Below, one piece after another: positions 1 through 64,000 of a stretch of DNA of 64,000 nucleotides; positions within the stretch are counted from its first letter, which is position 1; every line of letters starts with the position of its first letter. The notes under the pieces were generated by a model. It ran no database searches and had not been told where the DNA came from. It worked only from the letters and a program-made list of their open reading frames with translations. Source of the stretch: a virus. The DNA is taken from IMG/VR virus record IMGVR_UViG_3300044641_010298, positions 40,213-104,212 of that record; one strand, 5' to 3'. The translations under genes and the position numbers were made by a program.

Positions 1-1942
1 TGGATGCAGACAAAAAAGTACTTACAATCCGTGGAGAATCTGTCCTAAATCCGGGATAAGAAATTGACCCGGATGGAGTAGTGAGACTTCCTGAGAAGTT
101 GACCATTGATGTTACTTCAATTGTTTGATCTCTAAGATCTGCAAGTCTAGCTTCTCCAGACATTCCATACTCTCTAATGGTAAAGAAGTTCTCAGGAACT
201 ATTCCTGACGATAGCATAATTGACCTTACTGCTGATTTTGTTCCTTTTGCAGAATTAACGTAAGACATGTTTGAAATAATTCTACGCCAGAGATCATCTC
301 GAAGAGATCGAAGCGTATAAGTTGTTAACTCATCATCGTTGACATTGTTTCCAAATGAAAATTGCTCTGTAGTTGACTTTGCAAAGAAGTTTGGAAGATC
401 TATTCCAAAATAGTCGGCTGCATATTTGATCATCTGGCTGTTTATCTTCTCTTCTTCTCCTAGCTCAACAGCCAGAAGATTAGACATGCTGTCAATAAAC
501 TGCTTGATCTCATCAACCTGTATGGACATCAAAGAGAGAGTAGAAAGGAGGGGAGAAGATCTTGGCATCTCTCCAGTTCCTGGAATAGAATCTAGTTCAG
601 GAAATTCACCAATTCCTGAATCAAATCTGGATAAGCCGCTTGCGATAGCACTTTCCTGCAAATAGTGAGCCGGCACAAAATTTGTTACAATATTTGGATT
701 CTCTTCATCGTAATCTGAGGCACTCGTGATCAGATTATTAATCTCTGTTTGAAAACTAGAAAAATCAGGATAGAGAACTGGACTATAATATGGGTTCTGA
801 TTTGAAAGTGGGACTCCGATAGAGCTTGTCATACGAAGGTGCTGTGAGAAATTTAAAATTTCAGAATGAAGACATTCTCCAGAATAGTCTAGTGCTACAT
901 TATTCATGTCATACGAACCGCTTGGTTCATCAAATCTAAAATAAAGCTTTAAGCTAGAGGTAGAAAAAATCTGACAATTTTTGTATTTCTCAATATTTTC
1001 TTCAGTTCTCTGGTCTGTAAAAAATCTCAATTCATCAATTGCGCCGCTCAGGGTTTGTCTGGGAAAAAATCTGTAGTCAAATATCTCGTGTAGACTTCCG
1101 CTTCCTATAAAAAGACTTGAAGTGTCAAAACTAAGTGATCCAAAATCCTGGTAATCAGATGATGAACCTACAAGATTTTGATCAACAAATATTTTTGCTC
1201 TTTTTCCTCCATCTTCATCAAACAGACAAGCTCTGACGTGTGAAAAATTTCCCTTTGAGAAAGTTCCAGATGCTATCACGTATGAATCAGAAGCTGAGGA
1301 GACAAGAAATAGAATTCTACAGTCAGACGTTGAAGCTGATTGTGAGATAGCAAGCGTGTATCCCGCAGAGCCTTGCAGTCTCTGAACAATAACCTGATTA
1401 TCGTTTGAAATAGGGGGAACATAAAGATGTGCCTCTATCTCAAAGGGACTTTGCCCAATAACAATTGCTGCTTCTCCGCTTGCGCCAGGTGCTTCCGGAA
1501 AACTATAGCCCTTGTATGGCTTTACCTCGATGTATGTACCACCTGTCCGTTCAGTTACTTGAGTTCCAGAGAAAAAAAGATATCCTATATTCTTTGGAAC
1601 ACTATCAAAAATGTACTTCTCAAATCCTGTAAGTCTAAAGAGGAATTCATCTATTTCTGCACCAGATCCTGTATATGGGTACTCATTTATCGACTTGTAC
1701 AGAGCAACATCCAGCTTTGACCGGGCAGGAGAAAAGAAAGTGTGATTGCTAAATTTAGAAAAGTCTAATGAAAGCTGCTGTGTAGACTTAAATCCTGCAA
1801 GATATGAGTCTATCACAAAGTTGTTATCAGAGACATCGTGGTCAGCTAGTGCTGAATTACTTATGCCCCTTCTAACAGCATTTGTAGTTGTCTGGCTTTT
1901 TCTTCCTCTAAAAAGAGGAGGACGCGTTCTTAAACGAGGCAT
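1..1942 (-). CDS. baseplate wedge-like (gp7/tail protein I-like) protein with LamG-like domain, 3'-truncated by window edge
   Basis: Absent from ORF track (runs off the edge). Starts MPRLRTRP at 1942, overlapping the upstream TGA. Spot-translation shows LamG-like 'LSGAIDELRFF', 'LKLYFRFDEP' and 'DLWRRIISNMSYVNSAKGT'; lies in the baseplate cluster. Confidence 0.6.
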   Translation of the reverse strand, partial: MPRLRTRPPLFRGRKSQTTTNAVRRGISNSALADHDVSDNNFVIDSYLAGFKSTQQLSLDFSKFSNHTFFSPARSKLDVALYKSINEYPYTGSGAEIDEFLFRLTGFEKYIFDSVPKNIGYLFFSGTQVTERTGGTYIEVKPYKGYSFPEAPGASGEAAIVIGQSPFEIEAHLYVPPISNDNQVIVQRLQGSAGYTLAISQSASTSDCRILFLVSSASDSYVIASGTFSKGNFSHVRACLFDEDGGKRAKIFVDQNLVGSSSDYQDFGSLSFDTSSLFIGSGSLHEIFDYRFFPRQTLSGAIDELRFFTDQRTEENIEKYKNCQIFSTSSLKLYFRFDEPSGSYDMNNVALDYSGECLHSEILNFSQHLRMTSSIGVPLSNQNPYYSPVLYPDFSSFQTEINNLITSASDYDEENPNIVTNFVPAHYLQESAIASGLSRFDSGIGEFPELDSIPGTGEMPRSSPLLSTLSLMSIQVDEIKQFIDSMSNLLAVELGEEEKINSQMIKYAADYFGIDLPNFFAKSTTEQFSFGNNVNDDELTTYTLRSLRDDLWRRIISNMSYVNSAKGTKSAVRSIMLSSGIVPENFFTIREYGMSGEARLADLRDQTIEVTSMVNFSGSLTTPSGSISYPGFRTDSPRIVSTFLSAS

Positions 1943-3456
1943 CACTCCACCCTGAATTTGGCGGCAACATCATTGATTATGATCTCTTGCCCTTTATTAA
2001 CTATCTTGAAGTCAAATGTATATGTTCTACCTTTTGGCAAAGCTGACATATAAAGATCAAAATAGTGTGAAGTTGAGTCATTGGATGTTTGCGTGCCAGG
2101 AACGTGGAATGGAATAATCACATCGTCGCTTTCAAAATCTCTAACTCTATAGTAGCAGCTATCAACAATGACCCCTGTATTCTCAAGCGGAGTCTTTACC
2201 GTAATTACGTTTTTTGTGAAATTTTCGATAAATAATCTAAATCTGAATTTTTCAGTTGTCTTGTATGTCGAACGCATGTTAGTAATGTTGACGAAATATC
2301 TCTCTGGATTTTGCTGAAAATATGTTGTTTCTCTGCCGTCTATGCTTAGGGCACCTGTGGCAAATTGAACTGTTTGATCGGGCGAGAGCCACTTTACGCC
2401 AAATTCAAGTCCAGTCGCACTAGTGCCGGTGAGATATGCTCTTATATCGGAATCAAAAGAGTTTACCAAGAATGATGACTTATAAATTCCTGTAATTGGA
2501 ATGTTTCCAATCTTGTATTGTGATCCTGAGAAAACTTTTGTGATACTGCCAGATTGCAACTTAACCACAACGCAATTATCTCCCACAAGCTGTGTCAAGC
2601 TTGATCCAGATACGAGATTTGATGCGACTCCTCTTGAAAAAGAGTTTAGAAATATTGATCCAGTTGTATTAAATTCAAATATCTGCGTCTTGTCAGATAT
2701 AACGTCATTGTATGTGACAATTAACTTTGGTCTTTTGGCAGTATTAGTTGTGTTTCTTGATGCAAATCTCTTTACAAATCTAGACTTGGTATCAGATTCC
2801 TGGTCAGAGATAAAGGATACTCTGAATCCGGAATTTGAAATAAAACCCGCGAGAACACCTGAGACTATTTTTGTCACATTTACATTCAAGTCTTCCTGGC
2901 CTGTTGAAAAGGATTGAACTGATGAAAAGTTGACAATTCCTTTTCCGTCGTTTAGATTTCCAGATGTTATTATATCAATATCGTCGCTTCCAAGCAGCCC
3001 GCCTGCATTTGCACCCGATGCAGACCATGTCACGACTGTTCCTGAAACAGAAGCAGTAATGAAATTTGTTACATCAATGTCTTCAAATCTTACAACATCT
3101 CTTCCTGTTCCTTCATCAAAGCTCTTTGAAAGGGGATATACGACTAGAGAAAAATTAGTCGGTGTCGTCTGTCCTCCGAAGACATCATGCAAATACAGGC
3201 TGCATGTAAAGTCATTTGAATTTATATCAAACTCTCCTAGCGTCATTGAAGAGCTTAAATCTGAAAGATCAAAATGAAGAAGACCTCTGCTTATCTCAAT
3301 TGGGCTTGTCTCACCGGAAAATGTACTTTCATCATATAGCTTAAAAATATCAATCGTTCCTGCCTGACCAGTATTGGAGTCAGTTGCCCGCAATGTATTT
3401 GATATTATCTTGTTTGTTATGTAAGCATCCTTGTCGGCCTGAATTATTCTGTACAT
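1942..3456 (-). CDS. virion structural protein, DNRLRE-like N-terminal domain
   Basis: 504 aa; 'ADKDAYIT...RGLLHFDLS...LYL...YPLSKSFDEGTG' pattern; between baseplate genes. Confidence 0.55.
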   Translation of the reverse strand: MYRIIQADKDAYITNKIISNTLRATDSNTGQAGTIDIFKLYDESTFSGETSPIEISRGLLHFDLSDLSSSMTLGEFDINSNDFTCSLYLHDVFGGQTTPTNFSLVVYPLSKSFDEGTGRDVVRFEDIDVTNFITASVSGTVVTWSASGANAGGLLGSDDIDIITSGNLNDGKGIVNFSSVQSFSTGQEDLNVNVTKIVSGVLAGFISNSGFRVSFISDQESDTKSRFVKRFASRNTTNTAKRPKLIVTYNDVISDKTQIFEFNTTGSIFLNSFSRGVASNLVSGSSLTQLVGDNCVVVKLQSGSITKVFSGSQYKIGNIPITGIYKSSFLVNSFDSDIRAYLTGTSATGLEFGVKWLSPDQTVQFATGALSIDGRETTYFQQNPERYFVNITNMRSTYKTTEKFRFRLFIENFTKNVITVKTPLENTGVIVDSCYYRVRDFESDDVIIPFHVPGTQTSNDSTSHYFDLYMSALPKGRTYTFDFKIVNKGQEIIINDVAAKFRVE

Positions 3457-3464
3457 AGTCTCTC

Positions 3465-5315
3465 CTAGATTGCGTTTCCAATGATGTCTGTATCTGGATA
3501 TTTGACTTCAAATATTCCACCAGTAGGCGGAAAGAAAACGCCCCTATTTATTGATCTAGCTGGGCTAATCGAAAAAGATGAATAACTCCTTTCGTCAACA
3601 TCTCCTGTCAGGCTAGAAAAGCTGTAGCTATCTAGTCCTATAACTCCATCTTGATTGAGTATTAGATTTATTAAATCTGAGACTCTTATTCCTCCATCGA
3701 TTTGCATGTTTTTTATGTCAAGGTAGTCTTTGAGGGCATTATTTATTTTTGTTATTATTCCTGATTTATCCTCTCTATCGTCAATTATAACTGTGTAATT
3801 AAATCCAATATTTATGATCTTGGAATCAAGGACATCAAATGAATCAGATATCACTCTGAACTCATTTATGTAAGTTGAAATATTTCTCTTTAGAGTGTCC
3901 GGAGATTGTGTGAGATATCCATCTGCATCTCTGCTAATCACAAACAAAAGTGAAGAAAGTGGATTAACTGGGTTTGGCTGTATGCCTACCCTAAATGCCC
4001 TACCAAAATTAGTTGGCATTAAGAATATTCTTGCTATCAAGTCTTCTTTTGAAATCACTCTATTTTGAGAATTTCTTACACTAAGAGCAATACTTCTTAG
4101 ATCTTCAAGCGTAGGTGCATCTTCACCACCTTGCGCAGAAGACAGATTGTTAATCAACAGAGACGACCTAACACTAGCAACTTTTGAAGGAGTAATTCCG
4201 TCTTTGAAGTGGGTCAGCAAGTTACTAACCGACCTTATGGTGTTTGATGAAACGTTGTGAGATACACCACCTCCGTGTCTATACCTTGTTCTAATAGTGG
4301 TATTCATGGGAGTAACTCCCATGCTCTTTGATCCAAGCAATGAATTTGGATCAATTGAAACACGAGAAAATACTCTCTTGTCACCGTAAAGAGGAAGAGA
4401 TACTTCGCTCGGATCCGGAAGTATATCATCATCTAGTGTGTCTGCAGCTCCCGATCCAAAGACAATAGTAACATTTCCAGAATCAGCATCTGACCTTGTA
4501 ATAAATCTATAAGGGGCCGGAACAACAGCAAGCGCATCATCGACTGCATCTGTATCTGAGTTGTTATTTTCAACTGCCTTGAATACTGTGTCCTGTGACA
4601 AAGCATCAACTTCATAATACTCATTCCCGTCAGAATCTCTAACCAGCAATATTTCGCTTACATTAGAATTTGACAGAGAGATTGTCTTGAATGGTGTAGC
4701 ATCAGGACCAAACGTAAATTGCTCTTCAGTTATATCGCCAGATGACATCAGCCCTGTTCTGGTGACCGAATATGTTAGCGGATTTCCTGTTGAATCTGTG
4801 CTAGATATTGTGTAGGTTGCTTTGTAATTTCCAAAAGAATCCAATTCTGAAAAATCAATATCGTCCAGAAGTGTGAAAGAAATTCCAGTATTGGATGTTG
4901 CTCTTGTTCCCGCTTTTATAGTGGGCAATTGTCCGTTATTTGGAAGATATCCCGCTGTTGAAAGCTGTGCATCAACTGTTATAGTAAAATCAACATCACA
5001 AAATGCTGGTGACGCACCCTTTATTTTCACACCTGCGAGTCGTATGAGTCTCTCGACGTTTCTTCTCTCTACTGCAGTATCAAGGCTAAGCTCATTAAAT
5101 TGATGGTCCATATAGAAAGATGTGATATCTCCAATGTAAGCGACTAGGTCAATAAGCATTCCTCCGACAGACGCTTCTGAGAAGTCTTGAATCTTGTCAG
5201 GAAAGTATATCTTTGCGTACTGCAAGAGTTCAGCTCGAAGGCTGTTAAAATCCTTTGCAAGATAGTTTCTTTGTCTTTTTTGCTTCAGATTTTTCTTTAC
5301 GTCTGTCAGTGACAT
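3465..5315 (-). CDS. baseplate wedge subunit (T4 gp6/baseplate J-like)
   Basis: 616 aa; 'YLAKDFNSLR...DFSEASVGGMLIDLVAYIGD...FYMDHQFNE', 'GGEDAPTLEDLR...QNRVISKED'. Confidence 0.85.
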   Translation of the reverse strand: MSLTDVKKNLKQKRQRNYLAKDFNSLRAELLQYAKIYFPDKIQDFSEASVGGMLIDLVAYIGDITSFYMDHQFNELSLDTAVERRNVERLIRLAGVKIKGASPAFCDVDFTITVDAQLSTAGYLPNNGQLPTIKAGTRATSNTGISFTLLDDIDFSELDSFGNYKATYTISSTDSTGNPLTYSVTRTGLMSSGDITEEQFTFGPDATPFKTISLSNSNVSEILLVRDSDGNEYYEVDALSQDTVFKAVENNNSDTDAVDDALAVVPAPYRFITRSDADSGNVTIVFGSGAADTLDDDILPDPSEVSLPLYGDKRVFSRVSIDPNSLLGSKSMGVTPMNTTIRTRYRHGGGVSHNVSSNTIRSVSNLLTHFKDGITPSKVASVRSSLLINNLSSAQGGEDAPTLEDLRSIALSVRNSQNRVISKEDLIARIFLMPTNFGRAFRVGIQPNPVNPLSSLLFVISRDADGYLTQSPDTLKRNISTYINEFRVISDSFDVLDSKIINIGFNYTVIIDDREDKSGIITKINNALKDYLDIKNMQIDGGIRVSDLINLILNQDGVIGLDSYSFSSLTGDVDERSYSSFSISPARSINRGVFFPPTGGIFEVKYPDTDIIGNAI

Positions 5316-5318
5316 TTT

Positions 5319-5789
5319 TTATCCGATGTTTGTGACAATAATTTCTACTGTTTTCTGGCTGGTGGATGCTCTAGGTATAGAGAATCTAACCCGTATTCTT
5401 ATCTTTGAAACACCATTTTGATCAGTTTGCAAGGCTTGTGTCTCAAAATCATCAAGGCTGATGTACGGCATGTATCTTTCTGTCGTTTGCTTGACTAGAG
5501 ACATTGCTCTTTCATCGTAATCAGGTAACGCCAGCCTTTCTGTCAAGAGAGATCTTAGATTTGCACCAAAATCAAATAGAGGCACCCTCTCTCCGTGATT
5601 TGTTAGAAGCATATTTCTAAAATTATCAACCATCTGGTCGATGGCCGCGCTAGACATTTCAAAGGGACCTCCAAGCTTTCCAGAAAGAACAATCGGCGTC
5701 AATATTCCTACGGGTCGAATCTGCGCAGGCTGTACACTCCTGGGGTTATTTGATAAGTCTCCAACACTCTTAAAGCTTATTGCTGCCAT
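5319..5789 (-). CDS. baseplate protein gp25/GPW-like
   Basis: 156 aa; 'NMLLTNHGER..LFDFGANL' motif, adjacent to gp6-like gene. Confidence 0.85.
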   Translation of the reverse strand: MAAISFKSVGDLSNNPRSVQPAQIRPVGILTPIVLSGKLGGPFEMSSAAIDQMVDNFRNMLLTNHGERVPLFDFGANLRSLLTERLALPDYDERAMSLVKQTTERYMPYISLDDFETQALQTDQNGVSKIRIRVRFSIPRASTSQKTVEIIVTNIG

Positions 5790-5828
5790 GTTGATAACTA
5801 TTTGAGTATGATGCAGTCATCGATTGTT

Positions 5829-6962
5829 TTAAGAAACTTCAAGAATCTTTGAAACAGACGTTGCAATCAGTCCTGACCCTAGCACAAATCCTACCAATGT
5901 AACAATGAAAGATTTGACAAAGAAAATAACAACACTGATTGTTGACGCAATCTCAAGTACAGCATTAGGATTAATATCAATAGTTGCACTAATTCTCTCC
6001 CAGATGAGGCCAAGAAGAGCTTGAAGCATGTCTTTTACTGCTTGAACTATATCCGTAAAAATTTTCTTAATGGCGTCAACTAGCTGCAAAATAGATTCAG
6101 TTGCTTCGCTTATTGCTCCAGTTATTACTCCGGTTACAGTCTCGATAATTTCTGATGGTATTTTTAAGAATACTGTCATAAGCTTTATGAACTTTGTAGC
6201 AATTCCATCTTGTCCATCTCTTTCAACTGTTGCAAAAAGAGGAGTAATGCTCAGAGAAGGATCCAGGAAAGAAATGTCAAGAACAGGAAGGCTAAAGTCT
6301 GGAACTAGAGATAGAGCAGCATTTTTTATATTTTCTGCAATTTCAACAATTTTCTGTGTGATTGTGTCTTTTGCTTCTTCTATTTTTGAAATTACTTCTT
6401 CGACTGCCTCTCCGGCGCGGTCTAGTGCCTCTTCAATTGCAGACTTTATTATCTCAAAAAATTCTTCAGCTTTTTCCAGGGCTGCATCTATTCCTTCAGA
6501 AAGAGAATCAACTATCTCTTTTAATTTTGAGGCAATCTCTTCTCCCTTTGACAAAAAGACACCAATTTGAGAGACTATAATATCTGTTATTGGCGAGCTT
6601 AGAATTGAGTTTATTGGCTCAAATATTGCAGAAAGCTCTGTTAATATTATTGCAATAGGTCTAGTTGGGTCAAAAAGAAATGGAAAAGCAGCACCCGTGT
6701 CTGGCACGGTGTCCAGGCCTTTTGCAATACTAGAAAGCAATCCCTCTACGTAATATGCGTTCCAAGCAGGATATTCGCTGATTACATCTTCTGTGGTTCC
6801 TGTCTCAAATTTTCCTAAACTAATTGAGCCCGGAGGAAGGCTAGTACTCCCAAGAGTAATTCCATCTCTTAAGATTCCTACAATAGAATCTCTATATTTT
6901 GATATCACACCGCTACTTACAGAGTCACCATCTAAAATTCCAACCGTCGACAACGTTCCCAT
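5829..6962 (-). CDS. hypothetical helical protein, baseplate-associated
   Basis: 377 aa acidic amphipathic-helix-rich ORF in structural operon. Confidence 0.5.
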   Translation of the reverse strand: MGTLSTVGILDGDSVSSGVISKYRDSIVGILRDGITLGSTSLPPGSISLGKFETGTTEDVISEYPAWNAYYVEGLLSSIAKGLDTVPDTGAAFPFLFDPTRPIAIILTELSAIFEPINSILSSPITDIIVSQIGVFLSKGEEIASKLKEIVDSLSEGIDAALEKAEEFFEIIKSAIEEALDRAGEAVEEVISKIEEAKDTITQKIVEIAENIKNAALSLVPDFSLPVLDISFLDPSLSITPLFATVERDGQDGIATKFIKLMTVFLKIPSEIIETVTGVITGAISEATESILQLVDAIKKIFTDIVQAVKDMLQALLGLIWERISATIDINPNAVLEIASTISVVIFFVKSFIVTLVGFVLGSGLIATSVSKILEVS

Positions 6963-8065
6963 TAGGTAACCTTGACCAAAACCTTGGTGGAAAAAATTCC
7001 AGTTGCAGGAAGAGCGGGGGCGCCAAGTATTCCTCCTGCTGTTGAGACAAGAGATGGTGCTGCAACTTTTCCTGCAGTGACAACTGAATCAACAGAAGCA
7101 AGAATTGCTCCTGTTGCATCTTCGCCGCCCAGCTTTATGATTCCCAGAGAGGAAGGCGTGATAATAATGTCTCCATTGCTCTTTAATATTATGCTAGATG
7201 GATCAGAACTAGGTCCGACAAGTATTTTCATGTCCTTTCTTGCCTGTATTCTTACTGAGTCCGTTACGAGTGAGATAGTTGGAGATTCTCCTGCATCATC
7301 GCCTGGCAGAGAGTAATAAGAATCAGCATTAAAACCACTTGATACAACAATTCGAGATGAATCATCACTCTTTAAAGTTCCAAGACCAGAAGTCTGCAAG
7401 GGCTTGACAGATTCAACATACTTGTCTGCGTTTGTTATCTTTTGGCTTTCAGGAAGCTTTATTGTGTCTGATAGTCCTGCAACTATGTCTACTGTTCCAG
7501 TTCCTGGACTTCCATTGTTTGTCAAAACTATTGCAGTCCCATTTGATCCCTGCAAAGTTAGATCAACTGATTTGCTCTTTACAGAGATAATTGGTTCGCC
7601 AATAAATTCTGATCTTGCATTTGAATTCTTTCTAACATCTGCTAAATTTACTGTAGATGAATTTGGATCATAAAAAGTGCTAGAAGTTGTCTGCGCAGCA
7701 TTTTGTGACTTTAGTGAAAGGCTATTGTAGAGATCTGCACGCAAATCGTGAGTAAAATTTAAATCATCTGCAGATTCATTTTGAACTTTTCTTGATAGCC
7801 AGTATGGAACAAGATCTGCCTGCTGACTAAAAACCCAGACTCTCTCTCCTGACTTAATCGGTAGTCTTATATGAGAGAAAAATGGATAATGGATGATTTT
7901 TTGAAGGCTAGATTTGTCATCAACAATGGCTGCTATAATTGTTCCATTTGGACAATTTTTAAAGAACTTTTTGTTAGTGACACCTGTGAGAATCTTAGTG
8001 ATTTGTTCAGAAGTTAGAGAGCTATAATCTGTAATGTAGTCTATGACAACAGCCTCTCTAAACAT
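6962..8065 (-). CDS. baseplate hub/central spike-like protein (gp5/gpV-like)
   Basis: 367 aa; N-terminal 'LPIKSGERVWV' OB-like segment, 'DLTLQGSNGTAI', C-terminal beta-repeat 'SIILKSNGDIII'. Confidence 0.55.
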   Translation of the reverse strand: MFREAVVIDYITDYSSLTSEQITKILTGVTNKKFFKNCPNGTIIAAIVDDKSSLQKIIHYPFFSHIRLPIKSGERVWVFSQQADLVPYWLSRKVQNESADDLNFTHDLRADLYNSLSLKSQNAAQTTSSTFYDPNSSTVNLADVRKNSNARSEFIGEPIISVKSKSVDLTLQGSNGTAIVLTNNGSPGTGTVDIVAGLSDTIKLPESQKITNADKYVESVKPLQTSGLGTLKSDDSSRIVVSSGFNADSYYSLPGDDAGESPTISLVTDSVRIQARKDMKILVGPSSDPSSIILKSNGDIIITPSSLGIIKLGGEDATGAILASVDSVVTAGKVAAPSLVSTAGGILGAPALPATGIFSTKVLVKVT

Positions 8066-8448
8066 TACTCACCCTCGTTGATTTGGCTGAAGATTGAGTC
8101 AGAGTCTACTGGCCTGCTCTCCTCGCTAGTGATTATCTCAGCAAGCTTTATGAGCTGATCATTTGCCCTAGACATTCTCTCAATGTACTTGACAACAACG
8201 GGACCAAGTATGCTGTGATTTGCAGCGTTCCCCTTGAGCTGAATGAAAGTGTCAGTAAAAAGAATTGCTGCGCTCTCTCTATCAGCCAGCGCATTGTTGT
8301 AGATTTCTGACCACAGGAGTTTTTTCTTATCATCGACTCCTTCGAGAGAACTTAAAAGATCATCAAATTGAGCAACTTTCTTCTGTCGATTATTCAGAAT
8401 GTCAATCTGATCATTTATCTTTTCCATCTCTGATTTTTTACCGGCCAT
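8065..8448 (-). CDS. hypothetical coiled-coil protein
   Basis: 127 aa, coupled to neighbours. Confidence 0.6.
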   Translation of the reverse strand: MAGKKSEMEKINDQIDILNNRQKKVAQFDDLLSSLEGVDDKKKLLWSEIYNNALADRESAAILFTDTFIQLKGNAANHSILGPVVVKYIERMSRANDQLIKLAEIITSEESRPVDSDSIFSQINEGE

Positions 8449-8456
8449 CTGATCTC

Positions 8457-9182
8457 CTAGTCTACAATGTCAAATTCACATTCAACCATCGCTTCTCTAT
8501 AGTGCCGTTTAATTGATGACATTGCAGTTGATATCTGCTTTGTGGTTAGGTTTGTCATCTCTCTAATATACACAAAAATTGCACGCTTATTGAAAAAATC
8601 AATATCATCAATGTTCTGGAATATCTTAACAATGGCGTCCATGCACATCTTTTCATGATCTTGAGTTATTCTATCAGATACCTCAAGAAACATCATCTCA
8701 AGCTGCTCGGACTGAATTGCTTTCTTTCCAGCAGATCCGTATATTTCAAATGTTGGCTCAACAATATCAATTATTTCAATCTCTGGAACTATTGTCTTAT
8801 CATCGATATTGATATGCTTCTTTGTGTGCTTTATCTTCTGTCTCATCTTCACAATGATCCAGTTTTTTGCAACAACGTTGAAGTATGAGAATGCTTTTGA
8901 TCCTCTCGATGCGTCAAATTTCTTCAACTTTTCATACAGAAAACTTACGCAATCATTCTTGAATTCATCGACCGATACATGTACATTTGCGCCATGAATG
9001 AATATTAGATTCTCAACAAGCTTTCCAAAGGCAGGCAGGATTTCTTCTGTGTAGATTCTATCCCTCTCTGCCTGGTCCTCTTCACTCTGGAACTTAACGA
9101 TTGCATCATGAGTTCCTGAATGGAAATAAAGCTTTAGGTCGTTCTTCTTTGGTCCGGCGCTACTACTTTTCTTTGCTCTCAC
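8457..9182 (-). CDS. phage sigma factor, T4 gp55-like (late transcription)
   Basis: 241 aa; 'LKKFDASRGSKAFSYFNVVAKNW' sigma region-2-like motif. Confidence 0.55.
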   Translation of the reverse strand: MRAKKSSSAGPKKNDLKLYFHSGTHDAIVKFQSEEDQAERDRIYTEEILPAFGKLVENLIFIHGANVHVSVDEFKNDCVSFLYEKLKKFDASRGSKAFSYFNVVAKNWIIVKMRQKIKHTKKHINIDDKTIVPEIEIIDIVEPTFEIYGSAGKKAIQSEQLEMMFLEVSDRITQDHEKMCMDAIVKIFQNIDDIDFFNKRAIFVYIREMTNLTTKQISTAMSSIKRHYREAMVECEFDIVD

Positions 9183-9465
9183 CTGGACCTCCCATATCCG
9201 TTATTGAGTTAGCTATTTTGAGAATCAGATCTTGACACCCTTTTATTTCAGAAATTACCTGTCTTACTTCAACTGAATCAAAAAATACAGGTTTCTCAAG
9301 TATCTTAGAAAAGATTGCAAATTTTTCATCAAGTGCATCGAGGCATTCTTCCACAGCGTCTTGCATTTTGAGGATAATTAATCCAAATCTTACGTTGTAG
9401 TAGATGGAAACGCAAAGAAGACAAAAATTAATTGCGGCAAATAGGTAGATGACCACATCAAGCAT
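9163..9465 (-). CDS. hypothetical membrane-anchored protein
   Basis: 100 aa, N-terminal hydrophobic helix followed by a coiled coil. Confidence 0.55.
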   Translation of the reverse strand: MLDVVIYLFAAINFCLLCVSIYYNVRFGLIILKMQDAVEECLDALDEKFAIFSKILEKPVFFDSVEVRQVISEIKGCQDLILKIANSITDMGGPGESKEK

Positions 9466-10621
9466 TACTTAATATCTCTATAAATGTCCGCTCGTACATC
9501 TTGAGAATTGAATCTCTTGAGAACTTTGATCTGCACAAGGCAGAAAGCTCTCTTGCCCATTGAGTCGGAGTCTCACTTGAATCTCTAAATTTTCTTATCT
9601 TCTTTTTGAAGATATCTTCAGAGGGATTTGCCCACTTAGATCCTGCTACGAATATTCTTCCATCAATTCTTGACTCTGGAACGTCTATCATGTCGTGTTC
9701 AATCTTTATCCACTTTCCAGTATTCAAGAACTCTGTGTGGGCAGACCAGCCTGTTGCAATTACAGGAAGCCCAGAAGCTGCTGCCTCGAGAAGGGGTAGC
9801 CCAAAACCCTCGCCCCGTGTTAGGCTGACAAGTGCCTTAATCTTTGGATTTCGATATAGCCTAGAAATTTCCTCATTTGTCATATTTCCATGAATAAAAT
9901 AGACAGGAACCTTACTAATTGATCGAATCTGAGATACCACAGATCGAATTGCCTGGGATGTCATTCCCTTGTCGATAGTTGTGCCTCTTCCGCTATTTGT
10001 CTTGAGAACAATTCCTACGCTCTTGTCATCCTTAAATGATTCACATATCCACTTAATTGTATTCACTATGTTCTTTCTATCTACAGACGAATCAACAGAG
10101 GTCAGCTGGCTTACTATCAAGAAATTGAATTCTGTTCTTAGCGGTATATCGAGATAGGAATCTACCTTTTCAATCTCCTCAATGAACCACTCGGGAATTA
10201 CGTAGACAGGAACATTAATTTTTCCGGACTTCTCGAGGACGCTTCTTGTGAAGCTTGATGGGACAATAATTGCAGACATCTTATTGCAAGCTTCAACCCA
10301 TGCAGGGTTACAAACATCCGTCTCAACAGCAGCTGTTATTCCTACGTTTATCTTTGCAAGTGTGGGAGTCCACTCATCGGGTAGCTGAACCTGGAAAGAT
10401 ACATCAAATCCCGTCTGCTGGTCTGTTGATCTCTTCATTACATCGCCAACAAGCCCGCCTTCTGCCTCTTGATCAATAAACCAGGAGGTATTTCCCCACT
10501 GTACTATCTGTGTAGATACCTCGGAGGATGGTATCTTTTTTACTGCCTCAAAAACTTGTCTGCTGTGCTGCCCGTATCCTGAAATGCTCAAAAGCGGAGC
10601 ACGAACTACGATGCGCATCAA
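9458..10621 (-). CDS. glycosyltransferase family 4
   Basis: 'SGYG' N-terminal motif; 'RGEGFGLPLLEAAASGLPVI'. Confidence 0.9.
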   Translation of the reverse strand: MMRIVVRAPLLSISGYGQHSRQVFEAVKKIPSSEVSTQIVQWGNTSWFIDQEAEGGLVGDVMKRSTDQQTGFDVSFQVQLPDEWTPTLAKINVGITAAVETDVCNPAWVEACNKMSAIIVPSSFTRSVLEKSGKINVPVYVIPEWFIEEIEKVDSYLDIPLRTEFNFLIVSQLTSVDSSVDRKNIVNTIKWICESFKDDKSVGIVLKTNSGRGTTIDKGMTSQAIRSVVSQIRSISKVPVYFIHGNMTNEEISRLYRNPKIKALVSLTRGEGFGLPLLEAAASGLPVIATGWSAHTEFLNTGKWIKIEHDMIDVPESRIDGRIFVAGSKWANPSEDIFKKKIRKFRDSSETPTQWARELSALCRSKFSRDSILKMYERTFIEILSNA

Positions 10622-11859
10622 AACTCCTGAACGCTATAGGTCTTTCTATTTTTCTTCCAGTTCTCGACGAGATTTGACGCAGTATTGTGCCAGTCATCTA
10701 CAGTCTTCTGGAAGCTAAACTCTGATCTTGCATAATTGAAGACTTTTCTTGATAGATTCTGTCGTTCAACATCAGAAAGCTCATACATTTTCATGATTCC
10801 AAGTGCAACATTTTCATTTTTAACGTAGTCTTCGTAAATGTAGGGAACGCTCTGCGAACCAACCAGAGTCTTCAGATCGATGTCAAGACCGACGCCATTG
10901 TGAGATCCGTCTCTATGATCAATAGCTTGTCTAGTCATGCCACCTGTCTTTGCAGCAATTATGGGAGTTCCTGCATTCATGGATTCTAGAGTTGCAAGAC
11001 CGAATCCCTCAGCAAAGCTTATGTTAATGCAAACGTCTGAGATGTTGTAGAGAATATTCATCTTGCTGAACTCTAGTCTCTCTTTTGAGAAGACTATATT
11101 ATCCTGCACTCCTAGCTGCTCAGATACTGCGTAGAGATTTGGTCCCTCTTGGTCAAGCGGGTCTGTATGCATAATGAGAGTAGCTTTTCTGTGACCGTGC
11201 TTCTTTTGTAGATCATCAAGGAAAATCTTCCATGACTCAATGACGTCGCTTGGTCGCTTCCTTCTTGCGTTTCTATTCACCCATATCGCCACAAAATGAT
11301 CTGCGCGATTGCTACCAAGAAGCTGATGTCTGTACATTCTCTTCTCATGCTGCGAGATAGGATAGAATAGGTCAGGCGGCAGCGCATGAGGAATGAAGTT
11401 TGTCTTATCCGGGAATCGATCTTTTATCATGTCATATGTTGCATAAGAATGACAATTTATTAGATCTGTCGCTTCATATAGCGAAGAATTGAAGGAAGGA
11501 TAGGGAAGATTATCCCAGACATGCCACCATGCAATAGGGCATACCTGGTGAACTTCATCCTCCATTTCAAAGAGCCAAATAAAGAATCTTGGATCTGTGA
11601 ATATGAGAAGCAAATCGGGCTTCTCAGTGGCGAGTGTAACCCTGATTAGGTCTCTATTTCCAAATCCGTCGATTGGCTTGATGATGAAGTCTTCATTAAC
11701 AACGACTGTCCTGTAATCTGTGTGCTTGACAGCAGCACCAAATTGCCTAAATGTCCAGCCGCCCTTATCAAGCATGCCGTTCACGAGATGTCTTGTCTGG
11801 GTTCCTACACCCGAAGTGGATAGAGCGTGATCCGATAGAATTAGAACTTTCTTTTTCAT
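10618..11859 (-). CDS. glycosyltransferase family 4
   Basis: 'TSGVG', 'NRNARRK', 'AEGFGLATLESMNAGTPII'. Confidence 0.9.
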   Translation of the reverse strand: MKKKVLILSDHALSTSGVGTQTRHLVNGMLDKGGWTFRQFGAAVKHTDYRTVVVNEDFIIKPIDGFGNRDLIRVTLATEKPDLLLIFTDPRFFIWLFEMEDEVHQVCPIAWWHVWDNLPYPSFNSSLYEATDLINCHSYATYDMIKDRFPDKTNFIPHALPPDLFYPISQHEKRMYRHQLLGSNRADHFVAIWVNRNARRKRPSDVIESWKIFLDDLQKKHGHRKATLIMHTDPLDQEGPNLYAVSEQLGVQDNIVFSKERLEFSKMNILYNISDVCINISFAEGFGLATLESMNAGTPIIAAKTGGMTRQAIDHRDGSHNGVGLDIDLKTLVGSQSVPYIYEDYVKNENVALGIMKMYELSDVERQNLSRKVFNYARSEFSFQKTVDDWHNTASNLVENWKKNRKTYSVQEF

Positions 11860-11881
11860 GATTCTCTAAGAACAATAGGCA

Positions 11882-12694
11882 TTATCTAGCACTCGTAAAT
11901 GCTGGAAATTCAGCAGATCCTGGACAATGATCGGTTCCTTTGAACTCGCAATATGTGCATGACATTCTATTCTTTAGATACTTCCCAGAAGAAACTCCAT
12001 TAATCATTGACTTTACTAGCTTATTTGAATCATCAAGCATCTTAGGCCCAACAGATATTTCAACTAGTTCGCAAGACTTTCCCTTCTTTGATCCACGCTT
12101 TAGGAGAACAAATCCGCACTTTATCTCTTTGGGATCAACTTCAAACTTTTGGCTTGTATAGAACTTGTAGAGGGCAAGCTGTGCCTGAACAAGAAAATCT
12201 CTTTTCTTGTCTGACGACCATCCTCGAGCGCTGGTAGTCTTCCAGTCTATAATCCAGAGCTTATCCTGCCCCCTTTTGTTCTTTGCCTTTATCATTCCAT
12301 CGACAAATCCCTTAAATTTAACATTAGAATCTTGAACAGATTCATATAGTGCATGCTCTGATGCAATAAATTCCCAATCTGGGAATGTCTCTGACATAAA
12401 ATCAGGAATATCTTCGATGATCTGCTTGGCTTCCTTTACCCAGGTATCAGGATTATTGAAACTTTTTTCTTTCCATCCATTCCGTATGCTTGATTCCAGC
12501 CGATCTAGATTAAACTCTCGGGATTTGAGATAGTCTTCACACTCAGCGTGGACGTGTGTTCCAAAATCGATATTAGGGCTTGGAACAAACTTATCAATCT
12601 TGTCAATATAGACTAGCTTGTGACGCCAGGAGCATTCCTTCCAAGCCTTTACCTCAGAATAAGAAACATGCGGTTTTCCAGTTGGAAAAATCAT
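11882..12694 (-). CDS. PD-(D/E)XK nuclease, Cas4/RecB-like
   Basis: 'SYS...C', 'FGTHVH', 'GFVD', 'IIDWKT', 'QLALY', C-terminal 'CTYC......C'. Confidence 0.85.
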   Translation of the reverse strand: MIFPTGKPHVSYSEVKAWKECSWRHKLVYIDKIDKFVPSPNIDFGTHVHAECEDYLKSREFNLDRLESSIRNGWKEKSFNNPDTWVKEAKQIIEDIPDFMSETFPDWEFIASEHALYESVQDSNVKFKGFVDGMIKAKNKRGQDKLWIIDWKTTSARGWSSDKKRDFLVQAQLALYKFYTSQKFEVDPKEIKCGFVLLKRGSKKGKSCELVEISVGPKMLDDSNKLVKSMINGVSSGKYLKNRMSCTYCEFKGTDHCPGSAEFPAFTSAR

Positions 12695-12733
12695 TTAGTC
12701 CTCATGTTATCTTACTTCGCTTAGGAGTCGTAT

Positions 12734-13675
12734 TCAACTCTTTTTGCTGACTGCTCGACCAATCTGGTGTTCCCAGTCTCTATCTTTTTCTCCGCGGACC
12801 TCTAGATTCTTTTCCCACGCAGATACCAAAACCTTTGGATCAATTCCGTTCTTTCTAGCAACTGATATTAGTGCGTTGATGTCCTTTGGGAAACAATGTC
12901 CGCCAAATCCTCTTACATGGTTTCCCTCGTGAGTTGGAACCGGGCCAGGAACAGACCAGTGGGTACTTCCTAGTCTAGTATCGAATTTTGCGTACTCTAC
13001 AACCTTGTCATAGTCAACATTGAGACCGCTAGCATCAAGAGATTCACAAATCTGTGAAATCTCGTTAGCAAAAGAGACTTTCACTGCAAGAAAGCAGTTC
13101 GTAACGTACTTAACCATTTCAGCTGTGGTCGAGTCTGTCTTAACAATTGGTACACTGGGAAATGCTCTCTGGAAAACATTCTTTACAGTGTTTATCTGCG
13201 GTCGTGGTCCTCCCAGAATAATTCTATTTTGGCTTCTCATATCATTCAGAGCATTTGCTTCTGTTAAAAATTCGGGATTAAAAACTACGTAGAGTCCATT
13301 TGAATTATATTTTTCATTCCACGACTCTGTTGATCCCGGAGGAACTGTAGATTTAATAACTGCAATTCTCTCACCCGGGATAGCAGCAAGCTCTTCCAGA
13401 ACGCTCTCAACAATCGAAAGATCAGCTGATCCATCTTCTTGCATCGGAGTTGGAACACAGACAAAATATACCCCTGAAAATTGTGTCCCTTTTTCTGGTC
13501 CCACTCTTTCTGCGTAGTCTATCATTCCCTTTAGAGACCAAAGATCAGACATCTCAAATACACCAGGGACTACTTTTCCAGCTTTATCAAAAGCATAGAC
13601 AGTAAATCCTCGTTCAGAAAATACAGTCGCAAGTGAACCGCCAACAAATCCTTGTCCAATAACAGCTATGCTCAT
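12734..13675 (-). CDS. UDP-glucose/GDP-mannose dehydrogenase family protein (short form)
   Basis: 'IGQGFVG', 'CVPTP', 'IKSTVPPG', 'NPEFL', '[10 protein letters not shown]'; 313 aa, lacks C-terminal UDP-binding domain. Confidence 0.85.
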
Positions 13676-14652
13676 TTTATTTTCTCTCTCTCTGCAGCAA
13701 GATCAGATTCATACATTAGCTTTGCGAGACTCTTGAACGTAGTCTTTGGTGTCCATCCGAGCTTTTCCTTGGCCTTGGTGCAATCTCCCTCCAGCCAGGG
13801 CACCTCGTGTGGTCTCCTGAGCCGATCATCTATGATGAGATGCTTGTCAACATCAAGGCCGGCAATCTGGAAGACCTCATCAAGGAACTCTCTAACTGTA
13901 TGAGTCTCTCCGGTGGAAATCACGTAGTCATCGGGCCTGTCTTGCTGCAGCATGAGCCACATTGCCTCAACATAGTCCTTTGCGTATCCCCAGTCTCGGA
14001 GCGCATCGAGATTTCCAAGAGAGATATTGTCCTGGAGACCGAGCTTGATCCTTGCCGCTGCAAGGGTGATCTTGCGGGTCACAAATGTCTCGCCACGACG
14101 AGGGCTCTCATGGTTGAAGAGAATACCGGAAGAAGCGTGGATGCCGTATCCCTCGCGGTAGTTACGTGTTAGACCATGAGCAAAGACCTTCGCGCATGCG
14201 TATGGCGAGGCCGGCATCAGACGTGTCAGTTCATTCTGGGGGTGTTCCGGGTTGTCACCGTACATCTCAGAAGAAGACGCTTGATAGAATCGACAATTTG
14301 GTTGCATTGTGCGAATGCACTCTAGAAGTCGAAGCGGTCCCATGGCAACTGCGTCCACTGTCTCTTCCGGAACGTCAAATGACACCCTGACGTGTGACTG
14401 TGCAGCGAGATTGTAGACCTCATCGAACTTCTGGTTCGAGAAGAGCCGGTAGAATGCTCCGACATCGTTCATTGAGCCGTAAACGAGCTGGAAGTTTGGA
14501 TTTGCGAGGAGATGGTCAATTCTGTCAGTCGCCAATAGTGAGGTTCTCCTCTTCACTCCGACGACCTTGTATCCCTTCTCCAGAAGGAGCTCTGCCAGGT
14601 ATGAACCGTCCTGTCCTGTGACTCCAGTGACCAGTGCTGTCTTCATGTTCAA
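13672..14652 (-). CDS. gmd: GDP-mannose 4,6-dehydratase
   Basis: '[13 protein letters not shown]', 'NLAAQSHV', 'YQASSSE', '[17 protein letters not shown]'. Confidence 0.97.
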
Positions 14653-15575
14653 ACTATAACACCACGAACGTTCGGGTATCTTACTTGAAAGTACTTAATA
14701 GTCTCTCTTAGACCCTCGCGAAGAGGTGTATATTCACCCTTCCAGCCAAGAGACCTAAGCCTCTCGTTGGACGAAGGCTTTTCGTACTGTCCGTCAGGCT
14801 TACTCTTATCAAAGTTACAACCTCCCTCGTATCCAATCTCCTCAGCAATCATACGAGCAAGACTTTCAATCGAGACCTGCTCTGGATTTCCAATGTTGAC
14901 AGGCTCTGCTTTGTCATAGTTCTCTGCAAGCCAGAGAATAATTCTTGCTGCATCACGTGCAAAAGTGAACTCACGTAACGGCTTGCCACTTCCCCAGACA
15001 TCTACATGGTCGTGTCCGTAGACCTTTGCCTCGTGAAATTTTCTGATGAGAGACGGTATGACATGACCGCTGTTTAGATCGTAGTTGTCGTTAAGACCGT
15101 AGAGATTGTTAGGAATGACTGAGATAAAGTTACATCCGAACTGTTGACGGTATGCCCTGCTCTGTACCTCTAGCATCCTCTTTGCGTATGCGTAACCAAA
15201 GTTTGAAGGGTGTGGTGGACCGAGATGAAGCTGGTCCTCTGTGAGCGGGTATTTCACGTATGCAGCATCTGGATAGATGCAAGTTGAGAGGATAGAGACA
15301 AGCTTTAGTCCGTCATGCTTGCAGGCTTCAAGAATGTTCATGCTCATACGAACGTTATCATCAAAGAAATCTGCGACATAGTCAGTGTTTGCTTTCACAC
15401 CTCCTACTCTTGCAGCGCAATGAATAACTGTGTCAAACTTACCATTTGGACAAAGTCTGAGTTTAAAATTGCCCGTGAGATCACAATTTTTCGAATTAAA
15501 ACCAATTGATCCTGGTGAAAGAGATAGAACCTCACTTCCAAGTAGACCAGTTGAACCTGTAATCAGTCTCATCAT
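14649..15575 (-). CDS. fcl: GDP-L-fucose synthase
   Basis: 'AARVGGV', 'LSTCIYP', 'YAYAK', '[10 protein letters not shown]', '[10 protein letters not shown]'; next to gmd. Confidence 0.92.
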
Positions 15576-16219
15576 GATTCTCTATTGACTTCCCAGACAG
15601 TCAAAGATTCTCTCCACCAGTAGGAAAAGTTGGAATATTTTACAGAGGCCTGGCCTAATGCATTGCTAGCAGGAACATTTAGAGTAAATCCTTTCCCTAC
15701 CATAAGATCAACAAAAGAATCAAAAGGCAAGGGATTTAAATGCTGGTGGTGTGGATCGCTTTCTGGATTTTCAGATCCACCATATCGACTCCACGTCATT
15801 ATTAGATACTTACCCGTTAGAGATCTTAGATTTTTTAGTAGAGTCTCTGTGTATTCGGGTTCGATATGTTCGCCAACTTCAGTGCATATCACAATATCGA
15901 ACTTCTTTTCTTCTAAGCCTTCCGGCAAAGGATCTCTTATATCAATAAAGTGAATATTATCAACAATTGATTTGCTAGCGTACTTTTTATGATACTCAAA
16001 ATATTCTATTCCTTCAACACTAACATTTTTGAATCCTGATTTAATGAAATCAATAAGATGACCATCTGCACAACCTACATCAATAGCACTTGAGACACTA
16101 CTAAAATTAAATACTTCTTTTAAGACTTGAAAAAATGATTCATATGGTGCAGGAGAGCGACCTGTCTCCTCGCCCTCTGGATATCTTTTCTCAATGTTAA
16201 TTTTTTCCATTAAATCCAC
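15572..16219 (-). CDS. class I SAM-dependent methyltransferase
   Basis: 'IDVGCADG', 'FDIVICTEVGEHI'. Confidence 0.85.
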   Translation of the reverse strand: MDLMEKINIEKRYPEGEETGRSPAPYESFFQVLKEVFNFSSVSSAIDVGCADGHLIDFIKSGFKNVSVEGIEYFEYHKKYASKSIVDNIHFIDIRDPLPEGLEEKKFDIVICTEVGEHIEPEYTETLLKNLRSLTGKYLIMTWSRYGGSENPESDPHHQHLNPLPFDSFVDLMVGKGFTLNVPASNALGQASVKYSNFSYWWRESLTVWEVNRES

Positions 16220-17085
16220 CTTTCTTTGGACACGACTGGGACATACTGCAAAAAATCAATCTGGCTATAGTCAAAAGACTTTAGTCTAAAATTGGTCCAT
16301 GATCCCATATACGGTCTTTCAAAATCAACTATTCCAGCAAGAGCATCAATACCAGATCCTACATCATAGAATATAGCATTTTTGTATTTTTTAAGTCTGT
16401 GAAGAAGTCCAGATTTAACATGCCCAATTCCGACTAAAAATATGCGAGTCTCTTCTGATGAGTTCTCAAGCTGAGTTGCAACGCTTCGTTCAAGAGATTC
16501 AAGATCATCACACGCAAATTTCTGCGGGATCTTAATATAGTCATTAAAAGTCTCAAGACCAAGAAACTCTTGATATTCTACATTTTCCATTAAACCCTGG
16601 ATTAAGTCAATCTTTTTATCAGCTCCAATTATACCAATCTTTCCAGAAAAATTCTTTGTTAGCCATCTGCTAGAAACAAGACCGTATCCAAATTCAGCAG
16701 GAATATTGATTGGACGGTCAGGGTACAGATCTCTAAAAAGGTGAGTGTTATAAAGCTCAACAGCAATCAGATCGTTTTGCACAACACCATTAATAAAATC
16801 ATCGTGATTAAGCATCTGACTGTAATCTTTTCCAATAGATCTCTTTCCAGGAGTTGCACTTCCATATGGAATCTTTTTAAGAAAGTAATAGTCGCCATCT
16901 CCAAACTTATAAATTGTGCAGCTATTTCCCGCAGAAGTCGCTTCAATTAACCACTTCTTGAATCCTTCTAATCCCTCCTGGAAGTTTGGACAAGCATCCG
17001 GATTTTGAAAAACTGGGTGTTGATCTAGATTTAGCGATCCTTCTATTTCATATTGTGGCAAAAAACCCGGATGCTTATCAAGCAA
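16210..17085 (-). CDS. putative GT-D fold-like glycosyltransferase
   Basis: 'YKFGDGD' resembles the GT-D RFGDGE motif, 'DVGSG'; located in the glycan island. Confidence 0.4.
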   Translation of the reverse strand: MLDKHPGFLPQYEIEGSLNLDQHPVFQNPDACPNFQEGLEGFKKWLIEATSAGNSCTIYKFGDGDYYFLKKIPYGSATPGKRSIGKDYSQMLNHDDFINGVVQNDLIAVELYNTHLFRDLYPDRPINIPAEFGYGLVSSRWLTKNFSGKIGIIGADKKIDLIQGLMENVEYQEFLGLETFNDYIKIPQKFACDDLESLERSVATQLENSSEETRIFLVGIGHVKSGLLHRLKKYKNAIFYDVGSGIDALAGIVDFERPYMGSWTNFRLKSFDYSQIDFLQYVPVVSKERWI

Positions 17086-17133
17086 GATTATCTCCTAGTT
17101 AGAAAACAATAATTTGTCTTTTCTAGATTTATA

Positions 17134-18228
17134 CTAGGGCCTGTATTGATTTACGACATCAGAAATATACCTTAGCTGATTCTCTTCTAGCCACCATCCA
17201 ACTGGAATGTTGATCATTCTGCTGCAGAAATAGTCGCAGCCTGGCAGACTATCTGAAACATAGTCCGAAAAGACAGAATATCTGTCATTTCTCACGTGAA
17301 CAACATCTGATGCGATTCCCTTTTCAAGGAGATACTTTGAAAAATGAGAAGGAGAATCAACAACAAGCGTATAGATCCAGTATGCAGATTCAGCATCCGG
17401 AGTCTGTCTTAGCTTTTTAACATAGACATTTTCTATTTCACGATCGTAGAACTTTCCATTTTTTATGTGCTTCTCAACAATTCCGTCAATTTTTTCCATC
17501 TGAAGTAATCCAATTGAAGCATTGACATTATTCATGTGGAATTTGTATCCAGATCTCGTAATGTCCTGGGACCACTTCTGGCCTGTGAACTTTCTATCAA
17601 GACCAAACCACTTTATCTTTCTGAGTGTTTCAATTTCTTCTTTTCCAAGATTTGTAGAAATTGCGCCCCCATCGACTGTGGTCAGGTGCTTGATTGCTTG
17701 AAAAGAGAAGCAAACATAATCAGAGTGACTTCCGATCTTTTGACCCTTGTATGAGGCACCTAGTGCATGTGCTGCATCTTCAATAACCCTGATTCCGTGA
17801 TTCTTGGCAATTCTATTAATTTCATCAATTTCAAATGGTAATCCGCTCCAGTGAACACCTACGATTGCCTTTGTTTTCTTGGTGATCTTCTTTTCAACAG
17901 AAGCTGGATCAATATTTCCTGTTGTGGGATCAATATCTGCCCAGACAATTTTCGCCCTAGCATTGTGAATTGGTTCATTTGTTGCCATGCATGTCATAGG
18001 TGTCGTAATAACTTCGTCTCCCGGACCGACTCCCGACATATCATAGGCAAGTGTGAGTGCGCTGGTGCAGCTATTGACAATGGCAACATCTCTATTCTGG
18101 ATGTATTCACCAAAACTTCTCTCAAATTGATCTGACTTTTCACCCTCGGTAATAAATCCTGAGTCGAAGACTTCTTGGATTGCTTGACCAATGCCTACCG
18201 GTGTGTGTATCTTGAAGAGGGGAATCAC
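17134..18228 (-). CDS. DegT/DnrJ/EryC1/StrS sugar aminotransferase
   Basis: 'VNSCTSAL', 'IEDAAHALG', 'FSFQAIKHLTTVDGG'. Confidence 0.95.
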   Translation of the reverse strand: MIPLFKIHTPVGIGQAIQEVFDSGFITEGEKSDQFERSFGEYIQNRDVAIVNSCTSALTLAYDMSGVGPGDEVITTPMTCMATNEPIHNARAKIVWADIDPTTGNIDPASVEKKITKKTKAIVGVHWSGLPFEIDEINRIAKNHGIRVIEDAAHALGASYKGQKIGSHSDYVCFSFQAIKHLTTVDGGAISTNLGKEEIETLRKIKWFGLDRKFTGQKWSQDITRSGYKFHMNNVNASIGLLQMEKIDGIVEKHIKNGKFYDREIENVYVKKLRQTPDAESAYWIYTLVVDSPSHFSKYLLEKGIASDVVHVRNDRYSVFSDYVSDSLPGCDYFCSRMINIPVGWWLEENQLRYISDVVNQYRP

Positions 18229-19178
18229 TTGGTTTTTCTCCTGTATTCGCTGATTATATTCTCAATTTCTTTGTCAAGGAATCTTGTTTGCTTCCATCCT
18301 AGATTCAAAACCTTGCTATTGTCGAGAGCGTATCTGACATCAGCACCCGATCTATCCATTACGTTTTTTGTAACATCTTTGTAGTCAACTTTCATATTTT
18401 TACAAATTATCCTTACGACTTCTTCTACAGAATATTCTTCGTCAGAAGAAATGTGATAAGACTCATTTCTATTTCCTTCTTCGATTATTCTAAAAATTGC
18501 GTCAACATTATCATCAACGTGAATCCAGTTTCTAATATGGGTGCCGCTTCCGTGAATTGGTATCTTGTTTCCATCAAGGATGCTCGTTATAGATCTAGGA
18601 ATTAATTTTTCTGAGTTTTGTCTTGGGCCGTAGTTGTTAGTAGTTCTTGTGATAATGTATGGAATTTTATAGGTTCTTCCCCACGCAGAAACAAGCTGTT
18701 CAGCGGCTGACTTTGTTGCAGAGTAGGGATTACTTGGTGTGTGCTTGTCAGACTCCCCAAAGAAACCATCTTCAATGTCTCCAAATACCTCGTCTGTGCT
18801 GATTTGTACGAAAAGCGGGCACTCATATTCCCAGGCGGACATTACGCTTTTTATGTTCTTGTTCTTTATAATTTCAAGCAAATTATAGACACCTAGCACG
18901 TTGGTTCTAACAAAATTGAAGCTGTCTTCTATTGAGTTATCAACATGTGATTCAGCAGCAAAATTTATTATTGCGTGACAGTGGGGAAGATCTTTGATTT
19001 GTGAAATATCCTCTTTTATGTGAACATAATTTCCCTTAAAATTCAGATCCTTATTAGCTGCATAAGTCTCGCAATCAATGTTGATGATTGAATATCCCTT
19101 TTCAAGGGCTTTCTCGACAAAATGAGAGCCTATGAATCCTAAGCCTCCAGTAACTACAAAAGTCTTACTTCTGGACAT
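18225..19178 (-). CDS. rfbB: dTDP-glucose 4,6-dehydratase-like
   Basis: 'VTGGLGFIG', 'AAESHVD', 'ISTDEV', 'YSATK', 'NNYGP'; likely start MSRSK at 19178. Confidence 0.85.
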   Translation of the reverse strand: MSRSKTFVVTGGLGFIGSHFVEKALEKGYSIINIDCETYAANKDLNFKGNYVHIKEDISQIKDLPHCHAIINFAAESHVDNSIEDSFNFVRTNVLGVYNLLEIIKNKNIKSVMSAWEYECPLFVQISTDEVFGDIEDGFFGESDKHTPSNPYSATKSAAEQLVSAWGRTYKIPYIITRTTNNYGPRQNSEKLIPRSITSILDGNKIPIHGSGTHIRNWIHVDDNVDAIFRIIEEGNRNESYHISSDEEYSVEEVVRIICKNMKVDYKDVTKNVMDRSGADVRYALDNSKVLNLGWKQTRFLDKEIENIISEYRRKTK

Positions 19179-19596
19179 TTTCAAAAAAGATCTCCCAATT
19201 TTCAAATTTCTCTGTGTCCTGATTTTCAGGATGCCATGCAATATTAGGCAGGTTTATTACAGTTGATATCTCTGATTCACTATTATTCACAATTCTTATA
19301 GGCATTCCTGGCGGAATAAAGACTACTCGAATTTGATTTTCATCAACTCTTAGATTGACCTTTTTTACTTGACCATCCTCAAAATACTCAACAAAACTTT
19401 CTCCACCAATTGCAGTCAGATACCCAGATCTTTTCCTGTGAAGAATTGGCCCCTTTTTCATAAGGGGACCAATCGTTGTTGCGTAGACCATTGCAGGTTG
19501 ATATCCTGGAACAAGAGAATCCCAATCCCTGTATATTGGAATCATGAGACCCTCAGCCGTCTTGTTGATGAATATTTCCCTATAAGAGAGAGTCAT
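19165..19596 (-). CDS. cupin-fold sugar epimerase/isomerase (RmlC/WxcM-like)
   Basis: 'KGPILH', 'VFIPPG'; next to rfbB-like gene. Confidence 0.55.
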   Translation of the reverse strand: MTLSYREIFINKTAEGLMIPIYRDWDSLVPGYQPAMVYATTIGPLMKKGPILHRKRSGYLTAIGGESFVEYFEDGQVKKVNLRVDENQIRVVFIPPGMPIRIVNNSESEISTVINLPNIAWHPENQDTEKFENWEIFFENVQK

Positions 19597-20222
19597 TTAT
19601 TTTCCTTTTTAATCTTATCAATAAAATCCGAGCTTATACAATCAGAAAAAATTGAAATTCCAGGAAATTTTTCATTTATTACAGTGTAATTAAGCTTATC
19701 CCTAGTTGAGCAAATTGAAGCTCTTTTGTATTTTGTCATCCACTCAACATTGTCTCTCTCAGGAGTTCCGCCTTCAAAAATTACTGGGATCCCACTTTTT
19801 ATTTTTTCCTTGAATATTTCATGAATTTGATAAATCTTTTCTCCATCATTTGAAACATCAATGTGACAAAAATCAAAATTTAGATTGGACCAATCTCCCT
19901 CAAATATGTTTCCCTTCTCAAGAGTCACAAAATCTGAAACGCCAAGATCATCTATCCTTTGCTGAACATCTGATCTTTTGCTGCTCTTATAAGAGTAATC
20001 TTCCCACAAGTCAAAGCATGTAAGTGATCCATTTCCGAGTGTCTTCAAAGCAAGGCCCATGCAAATTGCAGAATATCCAAAAAGAGTCCCAAACTCAACA
20101 ATTTTTAAGGGAGAAATTTCTAAAACTGTCTCATACAAAAAAATACCAAGACCATTCTTGGAATAAGAAGACTCAATTTCTAGCCTATTTATAATTTCTC
20201 TTGCCTCATTCTCTCTTATCAT
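19593..20222 (-). CDS. SAM-dependent methyltransferase (Methyltransf_24-like)
   Basis: 'IVEFGTLFGYSA', 'FDFCHID'. Confidence 0.75.
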   Translation of the reverse strand: MIRENEAREIINRLEIESSYSKNGLGIFLYETVLEISPLKIVEFGTLFGYSAICMGLALKTLGNGSLTCFDLWEDYSYKSSKRSDVQQRIDDLGVSDFVTLEKGNIFEGDWSNLNFDFCHIDVSNDGEKIYQIHEIFKEKIKSGIPVIFEGGTPERDNVEWMTKYKRASICSTRDKLNYTVINEKFPGISIFSDCISSDFIDKIKKENK

Positions 20223-20243
20223 TAATTCCTCACGTTCTGGAAT

Positions 20244-20900
20244 CTAGTAATCTCTTGGATTTTCACCATGCGGATACCAAGTCAATCCCATCTCATCTCT
20301 AGTGTCAAATTGAATCTTCTCTTTTTGAAAAAAATTAAAAATTTGATCTTCAATTGAGATTGAATTCTTGACCATTTCAATTAAATTAATTGATCTACAG
20401 TAGCTTAAAAGATCCTTAGAGCTTATACAAAAAAGACCTGTATTAAAATGTCGACCGTGCTCTCTGTTAATTGTGAATAGATTTCTTGGATTTGACAAAA
20501 AAGAATCAATAAAATTAAAGTTTCTTGTCTTCTGCCTCGGTTCGTGATGAATTATCCAGTCATATTCTTTTATTTCATTTTCAAGACAAAGCCACGTAAA
20601 AATCAGTCCAGCACCGTTATTTAATCCCCCAAATTGATTGTTTTTAGTTAAAAAAACTCTAGAATTTGAGGGAAATCTATCAACAATTCTTTGATCAATC
20701 TCGGAAAAACTAGAAGATGTATTATCAGATATGATGATGTCCACATTCTTGAATCTATCATGTCCGCTCAAGAATGTATCTAGCCCCGCCATATACTGGT
20801 TTACTCTATCCTCTCCTGTAAATCTTCCAGAACCATATCCGGTGCGAGGAGGCGGATTAAATGCACAGCTCAGGATGATTAAGCACCTGCTTTTTTCCAT
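20244..20900 (-). CDS. hypothetical protein, possible glycosyltransferase
   Basis: 218 aa in glycan island; 'IIISDNT', 'FNTGLF'. Confidence 0.4.
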   Translation of the reverse strand: MEKSRCLIILSCAFNPPPRTGYGSGRFTGEDRVNQYMAGLDTFLSGHDRFKNVDIIISDNTSSSFSEIDQRIVDRFPSNSRVFLTKNNQFGGLNNGAGLIFTWLCLENEIKEYDWIIHHEPRQKTRNFNFIDSFLSNPRNLFTINREHGRHFNTGLFCISSKDLLSYCRSINLIEMVKNSISIEDQIFNFFQKEKIQFDTRDEMGLTWYPHGENPRDY

Positions 20901-20955
20901 GTGAAATCTCCAGTATTTGTCTCGTTTTATGTTTTCTGAAGTTTGCTAACTCGTC

Positions 20956-21657
20956 TTAGTTTCTCTGGTCTTCCACAAGGTTCTTTCTCATGAAGTAGAT
21001 GTTTGTGTGCTCATAATCATCATCTTTGTTTTCTACTTTCAAAAAGTACAAAGAATTTTCTCGAATGAGTGCACGATAAGCAATAAATCCTGATGTTTCA
21101 AGAAGCTGAAGCATATCAGAAATCTTTATTCCTCGCTCTTTCCAGCATCCTCCGTACTCGAATTGTCCGGCTAGTATTTTTTCGTGATTAGCATATCTTC
21201 CAATGCTAGAAAAAGTCTCTAGCTCAAATCCCTCTGTATCAATCTTGAGATACCATGAGCTAGAAGGGGATTGATCAAATTCTGATTCATCCAGTATGCT
21301 CTCAAGCCTTCTGAGGCTGACTTCGATCTTCTCTCTTTGATTCAGTATCTCTATCTCGTTAAATGCCTGTCTGTCATAGAGAGCTGAACACTTGGGAAAA
21401 TTAGGCGTCACAAACATATCAGACTTTTTTTCTTCTGTGGAGATTGCGCATTGAAATACTTTTGCGCTTGGGAATCTATTTCTAATGATCTCAGCCTTTT
21501 CTGGTATCGGCTCGATCATGATTGCATTTTTTCTAGATCCCATCCCTAGAACAAAACTAACAAAGTCACCCTCGTGACTTCCTACGTCAATTATTCCAAA
21601 ATCTTTTGGAAAAACTCGATCAATTATCGATTTTGCAATGATAAAATCTTCTTCCAC
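20956..21657 (-). CDS. FkbM-family methyltransferase
   Basis: 'IDVGSHEG', 'IEP', 'LKIDTEGFE'. Confidence 0.9.
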   Translation of the reverse strand: MEEDFIIAKSIIDRVFPKDFGIIDVGSHEGDFVSFVLGMGSRKNAIMIEPIPEKAEIIRNRFPSAKVFQCAISTEEKKSDMFVTPNFPKCSALYDRQAFNEIEILNQREKIEVSLRRLESILDESEFDQSPSSSWYLKIDTEGFELETFSSIGRYANHEKILAGQFEYGGCWKERGIKISDMLQLLETSGFIAYRALIRENSLYFLKVENKDDDYEHTNIYFMRKNLVEDQRN

Positions 21658-21670
21658 AGCAGCTCCCGTC

Positions 21671-22513
21671 TCAAATATACCCGAGAATAATGTTCTCGTA
21701 TTTCTTTGCAGCCTGCTCGAGAGTAAAACTCTCCTCTATGAATTCTCTTGGTAAGAAACTTGAAATTTTTTGAGAAAATTCATCAAATCTATCAATATTA
21801 AAGGTGTCAAAGATCTCACCGCAGCGCTGGTCAAAATATGGAACGCTAGTTGAATCAGCAGGGTTATCCTTGTAGTGAAAATAGTCAAACTTTGATTTAT
21901 TCACAACATAGCAGGGCACACCCATTGAGAGTATCTGCATGTAAGCAATTCCTTGTGACTCAGTACCCGTCAAAAGAATGCAAGATCTAGCGCTTTCACA
22001 GGCAAGATATAGATCTTTCTCTTCGTATTTTCCATACTCTATGATCCTGTGAGGGACGGACCTGCTTCTGAGGTGATTGATGACAAAATCAAGCTCTTCT
22101 CTCTGCCGACTCTTGAAATAGACTAAGACCTCTTTCTTTTGTTGATTTTTTGGGGACCAAAGATCAGTATCAATGCCTGCGGGCCACACATCAATTGTGG
22201 ATGATGACATCTCTGCGTATTTTTGGTACTTTTTCTTAACCCATTCGCTTGGGACAACATAGTGATCAAATTTTTTACAAATTTCTCCCCACTCACTTGG
22301 AAAGATGAATAAATTTGGTCCCATTATAGCATTTCTAGGAAGAGATCCCAGAGCTTGAGTGGGCTGTAAACATCCCTGGATAACATCGGATTGTATCCTG
22401 CTATTTCCATAGACAGACCATCCAATTCCAGCTAGGCCTCTTGCAAGACTTTCAACAACTCTTCCAGGTCCTCTTTGAGTCGAAGAAAAATGCAAGTTTA
22501 TTTCTTTTTTCAA
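21671..22513 (-). CDS. glycosyltransferase (GT-B/GT4-like)
   Basis: 'VVPSEWV', 'GIDTDLW', 'ESQGIAYMQILSMGVP'. Confidence 0.75.
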   Translation of the reverse strand: MKKEINLHFSSTQRGPGRVVESLARGLAGIGWSVYGNSRIQSDVIQGCLQPTQALGSLPRNAIMGPNLFIFPSEWGEICKKFDHYVVPSEWVKKKYQKYAEMSSSTIDVWPAGIDTDLWSPKNQQKKEVLVYFKSRQREELDFVINHLRSRSVPHRIIEYGKYEEKDLYLACESARSCILLTGTESQGIAYMQILSMGVPCYVVNKSKFDYFHYKDNPADSTSVPYFDQRCGEIFDTFNIDRFDEFSQKISSFLPREFIEESFTLEQAAKKYENIILGYI

Positions 22514-23313
22514 CTTCTTTCCAGAAGGCTTATAGAAGAAGGATAATGAGCAGAAGTATTGTTTATCTCAGAAAGCGACAAGAAGTCAATCTTCTTTCCC
22601 TGATCCCAGATCTTTTTCAAATTTTCTGGTAATTCCTCGCCCGACTTGTTCTTGTACTCATCTTGGACACGATTGATGGGCAAGTTCACTATGCAGGAAG
22701 ATGCCATACAGACACATCCAAAGTTTTGAGACATCTGCTTGGCAATTTGCAACCTGTCCTCGAACTGATTTGGATTATTGAATTCAATCATCTGAATCCA
22801 TGATAGCATCTGATCTTTTCTAAAGACGTGTCCATCAACAGATATTGGGTAACTCCAGTCTCCAGATCCAGCGCGCCAGTCCCAAGCAAAAAATCCTCCC
22901 TGGATCATTCCGTCTGGGATTGGCTGCTTCTCTCCTGTTGGATAGCAATAGTTTAGATGCATACCCATTCTCATTGAGAATGTTAGAATGCTGGGATTTG
23001 CATCCAAGATGCCGCACATTGTCAATATTGAGCATCTCTTCTTGAAGATGATATCATCAACAAAGAATGTGCAAAATCTGCTTGCCTCAGAAAAGCAAGA
23101 CATGATATCTTGCTTAAAATTTCCCTGATTTACGAACCTAACATGTGGAAATTTTTTTCTTATCTCTTCGAGACCATCAACATAGAGATCATCGTATTTG
23201 AAAATAACAGATATTGAGGAGTGATCCTTGATGTCAGAATAAAAATGAAGAGATTCTAACAATGCATAGAGCTGGAGGGGTCTATTCCTAGAAAATATTA
23301 CAGTATCGATCAT
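22510..23313 (-). CDS. glycosyltransferase (GT-A-like)
   Basis: 'IFSRNRPLQL', 'FFVDD'. Confidence 0.65.
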   Translation of the reverse strand: MIDTVIFSRNRPLQLYALLESLHFYSDIKDHSSISVIFKYDDLYVDGLEEIRKKFPHVRFVNQGNFKQDIMSCFSEASRFCTFFVDDIIFKKRCSILTMCGILDANPSILTFSMRMGMHLNYCYPTGEKQPIPDGMIQGGFFAWDWRAGSGDWSYPISVDGHVFRKDQMLSWIQMIEFNNPNQFEDRLQIAKQMSQNFGCVCMASSCIVNLPINRVQDEYKNKSGEELPENLKKIWDQGKKIDFLSLSEINNTSAHYPSSISLLERS

Positions 23314-24011
23314 TTTACCACGCCCGTATAAAGATACAGGGATCTATAGAAGCTTGACAATGATAATGCAATTTTTGGATCATAGGCTGGACTGTGTTCG
23401 AACCTATAGGTTACAAGTCGCTCAGGAAGTATTTCAATTTTTGCAAACTTGATCGCTCTTAGCCAGAAATGATAATCCTCGCAGAAAGGAAAGCAATCTT
23501 CGTAGACCCCAATGTGATCAATCAGGGACCGCTTAAAGATCATGCTGGAATTTGCAAGGCAATTTCTTCCAGAAAGCATGCTGCTGATTATTTCATTGTG
23601 TGTCAGAGGATGGAATATCTGATTTTCGTAGAGCGTTCCATCTTTATGTGTTGTCAATATCTGTGTACCAACAACATCTGCTCCATTTTCATCGATGCAC
23701 TTGATCTGCTTTTCAATCTTTCCATCGTGCCAGATATCATCAGCATCCAAGAGGGCAACTAGATCACCCTTTGCAATAAAAAGACCCTTGTTTCTTGCAG
23801 GAACTTTTCCCTTTTGAGATTCAACAACGATCACCCTGCCATCTATTTCTGCTTCTTTGTTGGCAACTTCCATTGTTGAATCTGTGCAGCCATTGACAAT
23901 TACAATGACCTCTTCAATGACAGGACCCTGGGAAAGCGCGCTCTGGATTGCGTCACGAAGTGTGGATTCAGCATTATAGGCAGGAATTATGACCGAGACG
24001 CTGTGATTCAC
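23310..24011 (-). CDS. glycosyltransferase family 2
   Basis: 'SVIIPAYN', 'ARNKG', 'LLDADD', 'EDY'. Confidence 0.92.
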   Translation of the reverse strand: MNHSVSVIIPAYNAESTLRDAIQSALSQGPVIEEVIVIVNGCTDSTMEVANKEAEIDGRVIVVESQKGKVPARNKGLFIAKGDLVALLDADDIWHDGKIEKQIKCIDENGADVVGTQILTTHKDGTLYENQIFHPLTHNEIISSMLSGRNCLANSSMIFKRSLIDHIGVYEDCFPFCEDYHFWLRAIKFAKIEILPERLVTYRFEHSPAYDPKIALSLSSFYRSLYLYTGVVK

Positions 24012-25840
24012 TGGATCCCCTCGATGTGTGGGACCTTGTTCTTCCAGTCCACCTTTCTGTGAAAGATATGCCCACCTAGCTCTTTTGCCAGCTTATCTGC
24101 AAGCTGTCTAATGTCTTCGTCTGAGACTTCTGCCCAAGGCTTATCAAAGAACATGTTATTGTCAGCGCTATCCTCCTGTCGGATATCAAATAGGCTCTCC
24201 CAGTGACGCTGCCAGTAATCTCTGTATGTTCTAATCTTTCTCTCCATGTTAAACCACGAGTAGTGTCGAGGAGAGGGCAGGCTGCTGACAACGTGCTTGA
24301 ACCATGACTGGTAGGCGTGAAGCGCCTCTGGATGACCTCCAATGGCTGCGATTCTTGCACGATGAGCTTCTTCTGTGTAGAAATTTGCGCAAGGAATTGG
24401 GTCACCTGTTGAAACGTGAATGTAATCACATCCGTCTGTCCCCTGCCTTGCATACAGATTCCCCTCAGAATCTGTCATTCGAAGCTGTGCTGGTATTCCA
24501 TGCGTTATATGGGGAAGATTTCTAGATAGTCTCCACTTCCAGGGAGTGATATCCATTCTAACCTTCTCTTTTGATCCCCAAAATTCAACAACTGGAAGGC
24601 AGACAAGGTTTGAAGTCTTTGGAAATGACTTACAAAGATCTCTTACCTTTGTCCAGTCAGATTCTGGTAAGACCTCATCTGCATCCATCTGCCAGCAAAA
24701 ATCACCAGTACAATGGCTTCTTGCAACTGCCTTCTGGTCTCCATCAAATACAGCAAACCGCTTGTGTGACCAATCTCTCTCGTTTCTTACGAGCTTGATC
24801 CTGGGATCATTGCTAGCCATTTCTTGGAGCCTTTCCCAGGTTCCATCCTTCGAGCCGCCATCAACGATGACAACCTCATCGCAGAACCCGACCATTGACC
24901 TAATTGAATCCTCGTACGGGTATTGATGCTTGATGCAATCAAGCGTGGTTGTGTATCCGGATATGCTGGGTTCATTCTGTGCTATCTTGTTGACAACGCC
25001 CCAGAACATATCAGGCCTGTTCCTGAGATAAGCACAGACGTCATTTGGCGCTGCCTGGAACCATGGCTCTGCAGCATGCTGCACGTTCTCATTTGTGACA
25101 ACTTCACATCCGAGCAGCTTGGCCTCTATGACCATTCTTGGGCATGTATCTCCGCCTTTTGGCAAGTAGACAAATCCCGATGATTCTGACATCTTTTGTA
25201 GCATTTGATCATATGGAAGGTCCCAAACAATCTCATACTGCTTGTTATTGCTGATGCACCACTGCTCAGCGTCATCGGCGCCCTTTATCCATGATTTTGA
25301 TCCAAGAACTAACCATCCAGATCTTGTATTTTCAGATTTTGATAAATCATCAACCTTTTGGAAAAATTCATCTCCAAAAACAGAGCTTAGGACAGTTGTC
25401 TTCTTGTCATTAAGAAATGGAAATCTATCTGTGTAGCGCTGCTTTTGTGCTTCAGACATCCAGAAGACGTGATCAGCAGCATAATAGAACGCAGAAACAA
25501 GCTTTCCTAAGTCTTTTTCGTGGCAATCACAATCCTTTCCAGTCTCTGACTTGTGCTTCTCAATTGACCTATATTGGCAGAATTTATAATCATACTCAAG
25601 GATGGCAAACTTAAGATTTGATGCAATTGTCGGAATGAGATTAAAATCGATTGATGCAAAATTACCAAAAACCCAGATGTCATCCTTGTGATTCTGGATT
25701 AGATTCATTGTAAGATTTCTGGCGTGAATCTTGACAACCTCAAACGGGCTCTTTCCAATAAGAGACTCAGTTGTAAGCTCAGCACCTCCAGCATAATTTT
25801 CTGCAAAAAGATCAGCTACGAAGACTACTTTGTTTTTCAT
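24008..25840 (-). CDS. two-domain glycosyltransferase (GT4-like + GT2)
   Basis: N-half 'GGAE', 'CPRMVIEAKLLG'; C-half 'VDGGSKDGT', 'MDADE'; likely start MKNK at 25840. Confidence 0.8.
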   Translation of the reverse strand: MKNKVVFVADLFAENYAGGAELTTESLIGKSPFEVVKIHARNLTMNLIQNHKDDIWVFGNFASIDFNLIPTIASNLKFAILEYDYKFCQYRSIEKHKSETGKDCDCHEKDLGKLVSAFYYAADHVFWMSEAQKQRYTDRFPFLNDKKTTVLSSVFGDEFFQKVDDLSKSENTRSGWLVLGSKSWIKGADDAEQWCISNNKQYEIVWDLPYDQMLQKMSESSGFVYLPKGGDTCPRMVIEAKLLGCEVVTNENVQHAAEPWFQAAPNDVCAYLRNRPDMFWGVVNKIAQNEPSISGYTTTLDCIKHQYPYEDSIRSMVGFCDEVVIVDGGSKDGTWERLQEMASNDPRIKLVRNERDWSHKRFAVFDGDQKAVARSHCTGDFCWQMDADEVLPESDWTKVRDLCKSFPKTSNLVCLPVVEFWGSKEKVRMDITPWKWRLSRNLPHITHGIPAQLRMTDSEGNLYARQGTDGCDYIHVSTGDPIPCANFYTEEAHRARIAAIGGHPEALHAYQSWFKHVVSSLPSPRHYSWFNMERKIRTYRDYWQRHWESLFDIRQEDSADNNMFFDKPWAEVSDEDIRQLADKLAKELGGHIFHRKVDWKNKVPHIEGIQ

Positions 25841-25873
25841 AGAAAAATAGTAGTCAAGAACTCTTAAATGTTT

Positions 25874-25904
25874 AAAAGAAAAAGCCGGGCTCAAGGCCCA
25901 GCTT
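25874..25904 (-). terminator. intrinsic terminator after fibre gene
   Basis: minus strand AAGCTGGGC-CTTGA-GCCCGGCTT then TTCTTTT. Confidence 0.7.
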
Positions 25905-25924
25905 AGTCTTTGTCAGCTAAAGAG

Positions 25925-28303
25925 CTAGATCTCTTCGATCACAAACTTGTATCTCTTTCCAGAGTGATTGTTTGTAATTGAGAGGAAGTCTCTCTCCTCA
26001 ATGATGGTCCAGTCACCACGATCGTTGCGAAGGTGCAAGTCGCCGGTGTACATGTTGCGCCACCGGAATGAAGGTGAGCCAAGGTCATAGGCAACGTCTG
26101 CTCCTGGAAGCATATTCTCATTGACAGTGATCGTTCCTGCACCTGACGTGGATCCAATGTTAATATTTGTCGTCGAGTTAGAAGCACCACCAGTTCCAAT
26201 GTTGATCGTCTTTGTGGTGGATGCGGCAGTCGCACCAGTTCCAAGGTTGTAAGTCGAGGATCCCGTTGAAGCAGTTCCAAGATTTACTGTCTGCGTCGAC
26301 GTGGTGGTGCTTGCAATTGAGAGTGTTGTTGAAACACCTGCAAAATTAATCGTTGTTACGTCGGAATTTAGAAGGTCAGCTCTTGTTATAGTGGGGCCTG
26401 ATCCTAGAATCAAGCTTCCGCCTATTGTACCGCTCTGGACAGTAAAGATGTTATCTGAGTCAGCACGGAAGAAAGCACCTTGGCCTGTAACACCCTTTGC
26501 GATGTTCAGGTATACAGCTGATCCGCTGACTATTGTTGTCGAAGTACCTCCAACAACCATTGCCTTTCCAGAATCAGCTGTAATAAGCGCTGCATTTGAT
26601 GAAAGAGATACAGATGATGAATTTATTGTCAGGTATGGCTGAGCATGCTTCTGAAATCCAACACCAGTATCACCATGTCGCATCAAGAAGTTGCTTGATC
26701 CGCTGAGGTTTAGATTGGATCCTGCTGCTGATCCGAGTGTAAATCCGTTTGCGCTAGTGGCAGTTCCTACAGCAGCAGCACCTGCAAATGCGAAGCTTGT
26801 TGATCCTCCGTGCGATCCGATTGTGACGCCAGATCCCGTAAGAACAAGGTTTCTTGCTATAGATCCAGCCCCTCCATCTCTTGCAAACAACGTGAGGCTT
26901 GTCGATGGAATGCCCGTAACCGATCCGGCCTGTATTCCATTGACGTCAAAATTGACGCCAGTCGTTGAATCAAGATCAACAGCGGCGCCGCTGAGGATTA
27001 GTGACTTTCCTCCAACAGCTCCGAACTTAGCTGCTCCGGCTGATCCTGTGAGCTCGGCATGAGAGCTTCCTCCAATCTGGAACTCAATGGGCTGATTTGA
27101 TGCAGGATTGAGGGTAATCTTGCTCGCTGTTGAATTGACTGTGACAGGTCCCGATGCCTGGGCAAGAAGAGATGTACCATCAGAGGAAGAAACAAATGCT
27201 GTAGTTCCTCCAACATCAAATCTAGCCGCCCTTACTGGCTGCAGAGCAGTAACGCTAACAGCTGTTGCAACGCTTCCTGTTGGTGAGCTTGTTGTCTTTG
27301 TTGCTACGAAAGATGAGTTGGAATTTGACCAGACGAATGCAACATTATTTCCGTCACCAGTAATTCCACCAATGAATCCTCGATCACCAGCAGATAGAGC
27401 AATTGATCCAGAAGAGAACCCAAGACCGATGACAGGATCTTGAATCTCTGTGACTGTTGAATCAATTGTGGTAACTGTTCCGCTGATGTAGAGATCGCCC
27501 TTGACTGTGAGGCTGTTGTTGACTGTAGTCGTGCCAGTGCTTGAACCGATTGCTACTGCAGTAGCAGCACCGCCAATGTTAACAGTTGTTGCACTTGTGT
27601 TGAACAGGGTCGCTGTTGCAGCGGTGGTCGTAATATCTCCACCGTTGACTGCTAGATCACTGCTGGCGCTTACAATGCCAACAAGAGTCGATGTTCCAGC
27701 AACAGTAAGATTTCCACCGGCTTGTAGATCACTAGAGCCGCTTATTACACCGTCATTGCCTAGAGAGACAACCTGCAGTCCTGATCCATTCTTTGTGACA
27801 AAGGATCCAGAGGTTACAACGTTATTTGTATCATCAATTGTAACACCGGATGTATCCTGGATGAGCTTTCCGGTCAATCCATCAAAACGAGCAATGGCAT
27901 TATCCGTTGCGCTAGCCGGTCCGTCAACGTCTCCACCACCTGCGCCTGCTGTAAGAGATGTGAGTGTTACACCGCCTGAGTTTCCGCTATCAAAGAATGT
28001 GAGGCCGCCAGATCCTGAGGTGATCTTTGCTGCACCTCCTAAGAACTGGATCTCGTTAGATGTGATTGTGATCGATCCAGTTCCTACGGTCAAAGATCCG
28101 CTAACAACTGCATCTCCGCCAAAAATTGCGGTTCCTGAGGTTCCTTTTCCTCCAATCGAACCGCTGACGAAGAACGAGCTATCTGTTCCTGGGTTTGATG
28201 GAAACGTTCCTGGGCCTGGATTTCCAAAGATAACAGACCCTGTTATTCCAATCTTCCAGGCATCTGCGCTACTGCCCGAGATGTTGTTAGTGATTAATGC
28301 CAT
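25925..28303 (-). CDS. Gly/Ser/Thr-rich fibre-like virion protein
   Basis: 792 aa beta-repeat-like; 'SATDNAIARFDG.TGKLIQ'; C-terminal 'YTGDLHLRNDRGDWTIIEE'. Confidence 0.7.
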   Translation of the reverse strand: MALITNNISGSSADAWKIGITGSVIFGNPGPGTFPSNPGTDSSFFVSGSIGGKGTSGTAIFGGDAVVSGSLTVGTGSITITSNEIQFLGGAAKITSGSGGLTFFDSGNSGGVTLTSLTAGAGGGDVDGPASATDNAIARFDGLTGKLIQDTSGVTIDDTNNVVTSGSFVTKNGSGLQVVSLGNDGVISGSSDLQAGGNLTVAGTSTLVGIVSASSDLAVNGGDITTTAATATLFNTSATTVNIGGAATAVAIGSSTGTTTVNNSLTVKGDLYISGTVTTIDSTVTEIQDPVIGLGFSSGSIALSAGDRGFIGGITGDGNNVAFVWSNSNSSFVATKTTSSPTGSVATAVSVTALQPVRAARFDVGGTTAFVSSSDGTSLLAQASGPVTVNSTASKITLNPASNQPIEFQIGGSSHAELTGSAGAAKFGAVGGKSLILSGAAVDLDSTTGVNFDVNGIQAGSVTGIPSTSLTLFARDGGAGSIARNLVLTGSGVTIGSHGGSTSFAFAGAAAVGTATSANGFTLGSAAGSNLNLSGSSNFLMRHGDTGVGFQKHAQPYLTINSSSVSLSSNAALITADSGKAMVVGGTSTTIVSGSAVYLNIAKGVTGQGAFFRADSDNIFTVQSGTIGGSLILGSGPTITRADLLNSDVTTINFAGVSTTLSIASTTTSTQTVNLGTASTGSSTYNLGTGATAASTTKTINIGTGGASNSTTNINIGSTSGAGTITVNENMLPGADVAYDLGSPSFRWRNMYTGDLHLRNDRGDWTIIEERDFLSITNNHSGKRYKFVIEEI

Positions 28304-28363
28304 TTTTTCCTCTCTCGATTAACTATCTTGATCTTGTTAAGGGGAAGCCTAAATCATCTGTTT

Positions 28364-29821
28364 TTAATCAAATTCAGGTGCTGGCTCGAGGACAAATTTG
28401 TATCTCTTTCCTGTCTTATTAAATCTAATTGTTAAACATTCCTCTTCCTCAATGATGGTGTAATCTCCTCGATCATTTCGAAGGTGAAGGTCGCCCGTGT
28501 AGACATTTGCAAATCTTCGGACGGGAGATCCCAGATTTCTCGACATATCAGCATCTGGAATTATGTTTGATCCTAGATTTGATCTAAAGTTCACAACATC
28601 AGCACCTGTTCTTCCAAGATAAACAGATCCTGATATCATTACGTCACCGCCAAAGACTGCAGTTCCCTTTGTTGCTCCGTCTTTTGAGCTAGGCGCACCT
28701 CCGACAAAGAAGTTTGTATCAGAAGATAGGAATGGATTTGCTGCTGCAGGATATATGCTTGGCATTATTGCAACAGTTACCTCGGATGCAGCCGTACTCG
28801 ATGTTACGTACAGGAAGTTAACTGTATTGCCACCTGTAGTCCTGATACTTCCAAAGAAATCTCCTCCGCTTGTTAGGTTTCTTAGCTCGAGATTTCCCGC
28901 TGGGGTCTGTTCAAGTATTCCATTTCCTGCTACATCAGTTAGTGTTAAGAGGCCACCTCTTACAGTTGCATTGCCCGCAACAGTAATATTTCCTCCTCCC
29001 AAGATATTTGAAGAAGCGCTGATCACTCCGGCTGTTGTCACAACAAAATCTGTGTCACCAGCTGCATCTTTTATGATAAGAGATCCAGACGATACTATGT
29101 TTCCGCCAAAAAGTGCAACAGATGTTGAAGAAGATCCGGATACAAAGAAGAATACATCTGATCCTGCATTGTTTGTGACGTATGATGATCCTAGATTTCC
29201 TGCTAGCGCAAGCGAACCGGTCGTATTAAGCCTTCCAGCTACTGGATCAGTGAAATAAGAAGATCCTCCGCCTCCACCACCCGTTGAAGTGATAGTGATA
29301 GAGCCGTTTGAAGCTGTTGAAAGCGAGATATTTGATCCTGCGATAAGATATGAGGATCCATCTGAAACTCTCTGTAGAGACCCTGTGATACCAGCAGAAA
29401 AAATAGCATTTTCTGTTGCTTGGACGTATTTGAAAGATCCTGATTTTGCATAAATCTGATCCCATAGAAGAGCAGGCGACCCAAGATCATAGTCTTCACT
29501 TGATACAGGAACTATATTAGATCCTACTCTTCCTGAAAAATCGATGATATCGGCTGATGTTTGTCCAAGGACTGTGTTATCAAATACAGTCAAAGATCCA
29601 CTGATCTTTACGCTACCACCAAACACTGTGAAAGCGTTAGTGCCTCTACTTCCTGTGACAAACAGGAATGTATCAGATCCTGCACCAAGCGCAGGCGTAA
29701 TTGATCCTAGCCCATCAGCATTTGAAGCAGATATTATGACAAGAGAAGGACCAGGAGATAGGCTTCTCGATGCAATTATCTGACTTGTTCTAATCTGTGA
29801 AGTAAGAAAGTCTCTTGCCAT
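28364..29821 (-). CDS. fibre-like virion protein, partial paralog of 25925..28303
   Basis: 485 aa; three 'SD.FFFV.G...FGG....SGS' repeats; same C-terminal YTGDLHLRNDRGD motif. Confidence 0.7.
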   Translation of the reverse strand: MARDFLTSQIRTSQIIASRSLSPGPSLVIISASNADGLGSITPALGAGSDTFLFVTGSRGTNAFTVFGGSVKISGSLTVFDNTVLGQTSADIIDFSGRVGSNIVPVSSEDYDLGSPALLWDQIYAKSGSFKYVQATENAIFSAGITGSLQRVSDGSSYLIAGSNISLSTASNGSITITSTGGGGGGSSYFTDPVAGRLNTTGSLALAGNLGSSYVTNNAGSDVFFFVSGSSSTSVALFGGNIVSSGSLIIKDAAGDTDFVVTTAGVISASSNILGGGNITVAGNATVRGGLLTLTDVAGNGILEQTPAGNLELRNLTSGGDFFGSIRTTGGNTVNFLYVTSSTAASEVTVAIMPSIYPAAANPFLSSDTNFFVGGAPSSKDGATKGTAVFGGDVMISGSVYLGRTGADVVNFRSNLGSNIIPDADMSRNLGSPVRRFANVYTGDLHLRNDRGDYTIIEEEECLTIRFNKTGKRYKFVLEPAPEFD

Positions 29822-29822
29822 T

Positions 29823-30038
29823 TTATCCTCTCACCGCGACGACCCTAATTGCCCCTGTGAAAGCGGCTGAGGTGTTTAGTGTGCAGCCCGATGATGTTAA
29901 GTTACTTACGAACACTTCAACATTTGTCTGCACGGGCAAGGCTGTAATTGCAGGTGCTGATATAAATGCTGTTGAGAAGCTCACGCTTTTTGTGGTTTCT
30001 CCGACAAAAGGAATTATCTGGTTTTCAATTTGAATCAT
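29823..30038 (-). CDS. small beta-rich fibre-associated protein
   Basis: 71 aa; 'VSFSTAFISAPAIT' resembles neighbour 30038..30370. Confidence 0.5.
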   Translation of the reverse strand: MIQIENQIIPFVGETTKSVSFSTAFISAPAITALPVQTNVEVFVSNLTSSGCTLNTSAAFTGAIRVVAVRG

Positions 30039-30370
30039 CAGGCCACCTGTATTGCAGAGAAAGTTACCTGACCAGTGAATTGTGCACTTACAGAAATTGT
30101 AACCGATGTTGTAGTTACTGCATTTATGTAGACATTAACGTTTGAATTATCAGTTGTTTGAACTGAAATTGCAGAGATTGCTGGTGCAGAAGCGAAGGAT
30201 GAGACAAAGTTGTAAGTCTTTGGCCCATCCTCATTTGCAAACTCTATTACACCTGTCTCAACATTGAAATCTTCTGATGTTTCAGTAACTTCCCTTTTTT
30301 CAAATCTCGCATAGGGATACACCTTTGTGAACCTATTGAGATCTCGCTTTTTCAGTGTTACAGTTGCCAC
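30038..30370 (-). CDS. small fibre-associated protein (H-type lectin-like)
   Basis: 110 aa; 'YNFVSSFASAPAIS...VTTTSVTI'. Confidence 0.5.
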   Translation of the reverse strand: MATVTLKKRDLNRFTKVYPYARFEKREVTETSEDFNVETGVIEFANEDGPKTYNFVSSFASAPAISAISVQTTDNSNVNVYINAVTTTSVTISVSAQFTGQVTFSAIQVA

Positions 30371-30394
30371 TTTTCACCCTACTTCTTAATTATG

Positions 30395-31702
30395 CTAGAG
30401 GAGGCGTGAAGCAAGCGTAGCAAGCTCAGATCTTTCTCCCTTTGTTAGTGTAATGTGGCCTGCAATTCTCTCGTTTTTGAATTTTTCTATTGTAATGGTG
30501 AGTCCGTTTGAAAGACTGTCAAGGTAGGGAGTATCAATCTGTTCAATATCTCCCAAAAGAACAATCTTTGAATTCTCTCCCATTCTTGTGATAATAGTCT
30601 TTAGCTCATGAATGGTAGAGTTTTGAGCCTCATCAACAATCAAAAAAGTGTTATTAAAGGTCCTTCCTCTAATAAATGCAAGAGGAGAAACCTCTATTTG
30701 CCCCTTTTGTCTCATTGCCTCAAAGTACGTGACATCCTTGAATGCTTGCCTAAAATTATCAAGGATGGGTGAAAGCCATGGACTCATCTTATCATCAATA
30801 TCTCCAGGCAAGAATCCAATTTCCTTTCCAACAGTCTGGAGAGATCTTGTAATCACTATTCTGTCGTACTTCTTGTCCTGGAGCCCTGATAGTCCTGCCA
30901 TTAGAGTCAAAAAAGTCTTACCAGACCCTGCAAGGCCTGTCATTGTCACCATTTGAACGTCGTCTCTGGTAAGAAGATCTAGTGCAAATTTTTGCTCCTT
31001 ATTTCTTGGAGATATTCCAATTACCCTAGAAATCTTATTCACAGGCTGCCTAATGAATCCGTCATAAAAGACGCCAATTGCAGACTGATTTCCGGACCTG
31101 AGTACAACAAACTGATTTTGATGTAATTCCTCATCAACTTTTGATACTTCGATTTTATCAGACTGATAGAACTCATCAATAATCGAAGAATCTTCAATTT
31201 CTATCTCTTCGACGCCAGAGTACATCTGGCTCTTGTCTTTGACAATTCTGTCCTTGTAATAGTCCTCTGCATTTATTCCTAGAGAATCGCACTTAACCCT
31301 GAAATTGATGTCTTTTGTGATGACAACTACTTTTCCGGGCGTATTTCTCTTGCAGTTAAGCGCGCAGGCAATGATCTTGTTGTCGCCTGTTGCAGAATCT
31401 AAGCCTCCTGGGACCTCGTATGTTCCAATATCAACTCTGATTGTCTGATCTCCTTCGATTGTTACGCCATCGTGAAGAGATCCCTGACTTCTAAGCTTAT
31501 CTAGATATCGATTGATGTATCTTGCTGATTCTCCTAGAATTTCTTGCTTCTCCTTGAATCTATCAAGCTCATCAAGGACGACGATTGGAATCACAACGTC
31601 ATTTCCTGGCAAAGAATGAATAGAACTCTTGTCGTAGAGAAGAACCGAGGTATCAATTATGAAAGTCTTTCTCTTTGCCTGGGCTGTAATTTCAGTCTGC
31701 AT
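30395..31702 (-). CDS. phoH: PIN-domain PhoH family ATPase
   Basis: 'IIDTSVLL' PIN; Walker A 'GLAGSGKT'; 'GFLPG', 'RGRTF', 'IVDEAQN', 'LGDIEQID'. Confidence 0.93.
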   Translation of the reverse strand: MQTEITAQAKRKTFIIDTSVLLYDKSSIHSLPGNDVVIPIVVLDELDRFKEKQEILGESARYINRYLDKLRSQGSLHDGVTIEGDQTIRVDIGTYEVPGGLDSATGDNKIIACALNCKRNTPGKVVVITKDINFRVKCDSLGINAEDYYKDRIVKDKSQMYSGVEEIEIEDSSIIDEFYQSDKIEVSKVDEELHQNQFVVLRSGNQSAIGVFYDGFIRQPVNKISRVIGISPRNKEQKFALDLLTRDDVQMVTMTGLAGSGKTFLTLMAGLSGLQDKKYDRIVITRSLQTVGKEIGFLPGDIDDKMSPWLSPILDNFRQAFKDVTYFEAMRQKGQIEVSPLAFIRGRTFNNTFLIVDEAQNSTIHELKTIITRMGENSKIVLLGDIEQIDTPYLDSLSNGLTITIEKFKNERIAGHITLTKGERSELATLASRLL

Positions 31703-31757
31703 TTTTTCCCTTTAGTAAAATCTATACCGGACAGTTACATTTTAATCAGAGGTAACG

Positions 31758-31979
31758 ATGAAGTGTTATGAAATGCATGATTCTGGAAAAATAGATTGCC
31801 AAAATAAGTCATGCAGGCAATGGATAAACTGTAAGCAGCATCAAAATTGCACGCTGATTGCATCAAAGTCAGGACCAATGTCTCTCCAGGAAATAGGGGA
31901 CATCATGGGTGTGACAAGAATGAGAATCTGTCAAATGGAAAAGAGAATAGTTCAAAAAATATCTGATTTCATTAAGTAA
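31758..31979 (+). CDS. stand-alone sigma-70 region-4 HTH protein with Cys-rich N-terminus
   Basis: 'MSLQEIGDIMGVTRMRICQMEKR' matches sigma r4 'TL.EIG....VTRERIRQIE'. Confidence 0.8.
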   Translation: MKCYEMHDSGKIDCQNKSCRQWINCKQHQNCTLIASKSGPMSLQEIGDIMGVTRMRICQMEKRIVQKISDFIK

Positions 31980-32013
31980 TAAAAAGGCCACCTTTCGGTG
32001 GCCTTTTTATTTT
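31978..32013. terminator. bidirectional intrinsic terminator
   Basis: AATAAAAAGGCCACC-TTTC-GGTGGCCTTTTTATT between convergent genes. Confidence 0.9.
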
Positions 32014-32025
32014 GTGCAAAATCTA

Positions 32026-32223
32026 TCAGGTAGACTCTGCTGTGGTGTCCTCAGCACTCTTTGAAAGCTTAACGAGATCACCTGCAGACTGCTTGATCAA
32101 GCGAAGACCCTTCCTTGCGCGGACGCCTGCAGACTTATTTCCCTTTGCATTCTTCTTTACATCAAGCTCAACACTCTCAAAAAGGGTGCGAAGCTCTTCC
32201 CACTTATCAACAAGACTCATCAT
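32026..32223 (-). CDS. Hc1/histone H1-like small basic protein
   Basis: 'KNAKGNKSAGVRARKGLR' motif. Confidence 0.7.
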   Translation of the reverse strand: MMSLVDKWEELRTLFESVELDVKKNAKGNKSAGVRARKGLRLIKQSAGDLVKLSKSAEDTTAEST

Positions 32224-32453
32224 ACCTCCAATTGTGTTTTTTCAGCCTCTTCAAGAGGACTTCCTACAAATAACTTTGTCACGCCTGATATCTGCTCAAG
32301 CGCATCTCTGTTTTCTAGCGATATGCTTAAGAGATAGATTATTTGAAGTCTTTGCATATCATCAACTCCAAAATTTTCAATCTCTTTCACTATTTCTCTG
32401 CACTGTTGCAGTTTTTCAGCAACTTTATGCACCTTTGTGTGACCATAATCCAT
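32220..32453 (-). CDS. hypothetical protein
   Basis: 77 aa, coupled to neighbours. Confidence 0.6.
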   Translation of the reverse strand: MDYGHTKVHKVAEKLQQCREIVKEIENFGVDDMQRLQIIYLLSISLENRDALEQISGVTKLFVGSPLEEAEKTQLEV

Positions 32454-32920
32454 TAGAATCCAACTCCATCGCTGACTATCTCATTTCTGGTTCGGAAACT
32501 TCCATCTTTCTTGATCATCAGTATCTTTAAGTTTGTTCTGTTTGCCTGTTCGTCACGTCTAATAACAACCTCGGTCTCTTGGTTGTTTTCAAGGAGCCAC
32601 TCAATCTGTTCCCACGTTGCTATGTCAATATTTTGTGACTTGAGGTAGGCAGAAAGCCTCTCTGGTAGTCCAAGTTCAACATCTTCAATTGTTCTAACAC
32701 TTCCGCTCTCTTCTTTTCCATGAATTATCTCAGATCTACAATGATCGGTAATTCTGTGAAGAACGCCACAGTTATTGCATTGAACGACCTTTTCTCTTAC
32801 CTGATCATCTTCAACTATACTGAATGCAATGAACTTGTGAAAGATAGGAGGATTTGTGCTCCTGTACTGCGGTAGAACACAATGACACTGGATGAGGTGC
32901 TTGATGCCCTCGGTTGGCAT
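32453..32920 (-). CDS. hypothetical Zn-binding protein
   Basis: 'CHC', 'CNNC', 'HC' motifs. Confidence 0.6.
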   Translation of the reverse strand: MPTEGIKHLIQCHCVLPQYRSTNPPIFHKFIAFSIVEDDQVREKVVQCNNCGVLHRITDHCRSEIIHGKEESGSVRTIEDVELGLPERLSAYLKSQNIDIATWEQIEWLLENNQETEVVIRRDEQANRTNLKILMIKKDGSFRTRNEIVSDGVGF

Positions 32921-32922
32921 TT

Positions 32923-33144
32923 TTACCTCACTACCTCTTCAATGGACTTCTCGATCTGGCCAGAAGCATTGATGAATCCCTGCTCAAAAGAAGACTCAAT
33001 GACTCGAATTAGCTTCTGAGCGTCATTGTCATCGATCTTATAGATTCCTTGCATCTTTGCTTCAACGATATTTGCAATTACCCTATCCTTGACATGATCA
33101 ACAGCGACCTTAAATTCCGTTCTTAGTCGCGATGTTTTTGACAT
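32923..33144 (-). CDS. hypothetical protein
   Basis: likely start MSKTSRL at 33144 (GAGG upstream); the track's longer ORF overlaps the upstream gene. Confidence 0.55.
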   Translation of the reverse strand: MSKTSRLRTEFKVAVDHVKDRVIANIVEAKMQGIYKIDDNDAQKLIRVIESSFEQGFINASGQIEKSIEEVVR

Positions 33145-33166
33145 TTTCTTTTTTGCCTCACTTAAA

Positions 33167-34468
33167 TTAAACTGTTTCGATACCAGCAGCAACTGATCTG
33201 ATCGACGTCCTCGTCGATAAAAAAACCTTGATAGCCTGGTAAGCCATTTCAGCGGGTACCACATTGTTCCTTCCAAATAATAGACACATCTTAGCAGATG
33301 AAAACTCTTGGAAATCATTTTTTTCAATAAATCCAGATTTAAAAATCTTGGGAAGAGATCGAAATGTTCTATCTAGTCTCTCAACAATGTTAGGATCATT
33401 TTTTTGATCATCTATCCCGACTTCAATCTTTGTAGAAGAAGAAGAAAGGCTCCTTATTCTAGGCTCAAGAATATGAGCAAGATTTAGATTTTCATCAATT
33501 CTTTTTCTCAATCCCGTTGTATGAGCATGAACATCCTTTCTTGCAGACTCTCTTTCAATGCTAATTTGATTTCTTGAGATGATAACTCTGTCTGCTTCAG
33601 ACTTTTGTCTATCGATTCCTGTTGAAATCGTATCTCCTCGGGCTGCTGCAATGGGTTCAATTCCAAATATTATCCCAAGATCAACAAGAGTGTTGACGTG
33701 AAATTCTGTCACAGGAACTTTAACAAGAATTACGTCTAAATTTCCTGCAATGTAGTTCTTTGTCAAGGTTTCCATGACATCGGGTAGACAATCTAGACAA
33801 AATATTACACAAGGAATTCTATTTTTAGAAGAATCCTCGAGAAATCTGTGAATTTCGCTCACATTCTCAATTATTCCATCAATAATTATTGATCTTACAT
33901 TTTTCCTATTCCAAACACCTTTTTGAAGAAATCTCTGATCAATTTCAAGATCAGAAAATCCATATCCTAAAGACCTTGTGATCTTAGTGGCGGAAAGGGG
34001 AGACTTCTTCACAAGAATCTTGTCATCAGACATTATTGTAGAAAAAGTCTTCTCTATAATTCTTCTGTAAGGTTCACTTCCGGCATCAAAAGTCCTGAGA
34101 ATATCTCTCTTCCTTGAGGGAATTGATCTCTCTGAAATTTTGGACAATATCTTGTCCCACTCATCATCGGGCTCTGCGCCAATCGACTTCTTTGCGATGT
34201 CGTCAATTACTGCACTTGATAAAATTCTAAGAAATAGCTCTCCTGCGCCAGCAGCATATTTTTCAGCCTGAATTGCTGCTGACTCGATCATAGGGGTTAT
34301 CAATCCGTCTCTATTAGATCCTCTCCTGATCACAAGGGTCTGTACTGGATCCCTGTGGGATCCAGACTGAGTGAAGGCATCTCCAGCATCGCAAATTTTT
34401 TGTATGTCATCACATGCTTTTCTTGCTTTGCTGGAGATCTCTCTTTCATTTAGGAATCTTGTGTACAT
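33167..34468 (-). CDS. degenerate chaperonin (GroEL/Cpn60-like)
   Basis: apical-domain-like 'IIIDGIIENVSEIHRFLE...PCVIF...VILVKVP', 'TKIEVG'; 'AAGAGE' where GroEL has AGDGTT; likely start MYTR at 34468. Confidence 0.5.
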   Translation of the reverse strand: MYTRFLNEREISSKARKACDDIQKICDAGDAFTQSGSHRDPVQTLVIRRGSNRDGLITPMIESAAIQAEKYAAGAGELFLRILSSAVIDDIAKKSIGAEPDDEWDKILSKISERSIPSRKRDILRTFDAGSEPYRRIIEKTFSTIMSDDKILVKKSPLSATKITRSLGYGFSDLEIDQRFLQKGVWNRKNVRSIIIDGIIENVSEIHRFLEDSSKNRIPCVIFCLDCLPDVMETLTKNYIAGNLDVILVKVPVTEFHVNTLVDLGIIFGIEPIAAARGDTISTGIDRQKSEADRVIISRNQISIERESARKDVHAHTTGLRKRIDENLNLAHILEPRIRSLSSSSTKIEVGIDDQKNDPNIVERLDRTFRSLPKIFKSGFIEKNDFQEFSSAKMCLLFGRNNVVPAEMAYQAIKVFLSTRTSIRSVAAGIETV

Positions 34469-34481
34469 GTCTCCATTATTA

Positions 34482-36407
34482 TCAGGAATCTCTCCAAAGA
34501 TTATTGGCAGCGAAAGTAATAATCTCTTCTGCTGATTCTGGCGTGTAACCGTAGTCCTTGACCATGGTCTCAACCATCTCAGAGTACTTCTTCTGCTGCT
34601 CATTATCACGGCTCTTGGACTTGGTGACAATCCTCGCTAGATCCTTGACAGTGGCAATCAGATAGCTCTCAATTGCCTCTTTGAGGGGCTCATAGGACTT
34701 ATAATCAACCTTTTGTCCGCGACGAACCTTGGCAAACATGTAAGCCGTGACATCAGCTCGGAATCCATCACGAGAAGATCCGACAATTCCGATCTGCTCC
34801 TCGATTGCCTTCATAAACTTCTCATCAGGCTCTCTCTCCTCGTTTGTCACACGATCCTTGAGCCGCTGCTTTGTGGTGAATGACTCAGCATTGTCGAGGT
34901 AGTTGTCGAAGAGCGACTGTGCCTGTTCCTCGTAGGCGGTGACAAAGGCCTTGGCAATCTCACCCTCAAGGATTTTTAGATATTCCTCGCGAATAAGCTT
35001 CTGCAGAATCTCTAGGTAGTTCTTCTTCTTCTCCTCGTCAATGATCTGCTCCTTCACCTGCTTGATAAGCGCATCGATGACTCGCATGGGAGTGATGAAA
35101 CTCTTATCAGAATCAGTGAGAGCAGAGTCGATTGCCTTGGTGATGAATCGTGTTGAGATTCCGTCCATTCCCTCGTGCTTGGCCTCGTCTCGGAGGTCCT
35201 TGATATCAACCTTCTTGGTGCGACCCTTCTCGACAACTTCTTGGCCATCATAGATCTTCATCTTGGTGAGAAGATCGCACTTCTGAGATGGCTTTAGGCG
35301 GCTCATGACCGAGAACATTGCAGCGACCTTGATGGTGTGCGGAGAGAGATGTGCCTTAAAATCAGATCTACGAAGCATCTTATCGTAAATCTTCATCTCC
35401 TGAGTGAGCTCTAGGACGTATGGGACCTCAATCTTTACGACTCGATCTAGAATTGCCTCGTTCGTATGCTCCGACTTAAATCGATTCCACTCTGACTCAT
35501 TACAGTGTGAGATGATGACTCCATCGAAGTAAAGCATTGCGTTCTTACCAGGAGTCGGAACGTTCTTTTCTTGGGTTGCTGTGATGATGGTATGGAGGAA
35601 CTCGATCTCATTCTTAAAGATCTCAACGAATTCAACCACGCCGCGGTTGCCAACATTGAAGGCACCGTCAAGAGAAAGAACCCGAGGATCATTCTCAGAG
35701 TACTTGTCGAGCTTCGAGATGTCCTCAGAACCGATGAGTGCAGAGACGTCCTGAGAGTTGGCATCCATGGGAGGTACAACAGCAATACCACGACGAGCAC
35801 GCTGTGAAAACCCGCTGCGAACAATTGGGAACTTCTCGTACTCTCCCTTGAAATCCTCCATCAGCCTGTGTCGACAAATTGGACAGAGGTCACCCTCGAT
35901 GTGCACACCAAGCGCCTTCTCAAATTGATCTCTGAGGGCGCGCGGTAGAAGGTGAAGGGGCTCCTCTCGAACTGGGCACCCTTCGAGGTGGTAAACAGGC
36001 TCAGCTGCCTTCTCAAGCGACTTCTTGACAGCATCTGCAAGTGCGCTCTTTCCGGATCCAACTGGTCCCATGAGAAGAAGAACCTGTCGACTCTCCTCGC
36101 CCTTCAGTGACGCAGACTTTAGGAATCTCATGATCTTAGCGATGACTCGCTCATGACCATAAAACTCGTCCTTAAAGTAATTGTAGATCTTGAGCTTGTC
36201 ACCATCGAATAGCTTCTTGCAACGTGGATCTGATTCATCCATTGTTTCGATTCCGTATGTTGCAACTGAATCGAAAAGTCGACGTGCTGAAAGCTTGGAA
36301 ACATCTGGATTCTCCTTTAGGACTTCCAGATAGTCCACCAGCGTTCCTGTCCAGGGCTCCTTCTGGCTCTCTGCTCTTTGCTGCTTAATAAGCTTTAGAA
36401 AATCCAT
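34482..36407 (-). CDS. prkA: PrkA/YeaG AAA+ serine kinase
   Basis: 'LLMGPVGSGKS', 'CPVREEPL', 'GNRGVVEFVEIFK', 'NEAILDR', 'EGMDGISTRF'; start MDFLK with GAGG. Confidence 0.93.
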   Translation of the reverse strand: MDFLKLIKQQRAESQKEPWTGTLVDYLEVLKENPDVSKLSARRLFDSVATYGIETMDESDPRCKKLFDGDKLKIYNYFKDEFYGHERVIAKIMRFLKSASLKGEESRQVLLLMGPVGSGKSALADAVKKSLEKAAEPVYHLEGCPVREEPLHLLPRALRDQFEKALGVHIEGDLCPICRHRLMEDFKGEYEKFPIVRSGFSQRARRGIAVVPPMDANSQDVSALIGSEDISKLDKYSENDPRVLSLDGAFNVGNRGVVEFVEIFKNEIEFLHTIITATQEKNVPTPGKNAMLYFDGVIISHCNESEWNRFKSEHTNEAILDRVVKIEVPYVLELTQEMKIYDKMLRRSDFKAHLSPHTIKVAAMFSVMSRLKPSQKCDLLTKMKIYDGQEVVEKGRTKKVDIKDLRDEAKHEGMDGISTRFITKAIDSALTDSDKSFITPMRVIDALIKQVKEQIIDEEKKKNYLEILQKLIREEYLKILEGEIAKAFVTAYEEQAQSLFDNYLDNAESFTTKQRLKDRVTNEEREPDEKFMKAIEEQIGIVGSSRDGFRADVTAYMFAKVRRGQKVDYKSYEPLKEAIESYLIATVKDLARIVTKSKSRDNEQQKKYSEMVETMVKDYGYTPESAEEIITFAANNLWRDS

Positions 36408-36417
36408 TTTAGACCTC

Positions 36418-37722
36418 TCAGATTTCAAAATATTCGTCCTCGATCTCAGTTACCAGCTTAACTGGACCACCCCAGATCTCGCTGATATTTTTTACGCAAT
36501 TGTCAGCATAGTCAAGCTCAAGATCCCTGCCATCATGTTCGTGAACAAGTATCAAAGTATCCTTCTTGACTTCATCAACGTAAATGATAGGAATGCCATT
36601 GCCACCCACTGAGTTCAGTAGCGTCTGACGACACACCTTCCATCCGTCCTCATCTGACAAATCATCAATTGTCCAGTCTCCGTTCCGCTTCTTTGCTGAG
36701 TAGGTGAAAAGATTAAGCTTCTCACAAATGTCTCGATCCAGATACTGCATGATGAAAGACTCGTCATTGTGGACCTCCCTTGCGATAAAGCACTCCTCGA
36801 TTCCTCTCTCCTCTTCAATTTTCTTGAAGAGCTCAAATCCCAGATGATAAGGGTTGATTGATCCACCCCAGGGTCGAAGAACAAGGTTATGAATTCTGAG
36901 AAATGGAATGTGCATACTGTCAGGTAGCTCAAGCTGATTTAAAGTACGATAGTGCCAAAAACTTGCCCATCCCTCATTCATTACCTTTGTCCTGATCTGT
37001 GGCATGAAGTAGAGAGATTCTCCCCTGATGATCTCAATAATATCTTTCTGCCAAGGCTTAAGGTCTTTACAATTTTCCTGAAGGAATAGTAGAAGATCAT
37101 ATTCAGGTGCTAAAGGATGCTTAATCTGATCAGAATCTTTAAGATTTTTTGTATTCTTACTATCCTTCCAGAAAGATTCAACTAGATCTCTCTCTTCTCT
37201 CCTGAATCTTCCTCTCCTGTCAACCTGATACTGAATACTGTGGCATGAATCTATTAATTTCTCAACTCTTTCTATTCCAATTGAAGGATCTTCAATGTAT
37301 GACTGAATTCTAGATCTTGCGCTTCTAAATCTTGTTGTTACATTGTCAGCATCTGTATCTCTAAAAGTTCTGTTCTTCTTAAAGAAATCAGAATGACCCA
37401 CACAATGAGCCATAATCAGAACCTGAAGATATAGAGGATTCTCAAGCATCAGATATGCAATAGAAGGATTTGAGTTAATGATCAACTCATAAGGCAATCC
37501 CTCAGCTCCTGCATTGTACATGTGATGAGTTCTTTCAAATGACTTTCCATATGACCAGTGAGAAAAGTGAGAAGGCATGCCATGATAAGACATGTTTCCT
37601 ATCATCTCAAAATAATCACATGTCTCATATGCAATCTCATACCAGTCTAGCCCGCTCGCCTTAGAGATTTCGCATATCCTCCGGTCCCAGTCGGCAAGCT
37701 CCTCCATGGTCCAATTAGACAT
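36418..37722 (-). CDS. spoVR: SpoVR/YcgB family protein
   Basis: 'GMPSHFSHWSYGK', 'YELIINSNP', 'AHCVGHSDFFK', 'PQIRTKVMNEGWASFWH', 'NPYHLG'. Confidence 0.95.
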   Translation of the reverse strand: MSNWTMEELADWDRRICEISKASGLDWYEIAYETCDYFEMIGNMSYHGMPSHFSHWSYGKSFERTHHMYNAGAEGLPYELIINSNPSIAYLMLENPLYLQVLIMAHCVGHSDFFKKNRTFRDTDADNVTTRFRSARSRIQSYIEDPSIGIERVEKLIDSCHSIQYQVDRRGRFRREERDLVESFWKDSKNTKNLKDSDQIKHPLAPEYDLLLFLQENCKDLKPWQKDIIEIIRGESLYFMPQIRTKVMNEGWASFWHYRTLNQLELPDSMHIPFLRIHNLVLRPWGGSINPYHLGFELFKKIEEERGIEECFIAREVHNDESFIMQYLDRDICEKLNLFTYSAKKRNGDWTIDDLSDEDGWKVCRQTLLNSVGGNGIPIIYVDEVKKDTLILVHEHDGRDLELDYADNCVKNISEIWGGPVKLVTEIEDEYFEI

Positions 37723-38908
37723 CTTCGATTCCTCCAAAAAGCTTCTTGAATACTGGCCAGATATCCTGTGCATTCTTAATAATGTTCATTTTAAACTTGG
37801 TATTCTGAAGTGAAACAAGGCTTCCCCAGACTGTCTTATCAACATCCTCATTCCAAGAGCTATCTGAACGAACTCCTGTTAAAATCTCAGAATATCCAAT
37901 CATTTGTGATATATCAGCAAGCTCTGCAAATTCTTTCTTTGCTTTTGCATTGTCTTCAGGCCAGTTATCACCATCAGTACAATGAAAAGCGTAGATGTTC
38001 CATGAAGAAGGGTGGAAGCGCTTCATTGCAATCTCTCTGGCAAGTGCCGGAGCCGAGCTAATGTACGTTCCTCCAGACTCGACACGCTTAAAGAACGAGT
38101 CTTCGTCAACTTCCCTAGCCTCAGTTGTGTGAGAGATGAATACAATTTCAAGATTCTCATACTTGTATCGAAGAAAATGGTATAGAACAAAGAAGAATGA
38201 TCTTGCTATGTATTTAACATCTTTCGTCATTGATCCTGATACATCCATCATAAAAAATACAACCGCGCTTGATGACTCCTTTGGTTTTGACTTAATGTGA
38301 TGATACCTTAGATCATTATCATGAAACGGGAATAGCTCTTCACCTGTCTCAGGATCTATCTCAATCTCGCCTGCTCTCTTTGCAGCAGATTTTCTCTTGA
38401 TTCTCTCAATTGCAGAAAGCTTCTTGTCAAGACGAGGCTGGATGCCAGTAGTTCTAGTTCCGTGGCGCTTTGGCTTCTCCTGCATGATTGTCTTGAGTCT
38501 CTTCTTATCAAGATCTGGCAGGCTTAAAGAGTCAAAAAGATATTCAGCTAATTCCTCTAGGGAGATCTCAACCTCATATGCCTCTTCGCCTTTATCTTTT
38601 CCCGCCTTGTTTCCACCGCCCTGACCTTGTTGTTGACCCTTTCTAACAACCTGACCTTCCTCAATGTCTTGACCCGGAGCAGATCCTATCTTCTTTTGTC
38701 CGGTGTTGTCACCGTATACAAACTGCCATTCCTTAATTCCTCGAACTGGAATTTTTATCCGCTTCTTTCCGTCTTGGCCAATAATTGATTCTTCAGAAAT
38801 AATGTCAGTAATACCATCTCTAATGGCTTTTTCAATCTTCTTCTTGTGTCTCGATCGATCTGAAGCAGACCTATCTGCAGACGTCTTGTGTTCGCGAAAG
38901 ATTGACAA
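37715..38908 (-). CDS. yeaH: YeaH/YhbH (DUF444) vWA-like protein
   Basis: 'DRSRH', 'PFHDNDLRY', 'MMDVSGSM', 'ESGGT', 'WNIYAFHCTDGDN'. Confidence 0.93.
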   Translation of the reverse strand: MSIFREHKTSADRSASDRSRHKKKIEKAIRDGITDIISEESIIGQDGKKRIKIPVRGIKEWQFVYGDNTGQKKIGSAPGQDIEEGQVVRKGQQQGQGGGNKAGKDKGEEAYEVEISLEELAEYLFDSLSLPDLDKKRLKTIMQEKPKRHGTRTTGIQPRLDKKLSAIERIKRKSAAKRAGEIEIDPETGEELFPFHDNDLRYHHIKSKPKESSSAVVFFMMDVSGSMTKDVKYIARSFFFVLYHFLRYKYENLEIVFISHTTEAREVDEDSFFKRVESGGTYISSAPALAREIAMKRFHPSSWNIYAFHCTDGDNWPEDNAKAKKEFAELADISQMIGYSEILTGVRSDSSWNEDVDKTVWGSLVSLQNTKFKMNIIKNAQDIWPVFKKLFGGIEDV

Positions 38909-39033
38909 AATTACTCCTTAGGACATTAGAATAATACACCAGCATGTTGATTCGTTCTATAGCTACATATTTAGAAATACTAGCAATATTCGTCTCACGG
39001 GCTTTATTTTGGATCACAAGAGGAAAAGAAAAG

Positions 39034-39414
39034 ATGAGAAAAATGATAGTAGAAAAGAGTTGCGCTCAAGACAAAGATTCTGTATCTCTCATCTGCCAAT
39101 TTTGTCTATTTGCTACAGATCATCTTAAAATCGGAGATACAGATTATAAAGTTGTCATTACTGGGGATAAAGAAAAGCACGGAATTAAAACAACGGCATA
39201 TTTCAATCCCCAAACAAATGATCTAGTTATCTTTACAGCTGGCAGACATCCGCACGATATTTGTCGATCAATTGCACACGAGATGGTCCACATGCGTCAA
39301 GGAAAGCACAATTTCTATGGAAAGAAGAATATTAAAGATGTCGGAGGATTCTTTGAGGACGAAGCAAACGCTGTCGCAGGTCAAATTGTAAAGCTTTTTA
39401 TAGCATACAGATGA
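39034..39414 (+). CDS. zincin-like metallopeptidase
   Basis: 'RSIAHEMVHMRQ...EDEAN' HExxH; start uncertain (38944 or 39034). Confidence 0.6.
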   Translation: MRKMIVEKSCAQDKDSVSLICQFCLFATDHLKIGDTDYKVVITGDKEKHGIKTTAYFNPQTNDLVIFTAGRHPHDICRSIAHEMVHMRQGKHNFYGKKNIKDVGGFFEDEANAVAGQIVKLFIAYR

Positions 39415-39416
39415 AA

Positions 39417-39710
39417 CTATCTTCCAAATGCGATAATCTTCCATGCCTCTGGAAGGACTGCAATTCCTTCTTCGTGATCATTATCAAATGTCTCATCCTC
39501 AGCGTCTGTGTGCATTGCTTTACCTTGCGCTGCATCTAGGGCACTATCTGGATCCTCATCTGGAATTACTTCAATTCTAGACTGCGTGCCTACAGAATAT
39601 GAGCCAGGCTCGGCGACATAAGACTCTCTCTTGCCTGTAATCTCACCTTCTAGAAATTTTTTAACTTCCTCTTTGATGATTCTTCGAACCATTTTTTCGG
39701 ATATTATCAT
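39417..39710 (-). CDS. leader-motif protein (MIISEKMVRRIIKEE)
   Basis: 97 aa, acidic; GATATGTAG upstream. Confidence 0.7.
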   Translation of the reverse strand: MIISEKMVRRIIKEEVKKFLEGEITGKRESYVAEPGSYSVGTQSRIEVIPDEDPDSALDAAQGKAMHTDAEDETFDNDHEEGIAVLPEAWKIIAFGR

Positions 39711-39746
39711 TTAAGGCCTCTGTGATTCTACATATCTAGCCTATTG

Positions 39747-40568
39747 TCACTCATCCGGAAAAATCGATGAATCAAGCAATACCAGCCTGCCATCTCTGGC
39801 AATTCCAGTATTTTCACCGTTTATCTCGCTAACCCTGATATTGTACCGACCTAGCGCTCGGATGAATCCAGCAAACGTGGACGAGCTATCTTTGAGATCA
39901 CTGCGGATCGAGAGGAGAGAAATATCAGGATTTTGACTTTTTCTCACAATTTCCCCGCCAGGAAAATAATGTCGCAGGGTATCTTCCTCCCTCAATCTCT
40001 CCTGACGCCTGTCATTGTACCCTCCGAGGAGCACACGAATTAGGGTCGCGTATTCCTCAAGGCCCGTTTCCCCTAGAGATTTTGGATTAGGCAGAAGATC
40101 TGTTCGAAAGAATCGAAAGAAATCCGCCTCACGACGCAGCGGCTCAACTTCCTCCATGACGATCCAGGAGAAATCAGGCGCGTGCTCATATGATCGCGGA
40201 AAAACATCCGTTACGAGATCGTCTTGCCCCATTGTCCAGTCGTCCTGATTCATCTGACCAACATCAAAATCATCTGCTGGAATAGATCTCAGCCTGTCCT
40301 TGGAGATCTTGAGGACACGATTATTTCCAATAGTGAAAGTGACCCGAAAGGAGCCGTCTGCAATGTACTCAACCGGAATCCCGAATTTTTCTCGCAAGGA
40401 TTCAACTTCAGGATCATCAGGTCCAAACATCCACTCACCATGTCGACTAAACATCTCCATGAGAATATCTGAAAGTGCATCCAGGGTGCTTACACTTGTG
40501 ACCGCTTTCTGCTTTATTGAATCTGCAATAACCTCTTGAATTAAAGATTTAAGTAGATTCATCTTCAT
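39747..40568 (-). CDS. protein-kinase-like fold protein with leader motif
   Basis: 'IADGSFRVTF', 'VLKIS', 'WIVMEEV', 'SEINGENTG', 'LVLLD'. Confidence 0.55.
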   Translation of the reverse strand: MKMNLLKSLIQEVIADSIKQKAVTSVSTLDALSDILMEMFSRHGEWMFGPDDPEVESLREKFGIPVEYIADGSFRVTFTIGNNRVLKISKDRLRSIPADDFDVGQMNQDDWTMGQDDLVTDVFPRSYEHAPDFSWIVMEEVEPLRREADFFRFFRTDLLPNPKSLGETGLEEYATLIRVLLGGYNDRRQERLREEDTLRHYFPGGEIVRKSQNPDISLLSIRSDLKDSSSTFAGFIRALGRYNIRVSEINGENTGIARDGRLVLLDSSIFPDE

Positions 40569-41433
40569 CTTTCAGAAGCTCCAAGATCTCGCCCGCCTGA
40601 ATCGCTCCAACAGGTCCAGTTAGCACCATCCCGAGCAATCGCTCAACGAGATCCTCGTCCTCCTCAAATTTGAGGAACTCGGCGACCCTCCCGAAAGAAC
40701 CGTTGATGGTCCGAAGGGCCTCGATCTCCTCAGGGTTGCTCTTGATGATCTCAATCGCATCAAGGTAACCCGCTGAGTACTGCTTGTTCTTCTCATTGTA
40801 CGTGTTTCGGAGCCAGGCACTGATCCGCTCACAGGCGAAATCAAGATCGCTGACCCCTTCAACCCAGCGTTGGCTCTCATTGGACGCTGTACGCTGGATC
40901 TCTTTTCCCATCTCCGGATGCTGCCTGTAGACTGTTGCACCGAGGCTATCGAGGAAGTACTGTGGACTTGCGACAAAGTTGTCCTCAGTGTGGCTCTCGT
41001 AGTACTCCATTACCTTACTGAAGATCGAGATGAGGTGCTCGGCAGCACGACGCTGGTCATCTGCATCCTGATCTTCAATCTTCACGTACTTCCAGCCGCC
41101 GTCAGGATCTTTCACCACACGCCACGCAGCGTCGTCGGCAATCTCCTTGAGGCGCTTGAGACCGGTGCCGGTGATCCAGGTACGGCAGAAGCAGGCGATG
41201 ACGTAAGCGACGTCATCGATGTGGGTGGGATCCTCAACATTTGGCAGCGGCTTCGGTGGGTCTTCCTTCTTTGCAGGCGGTGTCCAGTCCTCCTCGCCAT
41301 CGTCCGCGTCGGAAGCGCCGTCCCAGTCATCTTCGTAATCATCATCATCGACTGCCTCGAGGACCCGCTTCATCTCTTCCTTGATAATGTTTCTAAGTCT
41401 TGTTTCATTGATGAACATAGGATCTTCTCTCAT
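40549..41433 (-). CDS. leader-motif protein with C-terminal GPxGxxQA motif
   Basis: 'INETRLRNIIKEEM'; 'VLTGPVGAIQAGEIL'. Confidence 0.7.
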   Translation of the reverse strand: MREDPMFINETRLRNIIKEEMKRVLEAVDDDDYEDDWDGASDADDGEEDWTPPAKKEDPPKPLPNVEDPTHIDDVAYVIACFCRTWITGTGLKRLKEIADDAAWRVVKDPDGGWKYVKIEDQDADDQRRAAEHLISIFSKVMEYYESHTEDNFVASPQYFLDSLGATVYRQHPEMGKEIQRTASNESQRWVEGVSDLDFACERISAWLRNTYNEKNKQYSAGYLDAIEIIKSNPEEIEALRTINGSFGRVAEFLKFEEDEDLVERLLGMVLTGPVGAIQAGEILELLKDEDEST

Positions 41434-41441
41434 GTCTTTAA

Positions 41442-42146
41442 TTATCCCAGAATATTAATGATCTCATAAGCCTGGATGACGCCATCCGGGCCCGATAGTA
41501 TCATATTTGTCAAATTTTCTTGATATTCTGGATCTATGTTACTAAAATTCACGTCCCTAAAAAAGACAAGTGCTTGCAAATAATTCATGTACAATTCTTT
41601 CATTTCTGGATCTGTTTTGTCAAACACAGATCTGAGCTCTTTAATCTCTGTGGATATAATTTTTTCTCTAGGAAAATCTCCTATTGACATCGATCTAGAT
41701 CTTATCTCAGCCATCTGGTTAAGGACATTATTTATTATTGATGAAATCTTATAGTATTTTCTCATAAATTCATCGCCGAATTTTTGTCTTTCTAGCGCTT
41801 GGAGCCCTGCAAATGTTTCTTCAATTTCTTGTCTTTTTAGACCTGGTGAAACATTTTTAATTACATCATAGAAATCATAGCTTTTGAAAAATGAAGAATT
41901 CACTCTAGAATTCTGTAGCATGTCTCTAAAGCTCTCAACTTCAAGAATTATGTCTGGATTAATGTCTTTGGAATTAGGACTCTCAAGAAAAATCTTGATG
42001 GAATATATGCGAGACTTAATTGTTTCATCTACTCCGAATCTCGCAAGAAGGGCACACATTAGCTGATAATCACTTTCCTGTGCAAGCTCATATGATTCCA
42101 AAAGAATCACACGAATTGCATGACGGATGGAATTTTCTTTTTTCAT
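41442..42146 (-). CDS. leader-motif protein with C-terminal GPxGxxQA motif
   Basis: 'ENSIRHAIRVILLE'; 'ILSGPDGVIQAYEII'. Confidence 0.7.
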   Translation of the reverse strand: MKKENSIRHAIRVILLESYELAQESDYQLMCALLARFGVDETIKSRIYSIKIFLESPNSKDINPDIILEVESFRDMLQNSRVNSSFFKSYDFYDVIKNVSPGLKRQEIEETFAGLQALERQKFGDEFMRKYYKISSIINNVLNQMAEIRSRSMSIGDFPREKIISTEIKELRSVFDKTDPEMKELYMNYLQALVFFRDVNFSNIDPEYQENLTNMILSGPDGVIQAYEIINILG

Positions 42147-42154
42147 GACTTTAA

Positions 42155-42868
42155 TTATTCCAGAACTGATGCAAGCTCTGCAGCCTGCATAAGACCTTCC
42201 GGACCCTCAGCAATAAGTTCGCTGAGCTTCTCTCGATATTCAGCGTCTATATTAGTAGTGTTGACCTTCCTAAATCGAGATGCGCTTCTCATGCAAGACA
42301 CGTAAGTTTCTATTGTTGATCTTGGGATTTTCTGCAATATGAATCTGAGCGAGCGTATATTGCGCTTGGCCCCATCATGAGCGCTGATACCTGCATAGCT
42401 CTCTTGACCCTCAGCAAGCATTCTCAAGTTCCTTGCTAGGCCAGAAATGGGAGTCCTAATGTAGACTTCGTGCTCAAATAAGAAGGAGAAATTCTCATCG
42501 ATCCATACTCTGATCCTTTTCCATATATCATTTCTCGAATCTACATCAGCATAATCGTAAGCTAGTCCTATAACACTGTCAAGATCTCTTCTTCTTGCCA
42601 ACTCAGGGTCAGAGAGGCCAGATTTCAGCGCTTTTCCTACGTTCTCAATGTATTCAATGTCATTTTGGTCAAAAGTTTCTCGAGCGGGGCTTGCCAGGAA
42701 TCTAGAGATTGAATCTGCGAACCTAACAACGTTGCTTCTTTCTTCATCGTTTAGCATTATCGAGCAGATAAAATAAGCATTATCATCTGCTGAAGATGAC
42801 TTATTTTCCTCTGAGTCCTGGATCTGCTCAAAGATGAGCTGCCGAATTAGAGATTCTTTTTTATTCAT
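42155..42868 (-). CDS. leader-motif protein with C-terminal GPxGxxQA motif
   Basis: 'ESLIRQLIFEQI'; 'IAEGPEGLMQAAELA'. Confidence 0.7.
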   Translation of the reverse strand: MNKKESLIRQLIFEQIQDSEENKSSSADDNAYFICSIMLNDEERSNVVRFADSISRFLASPARETFDQNDIEYIENVGKALKSGLSDPELARRRDLDSVIGLAYDYADVDSRNDIWKRIRVWIDENFSFLFEHEVYIRTPISGLARNLRMLAEGQESYAGISAHDGAKRNIRSLRFILQKIPRSTIETYVSCMRSASRFRKVNTTNIDAEYREKLSELIAEGPEGLMQAAELASVLE

Positions 42869-42901
42869 TGCACTTCTCTCTGATCTATTTGTTTGATGGA
42901 T

Positions 42902-43579
42902 TCAAATTATTGAGTAAATTTCCAAAGCCTGCAAGAATCCAGATCCGTCAGGGCCAATGATCTTCATGAGCTGCTGCTTCTTTATTTTTGGGATGTCCTT
43001 CATGTTGCTCGCCATCTCGTACATGGAATCCATCAGCCTAATGGCCTCCTCGAGGTCGTCCCTGTTGATCTTTTGAAGCTTTTCGATATCTGGCTTCATG
43101 CCTCGAGGTGTGTTGTTGTCACGGTTAAACTGGCCTGCGGCCCAGCCATTTGCAAGAGTCCAGAAGATCTGCGGGCTTACATCCTTCGCGACGCTGTCGT
43201 ATAGTTGACCCTTGATCCTTGAGATGAGCTTCTTCGCCCGAACTGGATCGTACCCGAGCGCCTCGATCACCACCTTGGGTGCCTCATCAAGGTCGAAAGG
43301 AAAATCCTCTCCGGATCCCATGGACATGATCCCAAGATCAGCGACCTCCTCAGCCTCCTTCTGAGACAGCATGCTGTCAAGACCGAGCTTGATGAGACGT
43401 TCCCTGTTCTCAGGGGTGAACTTTGCCGACCAGCCCGGTCCAGGATTGATGAGCCTCCGGAAGCAATCGACGTAGAGCTCAGCAGGAACACTCGGCGGAA
43501 GGATGCTCATCACAGTGTATCTCTCGAGCAGAAGTGTCTCACTGATGATGCTACGAATCAAGGCCTCTTGTCTTCTCAT
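42902..43579 (-). CDS. leader-motif protein with C-terminal GPDGSGFLQA motif
   Basis: 'EALIRSIISETLLLE'; 'IIGPDGSGFLQALEI'. Confidence 0.7.
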   Translation of the reverse strand: MRRQEALIRSIISETLLLERYTVMSILPPSVPAELYVDCFRRLINPGPGWSAKFTPENRERLIKLGLDSMLSQKEAEEVADLGIMSMGSGEDFPFDLDEAPKVVIEALGYDPVRAKKLISRIKGQLYDSVAKDVSPQIFWTLANGWAAGQFNRDNNTPRGMKPDIEKLQKINRDDLEEAIRLMDSMYEMASNMKDIPKIKKQQLMKIIGPDGSGFLQALEIYSII

Positions 43580-43706
43580 TGAATCTCCGATAGATTTACA
43601 TATCCCGGAAAGGGATTCGAAAATTTTTTGAAAACCTCAAAAACAAAGAGGGAACTTCCCGTCAGTCAAAAAATCCCAGAAGAACATCCGAGCCTAGCAG
43701 CAAAAA

Positions 43707-44042
43707 TCAAGCCTTTCTGGCAGAAAAAATGATGTCACCCTCACGTGAAAAATCATACGCGATCTTCTTTCCACCATAAGCAGATCTTAGCTTTGACAGG
43801 CGGACAAGGGCGCGCTCAGCTGCCTTCTCGCTAATACCGAGCATTCCTGCAATCATCCAGGGAAAAATGATATTTCCACCCTTGGCGCCGCCCATGCTGT
43901 CGACTATGTCAATTGCCGTCCTAAGAACTTCCTCTTCTACCTCTGTCAGAGGATCAGTGAAGTAGCCATCGTTGGATTCTCTAATCAGAGAAGAAATTTC
44001 ACGTCTTACGATTCGACGAAGATTTGACTCAGATATGTTCAT
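43707..44042 (-). CDS. leader-motif protein, possible winged-HTH
   Basis: 'MNISESNLRRIVRREI'; 'IAGMLGISEKAAERALVRL' HTH-like. Confidence 0.6.
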   Translation of the reverse strand: MNISESNLRRIVRREISSLIRESNDGYFTDPLTEVEEEVLRTAIDIVDSMGGAKGGNIIFPWMIAGMLGISEKAAERALVRLSKLRSAYGGKKIAYDFSREGDIIFSARKA

Positions 44043-44055
44043 GATTTTTTCTCCT

Positions 44056-44928
44056 CTAGTTCACGTCAACGACAAGGATCTTTCCACGAAGATTCTGTCT
44101 CGCCTCGACGGCAGCCTGCTTGATCATTTTTCTAAGCAATTTGAACGCCTCCTGGACCTCCTCGGGTGCGGTCTCGAAAGCTTCAGAAAAAACAAATCCC
44201 TTGCCCGTGATGAGCTCCTGCGTCATCACCTCGGCAAGTGACTCAATATAGGAGCCGAGCTCTCCCTTCCTGGCAGAACCCATCGTTAGATACTTGTCGA
44301 AAGGAACATTAGCGCCCTCATCAATGATAGGAAATAGAGGATCATCAGGGCCCGCATAGTAGGTCTTGCTGCCAAGCTCGATGAAAGTGGGAGAGATCTT
44401 TGAAACCTCCTTGGCCGAATCATCATCCATACCATCAATGTTGAAAAATGCGTGGAAGATCATCCAGGGAGATGCCATGGTCCCACGCTCGGCGCCCGAG
44501 GTCGTATACAGTAAGATCAGATCATCAGGGCCCAGGTCATCAGGAGTTTTCCGATAGCCCATCTTCTGCATCTGTTTGATCTTTCTAGGCGTCAACGTCA
44601 GGACAATACCCCGGTTTGTGACACCATCAGTGAAATCTGTCCCACGTGCGTCAATGTCCTCAATATTTCCGACATAGGGCGCGACAAAGACTCGAAATGG
44701 AAGATGTGCGTAAAGTCGGAGCGCCGTATCTTCAAACTTCTTGCTAAGCGCAAGAGCCGTCGCCGCCCGGGGATTGGGAGAATATTGACCAGTTCCGCCT
44801 GCTTCAAAATCTTTGCTAGGCTTTCTTGAAAAACCAACGCCCAGCCTTCCAGCATAGGGCATCTCATCTAGCTTTCGAGAAAGCTCTTCTCTAATGATCT
44901 GCCTGATCGTGCTCTCTAGTATTCTCAA
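44056..44928 (-). CDS. leader-motif protein
   Basis: 'MRILESTIRQIIREEL'; GATATGTAG upstream. Confidence 0.7.
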   Translation of the reverse strand: MRILESTIRQIIREELSRKLDEMPYAGRLGVGFSRKPSKDFEAGGTGQYSPNPRAATALALSKKFEDTALRLYAHLPFRVFVAPYVGNIEDIDARGTDFTDGVTNRGIVLTLTPRKIKQMQKMGYRKTPDDLGPDDLILLYTTSGAERGTMASPWMIFHAFFNIDGMDDDSAKEVSKISPTFIELGSKTYYAGPDDPLFPIIDEGANVPFDKYLTMGSARKGELGSYIESLAEVMTQELITGKGFVFSEAFETAPEEVQEAFKLLRKMIKQAAVEARQNLRGKILVVDVN

Positions 44929-44960
44929 GTGAAATCCTTGTTAGGGCTACATATCGAGGC

Positions 44961-45277
44961 TCAAAAGTGACCCATTTTTCCCGGGAAATTTTTAGGACCA
45001 CTTTTGATTCCCAAAATTCTCTCGGCCCAGATTTTTGAGCTCGCGCGGGAGCCCTCGGCAGATGATGGGGGCGATGGGCCCTTCGGGTCAAATTTTCTCG
45101 GGAAATTTTCGGGAGATCGCGGGAATGAGGGAAAATCAGCGATCCGGGTGAGAGGGCTGACTTGTTTAAGTCAAAATTTTCCGGGCGGTCGGCGGAGACT
45201 TAGGCGGCCCCGGCGCCCTGCAGGGAGCGCCGGTGGGCTTGGGACCCTGGGGGGCCCGCCCGGGGCGGGCCCCCCAG
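44961..45277. repeat. non-coding boundary element with palindromes and A/T tracts
   Basis: TCAAAAGTG(44961)/CACTTTTGA(45007) around TTTCCCGGGAAA(44977-88); recurring AAATTTT next to CGGG; 15-bp perfect inverted repeat CTGGGGGGCCCGCCC-G-GGGCGGGCCCCCCAG at 45247-45277. Confidence 0.75.
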
Positions 45278-45421
45278 CCCCCTGCCATAGGGCCCCCTGG
45301 GGCGCCCCCTGCCCTGCCAGGGGTAGCCCTGACGCTACACGAGCCCTACCCAGCCCCGGGCAGCAGGGTGGGCAGCGTCCGCCAGAATGCAGGGCTGGGG
45401 GGCAGACTGCCCGGTGGCTAC

Positions 45422-45523
45422 CTACAGCAGGCTGAGGATCCAGGCGCTGATGACCGAGCCGGCAACACCGAGGGCCACCATCGTGACCACCTGGCGGCGT
45501 GTCATGAACCAGTTCCACTCCAT
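45422..45523 (-). CDS. 33-aa membrane peptide
   Basis: MEWNWFMTRRQVVTMVALGVAGSVISAWILSLL; GGAGG SD and cassette promoter upstream. Confidence 0.55.
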   Translation of the reverse strand: MEWNWFMTRRQVVTMVALGVAGSVISAWILSLL

Positions 45524-45576
45524 GTTGCTCCTCCCTACCTGATCATAGTACCACAGCGGGTCGCGGTGACACGCGG

Positions 45577-46365
45577 CTACGGGTTCTTTGGATCCCAGCG
45601 CCTCTGCTCGGGGATCGACTCGGTGTACAGCCGCACCGCTCGGGCAACATCTGTGTGCCCAGCCGACTCTGCCAGCCGCGCGATGGCGTTGCCCTCTCTC
45701 TCTATGATGTCGTTCATCATCTGTGACACCTGGCTGATGTCCTCTGGCATCGTGTTATAGACATCCCTGAGGTAATCAGCTGACACCTGGTAGGCATCGT
45801 CTGTCTTGTCGAGGAAGTCGATTGTGCTGAGGCCGTAGCCGCCCCACTTGATCATCTTGAAGGCTCCCTCGATGACAGTGCCGGCGCGGATCTCCACCAT
45901 GTCCATGAGCGCGCCGACATAGCCCAGGATTGACATGCCCATGAAGAAGATGGAGATGTGGTAGGCGGTCTCGTAGGCTTCTAGCACGGTGGCTCGCTGC
46001 GCCGGGTCCAGCCTCTCCTGCTGCGCGAGCGCATCCTCGTACCTCTTCTTCGCCAGCGAGAACTGGACGACAGAGGTGAGCAGCGCTGTTGTGTCAAATA
46101 TGAACCCAGTGTACCTCAGGTTCCCCTGGATGAAGTTGGTGACGAAGCCGAACAGGTCGTTGATCGCGCTGATCGACTGGAGGCTGTCCTCCATGTCTTG
46201 AGTGTCTAGCATCTGCAGCACATCAGCGTGAGAGGCTGCGACCGTGGCTGCTGGGTTCTTGTGTGCTAGCCGCCCGGTGTCTGGCTCGAAGGTCCCGAGC
46301 TCAGCCTCTCTCAGCAGCTCTCTCACCGCCTCTCGAAGCAGGCGGCCCTGTGTCGTCACGCTCAT
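45577..46365 (-). CDS. leader-motif protein with hydrophobic segments
   Basis: 262 aa; 'RLLREAVRELLRE'; GATATGTAG upstream. Confidence 0.65.
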   Translation of the reverse strand: MSVTTQGRLLREAVRELLREAELGTFEPDTGRLAHKNPAATVAASHADVLQMLDTQDMEDSLQSISAINDLFGFVTNFIQGNLRYTGFIFDTTALLTSVVQFSLAKKRYEDALAQQERLDPAQRATVLEAYETAYHISIFFMGMSILGYVGALMDMVEIRAGTVIEGAFKMIKWGGYGLSTIDFLDKTDDAYQVSADYLRDVYNTMPEDISQVSQMMNDIIEREGNAIARLAESAGHTDVARAVRLYTESIPEQRRWDPKNP

Positions 46366-46403
46366 CGTGTAGCCCCATGTTGAGGCTACATATCACCCGC
46401 CGA

Positions 46404-46727
46404 TCAGCTGTGGACCAGGGCCTTGCACATCCGGGCGATCGCCACCCGACCACCGCGGCCGATCAGCAGGTCCGGGTCGTGCCCCTCGGTCACGGACAGG
46501 GTGGCCTCGGGGACACCGTGGCCGACGGGCTTCGGCATCCGGGGGAGGAGCCCGTTCCAGTTCACCTTGAACCGGGTCGGGTACCGGGGATCCATGCGGT
46601 CGGTGGCCACGAACTTGTGCTCCTGGCCTTCGGGGCCGACCGCGATCCCGCTGACCGCGGTGGTGCCCAGGGGGGAGACCGTGACGGAGGTGATCTTGAA
46701 GGTCCAGCGGAGGTTGGCGGTGGCCAT
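46404..46727 (-). CDS. cassette protein family A, paralog of 57596..57928
   Basis: shares 'HKFVATDRMDPRYPTRFKVNWNGL.PRMPKPVGHGV'. Confidence 0.85.
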   Translation of the reverse strand: MATANLRWTFKITSVTVSPLGTTAVSGIAVGPEGQEHKFVATDRMDPRYPTRFKVNWNGLLPRMPKPVGHGVPEATLSVTEGHDPDLLIGRGGRVAIARMCKALVHS

Positions 46728-46796
46728 GTTGTCGTCCTTGGTTTGGGGTCCGTTAGCTCAGACATCATACCATTCAACGCCTGAGGCGCACGGGCC

Positions 46797-46916
46797 TCAG
46801 TTGAGGCAGTTGATCAGCGGGCAGATCCCGGAGAGGTAGACGAGGGCCGCGACATTGGCGACGAAGAGGGACCCAGCGATCGAGACGGTGCCCCAGATGA
46901 CGGTGTCGGTGGTCAT
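46797..46916 (-). CDS. 39-aa membrane peptide
   Basis: MTTDTVIWGTVSIAGSLFVANVAALVYLSGICPLINCLN; AAGGAGG SD. Confidence 0.65.
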   Translation of the reverse strand: MTTDTVIWGTVSIAGSLFVANVAALVYLSGICPLINCLN

Positions 46917-46933
46917 TTGATTCCTCCTTCCTG

Positions 46934-46952
46934 GGCGGTGTCCATCACCGCC
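46934..46952 (-). promoter_or_regulatory. AUGGA-loop leader hairpin (copy 1 of 6)
   Basis: GGCGGUG-AUGGA-CACCGCC upstream of SD. Confidence 0.7.
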
Positions 46953-46998
46953 TCCTTGCCAGATCATCATACCATTCAGCGGTCAGCCCGCACGGGCT

Positions 46999-47208
46999 TC
47001 AGTGGTTGGCGATCCGGTTCGCCGCGGTCCGGTCGAGGTCCCAGCCCTTCTGCTGGACCGTCTGGTGGCTCGTGTCGACCAGGTCCTTCACCTCACCGCC
47101 CACCGTCCGGACAGTGAAGTTGCGGCCCGCAACCTCGATCACCTCAGCCGCCATCCACTCACCTCGGATCCGAACCACCAGGCTCTCACCAATCAGGGGA
47201 TTGACCAT
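46999..47208 (-). CDS. small SH3/Tudor-like cassette protein
   Basis: 69 aa; AAGGAGG SD; 'GESLVVRIRGEWMAAEV'. Confidence 0.7.
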   Translation of the reverse strand: MVNPLIGESLVVRIRGEWMAAEVIEVAGRNFTVRTVGGEVKDLVDTSHQTVQQKGWDLDRTAANRIANH

Positions 47209-47261
47209 GTTGCCTCCTTGTGATCCTATTCTACCACCGCGACCCTGCCCCGCACGGGCCG

Positions 47262-47543
47262 TCAGCCGACCATGAAGGCCGCCATCGGGACCCGCAGCGG
47301 GCGGCAGGCCGTCACCTCGGCCACCCAGGCCTCGTGCTTCGCCTCGGCCTCCGCCTCGAGCCGGGCCCGCTCACGCCACTCATCCTCGAGGTCCCGGGTC
47401 GCCGCCTCCCAGCCCTCCGCCGTGTCGTCCTCCGGGCGGTACCACCGCGGCTTGATGTTGTGGACCGCCTTGAAGGCGTCGACGAAGTTGTAGAAGGCCT
47501 CGACCTGGGCGTGGGTGGCGAAGGAGGCGGTGTTGATGGCCAT
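47262..47543 (-). CDS. cassette hypothetical protein
   Basis: 93 aa; 'DAFKAVHNIKPR'; own promoter. Confidence 0.75.
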   Translation of the reverse strand: MAINTASFATHAQVEAFYNFVDAFKAVHNIKPRWYRPEDDTAEGWEAATRDLEDEWRERARLEAEAEAKHEAWVAEVTACRPLRVPMAAFMVG

Positions 47544-47611
47544 GTTTGACTCCGTTCTCTGAGGTTGCCTAGCTCTGTTATTCTACCAACGGGTCCCAGG
47601 GACGCACGGGC

Positions 47612-47824
47612 CTACGTGAATCTTGAGCGGCGCCTTGCATCGATGTAGGCATCACCGGAGTCTTCAGCATCGCCAAACATTGGCTGAAACCGCTTGCTGT
47701 AGTGAGATCGGGTCGCTGTCTCGTCTTCCTCAGGCTCCCGCCAGGTCTCAGGGTCTTGATCGGGATCAGGCTTTCGTAGCTCTTCTCTGATGATGTGTCG
47801 AAGCTGGCGCTCGGTGATCCTCAC
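47612..47824 (-). CDS. leader-motif protein (MRITERQLRHIIREEL)
   Basis: 70 aa; GATATGTAG upstream. Confidence 0.75.
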   Translation of the reverse strand: MRITERQLRHIIREELRKPDPDQDPETWREPEEDETATRSHYSKRFQPMFGDAEDSGDAYIDARRRSRFT

Positions 47825-47920
47825 ATGTGCCCCTAGATGGGTCTACATATCGCCCTGGGCCAACAGCGACAACATCGCACAGACACAAGTCAGGCCCCAG
47901 TGACGGGGCCCGAGGTGGTG

Positions 47921-48301
47921 TTAGCGCGAGCGCTTGATTTGCAAGCCGTGCGGAACTCTTCCCGCCTCTATGCGGCTCTGGATCTCACCGGCTGGTAGAT
48001 CCAAGAATTCATCCGGATCGTCGCCGTACTCGTACTCATCCTCGTCTGGCTCATCGAGGTCGAGATTTGAAAACATGTCATCAAACTTCTTGCCAAAGTC
48101 AGGGTCAGTGAGCTTGGGTCGCCTGAACATTGTGGGCTCTCTCATCTTGCGGGCGGTCTCTGCACCCGGGCCAGAGAAGTCATCCATCCCAGACTCCTCG
48201 TAATCGCCTGTCTCTGGGTTCTTGCGGAATGTAACGCCCTTCCTCATCTCATTCAGCTCCTCGCGGACTATCCGGCGAAGCTGGCCCTCAGTGATCCTCA
48301 T
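47921..48301 (-). CDS. leader-motif protein (MRITEGQLRRIVREEL)
   Basis: 126 aa, acidic; GATATGTAG upstream. Confidence 0.8.
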   Translation of the reverse strand: MRITEGQLRRIVREELNEMRKGVTFRKNPETGDYEESGMDDFSGPGAETARKMREPTMFRRPKLTDPDFGKKFDDMFSNLDLDEPDEDEYEYGDDPDEFLDLPAGEIQSRIEAGRVPHGLQIKRSR

Positions 48302-48459
48302 GATGTGCCTCCTGTGATTCTACATATCGCCCCGCTCACCCAGTGCAGGATCAATGTTGCGCAGCGCCAGATCGCGCCCCTTGCATCAGGATCTCGGCGC
48401 CGTGATGCACATCGGGCGCCCCCAGACCGCATCTCCTGCAGCCTGTGGCGCCCTAGTGA

Positions 48460-48777
48460 TTAAGCCTTTGAACGCTTCCAGGCCATGTAGGCTGCCCTTC
48501 CCTCTTCAGCTGATCCGAAGTCCTGTCCGTGAGAAGGATGCGAAGATGGGAACTTGAGGCCGTAACGGAACTCATAATCAGCCTCTGACTCACCGGGACC
48601 GTCGTCGTCAACTCCGTAGTTCATCTCAGCGCTGCGGTCGTAGTCATATCCGCTGCTGTACCCGCCGCCGTAATAGCCGCTACCACCGTATTTGCTCCCG
48701 CCGCGGCGGTAGGTCTCTGTCATCCTGCTGATCTCTTCCTTGATGATCTTTCTCAACTGCGATGCTGTGATTCTCAT
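48460..48777 (-). CDS. leader-motif protein (MRITASQLRKIIKEEI), Gly/Tyr-rich
   Basis: 105 aa; GATAAGTAC upstream. Confidence 0.8.
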   Translation of the reverse strand: MRITASQLRKIIKEEISRMTETYRRGGSKYGGSGYYGGGYSSGYDYDRSAEMNYGVDDDGPGESEADYEFRYGLKFPSSHPSHGQDFGSAEEGRAAYMAWKRSKA

Positions 48778-48894
48778 GTGATCCTCTTGGTGTCTGTACT
48801 TATCACCATCCGTAGAACTTTAGCAGCGTTGTGAACACAACATTCCAGAACAGGATCAGCGTTGCCTTCAACAGGGTATCGAGGACCCAGAGCT

Positions 48895-49110
48895 CTACAG
48901 CCTGCCGTGTGATTCGAGCATGGTCACCACCTCGGGCGGTAGCTCCTCCTTCAGGATGCTCTGTGTCCCCACGCGGCCGTCCTTCGTCTTGTAGCCGATC
49001 TGCCATCCGTGCCTCACCTTCTGCTCTACCTCTAGCTCTGTCCCCTTGGGCCACTCAGTGCCGAAGCGGGTCGTGTACTTCTGCTTGAGAGTTACAACTT
49101 CACCAACCAT
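48895..49110 (-). CDS. SH3-like hypothetical protein
   Basis: 71 aa; AAGGAGG SD. Confidence 0.7.
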   Translation of the reverse strand: MVGEVVTLKQKYTTRFGTEWPKGTELEVEQKVRHGWQIGYKTKDGRVGTQSILKEELPPEVVTMLESHGRL

Positions 49111-49120
49111 TCTCTCCTCC

Positions 49121-49447
49121 TTAGCCTAGCGCCCAGCAGAGCGCAGCGAAAGCGATTGTGAATCCGATCTCCATCACCACCCGGGCCACATCTCTCGCCA
49201 GCGGCGGCGGCATCACCAGGAGCGACAAGCCCACCAGCCCGAGGGCAGCGGAGTACATGATCACATTGGCGATCAGGAACGCCGTCCCCCAGCCCCCAGC
49301 GATCAGGAGCACCGTGAGCAGGGACCAGCACCCGCGGAGCATGAGCGCCCAGGTTGGGTCATTCGCTCGCAGCGCCCGCCACATGTCCCAGATGGTCAGG
49401 GCGCCCCAGAGAATTGCACCGATCGATGGCATAGAACATCCTAACAC
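49121..49447 (-). CDS. multi-pass membrane protein
   Basis: several hydrophobic helices; start may be 49432. Confidence 0.6.
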   Translation of the reverse strand: MLGCSMPSIGAILWGALTIWDMWRALRANDPTWALMLRGCWSLLTVLLIAGGWGTAFLIANVIMYSAALGLVGLSLLVMPPPLARDVARVVMEIGFTIAFAALCWALG

Positions 49448-49465
49448 CCAGTGGGTGCTTGTGTA

Positions 49466-49606
49466 TCAGGTTCGAGAGATCTGGGAACAGACCACCAGCA
49501 TCACGACCCAAGCGACCATCAGGCCCAGGAGCCAGGCGGGGCCGTCGGACCAGGCGATGTGATCGACGGCCATGAGCTGGTGGAAACCCGAGATGACGTT
49601 GTCCAT
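49466..49606 (-). CDS. 46-aa membrane peptide
   Basis: MDNVISGFHQ...WLLGLMVAWVVMLVVCSQISRT; GGAGG SD and cassette promoter. Confidence 0.6.
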   Translation of the reverse strand: MDNVISGFHQLMAVDHIAWSDGPAWLLGLMVAWVVMLVVCSQISRT

Positions 49607-49658
49607 TCTTCCCTCCGTGGATCTATTATAACACGTGACCAAGATCCTGCACGGGTCT

Positions 49659-50111
49659 CTACCCAGCGTCCTCCCAGTCCTTGATCCGCTGCCAGAGGTC
49701 GAAGAGCCGCTTCACATCGGCGAGGGGCAGGGAGGTGAGTCCCTCGCTGAACTTGAGCGAGAGCTCGTCCATGTCCACCGTCACATCACCGCCACCCATG
49801 TTCACCGTGATGCTCCGGATCGGCTGGAAGGGGACGATGCAGCCCGAGGGGCTGACGGGACGGACAGCCGGCGTGCCGTCAGCAGTGGTCATGCCCCTGT
49901 CAGCCATCAGGACCTCGACGGCCTCCTTCGCCTCCTTCAGGCCGACGCCGGGCCGGTCCTTGCCGCTGAAAGGATCGATCGTTCGGTGGCGAGAGGCGTC
50001 GCGGACCACCTTGATCGCGTTGATCTTGTTGGCGTAGCCGCCGCCCGTCTTGTCGTCCAGGAGCGTCTTCACCTGGCTCATCTCTTCCGCGGTCAGCATG
50101 ATCTTGATCAT
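49659..50111 (-). CDS. ribosomal protein bL12 (L7/L12) CTD-like domain protein
   Basis: 'NKINAIKVVR' and 'GLKEAKEAVE' match L7/L12 C-terminal motifs, separated by an insertion. Confidence 0.7.
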   Translation of the reverse strand: MIKIMLTAEEMSQVKTLLDDKTGGGYANKINAIKVVRDASRHRTIDPFSGKDRPGVGLKEAKEAVEVLMADRGMTTADGTPAVRPVSPSGCIVPFQPIRSITVNMGGGDVTVDMDELSLKFSEGLTSLPLADVKRLFDLWQRIKDWEDAG

Positions 50112-50128
50112 CTTTCCTCTCCGTGGTT

Positions 50129-50467
50129 CTATTCTACCAGGACCCCGCGCTCTCGCAGGAGCTTCACAGCTGCGGTGTGCCCGTGAGCCGTGAGGATCTC
50201 GATCGCTTTCGCCTCAGCGGTGGGCTCGTCATCGGTGTCAGCGAGGATGTGACCCAGCTCGTGAGCCTCAATCGCCAGCAGGTGGTCGGGAGTGCACCAT
50301 CCCTGGCTGGCGATGCGCCCATCGATCACAGCGACTGGGTACTCCGTCCCGCGGATCGCATAGCCGTGATTCTGATCAGAGAGCCGCTCGACCACCGTGC
50401 CTTCATCTCGGTCCTCAACCTCGACGACCAGCACATTGCTTGCCATGTCGGACATCCTGAACTTCAT
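50129..50467 (-). CDS. HExxH metallopeptidase-like protein
   Basis: 'AIEAHELGHI...E..AE'. Confidence 0.6.
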   Translation of the reverse strand: MKFRMSDMASNVLVVEVEDRDEGTVVERLSDQNHGYAIRGTEYPVAVIDGRIASQGWCTPDHLLAIEAHELGHILADTDDEPTAEAKAIEILTAHGHTAAVKLLRERGVLVE

Positions 50468-50493
50468 CTCGCCTCCCTTCTACATCTATCGTA

Positions 50494-50913
50494 TCACTTC
50501 GCATGCCCGTCACACAGCGTGCGGACCCAGCCTCCGCCGCGGGGCTTCCCAGGTGCACCACAGATCTCACAGGTGCGGAGCGCAAGCGATTCAGCGAGAG
50601 CGATTGCACCGTCGATGTAGTCGTCGCTATTGCTCACATAGAATCGCAGCCCGCCCCACTTCTCCTTCACCTGCACCGCGACTGTCTGGTGGCCCTCATC
50701 CCATTCAGCATCAGTGAGGTCCTTAAAGTCGCTCTTCTTCCGCTTCCAGTCCAGGTGGTGCTGGATTGTGTTACACAGCGTGTCGACGATGTCATACCAG
50801 CCGTCGTCATGCTCGAAGCCGAAGCACATCAGTGTCTGGCGGGGATCGCCCCGCCTGTCACAAAAGATCTTCGGGTATCGCTCACACAGTGACTTGTCCT
50901 TCTCCTCAGTCAT
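50494..50913 (-). CDS. phage hypothetical protein with C-terminal Zn ribbon
   Basis: 'GFEHDDGW', 'QVKEKWGGLRFY', 'CEICG...C..H'. Confidence 0.75.
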   Translation of the reverse strand: MTEEKDKSLCERYPKIFCDRRGDPRQTLMCFGFEHDDGWYDIVDTLCNTIQHHLDWKRKKSDFKDLTDAEWDEGHQTVAVQVKEKWGGLRFYVSNSDDYIDGAIALAESLALRTCEICGAPGKPRGGGWVRTLCDGHAK

Positions 50914-51119
50914 TTATTCCTCTCGTTGTGTCTATCGAGCATCGCTTGAATCGCTTCGATCACCACCCGCTGGAATCCCTCTTGATCGTCCGGCTGGAGC
51001 CCAAACGCTGCATAGAACTGGTCAACCTTGTCATCCTCGATCTCGAAGACAAATCGCGACCCGCCACCCTCTTGCGGAGCCTCGCTAATGCTCAGCAGCC
51101 CAGGAATATCACTCATCAT
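50910..51119 (-). CDS. hypothetical protein
   Basis: 69 aa, overlapping start/stop with neighbours. Confidence 0.6.
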   Translation of the reverse strand: MMSDIPGLLSISEAPQEGGGSRFVFEIEDDKVDQFYAAFGLQPDDQEGFQRVVIEAIQAMLDRHNERNK

Positions 51120-51453
51120 TCTTCACCTTTCCAGACGCAGCCAGCTCGGCGTAGCCTGGGTAGTACCCAGTTCCCTCGTGTAGATGCCTGAGCAGATTCT
51201 GGGGCCCGAATCCCTCAGCGTCACAGTGGGCATCCCAGAAGTCCTTGATCTCATCATAGGCTCGCAGCTGGACGGTGCGGAGCCGGAGGATCTCTTGGCT
51301 GAGGCGGGTCACCTCCGACTCAAGCGCAGCGACCTTGCTCGGCTCCGACACCCAGCGAGCGAAATCACGAATGACACCCTTGTGTGATCGAAGCAGGTCC
51401 TCGACATCCTGCTCGTTGATTCTATGCAGCCAGCCTGGCACATCGTTTGACAT
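51109..51453 (-). CDS. hypothetical protein
   Basis: 114 aa, GGAG SD. Confidence 0.6.
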   Translation of the reverse strand: MSNDVPGWLHRINEQDVEDLLRSHKGVIRDFARWVSEPSKVAALESEVTRLSQEILRLRTVQLRAYDEIKDFWDAHCDAEGFGPQNLLRHLHEGTGYYPGYAELAASGKVKNDE

Positions 51454-51461
51454 CGCTCCCC

Positions 51462-51629
51462 CTAGAAGGTGATCACCTGCTCCCAGTCAAATTCCTCGGC
51501 ATCCGTGAGCAGCGCATCAAAGAGGCTCTGCTCAGCGCCGGAATCACCCAGTGCCTCCTGCATCGCCTCGCTTGGTGGCTGGTCAGGCCGCCGCTCGATT
51601 ACAATCTGGCGCGTCCTGGCGCGGTCCAT
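51462..51629 (-). CDS. 55-aa acidic hypothetical protein
   Basis: MDRARTRQIV...EEFDWEQVITF; fills the gap with TGATG coupling. Confidence 0.5.
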   Translation of the reverse strand: MDRARTRQIVIERRPDQPPSEAMQEALGDSGAEQSLFDALLTDAEEFDWEQVITF

Positions 51630-51859
51630 CACTCATCCTCGCCACGCTTCGTGTTGCCTGTCTGGGGCTGGCGCTTCCGGATCACCAGGGTGGCCCGTGG
51701 GCGCTCGCCTGGCTTGAGCTCGGCGTCATCCTTCGGGTAGAAGACCACGAAGGTGCTGTCGCGGAGGTCAACGAGCGCTGGAAGATCGGCTCCGCCGATC
51801 AGGTACTCATCCCCGTTCTTGTCGGTGCGGGGCGTCAAACGGATCTCAAATTGGTTCAT
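51629..51859 (-). CDS. hypothetical protein
   Basis: MNQFEIRL..., AAGGA SD. Confidence 0.6.
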   Translation of the reverse strand: MNQFEIRLTPRTDKNGDEYLIGGADLPALVDLRDSTFVVFYPKDDAELKPGERPRATLVIRKRQPQTGNTKRGEDE

Positions 51860-51872
51860 GGTAACATCCTTT

Positions 51873-52142
51873 CTATGATACATCTTTGTCGTCTGGCTCC
51901 TCGCTCACCGGACCATTCCGGAAAGGGAGGACATTGGGTCGAGGCGGAGCCTCCTCCTCGTCATCATCGTCGTCGTCATCGTACTGCCACCCGTTGGCGA
52001 GCAGCATCGCGATGAAGGTCGCCACCGTCTCCTGATGCATCTTGATGATCCGATCCCCGGTCCGCAGGCCGTAGATCGCGCCAAGGATCGCACCGCTGAT
52101 GAAAGAGAGCGTGACGAGGATGAGGGCGACTGAGGGGTCCAT
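51873..52142 (-). CDS. membrane protein with acidic tract
   Basis: N-terminal TM helix, poly-D/E tract. Confidence 0.6.
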   Translation of the reverse strand: MDPSVALILVTLSFISGAILGAIYGLRTGDRIIKMHQETVATFIAMLLANGWQYDDDDDDDEEEAPPRPNVLPFRNGPVSEEPDDKDVS

Positions 52143-52172
52143 GGCTATATTCTGGTCCAGGGCTGCGGGTTG

Positions 52173-52352
52173 TTAATGCTCGAGCGAGCCGGTCCGCACT
52201 TGGACCAGCGTCCATAGGTCATCCAGCGCCGGGTCCGGGTCCTCCTGTAGGGCAGCTTTAAGCGAGAAGAGGTCGTCGGGTTCCATCTCGTTCAGGAGCC
52301 AGAGGTTGTCTGCGACCTGACGAGGGGTGGGCGGTGCTTCAAGATTGATCAT
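52173..52352 (-). CDS. 59-aa acidic hypothetical protein
   Basis: MINLEAPPTP...; AGGAG SD. Confidence 0.55.
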   Translation of the reverse strand: MINLEAPPTPRQVADNLWLLNEMEPDDLFSLKAALQEDPDPALDDLWTLVQVRTGSLEH

Positions 52353-52360
52353 GTTGACTC

Positions 52361-52414
52361 CTATCGGAAAGAAGCGAGGAAGAGAAGGATGATGATGCCC
52401 ATGATGATCGCCAT
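52361..52414 (-). CDS. 17-aa hydrophobic peptide
   Basis: MAIIMGIIILLFLASFR; AAGGAGG SD directly after cassette promoter. Confidence 0.5.
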   Translation of the reverse strand: MAIIMGIIILLFLASFR

Positions 52415-52467
52415 TGTTTGCCTCCTTACCTTGTTATTGTACCAGGTCGCCCACCGCCCGCACGGGC

Positions 52468-52614
52468 TTAGCCCTCGACCTCGATCACCTGGAGGAGGCC
52501 CTCGATCGTGTCGAGGTCGAGGCCGGACCAGAGGGCGCGGGAGATGACCACGCCGGTGTCGAGCCCCTGGGCCTTGGTCGCGAGGATCTGGTCGATGAAG
52601 TGGTGAGCTGCCAT
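52468..52614 (-). CDS. 48-aa cassette protein family C
   Basis: MAAHHFIDQ...ISRALWSGLDLDTIEGLL; paralog of 59658..59810. Confidence 0.75.
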   Translation of the reverse strand: MAAHHFIDQILATKAQGLDTGVVISRALWSGLDLDTIEGLLQVIEVEG

Positions 52615-52626
52615 GTTTGCCTCCAG

Positions 52627-52645
52627 GGCGGAGTCCATCCCCGCC
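52627..52645 (-). promoter_or_regulatory. AUGGA-loop leader hairpin (copy 2)
   Basis: GGCGGGG-AUGGA-CUCCGCC (one G.U pair). Confidence 0.7.
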
Positions 52646-52705
52646 GCCTTGCCAGATTATTCTACCATCAGCTGTCAGGGTCGCACGAGGCCCCGGCCGG
52701 TGAGG

Positions 52706-53011
52706 CTAGAGGGAAAGGAATCGAGAGATATCAGAGGAATCAATGTAGAACTCAATGCCGGATTGAGTCTTGAGGCGGAGCTGGGGATGGGCCAGGCCGG
52801 CCTGCTTGGAGGTCAGGATGGCCAGGAGCTGGACTTGATCACCGGGGTTCAGGTGGGAGGTGGGATCAGGATTGATGGGGTAGGAATTGAAGGGGCCGGG
52901 GTGCCGGGAAACAAGGTTGGGAATGCGGGGGTTGAAGTTGATGCAGGTTTTCTTGGTGATGGTGAGGGTGGAGGGGTTGGTGTTCCGGATGATGGTGAGG
53001 TTGAGAGCCAT
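52706..53011 (-). CDS. cassette hypothetical protein (SH3-like C-half)
   Basis: 101 aa; AAGGAGG SD. Confidence 0.65.
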   Translation of the reverse strand: MALNLTIIRNTNPSTLTITKKTCINFNPRIPNLVSRHPGPFNSYPINPDPTSHLNPGDQVQLLAILTSKQAGLAHPQLRLKTQSGIEFYIDSSDISRFLSL

Positions 53012-53087
53012 TTGTCCTCCTTGGCCTATTCATTATACCAATCGATTCCGGATTCGCACGAGGCCCGGAAGGCCGGAGGCCATCCCG

Positions 53088-53471
53088 TTACGGGGCCGCC
53101 TCGAGCCCGAAGAAGCCGTCGTCACCGAGGACGAGGTCGAGCTTCGCCATCATCGCCGCGGCCTCGCCGCTGACCACCTCCTCGGCCGTCAGGACCGGGA
53201 CCACGACCGGCGCCGCTTCGACCACCTTCCGGGGCCGCTTGAGGACCGCCTCCGGGAGGGTCATGCCCGCCGCCTTCACCGCGGCCTTCGCACGATGGCC
53301 GATCGAGACCCGGGTCCCGCGGTCGAAGTCACCGCCGGTCACGTGCATGAGCATCTTCGAACCCCAGCGAAGAGGGGATGCGACAAACACTTCACCATCA
53401 GCAATCCCGTGGACCACGATGTTTCCGTCCTCAAGAACCACAGATTCGATAGAGATGTTCTTTGAAGCCAT
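53088..53471 (-). CDS. cassette protein family B
   Basis: 'LRWGSKMLMHVTGGDFDRGTRVSIGH'; start MASKN at 53471. Confidence 0.85.
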   Translation of the reverse strand: MASKNISIESVVLEDGNIVVHGIADGEVFVASPLRWGSKMLMHVTGGDFDRGTRVSIGHRAKAAVKAAGMTLPEAVLKRPRKVVEAAPVVVPVLTAEEVVSGEAAAMMAKLDLVLGDDGFFGLEAAP

Positions 53472-53581
53472 GTTTAACTCCTTGGTTGATTGCTGTTTGT
53501 TTCCGCCAGGATATTTTACCACTCATCTCAATGTTCGCACGAGAATCGATACATGAGAGAAGTTGTCGCCATACTTAGACT

Positions 53582-53672
53582 AGACCCCTGGTGAGTTAGT
53601 TCTCTTCTCCGGCAGAGAACTTCTGCGACAAACGATTTGTTCGCAACTCAGTATCAACCAGGGGTCTTTTTT
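53582..53672 (+). ncRNA. putative cloverleaf antisense/leader RNA (P4 CI / P1 c4-like architecture)
   Basis: P1 AGACCCCTGGT/ACCAGGGGTCT plus U-run, P2 GAGTT/AACTC, P3 AGTTCTCT/AGAGAACT, P4 GCGACAAA/TTTGT.CGC; loop and bulge complementary to 53704-53724. Confidence 0.55.
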
Positions 53673-53729
53673 GTCAGAAGAGAATATATAGAAACATCGA
53701 GGATTGATACTCCTCGTCCGGAGAGAAAC

Positions 53730-54392
53730 ATGACCAAAGCAATATACGCAGAGTGCATGTATTGTGGGAAGCCACACAGAAAGAAATCAGCAAGCCCACG
53801 ATGTTCCAAGTGCAAATACCTCGACCCTGATTTTAGGAAGAAAGTTTCAGATGGTCTCAAACAAAGCCTCAACAATCCTGAGACAAGAAAGTCAAGATCA
53901 GAGAAAGCAAAGCGAATGTGGTCTGATGAATCATACAGAGAAAAACAAGCTGAATCATATTCCTCCAGAAAAGACGAAGAATATCGATCCAAGCAATCGA
54001 TTTCAAATAGCTCTATTTGGTCAAGCCTAGAGCTTCGAGAAAGACAATCAAAAATGGCAAAAGAAAGATGGGACAATCCTGATTACAGGAGCAAATTTCT
54101 TGAAACAGTCAGGGAAGAAGAATACAGAAAGAGAAAATCTCTCTCGCTGGGCGGAGATGGTGACTTAAGTAGAATCGAAAATGATCAATCATCTGCGCTC
54201 AAGCAGTGGTCAAAGAAAGTAAAAACAAGAGACAACCATCAATGCCAGCACTGCGGATCAGTGAATGATTTGCATGCTCATCACGTCAAGCGAAAAGCAA
54301 TGTTTCCTGATCTGGCCCTTGAGATTACCAATGGAATCACGCTCTGCTCATTGTGCCATGCACAAGAGCACAGAAAGCTGAACAATCAGTAG
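53730..54392 (+). mobile_element. free-standing HNH homing endonuclease with NUMOD3-like repeats
   Basis: C-terminal 'CQHCG...LHAHH...NGITLCSLCH...H'; repeats 'RSEKAKRMWSDESYR', 'QSKMAKERWDNPDYR'; AT-rich and opposite strand to flanks. Confidence 0.85.
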
Positions 54393-54580
54393 ACAACGAC
54401 TTTAATTATCTGGTCGTCGTAGCCCCAGCACCACTCGCCGGGGCGGACCATGCCGTCGAAGCCGGGCCGGCCGTTCTTGATGTCCGATTCCTTGGACTCG
54501 ACCTCGACCGTGCGGACCTCGCCGCCAAAGGCGCGGTACTTGATGATGGAGCCGACGCGGTAGTTGTGCTGCTTGTTCAT
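54386..54580 (-). CDS. SH3-like cassette protein
   Basis: 64 aa; 'IKNGRPGFDG...WGYDDQI'; AAGGAGG SD. Confidence 0.75.
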   Translation of the reverse strand: MNKQHNYRVGSIIKYRAFGGEVRTVEVESKESDIKNGRPGFDGMVRPGEWCWGYDDQIIKVVVY

Positions 54581-54630
54581 CTTGCCTCCTTGTGAAGTTA
54601 TTCTACCACACCCGACCCGACCCGCACGGG

Positions 54631-54915
54631 TCAGATCGACGCGAGTCCCATCTTCAGGAGGTCGATCCTCCGGACCTGGGAAGGACGGGGGTCACGGTGA
54701 TTGGACCACTTCTTGATGTCCTTCTCGATCACACCCTTCAGGAGTCGGATCGAGTCCTCCTGGGTCGAACCCCACTTTCCACACTCCACAGTCCTGGATC
54801 CATCCGCGCACATCCAGGTCTTCCACACGTCCTCAGTCAGTCCCTGGACCTTGAGATAGGAGAAGAATCCATTGGGGGCGACCGTCGTTTCGATGAAGAA
54901 GTTGAGACCCATCAT
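54631..54915 (-). CDS. cassette hypothetical protein
   Basis: start after AAGGAGGACAGA. Confidence 0.7.
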   Translation of the reverse strand: MMGLNFFIETTVAPNGFFSYLKVQGLTEDVWKTWMCADGSRTVECGKWGSTQEDSIRLLKGVIEKDIKKWSNHRDPRPSQVRRIDLLKMGLASI

Positions 54916-54974
54916 TCTGTCCTCCTTGGTTCCTGACCTCGATATCATACCATCGATCGGGTCGGTCGCACGGG

Positions 54975-55205
54975 TCAGATCGCGACGGAGCCGTCCTGGG
55001 GGAGGTGCAGCCGGGCGACCGCCGCATCCATCTCAGCAGCGGACCACTCTTGGAGCTGAGCATCGACCTCGGGGGCCAGACTCCGCTCCCGGGCGAGGTC
55101 CCACAGGTCGCGGTTGATGACCGAGCCGGTCTCGAGCGGGAGCTCTCCCTTGAAGGTGGCGTTGCCGACGAGACGGATGAGGGTCGCGATTCGGTGAGCG
55201 GTCAT
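54975..55205 (-). CDS. cassette hypothetical protein
   Basis: 76 aa; GGAGG SD. Confidence 0.7.
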   Translation of the reverse strand: MTAHRIATLIRLVGNATFKGELPLETGSVINRDLWDLARERSLAPEVDAQLQEWSAAEMDAAVARLHLPQDGSVAI

Positions 55206-55257
55206 GCTGTCCTCCGTTGTGTGTAGATCATACCATCGATCGGGTCGGGCGCACGGG

Positions 55258-55821
55258 TCAGCTGCCGGCGATCGTGGTCACCTGCCTGACCTCTCGGTAG
55301 CCGCCCACGCTGAAGTAGGAGCGCTGCCGGTCAGCGAGCGAGACGAGAGTTGGATCCAACGCTCGGGCCCACTTGAGCCGGTTCTCGATGATGGCGATCT
55401 GGTGCTGGTGACCGCGGCCATTCGTGGGCGGCGGGACATGGGCCCAGAGCACCCGCATCCCCATCAGCCGGTCCACAGCCGCGACCCGATCCGGGCACAG
55501 GCCCTGGTGCACCATGGCTGCAGCAGCACAGGACATCGACCAGCCAGTGCCCGTCGGGGTCCGGCTGTCGAGATGGGTGATCAGCCTCTCAGCCAGCGAG
55601 CGCCCGTGGGTCTTGCCCGCGTACATGATCTGCTCGCCCTCGAACAGGATGTAGATGCCCACGGGGTGGGGCTCGCCCGCCAGCGCCTGCACCATCAGGT
55701 CGCGGACGGAGAGATCGCCCAGCACCGGGGCGGTCCCGCTGCGGTGGAGAGCCGCGCCCTGGATCCGACCTAGCGGGAGCCCGCCCCAGTCCTCGAACCG
55801 CCAGATCTGGGCGCCGCTCAC
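55258..55821 (-). CDS. GIY-YIG-like nuclease
   Basis: 'GIYILF....IMYAGKT...LAERLITHL' and a later 'IIENRL'. Confidence 0.7.
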   Translation of the reverse strand: MSGAQIWRFEDWGGLPLGRIQGAALHRSGTAPVLGDLSVRDLMVQALAGEPHPVGIYILFEGEQIMYAGKTHGRSLAERLITHLDSRTPTGTGWSMSCAAAAMVHQGLCPDRVAAVDRLMGMRVLWAHVPPPTNGRGHQHQIAIIENRLKWARALDPTLVSLADRQRSYFSVGGYREVRQVTTIAGS

Positions 55822-55910
55822 TGGCGATCCCCAAGCCAGAGCTGCAGGTTGCCAAGCATCCAGCCAGAGGTGAGAGCGAGGGTCAGAAGAGCCAGAATGT
55901 CGATGACCAT
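55818..55910 (-). CDS. 30-aa membrane peptide
   Basis: MVIDILALLTLALTSGWMLGNLQLWLGDRQ; AGGAGG SD; GTGA overlap with nuclease start. Confidence 0.55.
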   Translation of the reverse strand: MVIDILALLTLALTSGWMLGNLQLWLGDRQ

Positions 55911-55959
55911 GTTGCCTCCTGTGATCATTGTATCAATGTATCAGTGCGTTGCACGCGAG

Positions 55960-56076
55960 CTACATGAGCCGTTCGATCAGCCTGATGAGCCCAAAGGTGA
56001 CGAAGGGAGAGACCAGTCCCGCTGCGATGAAGATCGGGACGGGGTGTCGAATGATTGTCGGGTCCGTGTGCCTCAT
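55960..56076 (-). CDS. 38-aa membrane peptide
   Basis: MRHTDPTIIRHPVPIFIAAGLVSPFVTFGLIRLIERLM; ATGA coupling. Confidence 0.5.
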   Translation of the reverse strand: MRHTDPTIIRHPVPIFIAAGLVSPFVTFGLIRLIERLM

Positions 56077-56258
56077 AGGATGTGGGGCCTCGGGTCGTAG
56101 AGCCGCCGCTCGGCCTCGAGCGCCTCGATGTGCAGCCGCATGTCCCGTGCTGCCTCCTTGCGAAGGGGTGATGGCGACCTCTCCATCGCAGCAGCCTCGC
56201 GCCGGAGACACTCGATCGTGTTGTTCAATTGGTTCCAGGGCATCCCGCTTCGGGTCAT
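56073..56258 (-). CDS. hypothetical protein
   Basis: MTRSGMPWNQL...; ATGA coupling. Confidence 0.55.
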   Translation of the reverse strand: MTRSGMPWNQLNNTIECLRREAAAMERSPSPLRKEAARDMRLHIEALEAERRLYDPRPHIL

Positions 56259-56527
56259 TTGGGCTTCCTCTTGCGCAGTTCCTCGATCGGGATCCCGCTG
56301 AAGGCAGACCGGAGCTTCTTCTTGGCCGCGGCGTTGAAGGGGATCCCATTGACGGAGTGGACCTCCTCCGCCATCTTGAAGACCCACTCGATCGTCCCAT
56401 ACTTGTCCCGCAGCACGCGGCCCGCCCGATCAGGCTCTCGGCCCCAGTAGACATCCCAGCAGGCCTCGGCGACTGTCCGGGGCATGTCATCGGGGTGGGG
56501 GTAGGTGAATCCGACTCTGTCGCTCAT
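56255..56527 (-). CDS. hypothetical protein
   Basis: MSDRVGFTYP...; AAGGAG SD. Confidence 0.65.
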   Translation of the reverse strand: MSDRVGFTYPHPDDMPRTVAEACWDVYWGREPDRAGRVLRDKYGTIEWVFKMAEEVHSVNGIPFNAAAKKKLRSAFSGIPIEELRKRKPK

Positions 56528-56567
56528 GTTGTCTCCTTGTGTATCATATCGCCCGGGATGGGCTCGT

Positions 56568-56792
56568 TCACTGGATCTCACTGCACGGGACGCTCTCCTC
56601 CATGATCAGGTCCTCGGGCCAGCCGGTGCTGATCTGCCCGTCGTAGAGGAGCTCCCAGTGATCGGTCCGAGTGGCACCTGCCCGCGACCCGTTCGGGACG
56701 AACTTCCCAATCCGCCGGACCACGATGAAGTAGTCCGACTGCCCCTCGACCGGGTGGTGCCACTTCCTGAGCTGCCCGAGATGGACGCTCAT
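56568..56792 (-). CDS. hypothetical protein
   Basis: 74 aa; ATGA coupling. Confidence 0.6.
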   Translation of the reverse strand: MSVHLGQLRKWHHPVEGQSDYFIVVRRIGKFVPNGSRAGATRTDHWELLYDGQISTGWPEDLIMEESVPCSEIQ

Positions 56793-57064
56793 GCGGCGAG
56801 CCTGGGCGACAGGATCCTGACGCCGGTGACCTGAACCAGGTGATCGATGTGCACATCGTCGAGCAGCTCACCGTCCTGGAAGTGGACCGAGACATAGTCG
56901 GGGTCGTCCTCGTCGATCTCCATTACCTCGCCCAGGAGGCCGTTGCAGTGCTTGATGAACTTCCCGAAGCCGTCACCGGGCTCCATCTCCCAGTCTGCCA
57001 GGGTCATGCCGCCCGCGGTCGCATCGAAGCGGACCGTGTCGCCCACCTTCAGGCCGCCTACCAC
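56789..57064 (-). CDS. SH3/KOW-like hypothetical protein
   Basis: 'LKVGDTVRF...LGEVMEID...VSVHFQDG'. Confidence 0.6.
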   Translation of the reverse strand: MVGGLKVGDTVRFDATAGGMTLADWEMEPGDGFGKFIKHCNGLLGEVMEIDEDDPDYVSVHFQDGELLDDVHIDHLVQVTGVRILSPRLAA

Positions 57065-57285
57065 AGGGCACCAGAGGCCGCGACATCGAAGGCCCGCTGG
57101 CGATCTGCCTCGACCGCAGCCTCGACCGTCTCGCTGCCGTAGGACCGGCGGGCACAGGGGTCGCAGTCGAAGAGGACCGGGGTCCCGTTGACCAGCGCCT
57201 CGAACCCAACGCCGCTGGGCCGGCCGCAGGAATCGCAGCGGGGCTGCGAGGGGCGGGTGACGAAGACCAGGTTGCTGCTGCTCAT
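57058..57285 (-). CDS. Zn-finger cassette protein
   Basis: 'CDSC...CDPC'; GGAGG SD before MSSSN. Confidence 0.6.
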   Translation of the reverse strand: MSSSNLVFVTRPSQPRCDSCGRPSGVGFEALVNGTPVLFDCDPCARRSYGSETVEAAVEADRQRAFDVAASGALW

Positions 57286-57392
57286 CTTACCTCCAAGATC
57301 GTTGTCCACATTCATATTGTAACACAGCGGGTGCCGCCCGCACGGGACGCAGCGTTCATGCCTCGCGCGTCGTTTTGATCGAAGATGGGTGG

Positions 57393-57596
57393 TTATATGG
57401 ACCGCTGCTCCAGGTCAGCATCCAAGGGCAGAAGCTCCTCTGGCCAGCAGGTGAGCGTGACGCCAGGGACGACAGGGTCCACCAGGATGATGAGCCTGTC
57501 ATCATCGCTGTCACAGCCCAGGACCATGGCAAGCCGCCCAGCGTATTCGGGGGTCCACATCTCGGGGATGAGGCGAACGATGTCGCCCGGCCCCAT
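57393..57596 (-). CDS. SH3-like hypothetical protein
   Basis: MGPGDIVRL...; TGATG coupling. Confidence 0.55.
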   Translation of the reverse strand: MGPGDIVRLIPEMWTPEYAGRLAMVLGCDSDDDRLIILVDPVVPGVTLTCWPEELLPLDADLEQRSI

Positions 57597-57928
57597 CAGA
57601 AGGCCCCGTCCTGGACCAGGGCCTTGCACATCCGGGCGATGGCCACTCGGGCCCCTCGACCCATGAACAGGTCCTCATCGACCCCGGCCGTGCAGGCGAG
57701 AACCTCTTCCTTGACCCCGTGCCCGACCGGCTTGGGCATCCGGGGGTGGAGGCCATTCCAGTTGACCTTGAACCGGGTCGGGTACCGAGGGTCCATCCGG
57801 TCAGTCGCCACGAACTTGTGGGTCGTGCCGTCCGGAGCAGTGGCCACCCCGCTCACCGCGATCTGACCGATGGCCGAGCGGCGGATGTCCGTGATCGAGA
57901 AGCTCCAGCGAAGGTTGGCGGTGCTCAT
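57596..57928 (-). CDS. cassette protein family A, paralog of 46404..46727
   Basis: near-identical central segment. Confidence 0.85.
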   Translation of the reverse strand: MSTANLRWSFSITDIRRSAIGQIAVSGVATAPDGTTHKFVATDRMDPRYPTRFKVNWNGLHPRMPKPVGHGVKEEVLACTAGVDEDLFMGRGARVAIARMCKALVQDGAF

Positions 57929-58004
57929 TTCGTTCTCCTTGGTCCGTGGTTCCTTACCTTCCCATCATACCAGGTCGCTGTCCGCCCGCACGGGACTCGT
58001 AAGC

Positions 58005-58157
58005 TCAGGCTCCACGAATGAGTTCGATGCCGAGCGAGATCGAGGCCATGATGCTGATGAGGAAGGCGGTGCAGGCGACCGCGATCACGAGCCAGATCAG
58101 CTCGTCACGGGTCGGGAGGGTCGCGAGAGCGTTCCGGATCTGCCACTTGATGTCCAT
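58005..58157 (-). CDS. 50-aa membrane peptide
   Basis: MDIKWQIRN...LIWLVIAVACTAFLISIMASISLGIELIRGA. Confidence 0.6.
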   Translation of the reverse strand: MDIKWQIRNALATLPTRDELIWLVIAVACTAFLISIMASISLGIELIRGA

Positions 58158-58209
58158 TCTGTCCTCCGTGCTCTGTTATTGTACCATGCTTGCAGCCGCT
58201 CGCACGGGC

Positions 58210-58404
58210 TCAGTCCTTACACTTCTCACAGATGTACAGCTGATTGGCCGGCCAGTTCGCCTCGTAGGTGCCACACCACTTGCAGTCACGGCCCCAGTCC
58301 TTCGCCGACCCGACCATGTTCGCCTGAATGATGCGGGAGGGGCTGTGGGCCGCCTGGCGGCGCTTGGCGGTGGCGGCACGGGGATTGAAGAAGAGCTTGT
58401 CCAT
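58210..58404 (-). CDS. Zn-finger cassette protein
   Basis: 'CKWC...CEKC'. Confidence 0.7.
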   Translation of the reverse strand: MDKLFFNPRAATAKRRQAAHSPSRIIQANMVGSAKDWGRDCKWCGTYEANWPANQLYICEKCKD

Positions 58405-58457
58405 TCTGTCCTCCTTGGCCTGATTATTCTACCATCCGTACCGCCGCCCGCACGAGC

Positions 58458-58694
58458 TCAGTACATTGAGGCCAGGATGTCCATCTCACTGAAGCCGAAG
58501 GGGAACGGCTTGATCTGGTGGCTGAGCTCGGCCATGGCGACCAGGTGGTGCCCGCGGCCGGTGAAGGTGCAGACCACCATGTCGTTCCCGTAGTCGCCCT
58601 CCCACTGCTCGACCTTCAGGCCGAGCTCCTGGGCCAGGCTGAGGAAGCGGGGCAGGGTGTCCTTCGAGATGTTGATGTCGAGGTTCTTGGTCAT
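58458..58694 (-). CDS. cassette hypothetical protein
   Basis: MTKNLDINI...; GGAGG SD. Confidence 0.7.
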   Translation of the reverse strand: MTKNLDINISKDTLPRFLSLAQELGLKVEQWEGDYGNDMVVCTFTGRGHHLVAMAELSHQIKPFPFGFSEMDILASMY

Positions 58695-58706
58695 TCTGTC
58701 CTCCAG

Positions 58707-58725
58707 GGCGGGGTCCATCCCCTCC
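58707..58725 (-). promoter_or_regulatory. AUGGA-loop leader hairpin (copy 3)
   Basis: GGAGGGG-AUGGA-CCCCGCC (one mismatch). Confidence 0.65.
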
Positions 58726-58768
58726 ACCTTGCTTGGATATTGTACCATGCCGCCGGTAAGTCGCACGA

Positions 58769-59050
58769 CTAGGGGGAAACTGCCGTCTTGACCTCCTTCT
58801 TGGTGTAGGGGTGGGTGTACCGGACGATGAGCTCGATCGAGTCTTCATAGGACCATCGGGCATCGACCACCACTGCCTTCAGGTCATGGAGCTGGGTCTG
58901 ACCGGTGGTGGGGTCCTTCAGCTTCCGCTGGATGGTGATGAAACGGTGGACCAGCGGGAGGAAGGCCTGGTCGAGGGCCTTCTGGCGGTAGTCAGCTAAG
59001 AGGTCGTGGGCGGTGGTGGTGAAGGTCTCGAGCTCGTCGGGGGTGATCAT
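58769..59050 (-). CDS. cassette hypothetical protein
   Basis: 93 aa; AAGGAGG SD. Confidence 0.75.
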   Translation of the reverse strand: MITPDELETFTTTAHDLLADYRQKALDQAFLPLVHRFITIQRKLKDPTTGQTQLHDLKAVVVDARWSYEDSIELIVRYTHPYTKKEVKTAVSP

Positions 59051-59099
59051 TCTGTCCTCCTTGCTCCCTTATCATACCATCAGGTGTCGGCCTCGCACG

Positions 59100-59126
59100 A
59101 AACGGCCGCCCCCGAAGGGGCGGCCG
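59100..59126 (-). terminator. UUCG-loop hairpin/terminator
   Basis: CGGCCGCCCC-TTCG-GGGGCGGCCG followed by TTT, abutting the next promoter. Confidence 0.65.
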
Positions 59127-59138
59127 GCCGAGCTCCCA

Positions 59139-59588
59139 TCAGGCAAGGAGGAGGAGGAGCTCGGACTTGTTGAGGTCGGAGTAGCCCTTGAGGCCACGGT
59201 CCTTCGCACGGGCCTTCAGCTGGGGGACCGTCAGGGCGGTGAGGTCCTCGTGCGTCGGGGTCGGGTCCACGACCAGGTCGAGGAGGACCGGCTCGACCGG
59301 GGCCTCGACCTTCACGGTGACCGTGAGGTCGGCGGGGTCGGCCGCCTTCCGGGGCCGCTTGAGGGGCGCCGGGGTCATGTCGAGGCCGGCCTCGCGGACG
59401 GCCTTCTTGGCCGCGTGACCGACCGCGATCCGGGCCCCACGGTCGAGGTCACGGGCCGTGACGTGCATGAGGACCTTCGAGCCCCACTGGAGGCGGGTGG
59501 CGACGAAGGGGACATCGCCGATCGTGCCGACCACGGTGGGGGTGCCATCGACGGAGGTGACGGAGCTGATGGTGATGTTCTTGGCCAT
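59139..59588 (-). CDS. cassette protein family B with C-terminal Rho-N/HeH-like domain
   Basis: 'LQWGSKVLMHVT'; 'LTALTVPQLKARAKDRGLKGYSDLNKSEL'. Confidence 0.85.
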   Translation of the reverse strand: MAKNITISSVTSVDGTPTVVGTIGDVPFVATRLQWGSKVLMHVTARDLDRGARIAVGHAAKKAVREAGLDMTPAPLKRPRKAADPADLTVTVKVEAPVEPVLLDLVVDPTPTHEDLTALTVPQLKARAKDRGLKGYSDLNKSELLLLLA

Positions 59589-59657
59589 TTGTTCTTTCCT
59601 TGGTTGGTGGTGGGTGGCTTGATCATTATACCAGGTCAGCGGCATCCCGCACGGGAC

Positions 59658-59810
59658 CTATTCGGCGGCCAGGTCCTGGGCGGTCTCGAGGAGGCTGTCG
59701 ATCGTCTCGAGGTCGAGGCCGGACCAGAGGCCTCGGCTGATCAGGGTCGCCGTGTCCGCCCCGCCCTTGATTGCCGCCGCCGCCTGATCGATGAAGTCGT
59801 GATGAGCCAT
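59658..59810 (-). CDS. 50-aa cassette protein family C
   Basis: MAHHDFIDQ...ISRGLWSGLDLETIDSLL. Confidence 0.75.
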   Translation of the reverse strand: MAHHDFIDQAAAAIKGGADTATLISRGLWSGLDLETIDSLLETAQDLAAE

Positions 59811-59864
59811 TCTGTCCTCCTTACTCTGTTATTCTACCACCACTCTGTCTGCCCGCACGAACCC

Positions 59865-60038
59865 TCAGTACCCCCGGTGCGTGATCCGCTGGCCGACCAG
59901 GTTGAACACCTGCCCACAGGCGCACCGGGCACCGTCATGGGTGATGGTGAACGACTTGCCCGTCTCCTCGCACGCCACCCGGGTCCGGACCCGCTCCTTG
60001 CCGTTCACCGTGATCGTCACTTGGGTCTTCGTGTGCAT
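59865..60038 (-). CDS. Zn-ribbon-like cassette protein
   Basis: MHTKTQ...'CACGQVFNLVGQ'. Confidence 0.65.
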   Translation of the reverse strand: MHTKTQVTITVNGKERVRTRVACEETGKSFTITHDGARCACGQVFNLVGQRITHRGY

Positions 60039-60053
60039 GCTGCCCTCCTTCTC

Positions 60054-60072
60054 GACGGTGTCCATCACTGTC
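60054..60072 (-). promoter_or_regulatory. AUGGA-loop leader hairpin (copy 4)
   Basis: GACAGUG-AUGGA-CACCGUC (compensatory A-U, one mismatch). Confidence 0.6.
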
Positions 60073-60121
60073 CCCTTGATGATTCAGTTATACCAGGTGG
60101 GGGTCACCGTTGCACGAACCC

Positions 60122-60319
60122 TCAGCCGTTCGCCGGGGCCTCGTAGTTCCGGAGGTTGAACTCGCGGAGGGCGGCGCAGGTCTCCTTGTGGATGCCCCTC
60201 TCCTCGGCGAGCTTGAAGAGGGCGTTCGCGATGTCGGCGGTCTCCTTGGAGTCCAGGCCGTAGTTGACGTAGGCCTGGGTGGTGAGGCCGATGAGCTGAG
60301 CGATCTGGTTGGCGTTCAT
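60122..60319 (-). CDS. cassette hypothetical protein
   Basis: 65 aa; AAGGAGG SD. Confidence 0.75.
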   Translation of the reverse strand: MNANQIAQLIGLTTQAYVNYGLDSKETADIANALFKLAEERGIHKETCAALREFNLRNYEAPANG

Positions 60320-60371
60320 TCTGTCCTCCTTGCTCTGTTATTCTACCAGGTCGTGGGCCGCCCGCACGGGC

Positions 60372-60563
60372 TCAGCGGATCCAGCGAACCTCGACATCCA
60401 CCCACCGGTTGCCGTCCGGGTCGCCCGGGCTCGCCGCGACGATCTTGGCGCTGAGAACCCAGCGCCCCGGGTGCTCGGCCTCGAACTGGGCCTTCGCTGC
60501 GAGGATCGTCTCGCGGATATCGGCCGAGGTCTGGAAGAAGCGGATCTGATTGACGTGGGTCAC
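60372..60563 (-). CDS. cassette hypothetical protein
   Basis: 63 aa; AAGGAGG SD, GTG start. Confidence 0.7.
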   Translation of the reverse strand: MTHVNQIRFFQTSADIRETILAAKAQFEAEHPGRWVLSAKIVAASPGDPDGNRWVDVEVRWIR

Positions 60564-60616
60564 GATTACCTCCTTGCTCAGTTATTCTACCATCCGCTCC
60601 CCAGCCCGCACGAGCC

Positions 60617-60898
60617 TCAGTCGTGGGAGCCACGGCACCGGACCCCGTGGTCGGGGCAGCTGTAGCTGACGATGCAGCAGCACGGGACCTCCTCGGCCTT
60701 CGGGCAGCAGCGGCCACCGCTGATGGTCTCGGTCACCTGGCGTGCGTGGTGGGTCCAGGCGATGGGGGTCGGAGTGCCGCGGCCGAGGGAGGACCGCACC
60801 CGGGTGTTGAAGTCCTCCGGGCTCACTCCGAAGATTCCGGCCGAGGTCTGAAGCGCCTTGTAGTCCGCCCGGTACTGCTCGATCGACTTCGTCTTCAT
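60617..60898 (-). CDS. Cys-rich cassette protein
   Basis: 'CCPKA...CCC...SCPDHG..C.GSHD'; start MKTKS. Confidence 0.7.
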   Translation of the reverse strand: MKTKSIEQYRADYKALQTSAGIFGVSPEDFNTRVRSSLGRGTPTPIAWTHHARQVTETISGGRCCPKAEEVPCCCIVSYSCPDHGVRCRGSHD

Positions 60899-60951
60899 CT
60901 TGCCTCCTAGCTCTGTTATTGTACCACCCACTTGCCAACCCGCACGAGACC

Positions 60952-61092
60952 CTAGAACGGGGCCGTGCCGCTGTCGACCTGGGCCACCCAGGCCCAGAAG
61001 GTCTCGAGCTCCTCCGGGGTGGGGTCCTCGAGCCCCACCACCTCTTCATCATCACCACCGAAGTCGATGTCATCCACGATCAGGTCGCGCAT
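60952..61092 (-). CDS. 46-aa highly acidic peptide
   Basis: MRDLIVDDIDFGGDDEEVVGLEDPTPEELETFWAWVAQVDSGTAPF. Confidence 0.6.
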   Translation of the reverse strand: MRDLIVDDIDFGGDDEEVVGLEDPTPEELETFWAWVAQVDSGTAPF

Positions 61093-61177
61093 CTTGCCTC
61101 CGTAAAGCCATCATACCATCACAGTCGTGGCGCGCACGGGCAGCGCGTCGTGCGGGTGCAGCTCGCCCGGTGTAGGG

Positions 61178-61327
61178 TTAGGGCGGTGGCGGCCCGCTGC
61201 GGAGGCGGTCGACGACGGCCGCGACGACTCGGTAGCTGACGTCGAGCAGAGCTCCGGCAGCGTAGAAGGCGAGGCCGGTCGCCACAGCGGCAGCGACCAG
61301 GGCACAGACGGTGTTGACCAGTGACAT
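61178..61327 (-). CDS. 49-aa membrane peptide
   Basis: MSLVNTVCALVAAAVATGLAFYAAGALLD... Confidence 0.5.
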   Translation of the reverse strand: MSLVNTVCALVAAAVATGLAFYAAGALLDVSYRVVAAVVDRLRSGPPPP

Positions 61328-61328
61328 G

Positions 61329-61622
61329 TCAGCCCTCGTATCCGGCCGCGACGCAGCCGTTGATCCACTCGAAGAACATCTTCTGGCCGCTGATCCGGCT
61401 CACCTCATCACCGAGCTCGAGCCACCAGTCCAGGGGATTCGGGTGGTTGTAGTCGTTCGGGATCCCGGTCCCCTCGTGGATGATGCAGACCAGGGAGCCC
61501 TTCCGGCTCCAGCCGCCCGGGTCCTGCCCACCGCGGAAGACCATCTTGTTCACGTCCAGGTCCAGGCCCAGCTCCTTGCCGGCGATCTTGAGGGCGTGTT
61601 TCGTGGCGACGTAGGGGCTCAT
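61329..61622 (-). CDS. cassette hypothetical protein
   Basis: 97 aa; 'DPGGWS', 'FFEWIN'. Confidence 0.75.
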   Translation of the reverse strand: MSPYVATKHALKIAGKELGLDLDVNKMVFRGGQDPGGWSRKGSLVCIIHEGTGIPNDYNHPNPLDWWLELGDEVSRISGQKMFFEWINGCVAAGYEG

Positions 61623-61752
61623 TCCTTTCCTCCTTGCCTCGTTATTCTACCATGTGCTGGGCGCTGCGCACGGGCGCAGGATGCTGGGCGCTCGATAACC
61701 TGGGCGCAAGATGAGCGCTCGACAGCGAGCGCCCACCCCGGACCCGGAGGTC

Positions 61753-62079
61753 TCAGGCCTCGAGCTCGACCTCGAAGACCACCTCGGACAGGGCCACCGG
61801 CTCGGAAGGGGCGGCCTCGGAGGCCTCGACCTTGGTCTTCCGGGGGCGCTTGAGGGGGGCCGGGGTGAGGTCGATGCCCTGGGCACGGACGGCCTTCTTG
61901 GCCGCATGTCCGATCGAGATTCGGGTGCCCCGATCGAAGTCACCACCGGTCACGTGCATGAGGACCTTGCCGCCCCACTGGAGCTGGGAGGCCTGGAAGC
62001 TCTGCTCACCGACCGTGCCGAAGACCACCGCCTTGCCGTCCACCACCGTCACGTCAGAGATCTTGATGTCCTTGGCCAT
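61753..62079 (-). CDS. cassette protein family B
   Basis: 'LQWGGKVLMHVTGGDFDRGTRISIGHAAKK'. Confidence 0.85.
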   Translation of the reverse strand: MAKDIKISDVTVVDGKAVVFGTVGEQSFQASQLQWGGKVLMHVTGGDFDRGTRISIGHAAKKAVRAQGIDLTPAPLKRPRKTKVEASEAAPSEPVALSEVVFEVELEA

Positions 62080-62149
62080 TTGATTTCCCCTTGATTGTTG
62101 CCGTGATTGGCTTGGTTATTGTACCAGGTTCCCCGTCATTCGCACGGGA

Positions 62150-62377
62150 TCAGCGTTCGTATTCCTTGTACCGGCGCTGGATCTCAGCCACCTCTTTGCG
62201 GACGATTCGTGCGAGGGCCTCGCGGGCGTTCTGATCGTGCGACAGGGTGAAGGCGAGGCACTTGACCATCGTCTGGGCGACGACCGTCGAGCTCGCACCG
62301 GCGAAGCTGTCACCTTCGAGATCCATGTCGCACCAATCCACGAGGATGTCAGCGAGCTGAGCCATATCCGTGTCCAT
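62150..62377 (-). CDS. cassette hypothetical protein
   Basis: MDTDMAQL...; alternative in-frame start 62404 in hairpin loop. Confidence 0.65.
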   Translation of the reverse strand: MDTDMAQLADILVDWCDMDLEGDSFAGASSTVVAQTMVKCLAFTLSHDQNAREALARIVRKEVAEIQRRYKEYER

Positions 62378-62392
62378 GATTCCTTCCTCCAG

Positions 62393-62411
62393 GGCGGGGT
62401 CCATCCCCGCT
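62393..62411 (-). promoter_or_regulatory. AUGGA-loop leader hairpin (copy 5)
   Basis: GCGGGG-AUGGA-CCCCGC. Confidence 0.7.
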
Positions 62412-62456
62412 GCCTTGCTTGATCATTGTATCACTGTATCAGTCCGTCGCACGGGA

Positions 62457-62696
62457 TCACCAGATGACGAGCACCGCGATCTTGCCGTTCTCATCGTCCT
62501 GGTTGAACTCCGGCTCCTTGTCGGAGGGTTCCCAGTCATCCAGCTCGTCATCAGTCAGATCCGAGGTGTCATCGGACCAGGTGCCCCGAGAGACCTGGAC
62601 GATGTCCTCGGGATCACCCCGCTCCGGGTCCAGGACCTGGACCTTCATGTCCTGGGGGAGAGCCTGGAGCTCCTTGATCAGTTCCGAAACAGTCAT
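62457..62696 (-). CDS. acidic cassette protein (MTVxELIxxLxxxPxD type)
   Basis: 79 aa; AAGGAGG SD. Confidence 0.75.
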   Translation of the reverse strand: MTVSELIKELQALPQDMKVQVLDPERGDPEDIVQVSRGTWSDDTSDLTDDELDDWEPSDKEPEFNQDDENGKIAVLVIW

Positions 62697-62747
62697 GATT
62701 GCCTCCTTGCTTGATCATTGTATCACCCGCCCAGCCTGGCGCACGGG

Positions 62748-63098
62748 TCAGAGGCGGCCCTTGTGGTTCGTTCCGATCGAGCCGCTCTCGCCCACCTTCC
62801 TGAACTTCAGATTGCCCATGTAGCTGTTGCTGTTGGACATCTGACAGGCCTTACCCACGTTCTGTCCGCTGTTGGATCGCCACGCCTTCACATAGGCAGC
62901 TCGATCCTTCTCAGATCCGAAGGCGAGGACGGTGACGCCCACACCCTTTCCGTCACCGGCCGCGACCCCGGCATAAGGGACCGCCGTCTCGGTGCCCAGC
63001 TCCTCCACGCAGTCTGGGCACTCGTTGATCCGCCCGCCGATCGAGCGCTTCTGAGGAGAGGTGTGATCGAACGAGACCCCGCAGTGCTTGCAGTCCAT
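62748..63098 (-). CDS. Zn-ribbon cassette protein
   Basis: 'MDCKHCG...ECPDC'; AGGAGG SD. Confidence 0.75.
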   Translation of the reverse strand: MDCKHCGVSFDHTSPQKRSIGGRINECPDCVEELGTETAVPYAGVAAGDGKGVGVTVLAFGSEKDRAAYVKAWRSNSGQNVGKACQMSNSNSYMGNLKFRKVGESGSIGTNHKGRL

Positions 63099-63120
63099 TA
63101 TGCCTCCTGCGCTTATTGTA

Positions 63121-63330
63121 TCAGGTGTTGTCAGTGTCGCACGCCCCGCGGCAAGCCTTCCGGCTCGCTTCCCGCCGCTTGTCCGGTCGGACGCTGTGCT
63201 CACCCCGCCAGTCAGCCGGGGTGCCGCCGGCTGCGAAGTGGGCAGCTCGATCGAATCCCCGAAGGAGGCGGAGGGTGTCCAGCCGCTTCAGGGTGGTGGC
63301 CTTCAGGGTGTGGCGATTCGTGTGTGCCAT
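63121..63330 (-). CDS. basic cassette protein
   Basis: 69 aa; 'WRG......DKRREASRKACRG'. Confidence 0.7.
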   Translation of the reverse strand: MAHTNRHTLKATTLKRLDTLRLLRGFDRAAHFAAGGTPADWRGEHSVRPDKRREASRKACRGACDTDNT

Positions 63331-63380
63331 GATTCCTCCTTGCTCCTATATTGTATCAGGCTGCGGAGGACCCGCACGGG

Positions 63381-63545
63381 TTAGAACACCGTCTCATCCA
63401 GCGGCAGGGCGACGACCGGGCCTTCCCAGCCGGCCGGGACGTAGATCGCTTCCGCCTCGAGTCCACCGGTGTAGACGCGGCCCTCGAGCGTGGGGGCCTT
63501 CGCGACGTTGAAGAGGGTGGCGAGGAAGAGGATGATGGTGTTCAT
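63381..63545 (-). CDS. 54-aa protein with signal-like N-terminus
   Basis: MNTIILFLATLFNVAKA...; AAGGAG SD. Confidence 0.6.
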   Translation of the reverse strand: MNTIILFLATLFNVAKAPTLEGRVYTGGLEAEAIYVPAGWEGPVVALPLDETVF

Positions 63546-63589
63546 TGATGTCTCCTTGGTTCTGGTCTGGTGGGTGGTGCCTGGTTATT

Positions 63590-63721
63590 CTACTTGGTGG
63601 AACCGGTGACGCACGCGCGATGGTTCGACAGACCGACGCAGGCGGTGGACCCCTTCAGGCTCACAGTGACACCGAGGTAGAGAGCGAGGCCGATCGCGGC
63701 GACAATGATCAGAAGCTTCAT
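63590..63721 (-). CDS. 43-aa membrane peptide
   Basis: MKLLIIVAAIGLALYLGVTVSLKG...; AAGGAGG SD. Confidence 0.55.
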   Translation of the reverse strand: MKLLIIVAAIGLALYLGVTVSLKGSTACVGLSNHRACVTGSTK

Positions 63722-63733
63722 CTTGTCCTCCTT

Positions 63734-63752
63734 GGCGGTGTCCATCACCGCC
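63734..63752 (-). promoter_or_regulatory. AUGGA-loop leader hairpin (copy 6)
   Basis: GGCGGUG-AUGGA-CACCGCC, identical to copy 1. Confidence 0.7.
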
Positions 63753-63803
63753 GCCTTGGTTGGTTACCTGCCCATTGTATCACCGCGCCTGGGCGGCGCA
63801 CGA

Positions 63804-63989
63804 TCAGAACTCGTTTGGCCGCGCGCTCTGGTGCATCTTCTTGAGGATCTCCTGCTCGCGGGCATCGATCTCCGCCTCGCGTCGGACGAAGGCCTCGGTC
63901 GCCTGCTTCAGCCGGCGGGCGGTGAGCCAGAGCATCGAGGTGTAGACACCGGTGATCGCAGCGATCGCAGCGATGGGCCCCATGATCAC
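63804..63989 (-). CDS. membrane-anchored small protein
   Basis: 61 aa; TM helix plus coiled coil; GGAGG SD. Confidence 0.6.
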   Translation of the reverse strand: MIMGPIAAIAAITGVYTSMLWLTARRLKQATEAFVRREAEIDAREQEILKKMHQSARPNEF

Positions 63990-64000
63990 GCCTCCCCATA

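Follow-up and report, generated by a model that had tools for sequence, protein, structure and literature searches.

A Y-shaped, terminator-ended RNA at the 5' end of a mobile HNH cassette of a freshwater giant phage: a candidate RNA control unit for the nuclease gene

Homing endonucleases must be expressed strongly enough to spread and weakly enough to spare their carrier. Several described systems bear on how this balance could be struck by RNA. The CI RNA of phage P4 is a small branched RNA with two unpaired segments that pair with downstream boxes, and the mature forms of both c4 and CI are, as far as known, released by processing (by RNase P in the case of C4). HEARO RNAs accompany proteins of the IscB type, which combine RuvC and HNH domains in about 400–500 amino acids. 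The c4 RNA of P1, in the account given in PMC8198154 (citing Citron and Schuster, 1990), is a branched RNA whose gene precedes its target within one operon, and its two unpaired segments are matched by two downstream boxes, one of them over the ribosome-binding site (RBS). For homing endonuclease genes of the T4 family, late promoters, terminators, and RBS-masking RNA structures keep expression low (PMC2988022). RBS-masking leader hairpins are described for I-TevI/II/III, segB, and Aeh1 mobE, and terminators for mobE, segF, and segD, the latter gene being antisense to its neighbors and flanked by terminators (PMC2988022).

The locus considered here lies in a window of 64,000 nt, the whole stretch of DNA analysed, which is part of a 104-kb IMG/VR virus contig. 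CheckV assigns this contig a completeness of 32%, indicating a very large phage; it carries T4-like baseplate and PhoH genes, and matching sequencing runs come from lakes and drinking water (16 studies). The phage is a freshwater giant phage of the lytic type. No close isolate was found, the best protein match being a PrkA-like kinase of Thermus phages (33%). This 648-aa PrkA/YeaG-like serine kinase, encoded at 34482–36428 on the minus strand, has ~33% identity to its counterparts in Thermus phages TMA and phiYS40 and in uncultured phages of 630 kb, and is the sole informative tie to isolated phages. Terminator and promoter usage at the locus would depend on the host. Nearly all genes of the window are on the minus strand, and around the locus small genes form an array in which every gene has a copy of a repeated promoter.

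Composition, empty sites, and junction comparison delimit an inserted free-standing HNH cassette within this array, at 53546–54410 on the plus strand (edges within a few nucleotides), i.e., antisense to the surrounding genes. Its size is ~860 bp and its GC content is about 40–45% vs. about 60% in the backbone. It contains a Y-shaped RNA (Y-RNA), a 62-nt leader, and the HNH gene; the left edge is ~25 nt before the ATACTTA motif discussed below. The backbone gene left of the insertion (53088–53471, minus strand) is 79% identical in a related phage, L004. The backbone gene to the right (54386–54580, minus strand) has its last ~6 codons and stop re-supplied by the right end of the cassette. The array promoter of the next gene (53513–53544, minus strand), consisting of a CGTGCG box, a spacer, and TGGTAAAAT, is kept just outside the cassette, as seen in an alignment made by eye with the L004 site. 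In L004 a 68-nt gap that contains the array promoter, and no cassette, separates the two flanking genes, and one contig of sequencing run X19 has the same empty site, with homology to the window breaking at 54405. Presence/absence polymorphism at one site between conserved genes is therefore observed twice, in a relative and in a lake population, and the suggestion of an earlier note on this DNA that the RNA travels with the HNH gene is borne out, both being part of one inserted cassette. Judged from the sequence, the anatomy of 53546–54410 is that of a free-standing homing endonuclease cassette, and the 3' end of gene 54386–54580 is likely to be its homing target.

The HNH gene itself (53730–54392, plus strand) encodes an endonuclease of 220 aa, identified by PF01844 (E-value 2e-8) and by PHROG HNH families. 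The protein has an N-terminal Cys4 finger, repeated basic helices, and a C-terminal HNH motif. The reading frame is intact, the H, N, and H columns are invariant and common to 23 homologs, and the same homologs agree with the start codon ATG at 53730. All four SNPs found in the gene in lake populations are synonymous, at third positions, so the gene is maintained by purifying selection. The closest homolog, P0002 from Logan, is 48% identical and has the same C-terminus; 98%-identical cluster members also exist. The nearest relatives whose DNA context was examined (L006, L007, and L092) are 32–42% identical.

The backbone right of the cassette, at 54413–54533, is hypervariable among lake populations, with 13 SNP positions in ~120 nt. 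For comparison, the cassette has 4 SNPs in ~860 nt and the left flank 1 in ~250 nt. The SNP-rich segment may be a tract of co-conversion or recombination beside the homing site. An autorepression operator of the I-TevI type was considered and rejected, the 5' region of the cassette having no similarity to the empty homing site.

The segment 53582–53667 (plus strand) folds into a Y-shaped RNA built around a three-way junction. The minimum-free-energy structure coincides with the centroid, and its energy of −38.5 kcal/mol compares with −20.4 ± 3.1 kcal/mol in dinucleotide shuffles (z −5.9; none of 200 shuffles was as good). The closing stem comprises 11 bp, all Watson–Crick (53582–53592 with 53657–53667), and is extended by 4 bp (53593–96 with 53646–49). 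Hairpin 1 (53598–53621) has an 8-bp stem and an 8-nt loop at 53606–13; hairpin 2 is situated at 53624–53645. The 3' side of the structure has an asymmetric bulge of 7–8 nt (53650–53657) with unpaired probabilities of 0.8–0.99 except for its last base. The fold is unchanged inside a longer transcript (200-nt contexts). Since all pairs are Watson–Crick, they do not tell the strand; the T6 tract following the stem is present on the plus strand only. The coordinates and letters of the earlier note proved correct, as did its description of 53582–53667 as an 11-bp closing stem with a U-run and two inner hairpins. The label "cloverleaf" has to be replaced, as a three-way junction with two inner hairpins is a Y.

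Database comparisons place this RNA outside the described families. A cmscan search detected nothing relevant in Rfam at E ≤ 10 (3 kb and 191 nt around the element), nor at the gathering score in the whole window. The comparison with c4, c4-2, and HEARO proposed in the earlier note thus returned no match even at E ≤ 10 on 191 nt, and neither did the covariance model of the int-alpA motif (RF02996) at E ≤ 10. By these models, the element is a member of neither c4, HEARO, nor int-alpA. ARAGORN found no tRNA or tmRNA in the element. A possible hammerhead-like core was dismissed after inspection by eye, Rfam being silent. The position of a structured RNA directly upstream of an HNH-containing gene recalls HEARO and the omega RNA of IscB, but the protein here has 220 aa and PF01844 only, with no RuvC domain, and Rfam gives no match.

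The Y-RNA is preceded by ATACTTA (53571–53577, plus strand), located 5 nt before the closing stem. This sequence fits the late-type motif ATAnTTA of the phage, a class strongly enriched before genes. On the minus strand of the 104-kb contig the motif has 16 sites, 11 of which fall in the ~5% of non-coding DNA and 10 of which are located 5–21 nt upstream of a gene start. Several sites are exactly 5 nt before ATG, implying leaderless messages that start 6 nt past the motif. By analogy, the predicted start of the Y-RNA is at about G53583, the second position of the closing stem. The earlier note had called 53571–77 late-like, and the motif indeed belongs to the phage's own gene-preceding class and is placed to start an RNA at the stem base. 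A short HNH mRNA might also start from ATATATA (53684–53690, plus strand), a weak promoter-like sequence; this second candidate is doubtful, being an ATAnATA variant with no clear gene association elsewhere in the genome. A sigma-70-like promoter on the minus strand inside the element was rejected as within chance expectation.

Directly after the GC-rich closing stem there is a T6 tract (53667–53672, plus strand), an intrinsic-terminator signal. Strong signals of this kind, a stem plus a T-run, number just two in the 104-kb contig. The other one (31985–32004), near the PhoH-like gene, has T-runs on both strands and is probably a bidirectional terminator between convergent units. The Y-RNA has a GC-rich stem of 10–11 bp immediately followed by a U tract, as intrinsic terminators do; the stem is not that of a simple hairpin with a short loop, as it encloses 64 nt with two hairpins, and a consensus terminator scan did not list it. 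Such long inserts do occur. A search of IMG/VR with the closing-stem pattern produced a single match, an unrelated gene-end terminator of a GC-rich phage (L172:8404–8484), whose closing stem has identical letters and encloses a 55-nt insert with an inner hairpin. It is located directly after a stop codon and ahead of a canonical TTGACA/TATAAT promoter. A promoter motif, paired ends, and a U-tail give the element the look of a stable ~90-nt RNA gene, and equally that of a strongly attenuating leader. A contig from the RNA library X19 covers 53244–53888; DNA carry-over or minus-strand transcripts are possible sources of it, and contigs show neither ends nor strand, so that it counts neither for nor against a ~90-nt species.

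These features also fit a simpler reading, in which the element is a plain attenuating or insulating terminator that blocks entry into the nuclease gene, and its loop and bulge have no function in pairing. We consider this quite possible, if doubtful. The stem with its T6 tract, the L172 terminator, and the T4 precedents, with terminators around segD and inside mobE and segF (PMC2988022), all agree with it. Like segD, the HNH gene is antisense to its neighbors. In such a case, the hairpin just before the Shine–Dalgarno (SD) sequence would be a stabilizer of the mRNA 5' end or a minus-strand terminator, and hairpin 53698–53716 does also score as terminator-like on the minus strand. On the other hand, there would be little reason to have a promoter directly ahead of a terminator if neither the RNA nor the attenuation were itself the product, and the complementarities described next are left to coincidence.

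The loop of hairpin 1 (53606–53613) has the features of an anti-SD segment: 7 nt of it (53606–12; unpaired probability ~1.0) are complementary to CCGGAGA at 53718–53724. The latter segment holds the SD sequence GGAGA, 5 nt before the ATG at 53730, and is unpaired with a probability of 0.6–0.9 in the transcript folded alone. The bulge (53650–57) is complementary over 8 nt to 53704–11, a segment in the 7-nt loop (unpaired probability ~0.9) of the 6-bp hairpin at 53698–53716, just before the SD. Both complementarities, described in the earlier note, were confirmed. The order of the two matches is colinear and antiparallel. In separate folds all four segments are open, with unpaired probabilities mostly of 0.6–1.0; the last base of each complementary segment of the element is paired in the local fold. 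A further complementarity of 9 nt (53600–08 with 53676–84), which the earlier note does not mention, involves a closed stem and a segment past the terminator, with an opening cost of 8.6 kcal/mol, and other complementarities of similar length are present around the element. The earlier note had also called the element riboswitch-like, a description not sustained by any sign of ligand sensing. Riboswitch-like switching was rejected, since no alternative pairing competes with the closing stem and the 9-nt match lies after the terminator.

The two contacts differ in calculated strength. For the loop and the SD region, a duplex energy of −11.3 kcal/mol and opening costs of 1.6 (loop) and 0.4–0.9 kcal/mol (target) sum to a net of about −9 kcal/mol, which in this energy model may be judged ample for an sRNA seed. 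For the bulge, the duplex contributes −7.1 kcal/mol and opening of the bulge costs 2.8 kcal/mol, the net being only about −2.5 kcal/mol once opening is counted, so this contact is predicted to be weak. The arrangement differs from that of T4 leaders, where the RBS is inside a local hairpin. Here neither the SD nor the start codon is in a stable local hairpin, as hairpin 53698–53716 ends 1 nt before the SD region; the SD is locally open (0.6–0.9), and masking would be exerted only by long-range or trans contacts of the loop.

When the 65-nt leader was subjected to dinucleotide shuffling, a loop match of at least 7 nt appeared in 1.5% of shuffles, a bulge match of at least 8 nt in 0.16%, and both at 7 nt or longer in 0.025%. 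Within the window, the two matches occur together in no further stretch of 65 nt. Under a looser null, with colinear matches of at least 7 and at least 8 nt between any parts of a 90-nt stretch and the next 65 nt, ~1% of genome windows qualify, as do 2 of 143 other HNH loci; this generic frequency favors a terminator whose matches are functionless. The significance comes from the positions of the matches and not from their mere existence: in the element they occupy two large open segments, and in the leader they fall on the SD and an exposed loop. Matches of 7 nt to the translation initiation region (anti-TIR matches) are common when taken alone (22/143 HNH loci), and pairing of upstream DNA with the start region is at chance level across the 143 non-redundant loci, for which start calls are crude. 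Such a signal is thus not family-wide, again as a plain terminator would have it. It speaks against a plain terminator that the fold has only two large open segments and that these are where the two matches are found, hitting the SD and an exposed loop (joint probability ~2.5e-4).

We tentatively propose, with a confidence somewhat short of even, that the 5' end of the mobile HNH cassette is an RNA control unit with a late-promoter start, a Y-RNA, termination, and masking of the HNH RBS by loop and bulge. Among the observations that support it are the dual match of exactly the two largest open segments (p about 2.5e-4) and the presence of the RNA and the HNH gene in one low-GC insertion that is absent from relatives. 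It also agrees with the restraint of T4-family endonuclease genes by late promoters, terminators, and RBS-masking structures (PMC2988022). The minimal late-type promoter ATACTTA would start a transcript at the base of the long closing stem, and the transcript would fold into the Y. The T6 tract after the stem would stop most polymerases, yielding a stable ~90-nt RNA with paired 5' and 3' ends. The HNH message would be carried by the few read-through transcripts, and by any that start at the weak second promoter. The open anti-SD loop and the open bulge could then pair with the SD region and with the loop of the preceding hairpin. Such pairing might take place within a read-through transcript (in cis) or be made by the terminated RNA acting in trans, and it would block ribosome entry. 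Termination and translational masking together would hold a potentially genome-damaging nuclease at a trace level late in infection. Most likely, then, the element is a terminator-ended leader or sRNA that throttles the nuclease, c4/CI-like in its action and not a member of that family. The claim is based on anatomy and statistics.

The resemblance to the C4 family (Rfam C4/c4-2/c4-a1b1), proposed in the earlier note, is confined to layout. Two open segments (7 + 8 nt) face two downstream boxes, one of which is over the RBS, in the bipartite colinear order of P1 c4; this part of the comparison stands, whereas membership in the family does not, in view of the absent covariance-model match. The element would end at an intrinsic terminator rather than, as far as known for c4 and CI, by processing. 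The genomic setting differs as well: C4 RNAs are located in immunity or antirepressor operons of temperate phages and plasmids, whereas here the neighbor is an HNH gene in a giant phage with a T4-like baseplate. To restrain such nucleases, T4-like phages are known to rely on local hairpins, the timing of promoters, and terminators; if the control unit is real, a dedicated sRNA traveling with the nuclease would add an antisense layer so far known from temperate-phage immunity (c4, CI).

A more specific form of the proposal is that the HNH cassette has its own promoter-to-terminator sRNA gene, whose product silences the HNH message through two exposed segments in the c4 manner, both in cis and in trans; it would have arisen independently, with no sequence kinship to c4/CI or any Rfam family. 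We regard this full version as rather unlikely. If true, a resident copy would also silence incoming copies, i.e., the RNA would be a portable brake or an immunity device of a selfish nuclease.

The right edge of the cassette bears a late-type motif of its own, ATAATTA (54403–54409, minus strand), located within the cassette-supplied last codons of the flanking gene and pointing antisense through the HNH gene. Together with the following five bases it forms a 12-mer (54403–54414, minus strand) identical to the promoter motif and leader of the leaderless gene at 42152. The leaderless-gene site at 41439, also with an ATAATTA motif, shares 11 of the 12 bases. Possible readings of the 12-mer are a promoter embedded here that serves downstream genes, an origin of antisense RNA, and flanking sequence that was dragged along with the cassette.

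If the flanks were indeed dragged along, the Y-RNA could be passenger DNA, namely, the terminator of a donor neighbor gene that was carried with the endonuclease and has no role here. Its GC content, as low as that of the HNH gene, and the rarity of other terminators in this phage fit such an origin, as does the identity of the right-edge 12-mer to a promoter and leader elsewhere in the phage. Ahead of the element there is, however, no coding remnant, and the promoter motif begins only ~25 nt inside the cassette edge. The element has no changes in four populations, though the same is true for the left flank, and passenger status would leave the complementarity to the HNH start region without explanation. 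We consider passenger origin improbable.

The right-edge motif bears on another possibility, namely, a stand-alone sRNA with a different target. The cassette is antisense in a heavily transcribed array and the motif at 54403–09 points through it, so a fully complementary minus-strand RNA is likely to be made. The Y-RNA might neutralize such read-through or antisense transcripts, or have a host or phage message as its target; in either case its main partner would not be the HNH start. Its promoter-to-terminator build with paired ends and a U-tail would suit such a role. Yet sequences complementary to the loop are no commoner in the rest of the window than expected (~14 sites vs. ~16), and the HNH leader is the only place with both matches, so that a principal target other than the HNH start seems to us a poor prospect.

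Homologs of the element were sought by several routes. A blastn search of the Y-RNA against phage records gave no match, and exact patterns of the element yielded no homolog in IMG/VR. Applied to 84 metagenome and 82 viral HNH loci (166 in all), a single-sequence covariance model gave no match, and on the 104-kb contig it recovered only the element itself. In Logan contigs from four lake populations, the segment 53390–53761 is invariant, which leaves no covariation there.

The leaders of related nuclease genes vary. The closest full-length HNH relative in IMG/VR (L092) has no such RNA and carries a motif of the GATATGTAG/ATAAGTA class 5 nt before its ATG. Two further HNH genes of this family (L007:1790–1850 and L006:1865–1925), likewise located in promoter arrays of a similar kind, come after a late-type ATATTTA motif. 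In both, a long leader helix after ATATTTA encloses the SD and the start codon (part of the L006 sequence reads N), and the GTG/ATG difference in the start codon between L006 and L007 is compensated in the opposite (5') arm. The loop of an inner hairpin in L007 bears a 9-nt anti-SD, a possible pseudoknot or switch in the modeled structure. RNA control is thus present in this HNH family and is not uniform, the element of the window being an orphan.

The motif found before the L092 gene recurs in the phage itself. At 38964–48797 on the minus strand, GATATGTAG or ATAAGTA precedes at least eight genes, ~17–22 nt from their starts, and it has the appearance of a promoter class in its own right within this phage lineage.
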